The position numbers were made by a program, and so were the translations under genes. Source: a bacterium (lineage in GTDB: Bacteria > Bdellovibrionota_G > JALEGL01). From it: a stretch of 64,000 bases of DNA. Numbering within the stretch: the first letter of the stretch is position 1; every line of letters begins with the position of its first letter. The notes under the pieces are model-generated. The model saw only the letters and a list, made by a program, of their open reading frames with translations, ran no database searches and was not told where the DNA came from. This document shows, piece by piece, positions 1 to 64,000 of the stretch. Location of the stretch: positions 175,087-239,086 of the forward strand of contig JALEGL010000006.1 of NCBI GenBank assembly GCA_022763185.1, given 5' to 3'.

Positions 1-395
1 AGAGGCATATCTGCGAGCTCAGCGTGCTTTTTGAGCTCATCTAATCCTATGGCTTGTTTGAGTTCCCGTTCAAGTTGAATGTCCACACAAAACCATCTTG
101 GCTTTTCAGGGCTGGCTTTAGGGTCATAATATTTACTTTTTTCATCAAATTGGCTGGGGTCAGGATGGGACTCTTTAACCACCTTGGCTATAGCTACAAT
201 ACTGGGCGGTTTAATCCTTGAATGATAAAAGAAGACTTTGTCACCGAGTTTCATTTCATCACGCATGATGTTCCGGGCTTGGTAGTTTCTAACGCCATCC
301 CATAATGTTGTTTGCTTAGGAGCATTTTTAAGATCTTCAAGAGAAAAAGCATCGGGCTCGGTTTTCATCAGCCAATAGTTCATAATCCAACTCAT
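1..395 (-). CDS. EVE (PUA-like) domain protein, 3' end cut by the window edge
   Basis: Minus-strand translation from the ATG at 393-395 gives MSWIMNYWLMKTEPDAFSLEDLK...GVRNYQARNIMRDEMKLGDKVFFYHS...IVAIAKVVKESHPDPSQFD...YYDPKASPEKPRW, which fits the EVE/Thy28 family pattern. No stop is reached before position 1. This ORF is absent from the supplied track because it is incomplete. Confidence 0.6.
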   Translation of the reverse strand, partial: MSWIMNYWLMKTEPDAFSLEDLKNAPKQTTLWDGVRNYQARNIMRDEMKLGDKVFFYHSRIKPPSIVAIAKVVKESHPDPSQFDEKSKYYDPKASPEKPRWFCVDIQLERELKQAIGLDELKKHAELADMP

Positions 396-462
396 TAACG
401 AATTTTAAAGTGATGGTCAAAAGCTGTGTAAAGTATCGTCATAATTTATGGATGATACTTGT

Positions 463-1230
463 TTATTCACCTTGATTAAAAGTCGCGATTCCCTCAGTAC
501 CCATAATTTGGCCAGTGGAGGTATCGATGTATATGCCCCGCATAAGACGCATAACCTCAGGGGCATAAGATGGATCATAAATTTCAGCAATAAAATCATC
601 CTCACCATCTTCGTGAACATAGTCGCCATCCAAGTCTGCAAAAGCCCATAATGCATTGGTAGAGGCACTACCATTGTGTTGCGCCGAAGCATTTTTACCT
701 TCATTTTGCAATTGGTTGGCCAAGTTGCCGTCAGTCAAATTTGCATAACCAAAATACATGGGGTTTACAGTTTCTAAGCGATTGTCATTGTTTTCCGCTA
801 CGTCAAAACCAAACAAAGCTGGATTGGTTTTATAGTTTCTATACCAACATTTCCCATCGCCATGAATTCTAACAGACGCTACTAAACTATGTTTATCAAA
901 AGAAATTTTACTTTTAATGCCATTTTTAGGAGGAATATAGTAAGGGTCATCATCGTGTATAATAGCTGAAATAAAAGAACCAAACAGCGTAATTTTTTGG
1001 CAGCTGTGTTGTTGTCCTCCGTTATATCCAACAATTTCCCATTGTGATCCGTAAATCAATGCTCCATCGTACATCTTTCTGAGCATTACATAGGCTTCAC
1101 TGGTTTTTGATTTTAAAATATATTTTTTATATGCGGGAATGGCAACGCTAGCAATTAAACCAATAATAGCAATCGCTATGACCAACTCTAAAAGTGTAAA
1201 ACCAATACGTAAACGTGTTTTTTTGATCAT
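463..1230 (-). CDS. type IV pilin-like protein with prepilin cleavage/methylation N-terminus and a large C-terminal domain
   Basis: Internal start MIKKTRLRIG|FTLLELVIAIAIIGLIASVAIPAY has Gly at -1, Phe at +1 and Glu at +5, the class III signal peptide. It is followed by a roughly 220-aa non-pilin domain. It is a paralog of the ORF at 20947-21738. Confidence 0.7.
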   Translation of the reverse strand: MIKKTRLRIGFTLLELVIAIAIIGLIASVAIPAYKKYILKSKTSEAYVMLRKMYDGALIYGSQWEIVGYNGGQQHSCQKITLFGSFISAIIHDDDPYYIPPKNGIKSKISFDKHSLVASVRIHGDGKCWYRNYKTNPALFGFDVAENNDNRLETVNPMYFGYANLTDGNLANQLQNEGKNASAQHNGSASTNALWAFADLDGDYVHEDGEDDFIAEIYDPSYAPEVMRLMRGIYIDTSTGQIMGTEGIATFNQGE

Positions 1231-1415
1231 AGAATTAAACAAAGATTATCATAGCTTGGGTAAAATAAAAACGAAATCCTATTTTTAAAGAATTCAGTAC
1301 CTAAAATTATGAGTTAAACTCAGCAAAACAGAGTGATGAAGAGATCGTAACATTTAAATTTGATAAAGGTTTTTTGTCTTGTAATCAAAAGCTACAAGGG
1401 TTATTTTGACGAACC
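1231..1415. promoter_or_regulatory. divergent promoter region between the pilin-like gene and the ABC-2 operon
   Basis: 185-bp AT-rich gap between divergently oriented genes. No specific promoter boxes confidently assigned. Confidence 0.3.
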
Positions 1416-2342
1416 ATGAAGACAGAGTCTCAACCCATATTAAGAATCAAAAATCTGAATAAAACCTATGAGGGAGGTTTTAGGGCATTAAAAAATGTTA
1501 ATCTGGAGTTAAAGCAAGGTGAAATATTGGCTTTATTGGGCCCCAATGGCGCGGGTAAAACAACCTTAATCAGTGCTATTTGCAGTTTAATCAATGTGAG
1601 CTCAGGACAAATTACAGTCAATGGTTTGGATATTGTTGAGGACTATAGAAAAGTTAGGCAATTGATAGGTTTGGTCCCGCAAGAAATTACCAGAGACTTG
1701 TTTGAAAAAGTAATGGATACCGTGAGTTTTTCAAGAGGTGTATTTGGTTTAAAGCCCAATGATGCTTATATCCAAAAAATTTTAGAAGACTTATCTTTGT
1801 GGGATAAACACAATGAAAAGCTTGGGGCTCTTTCCGGGGGAATGAAGCGTCGAGTAATGATTGCTAAAGCTTTAGCGCATGAGCCAAAAATATTATTTTT
1901 AGATGAACCCACTGCCGGTGTTGATGTGCAGTTGCGAGAGAGCATGTGGCGTCAGGTCGATGAACTGCGTAAAAATGGCGTTAGCGTTGTTTTGACTACA
2001 CATTATATTGAAGAAGCAGAGCGTATGGCAGACAGAATTGCTGTGATTAATAAGGGGGAAATTGTGGTCGTTGATGATAAATCAGCATTGATGAACGAGT
2101 TGGGTAAAAAAAGTTTAACAGTTTTTCTTAAAACAAAACTGCAAGCAATTCCAAAAGATCTTAACCAATTTGATTTAAGTTTATCTAAAGATGGATCTTC
2201 AATAACGTATACCTACGATATGAAACGAAAAAATGTAACCGACTTTTTCAGTGGTTTAGAGGCATGTAAAGTAGGGATTGAAGATATCAAGACCCATGAA
2301 ACATCTTTAGAAGAAATTTTTGTTAAACTTGTGGAGAAATAA
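1416..2342 (+). CDS. ABC transporter ATP-binding protein (ABC-2/DrrA-like, with C-terminal extension)
   Basis: Walker [10 protein letters not shown], signature LSGGMKRR and Walker [13 protein letters not shown] are all intact. Confidence 0.85.
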
Positions 2343-3103
2343 TGAATATTCAAGCCATCAAAGCCATTTATAAATTTGAAATGAAAAGAATGTGGCGTAC
2401 AGCCATGCAAAGCATTGCCTCACCCGTGATTTCTACCGCATTGTATTTTATAGTTTTTGGTTCAGCTATAGGTTCAAGAATGCAAGATATTGATGGTGTG
2501 AGTTATGGTTCGTTTATTGTTCCTGGGTTGGTGATGTTATCGGTACTGACCCAAAGCATATCCAATGCATCATTTGGAATTTACTTTCCACGTTTTACCG
2601 GGACCATTTATGAAATATTATCTGCACCTGTTTCTTATGTTGAAATCATTATTGGTTATGTTGGCGCAGCTGCAACAAAATCATTGATTATTGGGAGCAT
2701 TATATTGTTAACATCTGTTTTTTTTGTAGATCTTTACATTAAACATCCACTGATTATGATTTTATTTCTGTGCTTAACTTGTGTCACTTTTAGTATGTTG
2801 GGTTTTATTTTAGGATTATGGGCCGATGGGTTTGAAAAACTTAATATTATTCCTGTTTTAATCATTACACCATTAACTTTTTTGGGAGGGAGTTTTTACT
2901 CCATTAAGATGCTGCCAGAATTTTGGCAAAAAATATCCATGCTCAACCCCGTGGTGTATTTGATCAATGGTTTTCGTTGGAGTTTCTATGAAAATTCAGA
3001 CTTTAGCGTTTGGCTAAGTCTAAAAGCGATAGCTGTAATGCTTGTAATCTGTATTTTAGTAATTCGCTGGATTTTTAAAACAGGCTATCGTTTAAAAAGT
3101 TAA
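2342..3103 (+). CDS. ABC-2 type transporter permease
   Basis: Its start overlaps the ATPase stop (ATGA coupling). The 253-aa product is hydrophobic with about 6 predicted TM segments. Confidence 0.75.
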
Positions 3104-3110
3104 ACTTTAT

Positions 3111-4520
3111 TTAATTTACGCTTTGGTCAAAAACTTGATCAAAACCATTGGTAATTTTTAAATTTTTTGTCCATAAGCTTTCTAAAGCTAAATGGGTTTT
3201 AACTCTTTCAATATGAGTGTTGGCAACATCCTGTTCTCTGAGATTAACCAATAAAAAATTACTATCACCGTTTTCCCATCTAACTCGCTCAGCCAAGGCT
3301 AGCTTTTCAGCAATAGCGACCTCTTTATTAATGATATTCAGTTGCTCCAAAGCAATATTTTTTGAAACAATCAATTGATCATATTCATTGTAAAGTTTGG
3401 TTTTTTCAACAGTATAATTATGATTGAGTTCTCTTAGTTTACTTTTTGCTTGTAAGTACTTTGTATTGTTTCGTCTGTTTTGTAATGGAAAAGAAAATAA
3501 AGATGAAACATCAAGTTCTTCAGGTGCAAGAGTTTGCGAACCATCACCCAGATCACGACTATACTTTGCTTTAATTTTTAAGTCAGGCAAGCGCTTGACT
3601 TTTAAAAACTGTAAATTTTGATCAATGATTTTTTGTTTAAATTCTATCATGCTGAGTTTTGGAAAACGGTTAAGTATTGTCTCAGAAGCCTTAGGAAAAG
3701 TAAGTAAGGATGGATCAATGTTTTTTGGTTTTAATTTGGAGCTATCCACTGTATCTACAGCGGTACCATTTTTATTTCTTAGAAAAAAAGATAAGTAAAT
3801 CGCTGAATTATCCATCAATTGTTGCGCTAATAAAAGTTTTCGTTCCCTTTCAAAAATATAGCGTTGGTTCTCCTCAAGATAAATTTTTGCGATATCTCCC
3901 GCCTTATTTTTTTTGACCAAAGCATCTTGCCTGTTTTTAGCTAAGTTCAAAAGGTTCTGATAAATTTTGTATGTTTGTGCATAGGCTTTCCATTTAAAAA
4001 AAGCTTTTGCTGCCATTTCTTGAAAAATAATTTTATTGAGTTGCAATTGTTGATTTTGAATTTTATTTTTATATTGCGCCTCAATGAGCGCAAGACGTCT
4101 TGGGTCTTTGATAAAAGATTGTAAAATAGACCACTCTATACCAAAGCTCATCTCACCATCACTGAGGGTTTCTAGGTTGCCTTCGTAACCTGGAAAGTCG
4201 CCTGTGCTTTTTCTAAACTTGCCGTATATATCAACACCGGACCAAGGAAGACTTTGCTCAATATAAGTAGAAAAATAGCTGCCATCATAAAAACCTGTTG
4301 CCGCATAATTGTTTTCAAAATTTAACTTGGTATCAAATAAGCTTTTGGCAATTTGAATATCTTGTTCACTTTGTTTTAACTTTTCCATTTGTTCTAGCAT
4401 GGCGGGGTGAAATTGACTTGCAGAATGAAGCACTTGCTCTAAACTAATTTCAGATGCTTGCGCATAAATACTTAATAAATAAAAGCCTATAAGCCACAAT
4501 GGTTTTTTTTGTTTATTCAT
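3111..4520 (-). CDS. TolC family outer membrane efflux protein
   Basis: Signal peptide MNKQKKPLWLIGFYLLSIYAQA. The 469-aa product has the two-repeat coiled-coil/beta architecture typical of OEP/TolC. Its start overlaps the HlyD stop. Confidence 0.75.
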   Translation of the reverse strand: MNKQKKPLWLIGFYLLSIYAQASEISLEQVLHSASQFHPAMLEQMEKLKQSEQDIQIAKSLFDTKLNFENNYAATGFYDGSYFSTYIEQSLPWSGVDIYGKFRKSTGDFPGYEGNLETLSDGEMSFGIEWSILQSFIKDPRRLALIEAQYKNKIQNQQLQLNKIIFQEMAAKAFFKWKAYAQTYKIYQNLLNLAKNRQDALVKKNKAGDIAKIYLEENQRYIFERERKLLLAQQLMDNSAIYLSFFLRNKNGTAVDTVDSSKLKPKNIDPSLLTFPKASETILNRFPKLSMIEFKQKIIDQNLQFLKVKRLPDLKIKAKYSRDLGDGSQTLAPEELDVSSLFSFPLQNRRNNTKYLQAKSKLRELNHNYTVEKTKLYNEYDQLIVSKNIALEQLNIINKEVAIAEKLALAERVRWENGDSNFLLVNLREQDVANTHIERVKTHLALESLWTKNLKITNGFDQVFDQSVN

Positions 4521-5581
4521 TTTTTCTTTTCAAATTTACCACTGGTGAGATCTTTATCAACTGCTAAAGGAAAGCCATTAAAAATTCGCCAAATTTCGTA
4601 TCCCAGTTTAACTTCATCAAGCGTAATCCAAGCATGAGCTCGTGTTCCTTGTCTTAAAAAACGTTCATCTGGCCATGGCAACTCTTCTGGATCAGGTATT
4701 ATTGTTACCCTAAACTTACCATTTTTTTCTTGTGAAGAGTCCGTTGACCAGACAATACCAGCAAAAGTTCCTACAGCAAGCGCCGGCCAGCCAGTTGATT
4801 GAACTGCAGGCCAACCTTCAAACTGAATTCTTACTTTTCTACCAGGATAGACCAATGGGAAATCATTGCCATCAACAAAAATTTCAACCGCTTGCTTTTC
4901 TGACTTTGGAAGGAAGCGTGCAACTTTATCGCCTTTTTTGATGTTCAGGTTGTTGGCTCCGGGGATAACGTAGAGAATTGTTCCATCAGAGGGTGCTCTT
5001 ACAATTCTGAGCTCTTGACGTGATAGGGAGACTTCAGTTTTTGCTAGTTCTGCCTCATCCTGAGCTAACTGAGACTGTAGCTTTTTATAATTAATTTTTG
5101 CATACTCAAAGTCTTTTTGTGAGGCAAGACCTTCTTTATAAAGTTTTTCTTGTCGCAAGTAATTCTTTTTTGCTGTCTCTGAAGCAATTTTTGAGACTTC
5201 CATTTTTTTACGTTTAGCAGTGGTTTCTTTTCTCAAGCGATTAATTAATTGAGGATCGTTATCAATAATTTCAACAATGGGGTCGCCTTTTTTAACAATA
5301 CTTCCATCTTGGACATACCATTTGGAAACGATACCATCGACAAAGCTTTCTAAATTTTGAATTCTACTGTTTGGATCTAAGGCAATTACATGACCATCAC
5401 CGGCAGTGGTTTGAATCCAAGGAACAAAAAACAACATCAAAATAAAAATTGAAAATAAGCTGATGACACTAATACTAATAACTGAGGCAAATTTAGGTGA
5501 TTGAATATATGATTTTGTTTTAAAAACATTAGAATGTGTTGTTGTAGGTTTAAAATTGACATTCATTGTTTTATTTCCCAC
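4517..5581 (-). CDS. HlyD family membrane fusion protein (periplasmic adaptor)
   Basis: N-terminal TM anchor, a long coiled-coil (LQSQLAQDEAELAKTEVSLSRQELRI) and a C-terminal beta domain. Overlaps both the upstream ABC gene and the downstream TolC gene. Confidence 0.8.
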   Translation of the reverse strand: MGNKTMNVNFKPTTTHSNVFKTKSYIQSPKFASVISISVISLFSIFILMLFFVPWIQTTAGDGHVIALDPNSRIQNLESFVDGIVSKWYVQDGSIVKKGDPIVEIIDNDPQLINRLRKETTAKRKKMEVSKIASETAKKNYLRQEKLYKEGLASQKDFEYAKINYKKLQSQLAQDEAELAKTEVSLSRQELRIVRAPSDGTILYVIPGANNLNIKKGDKVARFLPKSEKQAVEIFVDGNDFPLVYPGRKVRIQFEGWPAVQSTGWPALAVGTFAGIVWSTDSSQEKNGKFRVTIIPDPEELPWPDERFLRQGTRAHAWITLDEVKLGYEIWRIFNGFPLAVDKDLTSGKFEKKK

Positions 5582-7203
5582 TTAAGTTGAACTTTTTGGT
5601 TATAGATTTTTGGGTTATTGAGTTGTTTTCCAAAATGAAGCAGTGTCCATTCGTGGTGATCTTGACTAACATAGTGTAAGACTTTGTCTTGACGTTCTTG
5701 GGAAAGCAGTTCAAAAGATTCATTTAAAATTAAAACTTTGGGTTTAAGCAATATAGCGCGTGCAATATCTAAGCGAGGCAGTTGGCTTTTCCATAAAGGT
5801 GAACCATTGGGTAGCATGGTGGTGTTAAGCTGTTTATCTAATAGGCTGATGCTTTCTTCAAGTTCAAGCATTTCCAAAATGGCATAAATATCTTGGTCTT
5901 TAATGTCAGGTAAACCTAGCGTTAAATTTTCTTTGATACTTCCTTCAATAAAATTAGGATAGCCGCAGTCGTATATATTTAAACGTAAATCTTGGATGGG
6001 TATATTATTAGACTTTATATTATTGATGAATAAATGTCCTGAACCGGCAGAGTTTTGTCCAAACAAATGGTCGATGACAATTTCTTTACAAGAGCTTTCA
6101 TTAACTTGAAAATGTACTTTACTCTTAAAGGGGATATCCATAGATAGCTTAAAAAACTTATTCCGACTTGAAACATAGATATCTTTAATATGAATATCCA
6201 TCTTTTCAAATGACTTTGCTTTCATGTTTGAATCTTCAATTTCAAAAGCAAAAAGATGTGATATTTTTTCTGAAGCGGCAATCAGATCATAGAACATTTC
6301 TAAATATTTAGATGACTTGGCTAAGCTTATAAGAATGCTGGTGACAATAATTTCTGCCGCAACCAACTGACCTAAAGACAATTGGTTTTGATTAACAAGG
6401 TATCCACCTAAGCCCAAAAGTAATGAGCTACAGACAGCAAATAAGGTAGAAAGCATAATAATCTGACCAAGAAGGTAGTTAAAGTGTTTCTTTCTTTTTT
6501 CAACATATCCGGCAATGTATGTTTCTGATTGTTTTTGTGAAATACTTCGAATTTGAGAGGCAGCTAAAAGCTCATAAGCAAAACCCGATTGTTCGAGCCA
6601 ACTGATGAATTTGTATTTTGCTTTAGATTCTTCAACGGCAGTTTTTATAGCTTTTTGTCCAAATAAAAACCAGACGCAAAACAAGTAAAAAATCAAGAAA
6701 GCATCAAAGGCTAAAAATAGGGGGTGGTAAAAACCGATAAAGACTAGACCAACAAAAAGTTGCAGTAAAAGTGCAAAGCCATCAGTCATCAAAATAGAAA
6801 TGTTTTTCTGCAAACTAAAAACATCAAAAAAACGATTGATCAATTCAGGAACATTTTTATTCCGAAAAAGTTTGGCTTTGGCCAGATAGATCCGATTGGT
6901 TACTTCTGAGCCAAGTTGAGCAAAAACTTTTCTATGAAATAAGTCAATAAGCCATGCTTGGGTAACCTGAAAAAAGGCTGAGCTGATTAAAACAATAAAC
7001 AATAGTAAGCTTACGATAATTATGGGCTGGCTCAATGAGGTGAAACTTACGCTATTGACCAAAGCTTGAACAGAAAGCGGAATAGCCAAACTTAAAACTG
7101 AAACAATAACTCCAAAAAACAGAATATTTAAAACAAAGCCCCTGCTAGACTGTAAAATAAATGTAAACAATTGACCTAAAATTTGAAATGGACTTGGCTT
7201 CAT
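5563..7203 (-). CDS. ABC exporter-like protein (6-TM domain plus NBD) with a degenerate, probably non-catalytic nucleotide-binding domain
   Basis: N-terminal half is a 6-TM exporter domain. The C-terminal NBD is recognisable by spacing, but Walker A is ...GQNSAGSGH (no GKS/T lysine), the Q-loop Gln is absent, the signature reads LWKSQ instead of LSGGQ, Walker B is VLILNES (Asp changed to Asn), and the D-loop is ELLS. Confidence 0.7.
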   Translation of the reverse strand: MKPSPFQILGQLFTFILQSSRGFVLNILFFGVIVSVLSLAIPLSVQALVNSVSFTSLSQPIIIVSLLLFIVLISSAFFQVTQAWLIDLFHRKVFAQLGSEVTNRIYLAKAKLFRNKNVPELINRFFDVFSLQKNISILMTDGFALLLQLFVGLVFIGFYHPLFLAFDAFLIFYLFCVWFLFGQKAIKTAVEESKAKYKFISWLEQSGFAYELLAASQIRSISQKQSETYIAGYVEKRKKHFNYLLGQIIMLSTLFAVCSSLLLGLGGYLVNQNQLSLGQLVAAEIIVTSILISLAKSSKYLEMFYDLIAASEKISHLFAFEIEDSNMKAKSFEKMDIHIKDIYVSSRNKFFKLSMDIPFKSKVHFQVNESSCKEIVIDHLFGQNSAGSGHLFINNIKSNNIPIQDLRLNIYDCGYPNFIEGSIKENLTLGLPDIKDQDIYAILEMLELEESISLLDKQLNTTMLPNGSPLWKSQLPRLDIARAILLKPKVLILNESFELLSQERQDKVLHYVSQDHHEWTLLHFGKQLNNPKIYNQKVQLKWEIKQ

Positions 7204-7221
7204 AAACTTTTCTTGCAGAGG

Positions 7222-7533
7222 TTACCTGGTTGTGTTGATAAGTGAAAGTAAATCCGCAACTTTTTTATGCTTTTCTATGGGATGTCTTAAGGGTTTATCA
7301 TGTTTAACCGTATAGGTGTTTTGGCGACCATGTTTTTTACATGTGACGTAATGATCATTTTTGAGTTCTTTAATAATTTGATGAACGGCACGTTCCGTAA
7401 TGCCTACAGTAGTAGAAATTTCTTTCATGGTAATATCGTGTTTTTGATTGAGGACGAATAAAATATGAGCATGGTTTGAAAAAAAAGTCCATTGGCTTGC
7501 TTTCATAACATCAATGTAGCATTGATTATTCAT
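7222..7533 (-). CDS. winged helix-turn-helix transcriptional regulator
   Basis: 103-aa product with ITMKEISTTVGITERAVHQIIKELKNDHYV (HTH) followed by a KKHGRQNTYTV wing. It is divergent from the ROK kinase gene and sits at the head of the ABC-HlyD-TolC string. Confidence 0.5.
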   Translation of the reverse strand: MNNQCYIDVMKASQWTFFSNHAHILFVLNQKHDITMKEISTTVGITERAVHQIIKELKNDHYVTCKKHGRQNTYTVKHDKPLRHPIEKHKKVADLLSLINTTR

Positions 7534-7693
7534 GAAGTTAAGTTCATGTATTGTTTTTTAAAAAATTATTTTTATGCGTGAGTTATCATTAAAGTCTGAT
7601 AAAACATGCTGTTAGATAGATGGCTATAAACCTCTACTAAAAAGTAAAAGTATAATCGCAAATACTATAATGTTATTTAGAGAATAAACTATA
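7534..7693. promoter_or_regulatory. divergent promoter/operator region between the wHTH regulator and the ROK kinase-sugar ABC operon
   Basis: 160-bp gap containing the inverted repeat TTATCA-N8-TGATAA and TATAAT-like hexamers. Confidence 0.3.
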
Positions 7694-8587
7694 ATGAAGA
7701 AAAAGCTTATTGCTTTTGATCTAGGTGGCCATAATTTACGTGCAGCATTGATTGATCAAGAGCTTAATATTCTAGAAAAAAAATCTGAACGAACAGTTTC
7801 TGGTCGTAAACTTTCTGATGTTATTGATCAGATAAAAAACCTTTATCAGGCTTTAAGCAAGGATAAGCTTTTACCCATCAGTTTGTCTATCCCAGGCTAT
7901 GTTAAAAAAGACCAAACCATTGCCTGTGCACCCAATTTTCCACAGTGGATCAATATCAAAATTATAGATCAAATATGCCAAGCAATGAACTTATCTATAG
8001 AACAGTGTCATACGCTCAATGATGCCAATGCTGTAATGCTAGCAGAGCAAAAATTAGGCAATGCACAAGGTATCAGTGATTGTTTGTATCTGGGTATAGG
8101 TACGGGTATAGGTGGAGCAATTGTATCAGATGGCCAGTTGTTAATGGGCCATGATTCAATGGCAGGAGAGTTGGGCCATATGTCTATTCACATGGATGGC
8201 CCACTGTGTGGATGTGGAAATTATGGTTGTATTGAAGCTTATGTTTCAGCGTCGGCATTGGAAGCTAAACACCAAAAGAGTCTAAAAGCCATTGCTGATA
8301 GTGCCAGAAAAGGTGAAGAGGCTGCACAAAAGGTTTATCATGATCTGGGAAAACATTTGGGTGTAGCCATAGCCTCATTGGTTAATTTATTTAATCCTCA
8401 ACGTATATTGCTTGGTGGACGGGTGAGCCGCTCAAAAGATTTATTTGAAAACACACTGAATGAAGAATTAAAAGCCCGCTTAAAAAACCATCCTGGTCGG
8501 GATGTAGAAGTTATGCCAGCGCATTTAGGCGATGATGCAGGTATGATAGGTGCAGCTGTTGGGTATTTTTCAAAAATCAAAGGATAA
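7694..8587 (+). CDS. ROK family sugar kinase (glucokinase/N-acetylglucosamine kinase-like)
   Basis: N-terminal IAFDLGGHNLRAAL ATPase fold plus the ROK zinc motif HMSIHMDGPLCGCGNYGCIEAY. Confidence 0.8.
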   Translation: MKKKLIAFDLGGHNLRAALIDQELNILEKKSERTVSGRKLSDVIDQIKNLYQALSKDKLLPISLSIPGYVKKDQTIACAPNFPQWINIKIIDQICQAMNLSIEQCHTLNDANAVMLAEQKLGNAQGISDCLYLGIGTGIGGAIVSDGQLLMGHDSMAGELGHMSIHMDGPLCGCGNYGCIEAYVSASALEAKHQKSLKAIADSARKGEEAAQKVYHDLGKHLGVAIASLVNLFNPQRILLGGRVSRSKDLFENTLNEELKARLKNHPGRDVEVMPAHLGDDAGMIGAAVGYFSKIKG

Positions 8588-8649
8588 GATCCCATAAAAT
8601 ATTAAAGAATTTCTTGCCAATCGCAGTTTGAGCACATAAAAAAACAGGC

Positions 8650-9921
8650 ATGAATCATCAGTCAGTTAGTCAGTTTTTTGGTGCAGTTGTTTTAAGTTTA
8701 GTTGGGATTGTTTTTGCGGGTCAGGTTGAGGTCTTACATTGGTGGACATCAGCCAGTGAGGCAGAATCGGTTAATGTCCTTAAGAACTTACTAGAAAAAG
8801 AGGGGCATGCTTGGAAAGATTTTGCTGTTGCTGGCGGTGGCGGTGAAAATGCCATGACCGTATTAAAAAGTAGAGTGGTTTCGGGTAATGCGCCAACGGC
8901 TGCGCAAATTAAAGGTCCTGCAATTCAAGAGTGGGCCAGTATGGGAATGAATGCTAACTTGGATGCGGTTGCAAAAGCTGAAAAATGGGACAGCAAAATT
9001 TATACACCGCTTATTGATCACCTTAAATACAACAAACACTATGTGGCGGTTCCTGTGAATATTCATAGGGTCAACTGGTTATGGGTAAATCCCAGTGTCT
9101 TTAAAAAGGCAAAAGTTAAAGTCCCCACAAGCTGGCAAGAGTTAGAATCTGCTGCACAGGCCTTGCAAGCTTATGCCGTTAAAAATAAACTCAAAAACTT
9201 TACACCCATAGCGCATGGCGGACAAAACTGGCAAGATGCCACTGTGTTTGAAGCTATTGTCTTGTCTGAAGGTGGTTCTCAACTATATACCGATGCATTT
9301 ATAAACTTAAAAAAAGAAGCGCTGACAGGCGCAGCCATGCAAAATGTCTTTAAAAAACTTAGAAACTATAAGCGATATACTGATAAAGGCAGCACTGGTA
9401 GAGATTGGAATCAGGCAACAGCCATGGTGATAAAAGGCAATGCCGGCATGCAAATCATGGGTGATTGGGCCAAAGGTGAGTTTGTAAAAGCCGGTAAAAA
9501 ACCGGGTGTAGATTATTTATGTGTACCTGTGCCAGGCACCCAAGGTGATTTTACTTACAATGTCGATAGCTTTGTGATGTTTAAAAGTAAAAACCCAAAA
9601 TCTGAGGCAGCACAAAATGCTATGGCCAAGCTTATTTTGCAGGAAGAGTTTCAAAAAGTATTCAATATCAATAAAGGTTCAGTACCTGTGAATAAAAATA
9701 TCAAAGCCAGTGAGTTTGATGCCTGTGGGCAACAGTCCATTAAAGATATCAATGCAAGCATCAGCAATAAAAGTTTCTTGCCAAGCATGGCGCACGGCAT
9801 GTCAAGTTCACCCGCTGTTCAAGGTGCTATTTTTGATGTTGTGACCAACTTCTTTAACTCTCAACAGTCAGAAAAAGAAGCTGCTGCAAAACTTTATCAA
9901 TCCATCAAGGCCAGTCAATAG
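8650..9921 (+). CDS. sugar ABC transporter substrate-binding protein (CUT1 family)
   Basis: 423-aa product with a signal/anchor sequence. Family-typical VLHWWTS motif. It precedes two permeases and a MalK-like ATPase. Confidence 0.75.
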   Translation: MNHQSVSQFFGAVVLSLVGIVFAGQVEVLHWWTSASEAESVNVLKNLLEKEGHAWKDFAVAGGGGENAMTVLKSRVVSGNAPTAAQIKGPAIQEWASMGMNANLDAVAKAEKWDSKIYTPLIDHLKYNKHYVAVPVNIHRVNWLWVNPSVFKKAKVKVPTSWQELESAAQALQAYAVKNKLKNFTPIAHGGQNWQDATVFEAIVLSEGGSQLYTDAFINLKKEALTGAAMQNVFKKLRNYKRYTDKGSTGRDWNQATAMVIKGNAGMQIMGDWAKGEFVKAGKKPGVDYLCVPVPGTQGDFTYNVDSFVMFKSKNPKSEAAQNAMAKLILQEEFQKVFNINKGSVPVNKNIKASEFDACGQQSIKDINASISNKSFLPSMAHGMSSSPAVQGAIFDVVTNFFNSQQSEKEAAAKLYQSIKASQ

Positions 9922-9922
9922 T

Positions 9923-10804
9923 TTGAAGCTTAAGTTACATCGTCTCTGGGAGAAAGTTGTTGCTAAGGTGATGATTTCTCCCACGCTTATTATCGCTATG
10001 GTCTTTATCTATGGCTTTATTGGATGGACGCTTTGGTTATCTATGACCAACTCTACATTGTTACCCAGTCATGAGTTTGTAGGCTTAAAACAATATTATA
10101 AACTTTTTCAAAACGATCGTTGGTGGGTGGCCATTAAAAATCTTGGGATTTTTAGTGTTTTGTATGTTGGGATGTGTATAGCCTTGGGTTTGGCTTTGGC
10201 TATTTTTTTAGATCAAAAAATTAGAATGGAAAATACCATTCGCAGCATCTACTTGTATCCAATGGCTTTATCTTTTATTGTGACTGGAACCGCCTGGAAA
10301 TGGATGCTTAATCCCAGTTATGGACTTGAAACAGTTTTGCAAAATCTGGGTTTTGCCAATGCCAGTTTTGATTGGTTGGTCAATCCCAAGATGGCCATTT
10401 ATACTGTGGTGATTGCAGCTGTTTGGCAATCTTCTGGTTTTGTGATGGCCTTGTTTTTATCAGGTTTAAGAGGTGTGGATGAAAAAATGATTCAGGCTGC
10501 CCAGATCGATGGTGCCAACGCATGGCAAATTTATCGTAAAATTATTATTCCAGGCATGTCACCGGTATTTTTTAGCGCCATTATGATTTTAACCCATATT
10601 GCCATTAAAAGTTTTGACTTGGTCATGGCTTTGACCCAAGGGGGACCAGGCTATGCTACAGAGTTGCCGGCAACCTTTATGTATACCTTTGCCTTTCAGC
10701 GCAGTAAAATGGCCATGGGCTCAGCCAGTGCTGTCATGATGTTAATGGCAGTCATGGCCATTATCGTTCCATTTGTTTATGCTCAAACCAAGGAGCCAAA
10801 ATAA
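9923..10804 (+). CDS. sugar ABC transporter permease (MalF/UgpA-like)
   Basis: 6-TM permease carrying the EAA-like loop QIDGANAWQIYRKIIIPGMSP. Confidence 0.8.
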   Translation: MKLKLHRLWEKVVAKVMISPTLIIAMVFIYGFIGWTLWLSMTNSTLLPSHEFVGLKQYYKLFQNDRWWVAIKNLGIFSVLYVGMCIALGLALAIFLDQKIRMENTIRSIYLYPMALSFIVTGTAWKWMLNPSYGLETVLQNLGFANASFDWLVNPKMAIYTVVIAAVWQSSGFVMALFLSGLRGVDEKMIQAAQIDGANAWQIYRKIIIPGMSPVFFSAIMILTHIAIKSFDLVMALTQGGPGYATELPATFMYTFAFQRSKMAMGSASAVMMLMAVMAIIVPFVYAQTKEPK

Positions 10805-11673
10805 TGCTAAAACACTCCCAAAGATCAAATATACTGATCCGTTGGTCAATATACACTGTCTTGATTGTGATGGCCGTATACTACTTAATTCCGTTTTTTA
10901 TTATGCTTATGACGTCTTTAAAAAGCATGGCAGATATTCGCTCGGGTAGTTTATTATCTTTACCCAAGAATATTGATTTTTCTGCCTGGTTTAGGGCATG
11001 GAATAGTGCGTGTGCCAGTATTGCCTGTGAGGGAGTGCGCCCTTATTTTTTTAATTCCATTAAAATTGTTGTTCCATCAGTTTTAATATCAACAGCCATT
11101 GGCGCTTTGAATGGTTATATATTTTCTCATTGGAAATTTAAAGGGTCTGATATTTGTTTTACGGCACTTTTGGTGGGCTGCTTTATTCCTTTTCAAATTA
11201 TCATTTTACCCATGGCGCAACTTTTAGGTAAAGTTGGTTTATCCAATTCTTATTGGGGCCTGGTTTTGGTGCACGTGATTTATGGTATTGCCGGTACAAC
11301 ATTATTTTTTAGAAACTATTATACCAATATCCCAGCAGAGTTGCTCAATGCAGCTAAAGTGGATGGGGCACATTTTTTCACCATTTTTTTTAAAATCCTA
11401 CTGCCTTTATCTGGACCTATCATTACGGTGACGGTTATTTGGCAGTTTACTCAAATATGGAATGACTTTTTATTTGGGGTTATTTTTTCTAGTGCCGATA
11501 CCCAACCCATTACGGTTGCTTTGAATAATTTGGTCAATGTTTCTATGGGAGAAAAAGAGTACAACGTGCATATGGCAGCAGCCATTATTGCGGCTATTCC
11601 AACACTCTTGGTGTATGTTTTAGCTGGCAAGTATTTTGTTAGAGGATTAACCGCAGGTTCAGTAAAAGGATAG
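10804..11673 (+). CDS. sugar ABC transporter permease (MalG/UgpE-like)
   Basis: Overlapping start (ATAATG). EAA-like loop AKVDGAHFFTIFFKILLPLSGP. Confidence 0.8.
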   Translation: MLKHSQRSNILIRWSIYTVLIVMAVYYLIPFFIMLMTSLKSMADIRSGSLLSLPKNIDFSAWFRAWNSACASIACEGVRPYFFNSIKIVVPSVLISTAIGALNGYIFSHWKFKGSDICFTALLVGCFIPFQIIILPMAQLLGKVGLSNSYWGLVLVHVIYGIAGTTLFFRNYYTNIPAELLNAAKVDGAHFFTIFFKILLPLSGPIITVTVIWQFTQIWNDFLFGVIFSSADTQPITVALNNLVNVSMGEKEYNVHMAAAIIAAIPTLLVYVLAGKYFVRGLTAGSVKG

Positions 11674-11681
11674 ACGAAGAA

Positions 11682-12773
11682 ATGACACAAGCCTTACAAA
11701 TCAATAATTTAAATAAATCCTTTGGCCAGCAGCAGATTTTAAAAAATATCAATCTGTCTTTACAGGCTGGAGAGTTTTTAATTTTGGTGGGCCCCAGTGG
11801 TTGTGGCAAGAGTACCTTGCTCAATTGTATTGCCGGTTTAGAAAACCCAGATTCTGGCGATATCGTTATTTCAGATAAAAACGTAACGGACCTTCTACCC
11901 AAAGACAGAGACATTGCCATGGTCTTTCAATCTTATGCTTTGTACCCCAATATGACAGTAAGAGAGAACTTAGCTTTTGGTATGAAGATGCGTAAGCGTT
12001 CTAAAGCGTATATTAATCAAAAAATTGATGAAGTGGCCAAGTCATTGGAGATAGAACATTTATTGTCCCGAAAACCGGCCAAGCTATCTGGTGGACAACG
12101 TCAGCGCGTGGCTATGGGCAGAGCCATGGCCAGAACGCCTTCTTTGTTTTTATTTGATGAACCTTTAAGTAACCTAGATGCAAAGTTGCGCGTAGGCATG
12201 CGTAAAGAAATTAGGCAACTGCATGATAGCCAAAATTGTGCAACAGTATATGTGACTCATGATCAAATTGAGGCCATGACCTTGGGAGACAGGGTTGCCG
12301 TGATGAAAGAGGGGGAAGTGGTACAATTGGATACCCCAGAAAATATTTATGCGCATCCGGTCAATACCTATGTTGCACAATTTATGGGATCGCCCAGTAT
12401 GAATATTTTTGAAACAAAAATTATCAATAAAAATCAAAAAAGATTTCTGCTCCTTGAGTCAACCGACGCAAACTATGAATTAGAAGCACCACAAAAACTT
12501 ACAGAGCATGAAAAAGTTTTATTGGGCATACGGCCAGAAGGGATGACTTCAAAGCCTAGTAGAACTTTAGACCCTTTTGAAATAAAAAGTGCAGTAGAAT
12601 TTACTGAGCCCACTGGTGCAGATACCTTGGTTCACACCACCATTAATAATAAACCGGCAGTGGCCAGGTGCAGGCCAAAACACGTGTGTGCAAAAGGTGA
12701 GAGCATGAGTTTGTATTTAAACCAAGCCAATTTTTTGTTTTTTGATCCAAACACCGGAGAAAGAATTCATTAA
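11682..12773 (+). CDS. sugar ABC transporter ATP-binding protein (MalK/UgpC-like with C-terminal TOBE-like domain)
   Basis: Walker A GPSGCGKST, signature LSGGQRQRVAMGRA and Walker B LFLFDEPLSNLD are intact. Confidence 0.85.
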   Translation: MTQALQINNLNKSFGQQQILKNINLSLQAGEFLILVGPSGCGKSTLLNCIAGLENPDSGDIVISDKNVTDLLPKDRDIAMVFQSYALYPNMTVRENLAFGMKMRKRSKAYINQKIDEVAKSLEIEHLLSRKPAKLSGGQRQRVAMGRAMARTPSLFLFDEPLSNLDAKLRVGMRKEIRQLHDSQNCATVYVTHDQIEAMTLGDRVAVMKEGEVVQLDTPENIYAHPVNTYVAQFMGSPSMNIFETKIINKNQKRFLLLESTDANYELEAPQKLTEHEKVLLGIRPEGMTSKPSRTLDPFEIKSAVEFTEPTGADTLVHTTINNKPAVARCRPKHVCAKGESMSLYLNQANFLFFDPNTGERIH

Positions 12774-12932
12774 ATACAGCAACGCCCTCAAAAGATGGAG
12801 CTTGGCTTTTAGGCTTTGGTTTAATTTCAGATTTTAAAGATATCCATTGGTTTTTAGCGCATAATCGTATACGTTTTCGAGCTTTCGTCGTAATTTTATA
12901 GAATAAAATAAGTTCTTATTAGGGAATGTATT

Positions 12933-14522
12933 ATGGAAGCTAAATCAAATATTATAAATTCATATCAAGGCAGTATCCAGAGTGATATTTTCTCTGGTAT
13001 CACCGTAGCATTGGCTTTGGTTCCAGAAGCTGTAGCTTTTGCGTTTGTTGCAGGCGTATCGCCCATTGTAGGTTTGTATGGAGCATTTATGATGTGTTTA
13101 ATCACATCTATTTTTGGTGGACGCCCAGGCATGATTTCAGGGGCTACTGGGGCAATGGCGGTTGTGATGGTTCATTTGGTCAGTGAAGGAAATGCCTTGG
13201 GGCCTGCTGGTGCATACACCGGCGTACAGTATCTGTTTTTAACACTTTTACTGGTTGGAATACTGCAAGCTTTGGCAGGAATATTTAAAATGGGTAAACT
13301 GATTCGATTGGTGCCCAGCCCGGTAATGATGGGTTTTGTCAATGGCTTGGCTATTGTTATCTTCTTGTCTCAATTGAACATGCTTAAAGTGAATGGACAG
13401 TGGTTGGCTGGTCAAACAATGCTGACCATGCTGATATTGATTGGCATAACTTTGATTTTACTGTTTTTAATTCCAAAAATTCATAAAAAAGCACCCGGCG
13501 CGTTGATCGCAATTATTGTGGTTACACTCTTGGTTCTTGCCCTTAAGCTGGATACATCAACGGTACTTTCTTTTATTCAGTCTAATGGAGGAACAGGAAT
13601 TAAGGGGCAGTTGCCCAGCTTTCATTTTCCTAAAGTGGCAATGAACCTGACTACTCTTCAGTTTATTTTTCCTTATGCCATGATTTTGGCAGCCATTGGT
13701 TTGATTGAGTCGCTGATGACCTTAAACCTTATTGATGATTTAACCAAAACTCGCGGTAATGGCAACAAGGAATGCATTGCACAGGGTTTAGGGAACTTTG
13801 TTAACGGTCTGTTTGGTGGCATGGGAGGCTGTGCAATGATTGGACAAAGTATGATTAATATAAGTTCAGGAGGAAGGGGAAGGTTATCAGGTATTACGGC
13901 CGCTTTATCTTTATTGGTGTTTATTTTATTTGGCTCTCAATACATTGAAGCAGTTCCTATTGCAGCGTTGGTAGGCGTTATGTTTTTTGTGGTATTTAAA
14001 ACCTTTGCTTGGAACACATTTAAAATTATAAACAAAGTTCCAAAATGGGATGTAGCCATTATTATTATTGTTACAGTTTTAACTGTTGTATTTGATTTAG
14101 CTATTGCGGTAGTCAGTGGAGTTATTATTTCAGCACTTTTATTTTCTTGGGAAAATGCATTACGAATCAGAGCCCGCAAACGCATTGATGAAAAAGGAAT
14201 CAAGCATTATGAAATTTATGGACCTTTGTTTTTTGGTTCAACAGCGCTGTTTGCCAGTAAATTTGATGCAGAGAACGATCCGGATGAAGTTATTATTGAT
14301 TTTAAAGACTCACGAGTGATGGATCAGTCTGCTATAGAAATCATCAATAAAATTGCTGAAGACTATTTAAAACATGGTAAAAACATTCACCTTAGACATT
14401 TGAGTAAAGATTGCACAAGACTGATCAAAAAAGCAGAAAAAATTTGTGATGTGAATGTTCTGGAAGATCCAGATTATTTTGTCAGTATTGATAATTATAA
14501 ACAGTACAAGTTAAGTCGGTAA
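12933..14522 (+). CDS. SulP family inorganic anion transporter with C-terminal STAS domain
   Basis: GITVALALVPEAVAFAFVAGVSP, then multiple TM segments, then a C-terminal STAS-like region (IIDFKDSRVMDQSAIEII). Confidence 0.85.
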   Translation: MEAKSNIINSYQGSIQSDIFSGITVALALVPEAVAFAFVAGVSPIVGLYGAFMMCLITSIFGGRPGMISGATGAMAVVMVHLVSEGNALGPAGAYTGVQYLFLTLLLVGILQALAGIFKMGKLIRLVPSPVMMGFVNGLAIVIFLSQLNMLKVNGQWLAGQTMLTMLILIGITLILLFLIPKIHKKAPGALIAIIVVTLLVLALKLDTSTVLSFIQSNGGTGIKGQLPSFHFPKVAMNLTTLQFIFPYAMILAAIGLIESLMTLNLIDDLTKTRGNGNKECIAQGLGNFVNGLFGGMGGCAMIGQSMINISSGGRGRLSGITAALSLLVFILFGSQYIEAVPIAALVGVMFFVVFKTFAWNTFKIINKVPKWDVAIIIIVTVLTVVFDLAIAVVSGVIISALLFSWENALRIRARKRIDEKGIKHYEIYGPLFFGSTALFASKFDAENDPDEVIIDFKDSRVMDQSAIEIINKIAEDYLKHGKNIHLRHLSKDCTRLIKKAEKICDVNVLEDPDYFVSIDNYKQYKLSR

Positions 14523-14701
14523 AGTTATTCTTAGAATAATATTTATGCAGGTAAAAAATAAACTGCGCTAAACTATGCAAAGCTAGCAAATCTTTTATTT
14601 AGAGCTTTAAAGGTTCTAACCATTATGAGTCTATAGTTGAACTAAGAATATTAGAGTTTAAATATTCATCATATCTATACGGAGAAGGTGTAAAGAAAAA
14701 A

Positions 14702-15121
14702 ATGACATGTTCTGAAGTCATAAAAAAATACAAACTGTACCCGGAACCTTGGAGAAGTAAGTTGTTAAAGTTAAGAGAGTTGATTTTTGCAACAGCAGAA
14801 AAAAACCAACACATTGATGGTCTCATAGAATCTTTAAAATGGGGTGAACCTAGCTATACGCCAAGACAAAAAAACATAGGAACATCCCTTAGACTGAGTT
14901 GGTCAAAAAAGAAACCCCATCAGTATGGAATATATGTGCCTTGTCAAAGCAATTTAATTGCCCAGTATCAATTAATGTTTGGTGAAACGTTAAACTATGA
15001 AGGCAAACGAGGCTTGATTTTTTATGAAAAAGACAGACTTCCTAAAAAAACCATTGAAGCCTGCATTCATATGGCACTTAATTATCACTTGAACAAAAAA
15101 ACAATCAGGCATAAATTTTAA
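14702..15121 (+). CDS. hypothetical protein (DUF1801/YdhG-like?)
   Basis: 139-aa product. The family assignment is a weak impression from the WGEPSY motif only. Confidence 0.4.
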   Translation: MTCSEVIKKYKLYPEPWRSKLLKLRELIFATAEKNQHIDGLIESLKWGEPSYTPRQKNIGTSLRLSWSKKKPHQYGIYVPCQSNLIAQYQLMFGETLNYEGKRGLIFYEKDRLPKKTIEACIHMALNYHLNKKTIRHKF

Positions 15122-15123
15122 AT

Positions 15124-15720
15124 ATGCATATTGACTACATCAAATTAATTGGCAATCAGATTAACGCGTACTTTGAAGACCTTGCACATTTAAGAATAAC
15201 CATCTTTAGAGAGTTTCCTTATCTTTATGAAGGTAGCTATGCTGAGGAAAAACAATACATAAAGACCTATCAAAACTCTAAAAAAAGTTTACTTGTCTTG
15301 GCCAAGCATAATGATCAAATTATCGGGGCCACAACGTGTATACCTATGGCAGATGAAACAGAAGAATTTTATCAAAGCTTTTTAGATTATAAAATAGATA
15401 TAAGCCAAGTATTTTATTTTGGTGAGTCCGTTATTTTAAAAGAATTTAGAGGCAATAAAATAGGTCATGAATTTTTTAAACTTAGAGAAAGCCATGCCAA
15501 ACAGCACATGCAAGATTTAAAGTACACAAGTTTTTGCGCAGTGGACAGAGCAAAAGATCATCCTTTAAGACCAGATGACTACACACCACTGAATAACTTT
15601 TGGCAGAGAATGGGATATAAAAAACATGATGACATGAAAGTCTATTATTCATGGAAAGATGTTGATCGACAACAAGAAGATACAAAAGCAATGACTGTTT
15701 GGTTGAAACAGTGGGCTTAA
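15124..15720 (+). CDS. GNAT family N-acetyltransferase
   Basis: ILKEFRGNKIGHEFF matches the acetyl-CoA-binding motif A. Confidence 0.6.
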   Translation: MHIDYIKLIGNQINAYFEDLAHLRITIFREFPYLYEGSYAEEKQYIKTYQNSKKSLLVLAKHNDQIIGATTCIPMADETEEFYQSFLDYKIDISQVFYFGESVILKEFRGNKIGHEFFKLRESHAKQHMQDLKYTSFCAVDRAKDHPLRPDDYTPLNNFWQRMGYKKHDDMKVYYSWKDVDRQQEDTKAMTVWLKQWA

Positions 15721-15806
15721 GTCGTTAAATAAAGACGAACTAGTTCGATCCCAAGACAATCTTGAGCAAAAAATCATAGCAAAAGTAAACACAAATATAA
15801 GGTGGT

Positions 15807-15882
15807 TGGTGGAGCCTAGGGGGATCGAACCCCTGACCTCAACGCTGCCAGCGTTGCGCTCTCCCAGCTGAGCTAAGGCCCC
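15807..15882 (-). tRNA. tRNA-Ala (anticodon GGC)
   Basis: The reverse complement GGGGCCTTAGCTCAGCTGGGAGAGCGCAACGCTGGCAGCGTTGAGGTCAGGGGTTCGATCCCCCTAGGCTCCACCA folds as a cloverleaf with a G3:U70 pair and anticodon loop CTGGCAG. The CCA end is encoded. Confidence 0.85.
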
Positions 15883-15949
15883 GTAAGATATATGTGCTTA
15901 TATGGTATTTGAGCAAAGATGCAAATTTTTTTTTTGAGCGGCATCAATT

Positions 15950-16681
15950 TTACCAGGCAATTTTTTTGCCATCTGCAAAAAAATGACCCGTAGGACCACC
16001 CTTTGGAAGTTGTGCCGCCCAGAGTATGCCTGGTATAGCTTCTTCTACACTTCTATCTGCATAGGGACTGCCCATATCTGTGCGGACCCAGCCGGGACTG
16101 ATACAGTTAACATTGATGGAATAGGATTTAAAGTCTTGGGCTAAGATCGAGGTGATGGCATTGAGGGCGGTTTTAGACACACGGTAAGCAGCGTAATTGG
16201 CTTGCATGCTATCGATTTGTCCCATGCGTGAAGAAACGTTGACTACATTGGCATGCGGAGACTTTTTTAATAAGGGCAATAAAGCATGGCTGAGATAATA
16301 AGGGGCTAAACTGTTGACGGTGAAAGCAGAATGAAACTGTGATTGCTTTTCTGGTACTGAAATTGAATTTTGTTGCAGGAGAGGGTCATCAGCGCCAATT
16401 TTTGGGCCAGGCAAGATACCAGCGTTGTTAATAAGGATATTCAAATGCGAAGTGTAGTTCTGAACAGACTCTAAGAGTAAAGGAATTTCTTCTAAATTGT
16501 TTAAATCAAAAACAAGGGGAATGGCGCGGTCAGAGTTTAAATTTTGGGCAGACTGTTCCACTGCTTTGGATCTTTTGCCCAACATCAGCACTGTATAATC
16601 TTGTTTAAGTAATGCCTCACAAAGACCAAAGCCAATGCCTCTGTTGGCACCGGTAACCAAGGCAACGTTTTGTTTTACCAT
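15950..16681 (-). CDS. SDR family NAD(P)-dependent oxidoreductase
   Basis: TGANRGIGFG cofactor motif, NNAG motif, and the S...YRVSK catalytic motif. Confidence 0.85.
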   Translation of the reverse strand: MVKQNVALVTGANRGIGFGLCEALLKQDYTVLMLGKRSKAVEQSAQNLNSDRAIPLVFDLNNLEEIPLLLESVQNYTSHLNILINNAGILPGPKIGADDPLLQQNSISVPEKQSQFHSAFTVNSLAPYYLSHALLPLLKKSPHANVVNVSSRMGQIDSMQANYAAYRVSKTALNAITSILAQDFKSYSINVNCISPGWVRTDMGSPYADRSVEEAIPGILWAAQLPKGGPTGHFFADGKKIAW

Positions 16682-16703
16682 GATGTCCAGTATAAAAATG
16701 TAA

Positions 16704-17084
16704 TCAGTCCGCTTTTTTTGCAGATGCGGTCTTTTTGGTTTTTTTGCGACTTGCTTTGGGTTTTACTGGGGCTTCATCCTCAACTTCTATTTTTGAATTG
16801 GTGATGTCTTTGAGTTTACTGGATTGGCTATTAATTCGATTGTTGATGGCAACCACTTTTTCACTTAAGGCTTTGAGCTCTGCATTTTTAATTTTATTGC
16901 TTTCCACCAATTCAAGTGCTTTTTCACCTAAAACCATGAGATGTTGCTGTTTTTCTTTTTCTAAAAAGGTCTTATCCAGTTTAACCTTACCAATATGAAA
17001 AAAGCGATCAGACTCATTTTTACATAGTTTTAGTTTTTCAAGGGCCTTATCCCAAAAAGAAAGCGCTTTATCTTGATCATTCAT
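16704..17084 (-). CDS. hypothetical coiled-coil protein with lysine-rich C-terminal tail
   Basis: The internal Met (MNDQDKALSFWDK...) is chosen because the longer ORF overlaps pgsA. The C-terminus reads KPKASRKKTKKTASAKKAD, like a histone H1 tail. Confidence 0.45.
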   Translation of the reverse strand: MNDQDKALSFWDKALEKLKLCKNESDRFFHIGKVKLDKTFLEKEKQQHLMVLGEKALELVESNKIKNAELKALSEKVVAINNRINSQSSKLKDITNSKIEVEDEAPVKPKASRKKTKKTASAKKAD

Positions 17085-17109
17085 ACAATTATTGTAACAA
17101 ATTAGCCGG

Positions 17110-17730
17110 CTAAGTGGCAGTATTTTTTGTATTTTTAACGAAAAGGTAAAAGTACTCACCAGCAGAAAATACAGAAAGGCCTGTAGCAATGTACAGCAGG
17201 ACTAAGCCTAACTCAGAAGCAAGGATGTTGTATTGCTTAAGGAGTATAACTTTGCCTAACAATAAAAGTGCAATCGCAAACGATTGAACCATGGTTTTAC
17301 TTTTACCTAAACCGCTGGACAAAATTTGAACACCTCGCTGCATGGCAATACTTCGTAAGGTGTTGATGATCAATTCTCGTCCAATCAGCACAATCACCAA
17401 CCAAACCATCACCAAATCTTGCCCCATGAGTAATAATAAAGCACTGGTGACCATGAGCTTATCAGCCATAGGGTCTAGGACTTTGCCTAAAAAAGTGATC
17501 TGACCGGTTTTACGAGCAATATAACCGTCCAAAAAATCAGTGAACATGGCCAAAGAAAAAATAAGACAAGAATAAAACTTAATAGACTGGTGGGTCTCCA
17601 AATAACTGAAAACAAAATAGAGTAAAGGAATCAGCAATAAACGGCCCATACTCAGACAATTGGGTAGAGTTAATACTTTGTTGTGGGTTTTAGAAAGACT
17701 GTAAGTTTGTTGCGGTGTTGCTGGCTTCAA
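17110..17730 (-). CDS. pgsA: CDP-diacylglycerol--glycerol-3-phosphate 3-phosphatidyltransferase
   Basis: CDP-alcohol phosphatidyltransferase motif DFLDGYIARKTGQITFLGKVLDPMADKLMV. Confidence 0.8.
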   Translation of the reverse strand: MKPATPQQTYSLSKTHNKVLTLPNCLSMGRLLLIPLLYFVFSYLETHQSIKFYSCLIFSLAMFTDFLDGYIARKTGQITFLGKVLDPMADKLMVTSALLLLMGQDLVMVWLVIVLIGRELIINTLRSIAMQRGVQILSSGLGKSKTMVQSFAIALLLLGKVILLKQYNILASELGLVLLYIATGLSVFSAGEYFYLFVKNTKNTAT

Positions 17731-18319
17731 AGTGAGTGTAATACTGTCTTACCTTTTTGATATAGTCAATAGTTTCTTGATAGGGAGGCACACCTTTGTA
17801 CTTGTTAACAGCAGTGGTTCCAGCATTATAGGCAGCCAAGGCATGATCCATGTCTTGGTATTGGCTCAATAAAGTACGTAAAAGTTTTAAACCAGCGCGT
17901 AAGTTTTGTTCAGGGTCAAAAGAGTTTTTTACTTGCAGTTGCGCCGCAGTTTTTGGCATCAACTGCATTAAGCCTTGAGCCCCCTTTTTTGAAACCGCCA
18001 TAGGGTCAAAATTGGATTCTGCTTTGATCACAGCTTTAGCCAAAGCCACTGAAATATTGTATTTTGGCGCTAAAGTATGAATGAGCTGAGTGATGTCGCG
18101 TTGTGGCACTGCGGGCTTTTGTTTTTTAACTAGCTTGTGTTGGATAATAATACGCGAGGATTTTAAAGTTTTCTTTTCTGCTTGTACATGGTTGGGTGGG
18201 GCGTTGGTGTAGACTTTTTTACCATTAACGTAGTAAATATACAGTGAGTTGGCATGAACTGTAGAAAAAACACAAAAAAAGATATTAAGTAATACAGTGT
18301 AATTAAAAATAGAATTCAT
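17690..18319 (-). CDS. lytic transglycosylase (SLT domain) with signal peptide
   Basis: ESNFDPMAVSKKGAQGLMQLMP contains the catalytic Glu-Ser plus the GLMQ motif. Confidence 0.75.
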   Translation of the reverse strand: MNSIFNYTVLLNIFFCVFSTVHANSLYIYYVNGKKVYTNAPPNHVQAEKKTLKSSRIIIQHKLVKKQKPAVPQRDITQLIHTLAPKYNISVALAKAVIKAESNFDPMAVSKKGAQGLMQLMPKTAAQLQVKNSFDPEQNLRAGLKLLRTLLSQYQDMDHALAAYNAGTTAVNKYKGVPPYQETIDYIKKVRQYYTHFEASNTATNLQSF

Positions 18320-18515
18320 AATAAAAATAATTTGTTGAATTTATATAAAAGTTTACCATTTTTTTAAAAAAAGTAAAAAATAAATTTAATTCTTTTTAAT
18401 TAAATAGTTATGAAAAAAATAAAAGCATGAATAAAGCTTGATTTTGCACTATATATATGGAAACATAGGGCAATCAATGGCAATTTAATAGTTTATTGTA
18501 CAAAGGATGTATACA

Positions 18516-18686
18516 ATGTCACGTAAAAAAATATCTACTACAGTGTATATCACTGAAGAACAAAATGAAATGCTCAAGTTATTAAATAAAAAAACCAAAG
18601 TCCCCATTGCAGAGTATATCAGACAAGGTATTGACCTTGTCTTAAAAGAATACGAAAACGAAATCCCAGGTCAAATGACATTTTAA
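18516..18686 (+). CDS. small ribbon-helix-helix (CopG/Arc/MetJ-like) DNA-binding protein, 57 aa
   Basis: MSRKKISTTVYITEEQNEMLKLLNKKTKVPIAEYIRQGIDLVLKEYENEIPGQMTF fits a beta-strand then two helices. AAGGA lies 8 nt upstream of the ATG. Not in the supplied ORF track (under 60 aa). Confidence 0.5.
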   Translation: MSRKKISTTVYITEEQNEMLKLLNKKTKVPIAEYIRQGIDLVLKEYENEIPGQMTF

Positions 18687-18703
18687 CTTAGTTTTATCAA
18701 CCA

Positions 18704-18734
18704 GTACCCAAAGGTACCGGCTACCTTTGGGTAC
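18704..18734. repeat. palindromic REP-like element: 13-bp perfect arms GTACCCAAAGGTA / TACCTTTGGGTAC around a CCGGC core
   Basis: Read directly from the sequence. It shares the exact 18-mer CCGGCTACCTTTGGGTAC with 43001-43018. Confidence 0.55.
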
Positions 18735-18842
18735 AAAACACAATACAAATGAAACAATCCTTTTCATATGTACTCCCTTTATGCAAAAGCTAATATATGT
18801 TGTCTTTTGCTATTGAAATAAGGTACGAAGCCAGAGTTATTT

Positions 18843-30000: not shown

Positions 30001-30240
30001 GTGGTTGAAGGCAGACCACATATTGTTGATAAGATTGTCAATGGTGAAGTGGACTTGGTGTTCAATACCACCATGGGCAAACAATCCGTGAAAGATTCTT
30101 ACTCTATACGGCGTTCAACTTTAGAAAAAGGCGTATCTTATTTTACGACCTTGCAAGGAGCAATGGCTGCCTCCAAGGCGATAGAAAAAATCAAACAAGG
30201 TAAAGTAGAGCCCATAGCTTTGCAAACCATGTATGCTTAA
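27028..30240 (+). CDS. carB: carbamoyl-phosphate synthase large subunit
   Basis: 1070-aa product with duplicated ATP-grasp halves and a C-terminal MGS-like domain. Confidence 0.95.
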
Positions 30241-30303
30241 AAGCCCAAGCACATAAATGCTGGAAGTATTTTATAGAGAGTAGAGGCAATATTTGTCTTT
30301 ATC

Positions 30304-32796
30304 TTGAAATTTACGTTAAAAACCTATGTTATGCCTTTGCTGTATTCAGACCTGCAAGCAATTATTAATGCCATTGAATTTTTAAAAAAGACATCTTTTA
30401 AAAGTCCAGTGGCTGTGAATAATTTTGCAGCACATGTGGTTAAGGTTTTAGAAAAATACAAAAGCACCATACCCGCAGATATTTACCAACATATACAGTC
30501 TGTTTTAGTAGCTTATGATGATAAAAGTTTGTTAGAGAAACAACAAACAGTCTTATTGATTGAATCCATTTGTACCCAAGAAAAACCAAGCCATTTGCCA
30601 TCGTTTGAAAGTAATGCAAGCAATAGTATGGAAAAACCTGAGCAGAAGGAACAATATTTCAAAGAAGAAGAGCATACACCGATTGATATTGAGCAATGGC
30701 AAAAAGATTTTAAAAAACTGAATCAATCGGTTCAGTATATCAAGGGTGTTGGACCGGCTTTAGCAAAGAAGCTTAAAAAAGTAAGCATTGAAACAGTTGA
30801 AGACTTGCTTAAGTTTTTTCCCAAAAAATATGAAGATAGACGCCACCGTACAGATATAAAAAACTTACAGGATGGTCAGATTTGTTTTGTTGTGGCAGAG
30901 GTTGTTTTTTCTGGAGTCGCTTACTACAAAGGAGCCCGAAAGCGCGTCTATGAAGTCATTGTTAAAGATGATCATGGGGAGTTGAAGTTAAAGTGGTTTC
31001 ATTTTTATGAAAAACAATTGGCCAGTCAATGCAAAGTTGGGCAAAGCTTATTGATTTATGGTCAAATAAAACAGTATGGGCAAGGTTTTGAAATGCATCA
31101 TCCTGATATAGAGGCACAAGGGACAAAATTAGATCACAGCAGCTTTGGCCAGCTTGTTCCCATATACAAAGATGTGCAGGGCGTTTATCCAAAAACCTTG
31201 AGAAAAATTATTTTATCCGCCTTAACTCAGCATATAAAAAAAATTGCCTGTGTGCTGCCAAAAGATCTTTGTAAAGGCTTGAATTTAAACCACCCAAAAA
31301 ACAGTATTGAAAAGCTGCATTACCCGCAGTTGATTTTAAGAGATTTGGAGATCTACGGCTTACAAAAAACATTTATTGTTGAAGAATTATTTTTTTATAC
31401 ATTAGCCATGTACCTACGTAAAAATATTCAAAAAAAACATTTAGGCATTGCCCATGTTTTGCCTTCAAAAGCAAAAGAAAAGCTATTACATGATTTACCT
31501 TTTGCCTTAACACAAGATCAAAAGACGGTTTTAAAACAAATCTTAGAAGACATGAAAAATCAGTCCCCGATGAATCGGCTTTTGCAGGGAGATGTGGGGA
31601 GTGGAAAAACCATTGTTGCACTTTTAGCGGCTTTGCATGCCGTTGATAATGGCAGCCAAGTGGTTTTTTTAGCGCCAACAGAAGTTTTATGTCAGCAGCA
31701 TTATCAAAGCATAATAAAGCTTGTTGAGGGCTTCAATATAAAGCTGGCACTTTTGTTGGGAAAACAAAAAAAATCAGAAAAGGTTGCACTGCTTAAACAA
31801 TTAAAACAGGGAGATATTAATATTGTTGTAGCAACGCATGCAGTTTTAGAAGATGACGTGATATTTGAAAAATTAGGTTTGGTGATTGTTGATGAGCAGC
31901 ATCGTTTTGGCGTTTATCAACGATCAAAATTAAAAAATAAAGGCGATAATCCAGATATTTTGGTCATGTCTGCAACCCCCATTCCTAGAACCTTAGCCTT
32001 AACTTTATATGGTGATTTGGATGTCAGTCAAATCAAGCAATTGCCGCAAGGAAGAAAAACCATTGTTACGCATGTATGCCCAGAAAGACGAAGGCATGAA
32101 GTTTATCAACATATAGAGTTGGCTGTGCAGCAGGGTAGACAGGCATTTATTATTTATCCTCTGGTTGAAGAGTCAGATAAAGTAGACCTTAAAGATGCAA
32201 GCAGTATGGCTGAGCAATTGCAAAACAGTGTATTTCCCAATCATAAAATTGGTTTAGTCCATGGCCGAATGAAAAGTGATGAAAAGAATGCCATCATGCA
32301 GGCTTTTGAAAAACATGAATTGGATATCTTGGTCTCGACAACGGTGATTGAGGTAGGAATAAATATTCCCAATGCCAGTATTATGGTGATTGAGCATCCA
32401 GAGCGATTTGGTTTGTCTCAGCTACATCAATTACGCGGAAGAGTTGGGCGAGGTGAACACGAAGCAAAGTGTTTTTTAATACATCCGCAAGGTATTTCAC
32501 AGCTTGCCAAAAAGCGTTTACAGGTATTTGCTTCAACCACAGATGGGTTTATTTTAGCTGAAGAAGACTTGAAAACCAGAGGTCCAGGTGATTTTTTTGG
32601 TCGGGAGCAATCGGGTTTTCCAAATTTTAAATCAGCATTATTTCCCAGAGACTTAAGTTTATTAGAAAAAGTAAGGCACTACATCGTGAATCTCCTTCAG
32701 AATGATCCAAGCTTAGAGCATCAAGACCATCAGCAACTTCAAATAATATTGCAAGAACAGTGGAATAAACGCATTGAGTTAATGCAAGTCAGTTAA
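30304..32796 (+). CDS. recG: ATP-dependent DNA helicase RecG (with about 130-aa N-terminal extension if the first ATG is used)
   Basis: IKGVGPALAKKL, Walker A GDVGSGKT, DEQHRFGV, and helicase C motifs QLRGRVGRG. Confidence 0.9.
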   Translation: MKFTLKTYVMPLLYSDLQAIINAIEFLKKTSFKSPVAVNNFAAHVVKVLEKYKSTIPADIYQHIQSVLVAYDDKSLLEKQQTVLLIESICTQEKPSHLPSFESNASNSMEKPEQKEQYFKEEEHTPIDIEQWQKDFKKLNQSVQYIKGVGPALAKKLKKVSIETVEDLLKFFPKKYEDRRHRTDIKNLQDGQICFVVAEVVFSGVAYYKGARKRVYEVIVKDDHGELKLKWFHFYEKQLASQCKVGQSLLIYGQIKQYGQGFEMHHPDIEAQGTKLDHSSFGQLVPIYKDVQGVYPKTLRKIILSALTQHIKKIACVLPKDLCKGLNLNHPKNSIEKLHYPQLILRDLEIYGLQKTFIVEELFFYTLAMYLRKNIQKKHLGIAHVLPSKAKEKLLHDLPFALTQDQKTVLKQILEDMKNQSPMNRLLQGDVGSGKTIVALLAALHAVDNGSQVVFLAPTEVLCQQHYQSIIKLVEGFNIKLALLLGKQKKSEKVALLKQLKQGDINIVVATHAVLEDDVIFEKLGLVIVDEQHRFGVYQRSKLKNKGDNPDILVMSATPIPRTLALTLYGDLDVSQIKQLPQGRKTIVTHVCPERRRHEVYQHIELAVQQGRQAFIIYPLVEESDKVDLKDASSMAEQLQNSVFPNHKIGLVHGRMKSDEKNAIMQAFEKHELDILVSTTVIEVGINIPNASIMVIEHPERFGLSQLHQLRGRVGRGEHEAKCFLIHPQGISQLAKKRLQVFASTTDGFILAEEDLKTRGPGDFFGREQSGFPNFKSALFPRDLSLLEKVRHYIVNLLQNDPSLEHQDHQQLQIILQEQWNKRIELMQVS

Positions 32797-33174
32797 TGCA
32801 TAATCGGTTGTAGTGTTTGACGGAAAGATGCTTAAAAAAGACTATTTTTTTGATTGACAGCGAAGCCTCTTGCAAAAGGAGCTTGCATAATGACGCAAAT
32901 GTGATAGCTTGCGTTTGATTCTTAGATGTTTTGATTTTTTAAGTGCTTGAAATTAAAAGAGTCGTAAGAAGGAAAGGGTTGCAAAATGCTAGGCACCATT
33001 TTGTAGGGGGAAATGAGATGGCGGAACCCAACACTCAACGACAATTTGTCGCAACTCAACCTCCAAACGACTCATCTAAGAGAATAGGTTTTTTGAAAAA
33101 AAAATGCAAGTAAATAATTTAAAAAACCTATATTTATTTTAATCATTTATACTCTTGTATCAGTATAATTTATT

Positions 33175-34968
33175 TTAACGGTACATTGTGTCAATTTGTG
33201 CTTTATAAAGCTGTCTAATCTCTTTTCGCTTTAATTTTAGCGTGGGGGTTAAGGTATTGTTTTCTTGAGAAAAAGCTTCTTCAAGCAAAGTGAAATACTT
33301 TAGTGTCTGATAAGATGCCAGAGAGGCATTGGTTTTATCAATAATCTTTTGATAGTGTTTGATCACTTGGGCATGTTGCAAACGATCATTTTGACTTAAG
33401 GGATAAAGAGCCTTGATTTGCCTACGTTTTATCCACTGATCCAAACCATGATGATCAGGGACAATAAGTACAGATAAATACTTTTTACCCTCGCCAATCA
33501 CACAGGCATTTTCAATATAAGGGTTACTTTTTAAAGTGTTTTCTATGGGGCTTGGGGCAATATTTTTACCACCAGAGCTAACAATAATATCTTTGATGCG
33601 ATCGGTAATAACAATATGCCCATCCGCATCAACTTGGGCAATATCTCCGGTTTTTAGGTAACCGTCTTCAGAAAAAGCATTGCCAGTGGCTTCATCGTCT
33701 TTAAAATAGCCCAGCATTATACTCGGACCTTTGACCATCAGTTCATGGCTGTCAGGATCAATTTTATAACTTATATCGGGTAAGGGCGGACCGACGGTAT
33801 CTGTTTTGGGATTATCAGGCCGATTTGTACTTATAACAGGAGACGCTTCTGTTAGTCCATAACCCTGAAGGATGGTTAATTCAATCCCATTAAAAAACTT
33901 GGCCAAATCAGGATTAAGCGCAGCTCCACCAGAGACAATGAAGCGTAGGTTTTTCCCGAACTTATGTGTTATTTTTTTGAAAAATGTCTTTTTAAAGATC
34001 GTCATCAGAAATTTTTGTTTAAGGTTTAGTGCATTTCGTGATTGACGTGTACTGTTAAGCTCAATATAACGTAGAATGAGCTTACCGATTCTTAGTGGCA
34101 TGGGATGGAGTTTGTTTAAAATGGCTGTATGCACTTTTTCTAAAACTCTTGGTACAGTAAACATGAGGCTGGGATTGATCTGACCTAAATAAATAGAAAC
34201 TTTATTGATATCATCAGCAAAAGCAATTTTACAGGCGGTCATCATGCAGGTGTAGGTTGCAGCAGTGCGTTCAAATGCATGGCACAAGGGTAAAAATGCA
34301 AGGTGACAATCTTCTGGGCCAATATTGTCAACAACCCTAGAGCAATCCCAGGCATTACAGAAAATATTTTTGTGACTTAGCATAACACCTTTGGGTTGAC
34401 CTGTGGTTCCTGAAGTATAAATAATACTGGATAAGCTTTTTGGATCAATCGTATTAATATGGCTTAAGACGATATCAATATTGTTATTGTTGAGATTACT
34501 CTTGTCCAAGTTATCGATTGGAGATTGAAAGACCTTCTTGGGTGAAATCGACAAAACATGTTTTAAATGGGTGTAAGGGGTCAAATGTTTAAATGCTGGG
34601 TGCTGAATTACAGACTCTCCCAAAAGAGCGACTTTAACTTGTGCGTGGTTTAAAATAAACTCTGTTTGTTGCTTAGAGCCACTAGGGTATAAAGGTACGG
34701 TAACACCTCCAATGCTCTGAACAGCCAAGTCTGCCATAATCCATGCTGAGCTGTTTTCTCCCATGATGGCCACAGCATCCCCTTTTTCTACTCCCAATCT
34801 TTGCAAGTGCATGGCATAAGAAGCAATGATTTGTGCTGCTTCTTGCCAGGTAATCCAAGACCAGGAACCATCGATAGGATCAGCAAATACAGGCTTATGC
34901 GCATGTTGATGAACATGTCTAAAAAAAATAGAGGGGATAGATTGTTGCTGGTCTAAAGGTTTGCTCAC
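33175..34968 (-). CDS. long-chain fatty acid--CoA ligase (AMP-binding enzyme, FadD-like)
   Basis: YTSGTTGQPKGV AMP-binding motif, and GYGLTE. Confidence 0.85.
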   Translation of the reverse strand: MSKPLDQQQSIPSIFFRHVHQHAHKPVFADPIDGSWSWITWQEAAQIIASYAMHLQRLGVEKGDAVAIMGENSSAWIMADLAVQSIGGVTVPLYPSGSKQQTEFILNHAQVKVALLGESVIQHPAFKHLTPYTHLKHVLSISPKKVFQSPIDNLDKSNLNNNNIDIVLSHINTIDPKSLSSIIYTSGTTGQPKGVMLSHKNIFCNAWDCSRVVDNIGPEDCHLAFLPLCHAFERTAATYTCMMTACKIAFADDINKVSIYLGQINPSLMFTVPRVLEKVHTAILNKLHPMPLRIGKLILRYIELNSTRQSRNALNLKQKFLMTIFKKTFFKKITHKFGKNLRFIVSGGAALNPDLAKFFNGIELTILQGYGLTEASPVISTNRPDNPKTDTVGPPLPDISYKIDPDSHELMVKGPSIMLGYFKDDEATGNAFSEDGYLKTGDIAQVDADGHIVITDRIKDIIVSSGGKNIAPSPIENTLKSNPYIENACVIGEGKKYLSVLIVPDHHGLDQWIKRRQIKALYPLSQNDRLQHAQVIKHYQKIIDKTNASLASYQTLKYFTLLEEAFSQENNTLTPTLKLKRKEIRQLYKAQIDTMYR

Positions 34969-35137
34969 AAACTCCTATTATGACGGAGAGTCTATAAAAT
35001 ATCAATAAATAGATAGAGTTAGAAAAGGTACTGCCTTGCCTTTTACTGTGATTTAAGTTTTATAGATCAACTTCTTTCCAGGTAGGCGGTGCTAAAGGGA
35101 AATGGTAATTGGTTTCAAATAAAACAATACTTTTTCT

Positions 35138-36079
35138 TTATGCGCTCATAACGTTGTAGACTATTTTGGCGGCGAGTTTGGCCGTTCTGTTATATGTATC
35201 GTATTTGGGGGCGAGTTCATAAATGCCCATGCTTTGTAAAGAGTTTAGAGCTAGGTTGTAAGGAGCGAAGTCTAACAAAATCTGTGGGCTTAGGCCAAAG
35301 CTTGCTTGAGCGCTAACCCCAGGGGCATGGCATGCTGCAAAAGCATCCAAATCAATGTTGAAATGCCAAGGCACGGTGTTCATGGCTGTGATCAATTGAG
35401 AAAATTTTTTTAGTTGCTGAGTATCGGTGGGCATGTATTCAAGCCAGTGAGCATCAACGTTTTGATCTTGCATCCACTCAACCAGCTGGGCATTGTTAGA
35501 TGCTTTTTGTAAACCAAAGGGGTGGTAGTGTTTGCCCAAAATACCACATTCAGTGATCAGTCTATAAAAAGGGGTACCGCTGGATATAATATTGTTTTTT
35601 TCATAGGGCCTGACATCACTGTGAGCATCCAAATTAACAATATGATGATCTTGAGCATCTTTTTTGGTGGTAAGGCAACCGGCTATTTCTGCATAGGCGA
35701 TGTCATGGCCACCACCAATGACCAAAACTTTACTTTGAGTAAACGTTGTTTTGATCTGGGCAATGATGTGTTTGAGTTGTTCATGGCTGGACGCAAGGTC
35801 TCGGGCGAGTTTTATGTCGCCTAAGTCACAGATACTGTTTGGAGTAGGTGCATTTGAACCCAAAGACAGATTATAAAAAGCCTCTCTAAACGCCTTGGGA
35901 CCTTCTTTTGCTCCCTCACGACCGTAGTTATTTTTTACCCCTCGGTCATCTGGAACCCCAATCATAAACCACAATGCTTGGTTAAAGTCTTTTGTTAAGC
36001 AATGAGAGCCAACAGTGGCTCTTGCCTTTGCGGTATAATTTTCTGGTGAATAAAAGTGGTGTTCAAGTTTCTTGTTCAT
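35138..36079 (-). CDS. hutG: formimidoylglutamase (arginase family)
   Basis: Arginase-fold motifs GGGHDIA, LDAHSD and DLDA, in a hut gene context. Start chosen at MNKKLEHH, directly after the hutI stop. A longer form to 36109 is possible. Confidence 0.7.
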   Translation of the reverse strand: MNKKLEHHFYSPENYTAKARATVGSHCLTKDFNQALWFMIGVPDDRGVKNNYGREGAKEGPKAFREAFYNLSLGSNAPTPNSICDLGDIKLARDLASSHEQLKHIIAQIKTTFTQSKVLVIGGGHDIAYAEIAGCLTTKKDAQDHHIVNLDAHSDVRPYEKNNIISSGTPFYRLITECGILGKHYHPFGLQKASNNAQLVEWMQDQNVDAHWLEYMPTDTQQLKKFSQLITAMNTVPWHFNIDLDAFAACHAPGVSAQASFGLSPQILLDFAPYNLALNSLQSMGIYELAPKYDTYNRTAKLAAKIVYNVMSA

Positions 36080-36081
36080 TG

Positions 36082-37269
36082 CTAAAAAGACATGAAGGAT
36101 TGTTGCCATAAATTTTCACCATATCTATAGGCAAGTTCGGATAAGGTTTTGGCTTGAAAAAGATTGAGTTTACAGTTCTGTCCTTGCGTCAATGACCAAT
36201 CAGCAAGGTCTTCATTTAAAGCTTTTAGCGGCGCAATGCAGCTTGCATACAATAACTCTTGTTCTGTCATCCCCATTTTTTTCATGCCCAAATGCAGTAA
36301 AAAAGGCCAAGACATGCTGGGCTGTGAGCCAGGGTTGTAATCTGAGCTGATGGCTGGTTTGACACCGGTCGGACGAATGTCTTGCATGTGGACAAAACCT
36401 TCATTGATGTAAAAACTGGTGGCCGGCAAATAAACCACTTGCACGCCTGCGGCGTGTAGTGCTTTGAGTTGCTTAAGGGTGGTGTGGCGACAATGATCAA
36501 CGCTGACAATTTTATGTTTGGCAGCAATGTCGGCAGCGCCTAGGTTTTTGATCTCATCAATATGAGCTTTAACGTTTAAGTTTAAGCTGCGACAGTGTTG
36601 AATAATATCTTGTAAGTCTTGCGCTGAAAAAAAACCGTCATCAATAAAGATATCAACAAAGTCTGCTAACTTTTCTTTGGCAATTAAAGGTAAAGATTGG
36701 CTGTAAATTGCATTAAGATAATCTTGTTTTGGGATGCCTTTGGGGATAGCGTGCGCACCCATATATGTGATCCAAAGCTTTATTGGAGAATCCTTTTGTA
36801 CTTGTTTGAGTAAGCGCAATTGACGGATTTCCTGTTCATGGCTAAGGCCATAACCGGTTTTGATTTCTAAACCACAAACACCTTGCACCTGAAATTTTTG
36901 GATGCGTTGTTTAAGTAAGGATAGGAGTTCATCATCGCTGGCTTGTTTGGTTGCTGCGTGCGTGGAAAGAATACCGCCACCTGCCTTGGCAATATCTAGA
37001 TAAGATTTTCCTTGGCATTTCATCTCAAATTCATGGGCACGGTTACCGGCAAAAATACTATGCGTATGACAATCAATCAATGCCGGGAGTCCAAGTAAAT
37101 TTTGACCATCAATGCTTTTAACAGCTTCATTGATTTGAATGGGCTTGTCAGAAACGTGTTCAAGTTTACCATCTGCATCAATGACAACATGGCAGTCTTG
37201 CATTTGCACAATCTGACCCTTGGCATCAAAATGTTGCAACTTACGTAAATGAGAGATTAAAGTTTTCAT
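36082..37269 (-). CDS. hutI: imidazolonepropionase
   Basis: DCHTHSIFAG and the amidohydrolase fold, in hut context. Confidence 0.9.
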   Translation of the reverse strand: MKTLISHLRKLQHFDAKGQIVQMQDCHVVIDADGKLEHVSDKPIQINEAVKSIDGQNLLGLPALIDCHTHSIFAGNRAHEFEMKCQGKSYLDIAKAGGGILSTHAATKQASDDELLSLLKQRIQKFQVQGVCGLEIKTGYGLSHEQEIRQLRLLKQVQKDSPIKLWITYMGAHAIPKGIPKQDYLNAIYSQSLPLIAKEKLADFVDIFIDDGFFSAQDLQDIIQHCRSLNLNVKAHIDEIKNLGAADIAAKHKIVSVDHCRHTTLKQLKALHAAGVQVVYLPATSFYINEGFVHMQDIRPTGVKPAISSDYNPGSQPSMSWPFLLHLGMKKMGMTEQELLYASCIAPLKALNEDLADWSLTQGQNCKLNLFQAKTLSELAYRYGENLWQQSFMSF

Positions 37270-37271
37270 GT

Positions 37272-38957
37272 TTATTTTTTGTTGGCCATGGGGATGTGAA
37301 TATTATGCGCTTGAGCAAAGTCAAGCGCTTGTTCATAGCCTGCATCACAATGGCGTAAAACCCCCATTTGTGGGTCATTGTTTAGAACTCTGCTTAAACG
37401 TTGTTTGCATGCTTCGCTGCCATCAACCAAAACCACTAAACCTGCATGTTGTGAGTAGCCCATACCCACACCGCCGCCATGATGGAAGCTGACCCAAGTT
37501 GCACCGCTGGCAGTAGCGGACATCAAGTTAAGTAAAGGCCAGTCTGATACAGCATCAGAGCCGTCTTTCATGCCTTCTGTTTCTCTATTTGGACTAGCCA
37601 CAGAGCCACAATCTAAATGATCTCTGCCAATCACAATGGGTGCTTTAAGCGTAGCATTGGCCACCAATTCATTAAATTTTAAAGCCGCTTTTTGTCTTTG
37701 CCCATACTTGAGCCAGCAGATACGACTGGGCAGGCCCTGAAAAGGAATATGCTCTTTGGCGGCCAGGAGCCAGTTTTTAAGTTTTTCTTCTTCTGGAAAC
37801 AGTTCTAGTAAAGCTTGATCGCAGTGTTCAATGTCTTGTGGATCACCGCTTAAAGCTGCAAACCTGAAAGGTCCAGAGCCTTCACAGAACAGGGGTCTAA
37901 TGTATTTGGGTACAAAGCCCTCAAAACGAAAGGCATCTTGCATGCCGTGTTCTTTTGCAAAGCCACGCAGGTTGTTGCCGTAATCAAAGGTATGGGCGCC
38001 GCGGTCCATTAATTCATTCATTAAGCTGACGTGTTTGATCATGGTATCTAAGCTTTTTTGCGTATAGCTTTGTGGGTCACTCTGTCTTAAGTCCAAAGCG
38101 GCTTGCATATTCATGCCTTCAGGCACATAGCCATTTAAAGGGTCATGGGCTGAGGTCTGATCAGTGAGCAAGTCAGGCGTAATATTTCTATCCAACAAAG
38201 CTTGCAAGAGTTCAACGGCATTGCAATGCACACCAATAGAGGTATTACGTTTTTGTTGGGTATGCTCTAAGGCCAAATCAATGGCTTCATCAATGGAGCC
38301 AGCCATAATATCCAAGTATTTATCGTCTAAACGTCTTTGAATTCGAGCCTTATCAATATCAGCACTTAAGGAGCAAGCTTTGGCTATTTTTGCCGCCAAG
38401 GGCTGGGCACCGCCCATACCTCCAAGGCCAGAAGTGACCACAAGTTTACCCGCCAAGTTATCTTGTTGATAATGTTTTTGAGCTGCTGCAGCAAAGGTTT
38501 CATAGGTGCCTTGAATAATGCCTTGACTGCCAATGTAAATCCATGAGCCCGCGGTCATTTGTCCGTACATCATCAGACCTTTTTGATCCAGTTCATGAAA
38601 ATGTTCCCAATTGGCCCATTTGGGCACCAGGTTGGAATTGGCAATCATGACTCTGGGTGCATCTGCATGGGTTTGAATGACGCCCACCGGTTTACCGGAT
38701 TGCACTAAAAGGGTTTGATTGTCTTCAAGTTGGCACAATTCATATAAAATAGCTTCTAAACAGTCACGGTTGCGAGCAGCCTTGCCGGTGCCGCCATAGA
38801 CAACCAGTTGTTCTGGGGCTTCGGCCACTCTATGGTCTAAGTTGTTGAGCAACATGCGCAACACTGCTTCCTGTTGCCAACCTTTGGTATGCAATGCTGA
38901 TCCAGTAGGGGCTTCTATGTGGGCCAAGTCTAAATTTTTAATAAAGTCGGTATTCAT
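37272..38957 (-). CDS. hutU: urocanate hydratase
   Basis: 561-aa product with family-typical length and conserved blocks throughout. Confidence 0.95.
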   Translation of the reverse strand: MNTDFIKNLDLAHIEAPTGSALHTKGWQQEAVLRMLLNNLDHRVAEAPEQLVVYGGTGKAARNRDCLEAILYELCQLEDNQTLLVQSGKPVGVIQTHADAPRVMIANSNLVPKWANWEHFHELDQKGLMMYGQMTAGSWIYIGSQGIIQGTYETFAAAAQKHYQQDNLAGKLVVTSGLGGMGGAQPLAAKIAKACSLSADIDKARIQRRLDDKYLDIMAGSIDEAIDLALEHTQQKRNTSIGVHCNAVELLQALLDRNITPDLLTDQTSAHDPLNGYVPEGMNMQAALDLRQSDPQSYTQKSLDTMIKHVSLMNELMDRGAHTFDYGNNLRGFAKEHGMQDAFRFEGFVPKYIRPLFCEGSGPFRFAALSGDPQDIEHCDQALLELFPEEEKLKNWLLAAKEHIPFQGLPSRICWLKYGQRQKAALKFNELVANATLKAPIVIGRDHLDCGSVASPNRETEGMKDGSDAVSDWPLLNLMSATASGATWVSFHHGGGVGMGYSQHAGLVVLVDGSEACKQRLSRVLNNDPQMGVLRHCDAGYEQALDFAQAHNIHIPMANKK

Positions 38958-39013
38958 ATAGATTAAAGATATACATGATTCCTAAAGAATCACAAATATG
39001 TTAGGGGTAGACC
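38958..39013. promoter_or_regulatory. compact divergent hutU / hutH control region
   Basis: Only 56 bp separate the divergent hutU-hutI-hutG and hutH start codons. Confidence 0.3.
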
Positions 39014-40528
39014 ATGCACAATGAATTTGAGTTGGATGGATACAATCTGCATTTAGAGAATATTGCTGTTTTTGCTCAACAGAGTGCTGGTGAATGCACT
39101 CAGTTTAGTTTTTCTCAAGAGGCTAAAGTTAGAGTTAAAAAAGCACGGGACTATGTTTTAGATTGTGTTGAAAAAGGAGCCCCAGTGTACGGGATCAATA
39201 CCGGTTTTGGGTCTTTATCTTCAGTCAATATTGCAGCCAAGGATACGGCGGAGTTACAAGTCAATTTGATTCGTTCGCATTGTACAGGGGTGGGTAAGCC
39301 TTTATCTAGAAAAATTGTTCGAGCTATGATGCTCATTCAAACACAAAGTCTTCTTAAGGGTCACTCTGGTGTGCAAGAAAATATCATTCAAAGGCTCATT
39401 GACTTTTTAAACCATGACATTATACCCGTGGTTCCAGAGAAAGGCTCCGTTGGTGCTTCTGGGGATTTAGCACCTTTGGCGCATGTTGCCTACTGTTTAA
39501 TGGGTGAAGGGAAGGTTGTTTATCAAGGCACGATCATGCAAGCCAGCCAGGCTATGCAACAACTTGGTTTAAAACCTGTTGTTTTAGGCCCTAAAGACGG
39601 CATTGGCTTGATCAATGGGACGCATTTGATGGCTGCGCAAGCCGTTATAGCCGTAAACCATGCAGAGTATCTGATGGATACGGCCGACTTTATTTTGGCC
39701 ATGAGTTTGGATGCTTTGCAAGGCTCCATCAGAGCTTTTGATGAAGACTTGCATGCTCTTAAAGCCCATCCTGGGCAAGTAGAAACAGCGCAACGAGTCA
39801 GGCAGTATCTTAAAGGTTCAGATATTTTAAAAAACCATGAAAATTGTACACGCGTGCAAGATCCATATTCTTTGCGGTGTGCTGCACAAGTGTATGGAGC
39901 CTGCAAACAAACCTTACGCCATGCCAAGGATGTTTTGAACACTGAGTTGCAAGCAGTTACCGATAACCCTATTATTTTTGCAGACAAAGGTGAGAGTATT
40001 TCTGGAGGCCATTTTCATGGCCAGGCTTTGGCCTTTATCATGGATTACTTGGCGATGGGCTTGGCAGAAGTCTGTAATATCGCAGAACGCCGGGTGACCA
40101 AGTTACTCAACCCCACGTTTTCACAGTTGCCGGCATTTTTGGCTAAGGGTTCAGGTTTGCACAATGGTTTGATGATTGCCCAATACACCATGGCATCATT
40201 GGTGGCAGAAAACAGAATTTTTTGTCATCCTGCCTCAGTGGACTCTGTTTCAACCAGCAATGATAAAGAGGATCATGTGTCCATGGGGCCCAATGCCGGC
40301 AGAAAGCTGATACAAGTCATAGATAATACTTATCATTGTTTGGCCATTGAAGCCCTGTGTTCAGCAGAAGCCATTGAATTGCTTAGGCCTTTAAAAAGCT
40401 CTCATAGCATAGAAACAGCCGTAACCGTTATTAGAGAAAAATGTCCCCAAGCCAATGAAGACCGATACTTAAGCCAAGATATTGAGGTTGTTGAGGATTT
40501 GATTCGACAAAAAAATCTGTACGTATGA
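39014..40528 (+). CDS. hutH: histidine ammonia-lyase
   Basis: GSVGASGDLAPLAH contains the Ala-Ser-Gly that forms the MIO cofactor. Confidence 0.95.
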   Translation: MHNEFELDGYNLHLENIAVFAQQSAGECTQFSFSQEAKVRVKKARDYVLDCVEKGAPVYGINTGFGSLSSVNIAAKDTAELQVNLIRSHCTGVGKPLSRKIVRAMMLIQTQSLLKGHSGVQENIIQRLIDFLNHDIIPVVPEKGSVGASGDLAPLAHVAYCLMGEGKVVYQGTIMQASQAMQQLGLKPVVLGPKDGIGLINGTHLMAAQAVIAVNHAEYLMDTADFILAMSLDALQGSIRAFDEDLHALKAHPGQVETAQRVRQYLKGSDILKNHENCTRVQDPYSLRCAAQVYGACKQTLRHAKDVLNTELQAVTDNPIIFADKGESISGGHFHGQALAFIMDYLAMGLAEVCNIAERRVTKLLNPTFSQLPAFLAKGSGLHNGLMIAQYTMASLVAENRIFCHPASVDSVSTSNDKEDHVSMGPNAGRKLIQVIDNTYHCLAIEALCSAEAIELLRPLKSSHSIETAVTVIREKCPQANEDRYLSQDIEVVEDLIRQKNLYV

Positions 40529-40784
40529 GAGGCATGCATGCCCAAAAAAAGTGAGAAATGTTTATCTGTTCATGGATTTGAAATAACACAAAGCTTGCTT
40601 GCAAGCTTTGTGCGTATATGTTAAGTGGCAGCACTTACTTAACCATTTTATGATCTCAAATAAAGTGCGGAAGTATTCGCAAAAAATTATTGAGATAAAA
40701 AAGTTTGATGGGAAAGCTTAATGTTATGCTTTTTCCCTGGGTGGTATGACCGCAAGCGGCATAAGTAATTACAGTTAGGAGATA

Positions 40785-40988
40785 ATGATGAAAAAAGATA
40801 TTCATCCAGAATACAATACCGTTAACGTTTCTTGTACATGTGGAAACTCATTTGAAACCCGCTCTACCGTTGACGAAATTAGAGTTGAGATTTGTTCAGC
40901 TTGTCACCCTTTTTATACAGGTAACCAACGTTTGGTTGATACTGAAGGTCGTATCGATCGCTTTAAGAAAAAGTACGGCAGCAAGTAA
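40785..40988 (+). CDS. rpmE: 50S ribosomal protein L31 (zinc-ribbon type)
   Basis: [27 protein letters not shown]...[10 protein letters not shown]. Confidence 0.9.
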
Positions 40989-41035
40989 GCTTAAGCTTAC
41001 GCGTTGTATGATGATCATTTGTTAAGGGACTTTGC

Positions 41036-42106
41036 GTGCTGGAACATTTAAAAGATGTTGAAAAGCGTTTTGAAGATTTATCAAAGCAATTGTCCCTACC
41101 AGAAGTTGTTAGCAATCAAAATCAATTTCAAAAACTATCCAAAGAGTACGCTGACTTAAAAGAGTTGGTTGAAACCTACAGACAATACAAAAAAATCACC
41201 GAAGAAATAGAAGGTGCCAAGGAAATGGTAGAGTCATCTGAAGATCCAGACATGGCCAATTTGGCTAAAGCTGAACTGGAAGAGTTAGAGAAACAAGATG
41301 AAGCGTTGGTTCGTCAGCTCAAATTACTCTTACTGCCCAAAGACCCTAATGATGATAAAAATGTCATGTTGGAAATCAGAGCCGGTACCGGTGGCGATGA
41401 AGCAGCTTTATTTGCTGCGGATATGTTGCGTTTGTATCTCCGCTATGCTGAAAATCTCAATTGGAAAACGGAAGTCATGTCTAAAAATGAAACCGGCTTG
41501 GGTGGTATCAAAGAAATTGTTGTTTTGATTCAAGGGCAAGGGGCTTACAGCCAACTGAAATATGAAAGTGGCGTGCACAGAGTCCAGAGAATACCGCAAA
41601 CAGAAACCAGTGGTCGTGTTCATACCTCTGCCGTCACCGTGGCTATTTTGCCTGAAGCCGACGATGTTGATGTTAAAGTGGAAGACAAAGATTTAAAAAT
41701 AGATGTCATGCGTGCGGGCGGACCTGGAGGCCAGAGTGTAAATACCACAGACTCGGCGGTGAGAATTACCCATGTTCCATCAGGCATTGTGGTTATTTGT
41801 CAGGATGAAAAATCCCAACACAAAAACAAAGCCAAGGCCTTAAAAGTTTTAAAGTCAAGATTACTAGAAGCAGAGATTGCCAAAAAACAAGAAGAAGAAT
41901 CTTCCAATAGAAAGTCTATGATTGGTAGTGGCGATAGAAGTGAACGGATTCGTACCTATAACTTTCCTCAAAATCGATTGACCGATCACAGAATAGGCTT
42001 AACCTCACATAAGTTGGATTTGATCATGGAAGGTGATTTGGCAGAGATTATTACGGCTTTAAGAACATCATTTCAAGCGGAACAACTTAAAGACGCAGCC
42101 CTTTAA
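41036..42106 (+). CDS. prfA: peptide chain release factor 1
   Basis: GGQSVNTT (GGQ motif) and the PQT tripeptide at the RF1 position. Confidence 0.9.
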   Translation: MLEHLKDVEKRFEDLSKQLSLPEVVSNQNQFQKLSKEYADLKELVETYRQYKKITEEIEGAKEMVESSEDPDMANLAKAELEELEKQDEALVRQLKLLLLPKDPNDDKNVMLEIRAGTGGDEAALFAADMLRLYLRYAENLNWKTEVMSKNETGLGGIKEIVVLIQGQGAYSQLKYESGVHRVQRIPQTETSGRVHTSAVTVAILPEADDVDVKVEDKDLKIDVMRAGGPGGQSVNTTDSAVRITHVPSGIVVICQDEKSQHKNKAKALKVLKSRLLEAEIAKKQEEESSNRKSMIGSGDRSERIRTYNFPQNRLTDHRIGLTSHKLDLIMEGDLAEIITALRTSFQAEQLKDAAL

Positions 42107-42117
42107 ACCCAATCATT

Positions 42118-42954
42118 ATGACTGTTACAGAAGCCATTGCTTGGGGGAAATTAAAATTATCGGATGCTGAAAAAGACGATGCAGCTATAGCTCCTAGTAT
42201 TTTTTTAGAAAAAATTTTAGAATGCAGCAACGCACAATTGTATTTGAACAATAATGTTGAGTTAAATGTACAACAAGAAGAAACCTACAAAAACTATATC
42301 ACTCAAAGAGCGCAAGCCAAACCCTTAGCCTATATCATTGGTGAAAAAGAATTTTATGGACTTATGTTTAAGGTGAATGAACATGTTCTGATACCTCGCC
42401 CTGAAACAGAACTGATTGTTGATGAAGTATTGCGCCTAAACACCAAAGGATATGATTTTAAAAAAATTATGGATGTAGGCACTGGCAGTGGTGTCTTGGC
42501 CATTACACTCAAACATTATTTAAAGAATTCTGAAGTTTCAGCCATTGATATCAGTGCTGATGCTTTAAATGTAGCACAGTCCAATGCCCAGAAGCATGCA
42601 GTTGAGATTGAATGGTTTATTTCAGACCTTTTGCATGAGCTAAAGGATTCTTATGATTTAATTGTTGCCAATTTACCCTATATTCCATGGCAGGATCAAT
42701 CTAAGCTTAGTCAAGAAGTGTTGCAAGAACCGGAAAAAGCCTTGTTTGCGGAACAAGAAGGTTTGGCTTTGTATGAAGAATTAATTGAACAAGCCAAGCA
42801 GCATCTGACTGCACAAGGTATGATGATCTGTGAATTTGGCATCAATCAAAGTCAAGCCGTGCACAAAGTTTTTGAGCAAAATGATTTTACCGTGTTAAAC
42901 TGCATCAAAGATTTAAGTGAGATTGACAGAGTGATTATAGCTCAGAAAAGGTAG
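42118..42954 (+). CDS. prmC: release factor glutamine N5-methyltransferase (HemK/PrmC)
   Basis: SAM-binding MDVGTGSGVLAI and the NLPY (NPPY-type) motif. Confidence 0.85.
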   Translation: MTVTEAIAWGKLKLSDAEKDDAAIAPSIFLEKILECSNAQLYLNNNVELNVQQEETYKNYITQRAQAKPLAYIIGEKEFYGLMFKVNEHVLIPRPETELIVDEVLRLNTKGYDFKKIMDVGTGSGVLAITLKHYLKNSEVSAIDISADALNVAQSNAQKHAVEIEWFISDLLHELKDSYDLIVANLPYIPWQDQSKLSQEVLQEPEKALFAEQEGLALYEELIEQAKQHLTAQGMMICEFGINQSQAVHKVFEQNDFTVLNCIKDLSEIDRVIIAQKR

Positions 42955-43019
42955 CCGGTTACTTTGGGTACTTTTATGTATTATTTGGTACCTAAAGTAA
43001 CCGGCTACCTTTGGGTACC
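42947..43019. repeat. compound palindromic REP-like element between prmC and murA
   Basis: AAAGGTAGCCGGTTACTTT at 42947-42965 is the exact reverse complement of AAAGTAACCGGCTACCTTT at 42994-43012. It contains the same CCGGCTACCTTTGGGTAC 18-mer as 18717-18734. Confidence 0.55.
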
Positions 43020-43040
43020 TTTTTTAGAAAGAGAGTCGAT

Positions 43041-44306
43041 GTGTTGGAAAAATTAACAATTGAAGGGGGTCACGTTTTAAAAGGGGAAGTTAGCATTAGT
43101 GGTGCCAAAAATGCAGCCTTGCCCATGATGTGTTTACCGCTTCTTACAGAAGAACCCTGCACTTTAAGTAATGTACCTAACTTACAAGACGTTAAGGGTT
43201 TATTGAGTATTTTGAATCATTTGGGCGTTGAAAGTTTTTTTGAACAAGGGCCAAGCACCCTTGTTTTATCGGGTAAAAAATTACAGGCCAAAGAAGCGCC
43301 TTATGAAATGGTGCGCAAAATGCGAGCTTCCATTTTAATTTTAGGCCCTTTATTGGCCAGATTTGGAGAAGCAAAAATATCCTTGCCAGGAGGCTGTGCG
43401 ATTGGTGTGAGACCTGTGGATCAGCATCTAAAAGCTATGGAGTCAATGGGGGCAGAGATTAGAGTAGAAAATGGGTATGTTTTTGCTAAGGCAAAGCAAC
43501 TTAGGCCAACGGACTTTACTTTTTCTATGGTCACGGTGACCGGAACCATGAATGCTCTGATGGCAGCGGCATTGATTTCTTCTGGTAAGAGTACTTTTAG
43601 AAACTGTGCTTTTGAACCTGAGGTTGTTCAATTGTGTCAAATGCTGTCTGTTATGGGCTGTCAAATTGAGGGCATGGGAACATCAACCGTGCATATTCAG
43701 GGTACAAGCCATTTATCAGGATTTAAGTGCGATTTAATTCCTGATCGAATTGAGGCTGGAACGTATGCGATGGCCTCGGGTATTACGGGCGGAGAAATTT
43801 TTCTAAGAGGCTGTGATAAACAAGCTTTGGCTAAGGTCTTTGATGCACTTAGTCTCTGTGGTCTGGAGTCTTTGTCCAAAGATGGCGGTGTGTGGGTTAA
43901 AGCCAGTGGCAGTCTCACCGCCTATTCAATGACTACAGAAGTTTATCCAGGTTTCCCAACGGACTTGCAAGCGCAATACATGGCTTTGATGACGCTTGCT
44001 CAAGGAGAATGCCGTGTTGAGGAAACCATCTTTGAAAATAGGTTTATGCACGTTGCAGAGCTCAATCGCATGGGTGCCAATATTGAAATTGATGGTTCAG
44101 TGGCACATATTAAAGGCGTCAAACAATTAACCGGAGCGCCAGTCATGGCAACTGATTTACGAGCAAGCGCAGGCTTGGTTTTGGCTGGTTTAGCAGCTAA
44201 AGGAACAACTGAAGTTATGCGAATTTATCATTTGGATAGGGGCTATGTGAGTATGGAAAAAAAACTGAGTCACTTGGGAGCCAAAATTCAAAGGCTCCCA
44301 CAGTAA
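43041..44306 (+). CDS. murA: UDP-N-acetylglucosamine 1-carboxyvinyltransferase
   Basis: A GTG start gives MLEKLTIEGG...GEVSISGAKNAALP. The track ORF begins earlier at TTG, inside the palindromic repeat. Confidence 0.9.
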   Translation: MLEKLTIEGGHVLKGEVSISGAKNAALPMMCLPLLTEEPCTLSNVPNLQDVKGLLSILNHLGVESFFEQGPSTLVLSGKKLQAKEAPYEMVRKMRASILILGPLLARFGEAKISLPGGCAIGVRPVDQHLKAMESMGAEIRVENGYVFAKAKQLRPTDFTFSMVTVTGTMNALMAAALISSGKSTFRNCAFEPEVVQLCQMLSVMGCQIEGMGTSTVHIQGTSHLSGFKCDLIPDRIEAGTYAMASGITGGEIFLRGCDKQALAKVFDALSLCGLESLSKDGGVWVKASGSLTAYSMTTEVYPGFPTDLQAQYMALMTLAQGECRVEETIFENRFMHVAELNRMGANIEIDGSVAHIKGVKQLTGAPVMATDLRASAGLVLAGLAAKGTTEVMRIYHLDRGYVSMEKKLSHLGAKIQRLPQ

Positions 44307-44334
44307 AATACATTTATTTTTTATAAATAAGATT

Positions 44335-45240
44335 TTAGAAGTTAATGGTTGCTATACCTGACTCATGTTCTATAAATTCTCTAAGCTGATTGCCATATGT
44401 AACTGCAAAATCTTTGAGCCGGTTATTATTTGCATTTCTCATTAGTGAGTATGAAAAGAACTCATTGAGTAAAACAAACTCGTTTTCAACATCATAAATC
44501 ATGTTGAGTTGATTTTTAATCCATTCTTTTTGTGTAGGGGTTAGGTGGTTATTCCAATATTTTTTAACAGCGTCTTGAATGGACCGATATTCAAAGTATT
44601 GAGCATGTAGGGCTTCATGACTAAGCACTTGTTCAGCCGGGTAAGCATTTTGTAGAGAGACCGTTATAATATGAAAATCAGCTCCTTCTTGAGTTTGCAT
44701 CTGTTTTTTCACAATAGGAACCAATACATTGTTTTTAAAAGCACTTTCAGCTTGCGAAAGCTTAATATCATCCTCAGATGCAGCATTAAAAAAACCCAGT
44801 ATTGCAGGACTTGAAATATCGTGACCACCAACTTCTTCATACATAAACTGTAACCAAGGAGTATCAAAATCTACAATTGTTCCAGCAGAAATTTCAGCAA
44901 CCCCTTCAGAAAATAAAGAGATTCTTCCAAAAATTTGATTTTGATCTTCTTGTTTGTATGAAACACAAAGGTACGTATTTGGAACTTCAACAGCAGGGTA
45001 GCATTGTGTAGGAGAAATAAGGGAATACCGATCAATGTTGTTTTTAGTTATAGCGGACAAAGCGTATTGCTGCCATTCATTCTTTAAACTGACTCTTAAA
45101 CCTTTAAAGTCCTTATTAAGGCTAAAAGCGTTATCAATAAACTGAATTTGATCAGAAATATTTTTTTCGGTAAATTGGTTCTGAGCAGATAAGTTTACAA
45201 AAAAAGTACAAAAAACTGTGTATAGAAATAAGCGTTTCAT
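44335..45240 (-). CDS. hypothetical secreted protein
   Basis: Signal peptide MKRLFLYTVFCTFFVNLSAQ. No recognisable motif. Confidence 0.45.
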   Translation of the reverse strand: MKRLFLYTVFCTFFVNLSAQNQFTEKNISDQIQFIDNAFSLNKDFKGLRVSLKNEWQQYALSAITKNNIDRYSLISPTQCYPAVEVPNTYLCVSYKQEDQNQIFGRISLFSEGVAEISAGTIVDFDTPWLQFMYEEVGGHDISSPAILGFFNAASEDDIKLSQAESAFKNNVLVPIVKKQMQTQEGADFHIITVSLQNAYPAEQVLSHEALHAQYFEYRSIQDAVKKYWNNHLTPTQKEWIKNQLNMIYDVENEFVLLNEFFSYSLMRNANNNRLKDFAVTYGNQLREFIEHESGIATINF

Positions 45241-45409
45241 TTTGCTTTGCCTCCAAGTATTATTTCGTTTAATTTTTTAAAATCGCTTCATTTTTATAGC
45301 ACGGCGCGTAATTTATCAAGTAAATACTCGTTATAATGAATTCTGCTAAAGATATTTAAAACCTTACGAAAGCTATTTTTTTTGATATGGGTGGAACTAG
45401 GTCACAATT

Positions 45410-46312
45410 ATGAGCTGGTTAAATAAATTTAAAGCCCCAAGAATATCCAATGAAACCAAAAAGCGTGAGGATGTTCCAGAAGGTTTGTGGGAAAAATGCC
45501 CATCTTGTCAGGAAGTTTTGTTTGCGCAAGACTTGGCTAAAAATTTAATGGTGTGTTCAAACTGCCAACACCATTTTAAATTGACAGCCAGGCAAAGAAT
45601 TGACTGTATCGTTGATCCAGATAGTTTTGAAGAAATTGATCATGAATTAAAGCCTATAGACCCTCTGCATTTTAAAGACAGTAAAAAATACAGTGATCGA
45701 ATTAAATCAACAGCCAAAAACCTTCCCAATGAAAACGAAGCTTATATTTATGGCAAAGCCAAAATAAAAGGTAAGGACTTTGTTTTAGGATCATTTGTGT
45801 TTGAATACATGGGGGGAAGCATGGGCTCCGTGGTAGGAGAAAAGCTTACCCGGACTTATGAATTGGCTTTAAAAGAAAAAAAGCCGGTGTTGGTGATTAC
45901 AGCCTCAGGTGGAGCCAGAATGCAGGAGGGGATTTTATCGCTCATGCAGATGGCCAAATGTTCAGCCGCCATCAAAAAACTTAAAAAAGCAGGTATTCCC
46001 TATGTTGTTTTACTGACCCATCCGACTACAGGAGGTGTAGCAGCATCCATGGCCATGCTGGGAGATGTTCATTTGGCAGAGCCCAATGCATTGATTGGTT
46101 TTGCAGGACCTAGAGTGATTGAACAAACCATCAAGCAAACCTTGCCTGAAGGCTTTCAACGCTCAGAGTTCCTGTTAGAACACGGGATGGTGGATAGGAT
46201 TGTGCACCGTAAAGATTTGAGGAATACGCTGGACTTTTTTATTTCCAGTTTAGGTTACAAGCTTTATGCCGAAAAAAAGCCAGACATTAAAGTTGTTGTT
46301 TCAGAAAAATAG
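45410..46312 (+). CDS. accD: acetyl-CoA carboxylase carboxyltransferase beta subunit
   Basis: N-terminal zinc ribbon CPSCQ...CSNCQHH and the GGARMQEG carboxyltransferase motif. Confidence 0.9.
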   Translation: MSWLNKFKAPRISNETKKREDVPEGLWEKCPSCQEVLFAQDLAKNLMVCSNCQHHFKLTARQRIDCIVDPDSFEEIDHELKPIDPLHFKDSKKYSDRIKSTAKNLPNENEAYIYGKAKIKGKDFVLGSFVFEYMGGSMGSVVGEKLTRTYELALKEKKPVLVITASGGARMQEGILSLMQMAKCSAAIKKLKKAGIPYVVLLTHPTTGGVAASMAMLGDVHLAEPNALIGFAGPRVIEQTIKQTLPEGFQRSEFLLEHGMVDRIVHRKDLRNTLDFFISSLGYKLYAEKKPDIKVVVSEK

Positions 46313-46377
46313 ATGGTGAAGTGGGGCTTGACGTTTTTTCTCAAGCGTATAAAGTAGAATGAATGAGGAAAGTTGTC

Positions 46378-46710
46378 ATGAAGATGGATATAGCCGATAC
46401 CTTTGGTGAGCTTTACAAATTAAACTTTATTTTAGACGAAGGTCGTAAAGGCAATCACTTATTGTTCAGTTTGGATATGATAAGGCAAACGTTCCGTGAT
46501 GAGCACGATAGTTTGTTAGATCTGTTTGAAGGTAGGATTGAAGAAATTAATGATGTGCTCAATGATCTATTATTGCTGGATAATTTTGAAGAAAAAAAAG
46601 CATATTTACAAAGCTTGGATAATGAATTGCAAAAAGCCATGATTTTTGGCTATTTCCAATTGCTTGATGGTCAGATCAATGATGAGATCGTTGAGCCTAC
46701 GGTGCATTAA
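46378..46710 (+). CDS. hypothetical acidic protein
   Basis: ORF with AGGAAA before MKMDIAD. No recognisable motif. Confidence 0.4.
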   Translation: MKMDIADTFGELYKLNFILDEGRKGNHLLFSLDMIRQTFRDEHDSLLDLFEGRIEEINDVLNDLLLLDNFEEKKAYLQSLDNELQKAMIFGYFQLLDGQINDEIVEPTVH

Positions 46711-46724
46711 TCGACGTTAATTTT

Positions 46725-47495
46725 TTAATCTTGAAATTGAAATAAAACAAAGCATTCCTGATTGCCTTTGGGGCCTTTGATGTGGGCGTCGCTTTTTGCC
46801 ATGTACTTAAAAGGAAGATTGTTTTCAATCTCGGCAATACAAGCTGTAATTAAGCTTTGTCTTAGCGTTTCATCTTTAATCACGCCTTTGTTCAGATCTT
46901 TGGCTTGTGCCTGAAATTGGGGCTTGATGAGTGCTACAACTTGACTTTGCTTATGAAGAGCTTGGGTAATATGAGGGATAACTTTTTCTAAAGCTATAAA
47001 TGAACAATCAATCACCACCAGATCAACGGTTTGACTTAAGTCAATTGGAGAAAAAGTTTTTTCTGCATTAAAGTCTTTAACGTGAAGCGATTCTCGCCAG
47101 GATACTTTTGGATGTTGGTGCAGTTTGTAATGGAGCTGATTCTTACCCACATCAATACAATAAACATGTTGGGCATCGTGTTGCAGCAAGTAATCTGTAA
47201 AACCACCGGTGGATGCTCCTACATCCAAGCAAATAAGGTCCTTTGGCTGAATATTAAAATCTTTGAGGGCTCCAGCCAACTTAAGACCTCCACGGCTGAC
47301 ATAAGTAGGGATGATGTTTTTAATATGGATAAGGCTATCTTGCGCAACCTTATGTCCTGGTTTGCTTTGTTTTTCTTCGCCAATATAAACTTCTCCTGCC
47401 ATAATCATGGCTTGAGCTTTGGTCTTAGAGTCGGCTAAATGCTGATCAACCAAGAGTTGATCAAGACGAATTCGGGTATTTTTTTTTTTAACCAT
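46725..47495 (-). CDS. tlyA: TlyA family rRNA 2'-O-methyltransferase (hemolysin A-like)
   Basis: N-terminal S4 domain (RLDQLLVDQHLADSKTKAQAMI) plus the FtsJ-type motif CLDVGASTGGFTDYL. Confidence 0.85.
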   Translation of the reverse strand: MVKKKNTRIRLDQLLVDQHLADSKTKAQAMIMAGEVYIGEEKQSKPGHKVAQDSLIHIKNIIPTYVSRGGLKLAGALKDFNIQPKDLICLDVGASTGGFTDYLLQHDAQHVYCIDVGKNQLHYKLHQHPKVSWRESLHVKDFNAEKTFSPIDLSQTVDLVVIDCSFIALEKVIPHITQALHKQSQVVALIKPQFQAQAKDLNKGVIKDETLRQSLITACIAEIENNLPFKYMAKSDAHIKGPKGNQECFVLFQFQD

Positions 47496-47514
47496 ACTGC
47501 CTATTGCTGATCAT

Positions 47515-48414
47515 CTATGATTTTCGTTCAATAATAAATGTACTTAAGCACTCTAGGTTATGGTGTTTTAATTCTAAAGCTTTAAGATTACCTAAAATAG
47601 ATTGAAGCAGATGATGCATGGTGTTTTGAGCTTGCTCAAGACCCAGTATTGAAACATAGGTACTTTTATGATGTTCAAGATCGCTGTTGGCATTTTTACC
47701 TAAAGTTTGTGAGTCTTGGGTCACATCCAAAATATCATCGGCCACTTGGAAGGCAAGACCAATTTCATTGGCCAGTGTACTGAGCTTTTCTTGTTTTTGG
47801 GAATTTAAATCAAAGGCAATGGCAGGTGCGACCAAGGCGGCATTAATTAAGGCTGCTGTTTTGCCCATGTGAATTTGTTCAAGCGTATGTTGATCTAAAT
47901 TTGGGTTGTTTTCATGAAGAAGGTCTAGCATTTGTCCTCCCACCATGCCACATGCACCAGACTTTTGACTGATATATGACATGATTTGAGTTTTTTTCTC
48001 TGCGCTAAGATCCCATTGAGGAGAAGATAAAATTTCAAAAGCCATATTTAATAAGGCGTCTCCGGCAAGAATAGCCGTGGCTTCATCAAAAGCAATATGA
48101 CAGGTTGCTTGACCGCGACGTAAACTGTCATCGTCCATGGCAGGTAAGTCATCATGAATAAGAGAGTAAGTATGAATGCACTCTATGGCCGCTGCAATGG
48201 GCGTGATTTGATCAATGTTCTTTGCACCTAAGTCTTTTGCTAGAGCAAAACTCAATGCTGGTCTAATACGTTTTCCTCCGGCAAATAAGCTGTATTCACA
48301 CGCCTCCTTTAAACGAGGAGATAAATTGTTATGTTGTTTTAGATAGGTCTTAAGATAACGATCACAGCAATCTTTGCTAAACTGCAAAAGTTGGGTAAGT
48401 TGTGGAGACGTCAT
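47515..48414 (-). CDS. ispA: farnesyl diphosphate synthase / polyprenyl synthetase
   Basis: First DDxxD motif LIHDDLPAMDDDSLRRG and second FQVADDILD. Confidence 0.85.
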   Translation of the reverse strand: MTSPQLTQLLQFSKDCCDRYLKTYLKQHNNLSPRLKEACEYSLFAGGKRIRPALSFALAKDLGAKNIDQITPIAAAIECIHTYSLIHDDLPAMDDDSLRRGQATCHIAFDEATAILAGDALLNMAFEILSSPQWDLSAEKKTQIMSYISQKSGACGMVGGQMLDLLHENNPNLDQHTLEQIHMGKTAALINAALVAPAIAFDLNSQKQEKLSTLANEIGLAFQVADDILDVTQDSQTLGKNANSDLEHHKSTYVSILGLEQAQNTMHHLLQSILGNLKALELKHHNLECLSTFIIERKS

Positions 48415-48419
48415 CGCGA

Positions 48420-48644
48420 TTAATCAGCCAGGTCTTGTTTTTTCAGTTGTTGCATTAGCTGATCAACTTTTTCTTCAGCTTCAGTAATTTGTTGGGTACA
48501 AGTTTTTGACAGGTTGATTCCTTTTTCAAACAAGTCCAAAGATTTTTCTAAGGGCATATCTTTGGATTCAAGTTGATTGACAATAGATTCTAGCTCATCC
48601 AAAGCCACTTCAAAGGCAAGTTTTTTAGATTTTTTTTCGACCAT
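48420..48644 (-). CDS. xseB: exodeoxyribonuclease VII small subunit
   Basis: 74-aa product FEVALDELESIVNQLESKDMPLEKSLDLFEKG. Immediately upstream of ispA, which is the usual arrangement. Confidence 0.85.
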   Translation of the reverse strand: MVEKKSKKLAFEVALDELESIVNQLESKDMPLEKSLDLFEKGINLSKTCTQQITEAEEKVDQLMQQLKKQDLAD

Positions 48645-48649
48645 TGTTG

Positions 48650-48880
48650 TTATCCTTCAAGAAAAATTCTACTCACATAAAAACTGACCAAAATAAGAAA
48701 GCCGCCCAAGAGAAAGAGAAGCGTATGTCCAAAAACTCGACGCCGTTTTTTAATTTCACTGATGGATAAACCCATTATAATAATACAAAACCCCAAAAAT
48801 ACAGTTTCTAAGGTGATGGTGTAGATAAAATTAAGAATGTTTTGTGTACTCCAGCCAAACATGATTGGCAGAAATAGCAT
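48650..48880 (-). CDS. small hypothetical membrane protein
   Basis: 76-aa product with two hydrophobic segments. A 5-nt gap separates it from xseB. Confidence 0.35.
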   Translation of the reverse strand: MLFLPIMFGWSTQNILNFIYTITLETVFLGFCIIIMGLSISEIKKRRRVFGHTLLFLLGGFLILVSFYVSRIFLEG

Positions 48881-49053
48881 AAAATGATCGTCTAGTCGAT
48901 AGCAATAGTTATGTCATAGCTTTTGATCGCACAGCTCTTAATGCAATTTTTCAATAATGGTCTGTAAATTAAAATAAGCTTTTTTTTGTTAAAGTAGATA
49001 ATACGGAAGTTTTTCATGACGCATGAGGAGGAGCGTGTTAATATTGCCCAGTC

Positions 49054-51720
49054 TTGAAAGAAAATCAGGTGTATAAATTATCTAATGGTTTGAATGTCTT
49101 GCTGTGTCCGCGCCCAGATGAAAAATTGGTGTGCTCTATGCTGTGGGTCAATGTTGGCTATGAACATGAGTCCAAGCATAATTTGGGTATAGCGCATATG
49201 CTAGAGCATTTGTATTATCGAAAAAAAATCATAGATCATACAGGGAATAAAAGTAGTGTGTTGCAAAGCATGCGTAAATATGGCGCTGTGCACAATGCCG
49301 TTACAGCTCAAGACCATACACATTTTTATGCAGTAACTACAAAAGAAAACTTCTTCCCAATTGTTTCTGCACAACTGCAAGCGATATTATCCAATCACTA
49401 TGACAATGAAGATTTACAACTGGAAAAATCAGTCATATTTGAGGAATTGAAAAAAAAGCTTTTTAATTCACACATTCAAGGCCGAGAAGCTCTTTTATCC
49501 ATGATTTTTCCTGACAATGACGGCTTAAAAGAGCGCAGTCTAAAGGACAAGACCATTGATTTAGAGTTAAAAGACATTAAAGACTTTCATCAGCACTATT
49601 ATCAAGCGCAAAATATAAACTTATGTATTTATGGCAGTTTTAGCCCAGATCAAACACTAGAGCATTTGGAGCAGTGTTTAAAGGATAGGGTTGAAGAAAT
49701 GAGTATAGAAAAAAATTCAGCGCAAGCAGCTAACATCAACTCTAAACCAAGTGTATTAAGTCATAGTTTGAATTACAAACGTGTTTTATTTGATCAAGCT
49801 CATAGTCATTGTAAATTTGGCTTTGAATTTCCTCTTAACTTAAATCGTATGATTTTGGCAGACTTACTTGCCATTATGTTAGGCAAAGGGAAAAGTAGTA
49901 TTTTAGGAAAAAACTTTGGTGATCATGCAGGCAGTACAGTTTTACACTTTAATCAAAAAAGTGTTTTTTTATTAGAAGCAGAGTGTGAAGTTAGAAATTT
50001 AGCGCAAACACAAGAGATACTCCTGAGTAGTTTGTATGCTCTTGCAAAAGACATCAATGAGAACACTGACTTGGTCAAAAGTGATATGCAAAAAGCAAAA
50101 AACATATTGCATAGCAATTACTTTTCTCAAGACTTAAGCCTGATTAACGCAACTTACAAGCAGTGCTACATGAATCATTGTTTGCAGCAATTAGCTTTGG
50201 ATCATGATGAAATAAGTTATTTAGAGACCTTAAAAAATATACAGTTAAAAGATGTACAGCAGTTTATTCACGATTATTTAAATTTCTCTCAAGCCAAAAT
50301 TTTAGAAATGGTTCCCAAACATATGGGTCATGCTTATGAAGCTGAACAGAAAATAGCCTCTCTACAAAAGCGAATTGATCAGTACCTCAACAGTTATAAC
50401 AGCAAAAAAGTTGAAAACACGGAATCCTCAGAAGTTTTAGAGCATACCTTTTTTACTGAGCAAAGCGTTGAATCAAATGAGCAAGATAGGTTTAGGCAAC
50501 AAAGTTTTGCTTGTGGCGCACAGCTGATCTACTGTCAAAAACCAAAAGTGCAAATGGCAAATCTAAGCATTCGTTTTAAAGGTGGCCGTTTAGAAGAAAC
50601 TTTTACAAGCAGTGGGTATACCAATGCGTCTTTAGGCTTGTTGGCACAAGCAACCATGCATCAAAGTCAACTTGAATTTAAAGATAACCTAGAAGCGCAT
50701 GGTATACAATTAAGCTATGATGCATCTGCAGATCACTTTGGTTACTCCATGACCTTACCTCAAGTTAATTTAAAACAAGGTTTAAGGACGATCTCAGATA
50801 TGATCATGGAACCTTATGTTAATGCTGACCTGTTGGAACAAGAAAAAAACAAAATTTTTAATCAACTCGCGGGTATTGAAAAAGATTTATTCTTTAAACC
50901 TGTAGAACTTTTTTATCAGGCCCTGATGGGAATTCACCCTTACGCATGGCCACGATATGGACATGCGGCTTCAATCATGAACGTGAATGCTGAAAATATT
51001 TTAGATTGGCATAAAGAACATTTTTGTTTGTCTAATATGGTTATTGCTTACGTTGGCCCTGCACCTTATGCACAAGTCCAAGAAATGGTATTGTCACAGT
51101 TTGATTTAAATTCTGGTGTGAACAAGGAAGAAAAAAAAGGTGTATTATCATTTATGCCGCCACGTAGCCCAGTAGAAAATATTGCGATGACTAAAGGATC
51201 GCAAGTCGGCTTTGTTTTTGGTTTTAAAGGTGTTAAATTTAATGATAACGATAAAGTTGTTTTAGATTGTTTGGCACATATTTTATCAGGTTTGGGTGGA
51301 AGGCTGTTTAATGAGCTTAGGGATAAACGAGCTTTGGTTTATCAAAGTATGGCTTACAACATTGCGTTGCTTAAAGCGGGAGCTTTTTTTGTTTATGCTA
51401 AAACCAACTTAAAGCATGAAGAGGAAGTGAAAAACAGAGTTTTGGTTGAATTTGAGCGACTTAAAAGCCAAGTTGTCTCTCAACAAGAGCTTAGTGAAGC
51501 TATAGAGTGTGCTATTTGTCAACATGCGGTAGATATGCAAGCTTCAAGTAGTTTGGCCTATTTAATGGCTGAATCCGCAATCAATGGTGGTCAAATGCAA
51601 GACTTGTTTGAATATGAACACAAGTTAAAAAAAGTTAATATTGGTCAAGTTAATGAATGTGCAAATAAAATTTTTGATTTGGATCATAGTGCTATAGGTG
51701 TTTTAAGAGGCAAAGCATGA
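49054..51720 (+). CDS. M16 family zinc metallopeptidase (tandem M16 units, pitrilysin/PqqL-like)
   Basis: Inverted zinc motif HMLEHL near the N-terminus and a repeated M16 fold. 888 aa. Confidence 0.8.
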   Translation: MKENQVYKLSNGLNVLLCPRPDEKLVCSMLWVNVGYEHESKHNLGIAHMLEHLYYRKKIIDHTGNKSSVLQSMRKYGAVHNAVTAQDHTHFYAVTTKENFFPIVSAQLQAILSNHYDNEDLQLEKSVIFEELKKKLFNSHIQGREALLSMIFPDNDGLKERSLKDKTIDLELKDIKDFHQHYYQAQNINLCIYGSFSPDQTLEHLEQCLKDRVEEMSIEKNSAQAANINSKPSVLSHSLNYKRVLFDQAHSHCKFGFEFPLNLNRMILADLLAIMLGKGKSSILGKNFGDHAGSTVLHFNQKSVFLLEAECEVRNLAQTQEILLSSLYALAKDINENTDLVKSDMQKAKNILHSNYFSQDLSLINATYKQCYMNHCLQQLALDHDEISYLETLKNIQLKDVQQFIHDYLNFSQAKILEMVPKHMGHAYEAEQKIASLQKRIDQYLNSYNSKKVENTESSEVLEHTFFTEQSVESNEQDRFRQQSFACGAQLIYCQKPKVQMANLSIRFKGGRLEETFTSSGYTNASLGLLAQATMHQSQLEFKDNLEAHGIQLSYDASADHFGYSMTLPQVNLKQGLRTISDMIMEPYVNADLLEQEKNKIFNQLAGIEKDLFFKPVELFYQALMGIHPYAWPRYGHAASIMNVNAENILDWHKEHFCLSNMVIAYVGPAPYAQVQEMVLSQFDLNSGVNKEEKKGVLSFMPPRSPVENIAMTKGSQVGFVFGFKGVKFNDNDKVVLDCLAHILSGLGGRLFNELRDKRALVYQSMAYNIALLKAGAFFVYAKTNLKHEEEVKNRVLVEFERLKSQVVSQQELSEAIECAICQHAVDMQASSSLAYLMAESAINGGQMQDLFEYEHKLKKVNIGQVNECANKIFDLDHSAIGVLRGKA

Positions 51721-52100
51721 CTTTGGAACAATTTATTGATCAATATAAATGTGATAATGCTCAAGCTATAAGTGTTGTTGTTTTTTGCCAAGAATCAAAT
51801 ATTTTTGCTTGTACTCAAAAGTTAAAAGACCTTGAACAATCAGAACATATAAAAATTGTGATCCAGCCATGTCCTTATGAGGGGATTGAGTTTTTATTCA
51901 GAACACCAATGAATATTCCTCAATCTTTCTTAGGAGAAGAGACAGATTTTTTTTGGCAGGGCGTGTTTATCAAGCGAGTTGATTTACTCAAGCAAGCAAG
52001 TTTGGCACATTACTCTTTTTGGCTTGCCATTTTACAGCAAGAGATAGCTCAACTTGAACAAGCAAAAAAGGAACTATTAACATGCATAGTAAGCAACTAA
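51717..52100 (+). CDS. hypothetical protein translationally coupled to the M16 peptidase
   Basis: ATGA overlap with the peptidase stop. Its 3' end overlaps the SBP gene start. Confidence 0.4.
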   Translation: MTLEQFIDQYKCDNAQAISVVVFCQESNIFACTQKLKDLEQSEHIKIVIQPCPYEGIEFLFRTPMNIPQSFLGEETDFFWQGVFIKRVDLLKQASLAHYSFWLAILQQEIAQLEQAKKELLTCIVSN

Positions 52101-53716
52101 AATTAAATTGGAGTTATTTTATTCTTGGCCTAAGCTTTTTGATTTTAGGATCATGTGCATCACAGTTTTCAACTGTGGATCGTAGGCAAAGACAAAAAAA
52201 AGTTTTTAGACTGTTTACACAAAGCCCACTAAAAACATTGCATCCAGGTCAACTCAAAACATATACTGAAACCATATTAGGTTTACAGCTACATGAGCCT
52301 CTATTGTATGTTGTTCCTGAGACAGGAAAGATTGTTCCTTTGGCAGCAGAAAGCTATAGCCAGAGTTTTGATGAAAAAAGCATTACGTTTAAACTCAGGT
52401 CTGATTTAAAATGGTCAAATGGCCAAGACATAACAGCGGATGACTATGTTAATACTTTAAACTACATCTTAAATAAAAATAATAAGAGCCCGCATATTAC
52501 AAAATTAATTCATATTAAAGGGGCTCAAAAACTAATTGAAGGTGAAATTCTATCGCCAAATGAATTGGGTGTGCAATCTTTAGGGAAAAGAATAATTAAA
52601 ATTCAATTTGAACATTATGATTTAAGAACTATTATGTTGTTTGCTCGACCATGGACAGGGCCTTTGAGAAAAATTAACACTATGGATTCTTTACAAACAC
52701 AACAAGACTTTTCATCATGGGTAGGCAATGGTTTGTTTATTCCAGTAAGAAAAAATAGTGAAGTTATTTTATTGCGTAAAAACCCTTATCATCGATGGGC
52801 CAGTAAAATTGAACTAGATGAAATCAGTCTTTTTTACAATAAAAGTTTAGAAAATATAGAGAAAGTAGGACCTCAACAAGTTCATGTAGTTGGAAACAGA
52901 GGTTTTTCAATTGATTTTGATGAGTATAAAAATCATTTTGTACAGCATGGTTATAAGTATATTTATGAGCCAGATTTATTAACCATGTTTTTAAGGCTTA
53001 ATAATAAGCATCAGAATTTACAGGACGTTGCTATCCGTAGAGCAATTGCCATGTCAATCAATAGAGATTTTATTAAACAATCCTTACACTTTAACAATTA
53101 TCAGGCAGCGTATTCAATGATGCCCAAAAATGTTTTGGGATATCAACCGCCATTGGGATTTTCATTTTCAAAAACAAGAGCTATAAATGAACTTGAAAGC
53201 TTGGGTTACTGTGTTGAGAAGGGTCGGAAAAACTGTAAAAAATTAGGAGAATTACAGTTTATGTATGTTGATACGGCTCGCAATGAAAAAATAGCTTTGG
53301 CAATTCAACAACTTTTTTTAAATGCTTTGCCCTTTAAAAGAGTAGTTTTACAAGCCGAAAAACAAAGCAAATTTGATCAAAGAGTTGTTAAAGGTGATTT
53401 TGATATAGCCATTGATACAGTGGGAGCTTTACCTGATAATGCATTCGGCATTTTGGAAGCCTTTTTACCCAGCAGAGCCAGTGCGGGTAGTTTTTATCAT
53501 ATTGGTTTTGAGAAAACTTTGAAAAAGGCTTTTACTCATGAGTACTGGCCTCAAGTTTTGCAAGGAATTAGGCAGGCTGAAGGTGTTCTTTTAGATAGTG
53601 TTGAGCTGGTTCCCATTTTTCATATTACCACTGGCCGTGTTATCAGTAATAAAGTTAAGGGATTTAAGCCCAATATTTTTTCTGAACAAGTGTATTCAAC
53701 CATTAATATTAAATAA
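52082..53716 (+). CDS. solute-binding protein family 5 (peptide/nickel type) lipoprotein
   Basis: Lipobox LILGSCAS. N-terminal block ...LAAESY...DEKSITFKLRSDLKWSNGQDITADDYV matches the SBP_bac_5 pattern. Confidence 0.6.
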   Translation: MHSKQLKLNWSYFILGLSFLILGSCASQFSTVDRRQRQKKVFRLFTQSPLKTLHPGQLKTYTETILGLQLHEPLLYVVPETGKIVPLAAESYSQSFDEKSITFKLRSDLKWSNGQDITADDYVNTLNYILNKNNKSPHITKLIHIKGAQKLIEGEILSPNELGVQSLGKRIIKIQFEHYDLRTIMLFARPWTGPLRKINTMDSLQTQQDFSSWVGNGLFIPVRKNSEVILLRKNPYHRWASKIELDEISLFYNKSLENIEKVGPQQVHVVGNRGFSIDFDEYKNHFVQHGYKYIYEPDLLTMFLRLNNKHQNLQDVAIRRAIAMSINRDFIKQSLHFNNYQAAYSMMPKNVLGYQPPLGFSFSKTRAINELESLGYCVEKGRKNCKKLGELQFMYVDTARNEKIALAIQQLFLNALPFKRVVLQAEKQSKFDQRVVKGDFDIAIDTVGALPDNAFGILEAFLPSRASAGSFYHIGFEKTLKKAFTHEYWPQVLQGIRQAEGVLLDSVELVPIFHITTGRVISNKVKGFKPNIFSEQVYSTINIK

Positions 53717-53740
53717 TAATATAAAATTAAGGAGCATAGG

Positions 53741-54712
53741 ATGATTCGTAATAATATTTTAGAATGTGTGGGAGACACTCCAATTGTTCGTTTAAATAAA
53801 ATTGGTCAAAACTTTGAACATGAGCTTTTGGTAAAAGTTGAGTTTTTTAATCCAGGAAGTTCAATTAAGGATAGAATTGCCAAGCAAATGGTAGATGATG
53901 CGGTTGCTGAAGGTAAATTAAAAGAAGGCGGCACAATCATAGAGTGTACTTCAGGAAATACAGGAATGGGACTAGCAATGGTAGCCTGTGTAAAAGGGTT
54001 TAAATGCATATGCGTGATGCCGGATAAAGTATCTAATGAAAAAATAAAAATTTTAGAAGCCATGGGGTGTCAAGTTGTGGTGACACCAACTGCGGTAGAA
54101 CCTGATGATCCTAGAAGTTATTACTCGGTAGCAAAAAAATTGGCAGAAGAAACTGAAAACTCATTTTATGTTGATCAATACCACAATCCTTCTAACCCAA
54201 AGACACATTTACTTAGTACTGGACCTGAAATTTACCAACAGCTTGGAGGCGAGCTGGATTATTTGGTCGTGGCTAGTGGAACCGGAGGAACTTTGTGTGG
54301 AACAGCAAAATATTTAAAAGAAAAAATTCCACATTTAAAAGCCATTTGTATCGATCCTATTGGCTCCATATATTATGATTATTTTAAAACTGGTGAAATA
54401 CCTAAAGTGGTAACAAGTTATAAAGTGGAAGGTTTTGGTGAAGACTTCATGCCAGATACCATTGATTTTGATTTGATCGATGATGTCATTCAAGTATCTG
54501 ATAAAGAGTGCTTTGATATGACTAGAGAGTTGGCTGCCAAAGAAGGTATTTTTGCTGGCGGATCATGCGGTGGAGCTATTGCTGGCGGCTTGAAAGTAGC
54601 AGAAAAAACAGAAGGTAAGAAAAGATTTTTAATGATTTTACCGGATAGCGGTTCACGGTATATAAGCAAAGTTTATGATAATACCTGGCTAAAAGAAAAC
54701 GGTTATATCTAA
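53741..54712 (+). CDS. cysteine synthase / cystathionine beta-synthase family PLP enzyme (no CBS regulatory domains)
   Basis: PLP lysine motif NPGSSIKDR, the GNTG loop and GTGGT. Confidence 0.8.
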   Translation: MIRNNILECVGDTPIVRLNKIGQNFEHELLVKVEFFNPGSSIKDRIAKQMVDDAVAEGKLKEGGTIIECTSGNTGMGLAMVACVKGFKCICVMPDKVSNEKIKILEAMGCQVVVTPTAVEPDDPRSYYSVAKKLAEETENSFYVDQYHNPSNPKTHLLSTGPEIYQQLGGELDYLVVASGTGGTLCGTAKYLKEKIPHLKAICIDPIGSIYYDYFKTGEIPKVVTSYKVEGFGEDFMPDTIDFDLIDDVIQVSDKECFDMTRELAAKEGIFAGGSCGGAIAGGLKVAEKTEGKKRFLMILPDSGSRYISKVYDNTWLKENGYI

Positions 54713-55878
54713 TGATGGATAAAACAAAGCTCAATTTTGCAAGTAAGGCTATTCATGTTGGTCAAGAACCGGATGAAAAAACAGGATCAGTTATTGTTCC
54801 ACTGTATCAGACCAGCACGTATGCACAAAAGTCTCCAGGTGAGCATTTAGGCTATGAGTACTCGCGTACAGACAACCCTACAAGACATGCTTATGAAAAG
54901 TGTCTAGCATCATTAGAAAAAGCGCAGTATTGTGCTAGCTTTGCTTCTGGAATGGCAGCCATTCACTGTATTGTTGAAAGTTTAAATAAAAATGTACGTA
55001 TCGTTTGTAGCGATGATGTCTATGGTGGGACATTCAGACTCTTTGATAAAGTATTTTCTAAGCATGGTTTGTATTTTGATTATCTAGATTTTTCTAATCT
55101 CAGCCAAGTAGAAGATTTTTTTAAACAACATACTGTAGATGTGTGCTGGATAGAAACTCCCAGCAATCCCATGCTTAAATTGATTGATATAAAGAGCTTG
55201 AGCCAAATTTGCCAAGACAATGGTGTTAAGCTGGTTGTTGATAATACTTTTGCCAGTCCATTTATTCAAAATCCGTTGATTCAAGGCGCCGATATGGTTG
55301 TTCACTCAACCACCAAATATATTGGAGGGCACTCTGATGTAGTTGGTGGAGCCATCATGTGTAATGATGAGGAGTGGTTTAAAAAAATTAAGTTTTTACA
55401 AAACTCAATTGGAGCCGTACCTTCAGCTTTTGATTGCTGGTTATCTTTAAGAGGGCTTAAAACCTTGGCCTTAAGAATGCAAAAACACTGTCAAAATGCT
55501 GTGGAAATAGCAGACTTTTTGAGTAGCCATGCTAAAGTAAAGCAGGTTATTTATCCTGGCTTAGAAGACCATCCAAATCATTATCTTGTGGGACAACAAA
55601 TGCAAGGCTATGCTGGTGGCATGTTAAGTGTTAACCTTGACTTGAGTTTAGAGCAAACCAAAGCTTTTTTACGGCACTTAAACTTGTTCATTTTAGCAGA
55701 AAGCTTAGGTGGAGTGGAGTCTTTGATTGAGCACCCCGCTATTATGACCCATGCCAGTCTGCCAGCAGAAAAAAGAAGAGCTTTGGGAATAAGCGATGCA
55801 TTCGTCCGTATTTCTGTTGGCATTGAAGACATTAATGATCTTAAACAAGATCTTGAACAGGCTTTATCAAAAGTTTAA
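54712..55878 (+). CDS. cystathionine gamma-lyase / gamma-synthase family PLP enzyme
   Basis: STTKYIGGHSDVVGG PLP-lysine motif. Start overlaps the preceding stop (ATGATG). Confidence 0.85.
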   Translation: MMDKTKLNFASKAIHVGQEPDEKTGSVIVPLYQTSTYAQKSPGEHLGYEYSRTDNPTRHAYEKCLASLEKAQYCASFASGMAAIHCIVESLNKNVRIVCSDDVYGGTFRLFDKVFSKHGLYFDYLDFSNLSQVEDFFKQHTVDVCWIETPSNPMLKLIDIKSLSQICQDNGVKLVVDNTFASPFIQNPLIQGADMVVHSTTKYIGGHSDVVGGAIMCNDEEWFKKIKFLQNSIGAVPSAFDCWLSLRGLKTLALRMQKHCQNAVEIADFLSSHAKVKQVIYPGLEDHPNHYLVGQQMQGYAGGMLSVNLDLSLEQTKAFLRHLNLFILAESLGGVESLIEHPAIMTHASLPAEKRRALGISDAFVRISVGIEDINDLKQDLEQALSKV

Positions 55879-55953
55879 GGTAAAAAGATATAATCAAGGC
55901 TTAGAATAAGCATTCAAGTAGACATTTTATGAAATTAAAGTAAAATTTATTTT

Positions 55954-56532
55954 ATGATATATATTGTGCTCGCTTTACTCTTGTTATGTGTTGGAATTTT
56001 ACTTGGAATTTACAACCGTTTGGTACGTTTAAAAAACAGGTATAAAAATGCTTTTTCACAAATAGATGTCCAGTTAAAACGCCGATATGATCTTATTCCT
56101 AATTTAGTAGAAGTCAGTAAAAAATATATGGAACATGAAAAAGAGACTTTAACGGCTGTTATTCAAGCTAGACAACAAGCTTCTGGTATTGCGAATCAAT
56201 TAAAAAATAATTTAGGTGATAGCGGTTTGTTGGATAAACTATCGCAAGCAGAAAGTTCATTAAGTTCAGGTTTAGGGCGTTTATTTGCAGTTATGGAAAA
56301 TTACCCAGAGTTAAAAGCCAATGAAAGCATGGCACAATTATCCGAAGAACTCAAAAGCACTGAGAATAAAATTTCATTTTCACGGCAATCTTACAATGAT
56401 GCTGTGATGGTTTACAATACTGCAAGAGAAGTTTTTCCCAATAATATGATTGCAGGTATGTTTGCTTTTAATCCAGTTGCACAGCTTAAGATTGCTGAAC
56501 AAGAGCGCAACACGCCAAAAGTTAAATTTTAG
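55954..56532 (+). CDS. LemA family protein
   Basis: N-terminal TM segment plus the block MENYPELKANE...SFSRQSYNDAV. Confidence 0.8.
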   Translation: MIYIVLALLLLCVGILLGIYNRLVRLKNRYKNAFSQIDVQLKRRYDLIPNLVEVSKKYMEHEKETLTAVIQARQQASGIANQLKNNLGDSGLLDKLSQAESSLSSGLGRLFAVMENYPELKANESMAQLSEELKSTENKISFSRQSYNDAVMVYNTAREVFPNNMIAGMFAFNPVAQLKIAEQERNTPKVKF

Positions 56533-56534
56533 CT

Positions 56535-58379
56535 TTGGATTTTTTTAGTCAACAAAGAAAAAGAAAACAAGTATCTAAACTGTATATTGTTTTATTTATC
56601 ACGGCTGTCGTACTGATAGATATTGCTTTATGTTTGTGTTCAGATTGGGTGCTAAAGAGTTATGTTGATGGTCGGTTTCAACGATATTTTCTTATCAGCG
56701 GTGTATTTTTTATTGGTTTAAGTATTTCGTTTCTAAAAATGCGTTTGGGGCCAGCCTCTGATGCCAACAGTATCATGAAGTACCTTGGTGCCAAATCGCT
56801 TTTGGATAAAGATCTAAGCCAAAAAGAATTGATTTTAAAAAATTGTGTTGAAGAAATGGCCATTGCTTCAGGAGTACCATGCCCAAATATGTATTGCTTT
56901 GAAAATGAAACGGGCATGAATGCTATGGCAAGTGGCTATAGCATTCATGACAGTGCCATTGCTATTACCCAAGGCTGTTTAGATCATCTTAACCGAGATG
57001 AACTTCAGGCAGTCATTGCGCATGAGTTTGGCCATATATTATCTGGAGATACGCGTATCAATATGTTGATGATGGCAGCTTTAAATAGCATCAGTTCAAT
57101 TTATTTGTTTGGAAAGTTTTTAGTCTATCCAGGTAAAAAAACATTTCGCGGTAAAGGTGGAGTGTATCAAATTTTTCTTGGTCTGCTTTTGATGGTGATA
57201 GGGAGTTTAGGACAAATGTTTTCTAAGATCATAAAAGCAGCTTTGTCCCGGCAAAGAGAATTTCTTGCTGATGCTTTGTCTGTTCAATTTACTCGAAACC
57301 CCAGTGCATTAACTGGGGCATTAAAAAAAATTGGTGGTGATCGATGGGGCTCACAGGTGTTTAATCCTAAGATTGAAAAAGTGAGTCATATGATGTTTTG
57401 TGAGCTTCATTTAAGTCAAAACTTTTTATTGCCGATCATGGCTTCTCACCCAAGTTTAGAAGATAGAATAAGGGTCTATGAAAAAAAATTTGATGGTGTT
57501 TTCCCTCAAACCAGAAAAAAAGAAGTTTCTCCCGGTGTAGAGTCACAATGGCTGCAAGACAAACCCTCTATTTTACTGGGTGGTATGATTTCACCCATTG
57601 ATACCGTGTATGCAGCCCATTTTTTAAAAGATTTAAACCTAAAAGATTACCGTTGGCTAAGATCTAAAGAGCAGTTAAAAGCAAAACTCTGTGCCATATA
57701 CAGTTCAAAAAACGAAGCTGTATTTTTGCTACAAAAAAAGCTTTTAAACAAGTATTTATCAGAAGATGAGCTGAAAACCTATAGCATGGCTAGGGATTTT
57801 TTTAATAAGCATAGCTACAATGAAAAGATAGGTATTCAAGATTTACTTATCCCTATACTTAAAAAACAAAGACATGATCTCTTGTTTGAAATCAACAGTC
57901 TATTAAAAAAAGTAATTGATTGTGATGGGAAAATATCTTTGTTTGAGTGTGTTGCATATCAAATTTTTAAATTAAACTGTATACCCAACAAAGTTTCTCA
58001 CAATAAAACTCAGTTAAAAACAGACGAAGCCTTGGTGATTGTTTTATCCAGTTTAAGTTATGCCTCAATAAGCAAAGATCCGGTTGAACAAAAACAAGCA
58101 TTTTTATCGGGGATCACTTTTTTCTATCGTCATGGACAATATGAGTTGTTTAAAAAAGATGAGTTTAGTCATAACTTATTGTTGCAAGCCTTAGAAAATT
58201 TAAAAAAACTGGCTTTTTATGAACGGCAAAAATTATTGGCTGCATGCTATAAAATCATAAGTTATGATCACAATGTTTCTGAAAAGCAAGCAAGTATTGT
58301 ACGTCTTTTAGGCGAGTATTTAGAAATTCCAATGCCTATATCTACGTATCAAAGCTTATTGACGGCTCAAAGGGTATAG
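56535..58379 (+). CDS. M48 family zinc metalloprotease with long C-terminal extension
   Basis: AVIAHEFGHILSGD (HExxH) after N-terminal TM segments. 614 aa compared with about 300 for HtpX. Confidence 0.7.
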   Translation: MDFFSQQRKRKQVSKLYIVLFITAVVLIDIALCLCSDWVLKSYVDGRFQRYFLISGVFFIGLSISFLKMRLGPASDANSIMKYLGAKSLLDKDLSQKELILKNCVEEMAIASGVPCPNMYCFENETGMNAMASGYSIHDSAIAITQGCLDHLNRDELQAVIAHEFGHILSGDTRINMLMMAALNSISSIYLFGKFLVYPGKKTFRGKGGVYQIFLGLLLMVIGSLGQMFSKIIKAALSRQREFLADALSVQFTRNPSALTGALKKIGGDRWGSQVFNPKIEKVSHMMFCELHLSQNFLLPIMASHPSLEDRIRVYEKKFDGVFPQTRKKEVSPGVESQWLQDKPSILLGGMISPIDTVYAAHFLKDLNLKDYRWLRSKEQLKAKLCAIYSSKNEAVFLLQKKLLNKYLSEDELKTYSMARDFFNKHSYNEKIGIQDLLIPILKKQRHDLLFEINSLLKKVIDCDGKISLFECVAYQIFKLNCIPNKVSHNKTQLKTDEALVIVLSSLSYASISKDPVEQKQAFLSGITFFYRHGQYELFKKDEFSHNLLLQALENLKKLAFYERQKLLAACYKIISYDHNVSEKQASIVRLLGEYLEIPMPISTYQSLLTAQRV

Positions 58380-58394
58380 TCTTGATTGATTTGA

Positions 58395-59090
58395 TTAAAG
58401 CTTTGTTTTAAACTCTATTCCTAAACCCAAGCCACTTTTGTCTGTTGAAAAACCGTTGTATCTGTATTCAGCAACAGCGTACATTTTTTTATAAATATTA
58501 ATCCCCAATTGATGTTCAGTTACTGTTGTTGTTGAACCATCAATGAAGTTATGGTCAAAAAAACCAGACAAGTACATGCGCTTACTTAAGGTTTTGGGGA
58601 AAAGTAGCCAATAATAATAATGTTCTAATTGCCAGGTGTAACCAGAAAGACTGTTAAATTGTAGTGGAAACCAGTTGAGAGTATAGTTAAGATAAAGAGA
58701 TTTAAAAAAGTTTCTTAAGGCTTGTGTTTGTGAGATTTTCCAACCTATGCCTGTGCGTAAGGTGTCGTTATCAGTGCCGCCAGCAAGTGCCCATTGGTTT
58801 ACCCAGTGTAAAGGAGCGTTATTAAATATTGACCAATAGATATTTTGTTCACTGTAAAAACTTGCAATATCTTCATTGCTTTGACCAAACTGAGACTCAA
58901 AGTTAGTAAACGAAAAATAACTCAGTTTTGATGAAAAGTTAATTCCTAACTCTAAAGTATAAACACTCAGATTTCTTGTGTCATATGGGTAAAGATTGAA
59001 GTTGGCAAATCCTGAGGACTTGGCCAATACACATGAAGAAAATAAAACAAGGCAAGTTAACAAATGTTTCATAAAACACGAAAATAGCAA
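58395..59090 (-). CDS. putative outer-membrane beta-barrel protein
   Basis: Signal peptide MKHLLTCLVLFSSCVLA. The mature sequence is rich in alternating aromatic/hydrophilic strands with Y/W/F runs. Confidence 0.4.
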   Translation of the reverse strand: MLFSCFMKHLLTCLVLFSSCVLAKSSGFANFNLYPYDTRNLSVYTLELGINFSSKLSYFSFTNFESQFGQSNEDIASFYSEQNIYWSIFNNAPLHWVNQWALAGGTDNDTLRTGIGWKISQTQALRNFFKSLYLNYTLNWFPLQFNSLSGYTWQLEHYYYWLLFPKTLSKRMYLSGFFDHNFIDGSTTTVTEHQLGINIYKKMYAVAEYRYNGFSTDKSGLGLGIEFKTKL

Positions 59091-59144
59091 AAAGTACTTT
59101 GTTCGTAAACTACAAACGTATCTTACCTTCTATATATATTATAA

Positions 59145-60107
59145 CTATGAATGCGTGGGTAAGGGCGTGGGTTGATTTTTAGAAATAGTCTGTAGTTCTT
59201 TGGGTAACTGAAACAAGACGTCTTCTTTGATAAAATTAAAATCTTCTTCTTTGAACCCTAAGGGTTTGAGTTGTTCAACAACCTCTTGAACCAGATATTC
59301 TGGAGCAGAAGCACCGGCGGTTAAACCAATGATTTTTTTATCGTTGATCCAAGATGCTTGAATCTGATTAGCAGAGTCTATCAAGTAACCAGGGACACCA
59401 AGACTGCTGGCCAGCTCAGCCAATCGTTTTGAGTTAGAGCTGTTTTGTGAACCAATAACCAATAAGAGATCAATACCAGCTTTAACCAGTGCCCTTACTG
59501 CATCTTGTCGATTTTGTGTGGCATAGCAAATATCACCTTTGGGTGGTGTGGTTAGCTTAGGATATTTTTCTTTTAAGGCATCAATTAGAAATTTAGCCTC
59601 ATCCACACTTAATGTTGTCTGGGTCAGTGCAACAACTTTTTCAGGATTAATGTTTTTTAAGTGCTCTATATCGGCTAAGGAACCCACAATCTGAATAATA
59701 TCAGGAGCTTCACCAAAGGTACCTTCAACCTCTTCATGTTCTTTGTGACCAATAAGAACGATTGAATAATTTAACTTCTTGTATTTATGAACTTCTGAGT
59801 GAACTTTGGTGACCAAAGGACAGGTTGCATCAATAATTTTCAGTTGTTTAGCTTTTGCTTCTTCTCTTACTTGCGGAGAGACGCCGTGAGCACTAAAAAT
59901 AACTCTGGCATTTTGCGGAGCTTCAGATAATTCTTCAATAAAAACAACACCTTGATCTTTAAATGATTGAACAACTGATTGGTTATGAACAATTTCTTTT
60001 CTAACATACAAAGGCGTGCCATAATGTTTTAAGGCAAGATCAACAATATCAACAGCACGGACAACGCCAGCACAAAATCCACGAGGTGAAGCTAGGAGAA
60101 GTTTTTT
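59145..60107 (-). CDS. ispH: 4-hydroxy-3-methylbut-2-enyl diphosphate reductase
   Basis: Start chosen at MKKLLLASPRGFCAGVVRAV. Conserved blocks include ATCPLV. Confidence 0.9.
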   Translation of the reverse strand, partial: KKLLLASPRGFCAGVVRAVDIVDLALKHYGTPLYVRKEIVHNQSVVQSFKDQGVVFIEELSEAPQNARVIFSAHGVSPQVREEAKAKQLKIIDATCPLVTKVHSEVHKYKKLNYSIVLIGHKEHEEVEGTFGEAPDIIQIVGSLADIEHLKNINPEKVVALTQTTLSVDEAKFLIDALKEKYPKLTTPPKGDICYATQNRQDAVRALVKAGIDLLLVIGSQNSSNSKRLAELASSLGVPGYLIDSANQIQASWINDKKIIGLTAGASAPEYLVQEVVEQLKPLGFKEEDFNFIKEDVLFQLPKELQTISKNQPTPLPTHS

Positions 60108-60141
60108 CATGATGATTACTATTAGAAGAGATTTAAGATGG

Positions 60142-60903
60142 ATGCAAGCTTTGTTTTTGTTCTTTTCACTGACACTGTATAAGTCAGTAAAAGCCAATGA
60201 ACATCAGCTATTGACCCATAAGTTAAAAAAAATTTTTACCGATGCTCAGCATAAAAAAGACTTTTCAAAAGAATATACTCAACTCAATACGCTATCAGAA
60301 CAAGAAAAAAAGGCTTTATTGGTGGTCTGGGAATCTCCAGCTTATCCATGGAAGTGGCGCTGGTTGAGCGTGATGTATATGGCAGAACATATGATGCCTG
60401 AAGCAGAAAAAATAATTATTCAAGGGCTTCAAGATCCACTGTTTTTAATTCGCTTAGCCAGTATTAAAGCCCTAGCATCACAAACAGACCTTAAAACCTA
60501 TCATCCATATTTAATTTCATGTTTGAAAGATGATTCTTTGGTTGTTAGAAAAGCGGCGATTCAAGCCTTATCTGTGCAGCCCAGTCAAAAAGTGATTCAA
60601 GCCATAGAGAAAGCTATGTTTGATGACAAGAATCGTTTACAAAATGAACAAGATTTAATGGGTATTTTAAAAAGTATGCTGGATGTCATTGTGCAGTACA
60701 ATGATAAACAATCAATTCATACCTTAGCCAAGCTTATTCAAAGAACAAACATGCAGTCTCAATTTAAAATTCACGTATGCAATGCTTTTAAAAGTTTGGT
60801 TGAAAATAATGCGTTATCAATAAAAAAATCTAATTTTGATCAGCAGAGTGATTGCGCATACCACTGGCAACGATGGTATACCAAGCATCAAAGTTCAATA
60901 TAA
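60142..60903 (+). CDS. HEAT/PBS-lyase-type repeat protein, probably exported
   Basis: N-terminal signal-like MQALFLFFSLTLYKSVKA. Repeats IRLASIKALAS / DDSLVVRKAAIQALS. Confidence 0.55.
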   Translation: MQALFLFFSLTLYKSVKANEHQLLTHKLKKIFTDAQHKKDFSKEYTQLNTLSEQEKKALLVVWESPAYPWKWRWLSVMYMAEHMMPEAEKIIIQGLQDPLFLIRLASIKALASQTDLKTYHPYLISCLKDDSLVVRKAAIQALSVQPSQKVIQAIEKAMFDDKNRLQNEQDLMGILKSMLDVIVQYNDKQSIHTLAKLIQRTNMQSQFKIHVCNAFKSLVENNALSIKKSNFDQQSDCAYHWQRWYTKHQSSI

Positions 60904-61013
60904 TTTTATGGCTTGATATCACGCCAAACTTTGGCTCTGTGATTCAGGTAAAAATACATGGGGATTTTAAGCGATGATTTACAGGCTTTACTGCGGAATT
61001 TTTAAGTAAAAAT

Positions 61014-62552
61014 CTAATTCTTTTTAACACTCATGATATTGAGGGTATTGGTTTCTTGAGAAAAAAGAATGCCTAAGGTGTAGCCAGATTCAGAAAAATA
61101 ATAGCTATGCGTATCTTTAAAATAGTTTTCTGGCTTTTCTGCGATAGCACTAAGTCTAGTGCTGATAGCCAAAATGGTTTTAACCCTTAGGTTTTTGATG
61201 GCTTTAGCAATAGGTTGATTAAAGAAAAATATGGGTGGGTTTTTTTCTATTGAAGCTACGCTGGTTAATGAAGAGATTTTTTGTTGGGAGCTTTCTTTTT
61301 CAGTTAGAAAGGCACTGATTCTCTTGCTGGTTGATTGAATAAAGCTTGGAGGAGAGGTAAAAGCGGCTTTAAGGAGCGCTTTTTTTTGATAGATAAACCA
61401 GCCTGATAATAGGTAAAGTATAAGCACTAAAAAAGTATGAATATACTTTTCAAGTAGAGATGGAGCGATCTTCCAAGGAGTAAGTTTCTTTAATTTTGAG
61501 CTTTTGGAGTATTTTGAATGATTAAATTGACCATGCTTATTGTCATTAAATTGATCAAAAGAGACATAAGCGCTGTTTTTTTGCAGAGCTTCATTCAAAG
61601 TCTCTTTCAACCTCGGTTCATAGAAGACTGTACTTAAAAATGAGATCATGTCAGCATGGTTTACACTACCATAGCGATCCAGTAAGAAGTTTTCTAACTC
61701 TACACCAAAGTCTAGAGCACTTTGATAGCGGGTTTGTAAATTTTTATCCAAAGCTTTCATGATAATATCAGAGAGCTCATGGGGTACCTTGCTGTTAATA
61801 ATGTGTGGAGGGGCAATTTTAGCTTGGCGCACTTTTTTAATGAGCTCCATGGGTTCATTGGCTGTGTAACAGGAGTGCAGTGTTAACAGCTCCCATAGGA
61901 CAATGCCCACTGCAAAAACATCTGATCTAGGATCAATAGCTTTTCCTGAAGCTTGTTCTGGAGACATATAAGAAAACTTTCCTTTAAGGATTCCTTTTTC
62001 TTCATCTCCAGGTTTGGCAATGGCTTTGGCAATACCAAAGTCTAAAATTTTTATGCTCCCATCAAAAGAAATCATGATGTTTTGCGGTGAGATGTCTCTA
62101 TGTACAATTTGTAAAGGACGTTGATAATGGTCACACTTATTATGTGCATAATCAAGAGCATGTAGAGTTTGGCAGGCGATATGAATGCATAAAGCCACTG
62201 GAAGAGCTTTTTTTTGAATAATGCACGCCCGAAGAATAGATTTTAAATCTTTCCCTTCTAAATATTCCATGGCTAGAAAGTATTGGTTGTCTATGACTCC
62301 AAAATCGTAGATAGGAATAATATTTGGGTGGTTTAAAATTGAGGCTAAGCTAGCTTCTTGGATAAACATATTAACCAAGCTTTTATTTTGTGAGAATTTG
62401 GTGAGCATGCGTTTAAGTGCAAAACGTTTATTGGGATGCTTTTTATGGTGAGCAAGAAAAACCTCTGCCATCCCACCGGTGCCGACTTTCTCAGAGAGTA
62501 TATAGTTGCCAAGTTGTTCTTTTGCTTCTGACACTAATTTTTCTCTACGCAT
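61014..62552 (-). CDS. Hanks-type serine/threonine protein kinase with uncharacterised C-terminal region
   Basis: Gly-rich loop GTGGMAEV, VAIK-type K (FALKRM), HRDISPQN catalytic loop, DFGIAK and SPE motifs. Confidence 0.85.
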   Translation of the reverse strand: MRREKLVSEAKEQLGNYILSEKVGTGGMAEVFLAHHKKHPNKRFALKRMLTKFSQNKSLVNMFIQEASLASILNHPNIIPIYDFGVIDNQYFLAMEYLEGKDLKSILRACIIQKKALPVALCIHIACQTLHALDYAHNKCDHYQRPLQIVHRDISPQNIMISFDGSIKILDFGIAKAIAKPGDEEKGILKGKFSYMSPEQASGKAIDPRSDVFAVGIVLWELLTLHSCYTANEPMELIKKVRQAKIAPPHIINSKVPHELSDIIMKALDKNLQTRYQSALDFGVELENFLLDRYGSVNHADMISFLSTVFYEPRLKETLNEALQKNSAYVSFDQFNDNKHGQFNHSKYSKSSKLKKLTPWKIAPSLLEKYIHTFLVLILYLLSGWFIYQKKALLKAAFTSPPSFIQSTSKRISAFLTEKESSQQKISSLTSVASIEKNPPIFFFNQPIAKAIKNLRVKTILAISTRLSAIAEKPENYFKDTHSYYFSESGYTLGILFSQETNTLNIMSVKKN

Positions 62553-62561
62553 TCATCGCCG

Positions 62562-63077
62562 TTAAGCTCTAGATTGTGCTAAATAGCTTTGAATTTCCTG
62601 GAGAAGGTTTTTTTGTATTTCGCCTCCAGGCTTGGTTTCAACCCAACGGTACAAAGAGCCTTGAAAATCAAGCTGTCCTGAAATTACATCGGTATAATAC
62701 TGTTCTTTTGAGTCAATGGTGATTACAGTTCCTTGTTTACTGGGCTGAACAGTAAATTTCATTTTATACCTAATTTTATACGGTATTTTTGAGTTCCCAT
62801 AACCAGAAAATAACCTTGAAGATTTGCCTGTAATCCAATCAGTTATGATGAGCCCATGTTCACGTCGATTAACCAATATAGGCGTATTGAGGTTATTAAG
62901 GACTTCATTGGTTGCTGCCCAAGTATCTTTATAACTGTAACCATAAATTTGTTGTGTACTATGAGCGGCAGTGTCATTTTTTTTAACGTAGGGTTCTGCA
63001 AACTGTTTTTTTGAGTTAGAGCATGCACTCAAAGCCAAGAAAACAAAAGCAGTCATAAAAAAACTTAATCTTCTCAT
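62562..63077 (-). CDS. hypothetical lipoprotein
   Basis: MRRLSFFMTAFVFLALSAC ends in a lipobox L-S-A-C. Confidence 0.45.
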   Translation of the reverse strand: MRRLSFFMTAFVFLALSACSNSKKQFAEPYVKKNDTAAHSTQQIYGYSYKDTWAATNEVLNNLNTPILVNRREHGLIITDWITGKSSRLFSGYGNSKIPYKIRYKMKFTVQPSKQGTVITIDSKEQYYTDVISGQLDFQGSLYRWVETKPGGEIQKNLLQEIQSYLAQSRA

Positions 63078-63143
63078 ACTTACCATTATGGCATCTAAAA
63101 TGCCTGGAGCCAAGTTTCAAGGCATGCTATGAACATATTTATT

Positions 63144-63431
63144 ATGAATAAAAGCGATCTGGTAGAAGTTCTCTATAAACAGCAAAAAAAAAGAGGGATT
63201 TCAAAAGCAGCCATAAAAGATTTTTTAGAAAGCATGACTGACCAAATGGTCTACATGTTAAAAAGGCATAAAAAAATAAGTCATCCAGGCATAGGTGTTT
63301 TACAGGTCAAAAGACGTCTAAAAAGACTGGCAAGAAACCCTAGAACTGGAGAAAGCATTGAAGTCAAAGAAAAAAAACAGGTTGTGTTTAGACCTTCTTC
63401 CAAGGTTAAAAGAGAGCTCAATGAAGTTTAG
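63144..63431 (+). CDS. HU/IHF family DNA-binding protein
   Basis: MNKSDLVEVL...GIGVLQVKRRLKRLARNPRTGESIEVKEKKQVVFRPSSKVKREL matches the HU arm motif R.GRNP.TGE.I.I.A...F. Confidence 0.65.
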   Translation: MNKSDLVEVLYKQQKKRGISKAAIKDFLESMTDQMVYMLKRHKKISHPGIGVLQVKRRLKRLARNPRTGESIEVKEKKQVVFRPSSKVKRELNEV

Positions 63432-64000
63432 TTTTCTAGTTGATACTTTTTAATTTTTTCGTGTAGAGTAGATTTGGCAATTCCCAATTTTTTTGCAGTT
63501 TCAGTTTTGTTCCAATTATTATTATTAAGTTCTTCAAGAATAATCTCTTTTTCAACATCTTTTAGGGTTTTGGATACTTTGGGTATCCTATTGAGTGTGC
63601 TATCAAATTCATAGGCCGTTTTATCAGCAATTCCTAGTGGGGAGAAATTGATATGCTGGCTATCAATTTCAGCGTCCCCAGCAGCTATTTGTGCTCTTTG
63701 TACGAGGTTTTTTAATTCGCGGACATTACCTGGCCAAGCATGATTTTTTAATTGTTCTAGTGCGTTTTTAGAAATTGAAGTTTTTTGGTTTAGAAAATAA
63801 TCAACCAGCAAAGGAATGTCTTCTTTTCGGTTTCTCAGAGGAGGAACGTTGATCGGAATAACAAACAAGCGATAATATAAATCCTCCCTGAACGTTCCTT
63901 TTTTTACACATTCATGCAGGTTTTGGTGAGTTGCAGCAATAATACGGGTATTGATTGTGATGGTTTTATTGCTGCCTACACGTCTAATTTCATTGTTTTC
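63428..64000 (-). CDS. sigma-54-dependent transcriptional activator, C-terminal part (5' end beyond window)
   Basis: The AAA+ sigma-54 interaction domain tail is readable (RIIAATHQNLHECVKKGTFREDLYYRL; VPPLRNRKEDIPLL; WPGNVREL), followed by a C-terminal Fis-type HTH (NKTETAKKLGIAKSTLHEKIKKY). Confidence 0.8.
   Translation of the reverse strand, partial: ENNEIRRVGSNKTITINTRIIAATHQNLHECVKKGTFREDLYYRLFVIPINVPPLRNRKEDIPLLVDYFLNQKTSISKNALEQLKNHAWPGNVRELKNLVQRAQIAAGDAEIDSQHINFSPLGIADKTAYEFDSTLNRIPKVSKTLKDVEKEIILEELNNNNWNKTETAKKLGIAKSTLHEKIKKYQLEN

Follow-up and report, generated by a model that had tools for sequence, protein, structure and literature searches.

A tripartite exporter operon in which the ABC-fold subunit has lost the catalytic motifs of its nucleotide-binding domain, and the widespread family to which it belongs

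In the window, by which we mean the full 64-kb stretch that was examined and that sets the scope of all within-window scans, four minus-strand genes form one chain encoding a wHTH regulator, an ABC-fold inner-membrane protein, a periplasmic adaptor of the membrane fusion protein (MFP) type plus an outer-membrane factor (OMF) resembling TolC. The nucleotide-binding domain (NBD) of the ABC-fold protein contains no intact catalytic motif, which was the core claim of a preliminary description of this DNA and which held after profile alignment of the motif positions. Judged by sequence comparison with its orthologs, this degeneracy is conserved and selected, with no decay. On balance, we lean towards the interpretation that the operon encodes a regulator-controlled tripartite exporter with a structural or gating pseudo-NBD, in which transport would proceed without canonical ATP hydrolysis. 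The genes, domains and motifs are located in the window as follows.

3111..4520, minus strand: TolC-like OMF, 469 aa (Pfam OEP 88.8 bits, in two stretches; signal peptide)
4517..5581, minus strand: MFP/periplasmic adaptor, 354 aa (Pfam HlyD_3 45.7 bits, Biotin_lipoyl_2 33.2 bits, HlyD_D23)
5120..5155, minus strand: RLS-type TolC-docking motif RQEKLYKEGLAS, MFP aa 143-154, midway along the predicted hairpin (regular expression and ortholog comparison)
5563..7203, minus strand: ABC-fold inner-membrane subunit, 546 aa (MCI5072001.1), type IV exporter transmembrane domain (TMD) plus pseudo-NBD
6244..7203, minus strand: TMD, aa 1-320, six long helices and two coupling helices (DSSP of the AF2 model)
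6721-6729, minus strand: TMD hallmark Y159-H160-P161, invariant or near-invariant in degenerate and motif-intact relatives alike
6352-6372, minus strand: TMD hallmark G278-QLVAA-E284, invariant or near-invariant in both kinds of relatives
5566..6201, minus strand: pseudo-NBD, aa 335-546, RecA-like ABC fold retained, nucleotide-contact residues gone
6082..6105, minus strand: Walker A-equivalent VNESSCKE, aa 367-374, Lys373 retained, Ser/Thr and all three Gly gone
5956..5973, minus strand: Q-loop-equivalent YDCGYP, aa 411-416, without Gln
5782..5796, minus strand: signature-equivalent LWKSQ, aa 470-474, with 'PLWxSQ' conserved in the query's sub-clade
5701..5736, minus strand: Walker B-equivalent VLILNE, aa 490-495, and D-loop-equivalent ELLS, aa 498-501
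5626..5646, minus strand: H-loop-equivalent TLLHFGK, aa 520-526, with Lys526 in the His column
7222..7533, minus strand: wHTH regulator, ORF of 103 aa (Pfam HTH_24 31.5 bits), first gene of the operon

The gene order wHTH, ABC, MFP and OMF was taken from the ORF list and the junctions were read directly. The wHTH stop and the ABC ATG are separated by 18 nt, the TGA that ends ABC shares letters with an in-frame ATG of the MFP at 5566 (ATGA; the overlap is 19 nt if the MFP starts with the GTG at 5581), and the MFP stop and the OMF start share another ATGA. The ORFs and junctions thus bear out a single minus-strand operon of the tripartite ABC-MFP-OMF type as originally described, including its overlaps at 5563-5581 and 4517-4520. 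Profile search of the wHTH regulator also gave weak MarR/ArsR-like matches. Its homologs (37-66% identity) adjoin the cassette in ~17 related loci from several phyla, and the other regulators found adjoining the cassette, LysR in 24 loci and TetR in one, are likewise of the efflux type.

The adaptor has the parts of a membrane fusion protein, namely an N-terminal TM anchor (hydrophobic segment at aa 31-54 of the sequence), a lipoyl domain, an alpha-hairpin and a beta-barrel. Its closest solved structure was MacA (4dk0, E 6e-8) and its score against the NCBIfam model RND_mfp (TIGR01730) was 78.9 bits, under the cutoff of 94.9. The RLS motif is defined as RxxxLxxxxxxS (PMC3391258). The OMF belongs to the TolC family by its signal peptide and pair of OEP repeats, the N-terminus MNKQKKPLWLIGFYLLSIYAQA being signal-like; no lipobox was found in this protein, and it had neither an NCBIfam match nor a PDB sequence match.

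The type IV exporter architecture of the ABC-fold protein, with a six-helix TMD, two coupling helices and a RecA-like NBD fold, was recognized by Pfam, AF2 and Foldseek. The Pfam model ABC_membrane reached 36.4 bits (cutoff 28), while ABC_tran scored 19.5 bits against a cutoff of 25 in a match that covers profile positions 28-135 only, so that the Walker A part is skipped. The AF2 model, which is a monomer, had a pLDDT of 91.2 and a pTM of 0.82, and Foldseek aligned it with HlyB (8dck_A, TM 0.90), PCAT1 (8voz, TM 0.87) and Sav1866 (within 0.87-0.90), in agreement with the earlier statement that the NBD retains its fold. At the place of the P-loop, the model has a strand at 362-367 followed by a helix at 370-380, the loop being cut to two residues. 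The modelled periplasmic loops are one to five residues long, and it is at the periplasmic ends of the helices that TMD conservation peaks, in residues P42/Q46/N50, in the turn Y159-H160-P161 and in G278-E284.

Motif positions were registered by four routes: phmmer against ComA, MAFFT over 120 relatives, hmmalign, and hhalign between two NBD profiles, one of the degenerate clade and one of full-motif members, the last giving a nearly gapless alignment of 214 columns (prob 100%, E 2.6e-49). In these four alignments, no intact Walker A, Q-loop, LSGGQ signature, Walker B Asp, D-loop SALD or H-loop His was found in the NBD, and a regular expression search of the entire ABC protein returned no GxxxxGK[ST]. 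The Walker B Asp in VLILNE is changed to Asn with the Glu retained, and the Q-loop Gln is missing family-wide, full-motif members included. The original readings of the signature, Walker B, the D-loop and the loss of the Q-loop Gln stood, but that of Walker A did not: GQNSAGSGH (aa 382-390) aligns with a 'GLxxPxxGxI' segment past the P-loop helix, whereas the true position is 367-374, where K373 occupies the Walker lysine column that had been described as without a lysine.

The family extends over at least 588 species genomes in many phyla, and the query was matched by 1,197 clusters at 50% identity (E <= 1e-30). An ABC-MFP-OMF cassette with one ABC gene was found in loci L001-L009 and in essentially all of 80 GTDB loci, and no second family ABC gene was found beside the cassette in ~85 related loci with enough flank, again from many phyla; the 64-kb window likewise holds one ABC_membrane-type gene. 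Motifs were counted in 200 distinct sequences: 57 were fully degenerate, 104 had Walker A and the Walker B Asp, and only 31 had Walker A, DE and His; 139 further representatives included 24 dead, 97 partial and 17 full NBDs, both censuses being skewed toward relatives of a degenerate query. Within the family, catalytic residues have been lost several times, in some lineages completely. Bdellovibrionota hold both types (motif-intact L010, L020 and L041; degenerate copies in the window, L001 and L021). The single-ABC cassette, first described as not a standard arrangement, is recurrent and no one-off, and the dead NBD is not a local oddity, since fully dead NBDs occur in dozens of distinct lineages.

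No curated family model matched the ABC protein at its cutoff, and we found no published description. We concluded that the family is large and uncurated and descends from T1SS/peptide-exporter ABC proteins (LssB/HlyB/PCAT-like). The window's ABC protein is named 'ABC transporter transmembrane domain-containing protein' by NCBI. The database label 'ABC transporter ATP-binding protein' is almost certainly wrong for the degenerate members.

ATP-driven dimerisation of the NBDs is the defining property of ABC exporters, in which normally no part is better conserved than the NBD. This family reverses the usual pattern, in that conservation lies with the membrane domain and its MFP/OMF partners, whereas the NBD has shed catalytic residues in several lineages and yet stays folded and selected. 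Orthologs with 38-75% identity have identical substitutions in an identical cassette, and a comparison of the window's ABC gene with its 75% identical ortholog in L001 gave a pN of 0.15 in TMD and NBD alike and a pN/pS of 0.20 in the NBD, equal to that in the TMD, with pS saturated at ~0.75. The ortholog comparison, which had been proposed as the way to separate function from decay, thus came out in favour of conserved, selected degeneracy. The TMD outconserves the NBD, the NBD/TMD identity ratio being 0.61 in dead, 0.72 in partial and 0.86 in full members, and the membrane domain is the family's conserved part. In the NBD, the degenerate group retains scaffold residues only (G389, R407, E420, L443, L448, G467, P469, L470, A481 and P488). 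The TMD hallmark residues do not differ between dead and active members. The degenerate group shows neither newly acquired membrane carboxylates of its own nor a 'glutamate ladder', and E284 and H160, the sole invariant membrane-proximal acidic/His pair, occur in motif-intact relatives too.

We then compared the operon with known systems. With HlyB-HlyD-TolC and other T1SSs (LssB, PrtD) it shares the tripartite ABC-MFP-OMF operon, the type IV fold (TM 0.90 to HlyB) and a TM-anchored adaptor with an RLS/RLT-type hairpin-tip motif; the top curated models for the query were LssB, NHLM and HlyB, and long-form relatives in the family have an LssB-like N-terminal extension. On the other hand, the scores for LssB and HlyB were at 8-12% of the model cutoffs (TIGR03375 LssB, 86.3/693.1; TIGR01846 HlyB, 62.5/725.55; also under its cutoff was TIGR01842 PrtD, 57.3/510.15), and motif-intact relatives fell under the T1SS NCBIfam cutoffs too. 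Unlike the HlyB-type, the ABC protein begins with the TMD, without a C39-like domain, its adaptor is MacA-like with 354 aa where HlyD-like adaptors have ~480 aa, and all of its ATPase motifs are lost. A crude scan of the 64-kb window for RTX or C-terminal-signal cargo, which may sit elsewhere, found no such cargo gene and no ORF with at least two GGxGxD repeats, and a crude scan for a GG-leader peptide gene found none nearby. Given the MacA/RND-like adaptor, the LysR/TetR/wHTH neighbours and no nearby RTX or GG-leader gene, the T1SS label initially attached to the operon is unsupported, and the system looks nearer to the inducible efflux type.

PCAT1, ComA and bacteriocin exporters were the best PDB matches (ComA 65 bits by sequence, PCAT1 TM 0.87), but in contrast to PCATs the window's protein has no N-terminal C39 peptidase domain, its NBD is dead and it is set in an MFP/OMF cassette; the TIGR01193 score was 83.4 against a cutoff of 523.85, in a match starting from profile position 148 with the peptidase region absent. 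MacAB-TolC resembles the window system in its short TM-anchored adaptor, to which MacA is nearest, its local regulators and an efflux-pump-like operon logic. MacB has a type VII fold with four TM helices, a large periplasmic domain and an N-terminal active NBD, whereas the window's protein is of type IV with six TM helices, a C-terminal NBD, tiny periplasmic loops and no ATP site. EmrAB-TolC is similar by functional analogy only, as a non-ATP inner-membrane transporter with a TM-anchored adaptor, a TolC-type duct and a MarR-type wHTH regulator, its inner-membrane fold being an unrelated one (MFS). LmrA-MD, an engineered LmrA stripped of its NBD, and SbmA/BacA SLiPT have an ABC-exporter membrane fold that is driven by ion gradients without ATP (PMC2704374, PMC8442886, PMC13316013), but both are without an NBD and SbmA is without coupling helices, while the window family has both; it also uses an MFP/OMF duct and shows no counterpart of the conserved glutamate ladder that serves proton coupling in SLiPT transporters, E284 being its only conserved membrane glutamate. 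By analogy, LmrA-MD and SbmA may illustrate a possible mode of working, with no shared membership.

The degenerate chain might also be half of a heterodimer in which an active ABC half encoded elsewhere hydrolyses ATP. Degenerate-site heterodimeric exporters are common in bacteria, and TM287/288, TmrAB, BmrCD and Rv1273c/72c, all PDB matches of the query with the same fold, show NBD deviations that are tolerated and functional (PMC7756269); the presence of motif-intact and degenerate family members in Bdellovibrionota and the 64-kb span of the genome view also leave room for a partner. However, these heterodimers are encoded by two normally adjacent genes with complementary deviations, whereas here a single gene has lost every motif, the ~85 loci are without a second family ABC gene, and the motif-intact relatives bring their own MFP and OMF genes. 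As the chain has lost both Walker A/B/H and the signature/D-loop, a dimer would contain one dead composite site and one without a signature, whatever the partner, while known pairs spread their deviations such that one site is left canonical (PMC7756269). With both composite sites crippled, an active half elsewhere, which had been raised at the outset, is disfavoured and in our view improbable. A heterodimer with the adjacent ABC-2 ATPase, earlier put forward for structure prediction, found no support: this ATPase/permease pair is syntenic in the closest relative only and absent from all the other loci, and the ATPase already has its own permease.

Lys373, Glu374, Asn494 and Glu495 could instead form a non-canonical site for a nucleotide or phosphorylated ligand, serving as a switch and not a motor in the manner of CFTR/SUR. 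The closest relatives (P0001-P0004) have CKE or CKD at the Walker lysine and NES or TET at the catalytic-Glu column, the Lys373 and Glu495 columns are conserved within the query's own sub-clade, where strong conservation of 'PLWxSQ..R' suggests a functional surface at the former signature, and many relatives have Walker A and the Asp without the catalytic Glu/His, consistent with binding and no hydrolysis. We nevertheless regard such a site as distinctly improbable, given that the P-loop is without its three glycines and without the Mg-coordinating Ser/Thr, that the loop is cut to two residues in the model, and that the degenerate group as a whole mostly has Gln at the Walker lysine column (0.58) and conserves no nucleotide-contact residue. 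A protein that is no transporter, but a membrane scaffold, plug or regulator assembling or gating the MFP-OMF duct (e.g. for a periplasmic substrate) or a signalling component, would fit the lack of an energy module and the location of the conserved TMD residues where the adaptor would touch. This is unlikely, however, because the AF2 model shows with high confidence a full six-helix exporter fold along with its two coupling helices, and TMD hallmarks common to complete-ATPase relatives argue for a shared transport function and against a scaffold-only role. As for a decaying pseudogene or annotation artefact, the sub-cutoff ABC_tran score and an NCBI name that mentions the transmembrane domain alone are outweighed by the intact 546-aa ORF, its translational coupling to the MFP gene, the NBD pN/pS, the confident model and the shared substitutions and cassette of the orthologs, and we give this almost no credence.

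In the exporter that we favour, the inner-membrane part would be a homodimer of the type IV ABC-fold protein, and the TM-anchored MacA-like adaptor would dock via its RLS hairpin tip onto the TolC-like channel. The window's pseudo-NBD, which retains the fold, the coupling-helix contacts and the scaffold residues without a nucleotide site, would serve, coupled to the TMD, as a structural module for dimerisation or as a gate. Canonical ATP hydrolysis on the ABC-fold protein would not power transport, and export could draw on an ion gradient or on the membrane potential, or run downhill, by analogy with EmrAB-TolC, LmrA-MD and SbmA. For cargo, a small molecule or a small peptide is probable, and the adjacent wHTH regulator presumably senses it. 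The repeated loss of nucleotide-handling residues in this large family, complete in the window's copy, points to pumps powered or gated by non-textbook means.

ATP-independent working of this membrane fold is known from LmrA-MD (PMC2704374), proton coupling has been reported for MsbA (PMC4979069), and SbmA/SLiPT transporters have been proposed to descend from ABC ancestors with the NBD lost (PMC8442886, PMC13316013). More tentatively, the family could constitute a class of type IV tripartite exporters, natural and widespread, that do without ATP hydrolysis, that retain coupling helices and a folded pseudo-NBD now serving dimerisation or regulation, that work by ion gradient/membrane potential or gated facilitated efflux, and that are intermediate between ATP-driven exporters and SbmA-type transporters. 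If export without ATP hydrolysis is true, the family would provide a natural test of the long-debated view of ABC membrane domains as secondary transporters, as with LmrA-MD and MsbA, a living intermediate on the proposed route to SbmA-type transporters, and an additional energy-coupling mode for tripartite envelope pumps. Homologs in cultured organisms, including Salinimonas (WP_018983349.1), Alteromonas (WP_163106919.1) and Erythrobacter, make the question directly testable.

The ABC-type protein under study, which combines a transmembrane domain (TMD) with a degenerate nucleotide-binding domain (NBD), lies in a head-to-tail array of four minus-strand ORFs, in which it is followed by a membrane-fusion protein (MFP, the adaptor) and an outer-membrane factor (OMF) that resembles TolC:

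7222-7533, minus: winged-helix (wHTH) regulator, 103 aa; Pfam HTH_24
5563-7203, minus: ABC-type protein, 546 aa; Pfam ABC_membrane; GenBank MCI5072001.1
4517-5581, minus: MFP, 354 aa; Pfam HlyD_3 and Biotin_lipoyl_2
3111-4520, minus: OMF, 469 aa; Pfam two OEP repeats

The junctions were read directly: 18 nt separate the regulator stop from the downstream ABC ATG, an in-frame ATG of the MFP gene at 5566 overlaps the TGA stop of the ABC gene (with the annotated GTG at 5581 as the true MFP start, the overlap would be 19 nt), and the tetranucleotide ATGA is common to the MFP stop and the OMF start. A promoter and terminator scan of the operon gave signals no higher than the shuffled background. 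The surroundings within the 64 kb are those of an ordinary core chromosome (CarB, RecG, LepA, urocanase and tRNA-Ala), and the tRNA-Ala (GGC; 15807-15882, minus) is the sole tRNA of the window. MCI5072001.1 originates from a MAG labelled as an unclassified 'bacterium', and its closest relative, with 75% identity, is from an Oligoflexia MAG (locus L001).

In the Pfam search, ABC_membrane passed with 36.4 bits, and ABC_tran scored 19.5 bits, below the cutoff of 25, and covered profile positions 28-135 only. The catalytic motifs were registered by a phmmer alignment to ComA, by a MAFFT alignment that took in 120 relatives, including many with textbook motifs, by hmmalign with a further 80 genomic homologs, and by an hhalign comparison in which a profile built from 57 degenerate NBDs was set against one from 31 motif-intact family NBDs (probability 100%, E 2.6e-49, 214 nearly gapless columns). 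All four methods were concordant on the motif positions:

Catalytic motif positions in the NBD of the window protein
aa 367-374, Walker A: canonical GxxGxGK[ST], window protein VNESSCKE
aa 411-416, Q-loop: canonical contains Gln, window protein YDCGYP
aa 470-474, signature: canonical LSGGQ, window protein LWKSQ
aa 490-495, Walker B: canonical hhhhDE, window protein VLILNE
aa 498-501, D-loop: canonical SALD, window protein ELLS
aa 526, H-loop: canonical His, window protein Lys

At the Walker A position the three glycines and the Ser/Thr are gone and K373 is kept. The preliminary description had taken GQNSAGSGH (382-390) for Walker A; this was a mis-registration, as that stretch is the 'GLxxPxxGxI' segment downstream of the P-loop helix, but its statement that no catalytic motif is intact stood in all four registrations. 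A canonical ATP site cannot form on the window protein.

The NBD is nevertheless kept and under selection. Relative to the 75%-identical L001 ortholog, pN was 0.15 in the TMD and NBD alike, giving a pN/pS of 0.20 for each (pS ∼0.75, saturated). An AlphaFold2 monomer model built from an 84-sequence family alignment (pLDDT 91.2, pTM 0.82) contains a complete RecA-like/helical NBD in addition to six long TM helices and a pair of coupling helices, and its Foldseek matches were the ABC exporters PCAT1 (TM 0.87), HlyB (0.90), Sav1866, TmrAB and TM287/288. Because of the low pN/pS and this confident model, we regard the pseudo-NBD as a folded, selected domain, in line with the earlier view that its fold is retained. 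Pseudogene decay is excluded by these data together with the intact ORF and the conserved orthologs.

The protein is a member of a family and no one-off. Family proteins scoring above 270 bits against the query number in the hundreds. For characterised ABC exporters, a PDB search gave only ∼65 bits, and curated NCBIfam models gave 57-86 bits, none of the models passing its cutoff for either the query or its motif-intact relatives; membership in a curated family was thus rejected. When 1.84 billion cluster representatives were scanned exhaustively with HMMER, 1,197 clusters matched at E ≤ 1e-30, a number that rose to 2,328 at the looser threshold of E ≤ 1e-10. A scan for the TM6 hallmark GQL[VI]AAE in one genome per GTDB species confirmed at least 588 relatives. 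Phyla with relatives include Planctomycetota, Acidobacteriota, Myxococcota, Bdellovibrionota, and Alpha- and Gammaproteobacteria, and cultured hosts among the matches listed were Alteromonas spp., Salinimonas chungwhensis, Methylotuvimicrobium buryatense, Methylomonas, Erythrobacter and Aeoliella. Homologs from cultured bacteria include WP_018983349.1 of Salinimonas chungwhensis and WP_163106919.1 of Alteromonas genovensis. Public annotations call the family proteins 'ATP-binding'. The ABC-MFP-OMF order with exactly one family ABC gene was found in all loci with enough flank (about 85), showing that a single ABC gene suffices for the cassette; the arrangement, previously described as non-standard, thus recurs across many phyla.

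Relatives have two lengths, a short, query-like form of ∼555 aa and a long form of 700-750 aa, where the ORF lengths of high-GC loci may be over-extended. The ∼170-aa N-terminal extension of the long form (e.g. proteins P0082, P0087 and P0051; loci L013-L017 and others) had no Pfam match and aligns with the N-terminal (C39-like) region of LssB. Long forms occur mainly in Planctomycetota and methanotrophs and are paired with longer MFPs (∼450-500 aa) and OMFs (∼550-600 aa).

We then graded family members by the motifs kept, defining fully degenerate as lacking both GK[ST] and the Walker B Asp, and full as having Walker A, DE and His. Among 200 distinct sequences, 57 were degenerate and 104 kept Walker A and the Asp, including 31 full members, and among 139 further 50%-cluster representatives 24 were degenerate, 97 'partial' and 17 full; these counts are skewed to relatives of a degenerate query and are not family-wide frequencies. 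Degenerate members are almost all short (23 of the 24 in the second census) and, among the named genomic loci, belong to Bdellovibrionota and Alpha- and Gammaproteobacteria. Their degeneration patterns vary (PLWxSQ/TESF, PLQPxE/NQHF, PLNEEE/NEI and PLTITE/GQLF), with a separate degenerate group carrying 'SEGIDKG/LLLLDKV'. On a rough NJ tree of the TMD only, a provisional check on monophyly, the fully degenerate state required ∼5 parsimony changes, and one pure clade took in 38 of 55 degenerate sequences.

The TMD hallmark residues are the same in degenerate and intact members:

P42, Q46, N50
NRFFD..QK, after coupling helix 1
Y159-H160-P161 turn, between TM3 and TM4
K196, Q247, Y305
G278-QLVAA-E284, TM6 start

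In the NBD of the degenerate group, all of the nucleotide-contact columns are lost and only scaffold residues are kept (G389, R407, E420, L443, L448, G467, P469, L470, A481 and P488). Family-wide, conservation is higher in the TMD than in the NBD, with NBD/TMD identity ratios of 0.61, 0.72 and 0.86 in degenerate, partial and intact members, respectively; the NBD is the most conserved part of ordinary ABC exporters (PMC7756269). Moreover, the canonical Q-loop Gln is missing even where Walker A, the Walker B Asp-Glu and the H-loop His are intact (e.g. P0015 and P0017), the consensus of motif-intact members at this position being VALVRGIE. The whole family is atypical, and not the dead clade alone. 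The model puts several hallmark residues at the ends of helices on the periplasmic side, a location at which the adaptor or a gate may act. No proton-relay residues specific to the degenerate group were found in its TMD.

Anchored by an N-terminal TM segment, the MFP further comprises a lipoyl domain and a hairpin of ∼80 residues, the centre of which, RQEKLYKEGLAS (aa 143-154), fits the TolC-docking motif RxxxLxxxxxxS (PMC3391258). Among solved structures it is closest to MacA and RND adaptors, with HlyD further away. The OMF, with its two OEP repeats, carries a signal peptide. Regulators adjoining the cassette were homologs of the window wHTH protein in ∼17 loci, LysR in 24 and TetR in one, and crude scans found no RTX-type or GG-leader cargo gene near the operon. 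Given the MacA/RND-like MFP, the local regulators and the lack of such cargo, the operon logic is more that of an efflux pump than of a classical T1SS. At one locus (L008, 11155-15115), ExbB, ExbD, TonB and TonB-dependent receptor genes directly follow the OMF gene; the family member there has intact Walker A, Walker B Asp-Glu and H-loop His, and this single case is possibly coincidental.

Regarding mechanism, we infer that the ABC-fold protein works as a homodimer, in which the pseudo-NBD, linked to the TMD by the kept coupling helices, would serve dimerisation or gating, and export through the MFP/OMF duct would be powered by an ion gradient or the membrane potential, or run downhill. As precedents, LmrA stripped of its NBD transports in a secondary-active mode (PMC2704374), transport by MsbA is coupled to protons (PMC4979069), and SbmA-type proton-driven transporters have been proposed to descend from ABC ancestors after NBD loss (PMC8442886, PMC13316013). 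It is also possible that the NBD is a non-canonical nucleotide switch, K373 and E495 being kept in the query's sub-clade, or that the protein is a pure scaffold or gate.

The preliminary description had also offered a catalytically active partner as one option. An active half-transporter encoded in trans is disfavoured, since the cassette has a single ABC gene in about 85 loci and a chain that lacks the Walker motifs as well as the signature would cripple each of the two composite sites, whereas known degenerate heterodimers preserve one (PMC7756269); no second exporter-type ABC gene was found in the 64-kb window. The other suggested partner was the ATPase of a neighboring pair:

1416-3103, plus: ABC-2 exporter pair, DrrA-like ATPase (308 aa; 1416-2342) and YadH-like permease (NF011648, 246 bits)

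This pair is convergent with the OMF gene across a 7-nt gap. Its permease is 95.6% identical to the L001 ortholog, against only 64-79% for the cassette. Since the pair was found in no family locus other than the closest relative, we place it outside the system, and a heterodimer with its ATPase, which has its own permease and shares only local synteny, is rejected.

In fold, architecture and partners the exporter is of familiar types; the novelty lies in a tripartite ABC-fold system that is conserved and widespread and has a non-catalytic NBD on a single, apparently homodimeric chain. A full-text literature search, with most subscription journals outside its reach, did not bring up any account of a tripartite ABC that is fully degenerate. 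ABC specialists would find such a system surprising, and through it the question of a 'secondary-active ABC fold' becomes testable in cultured bacteria.

Two further features flank the region. Divergent from the wHTH gene, a ROK-family kinase is followed by a sugar-type ABC importer (7694-12773, plus) comprising SBP_bac_1, two BPD_transp_1 permeases and a MalK-like ATPase (domains from the L001 annotation), a block with synteny in the closest relative only. A 259-aa ORF (463-1242, minus) without a Pfam match at E ≤ 1e-5 carries a type IV pilin-like prepilin segment at its N-terminus (GFTLLELVIAIAIIGLIA).
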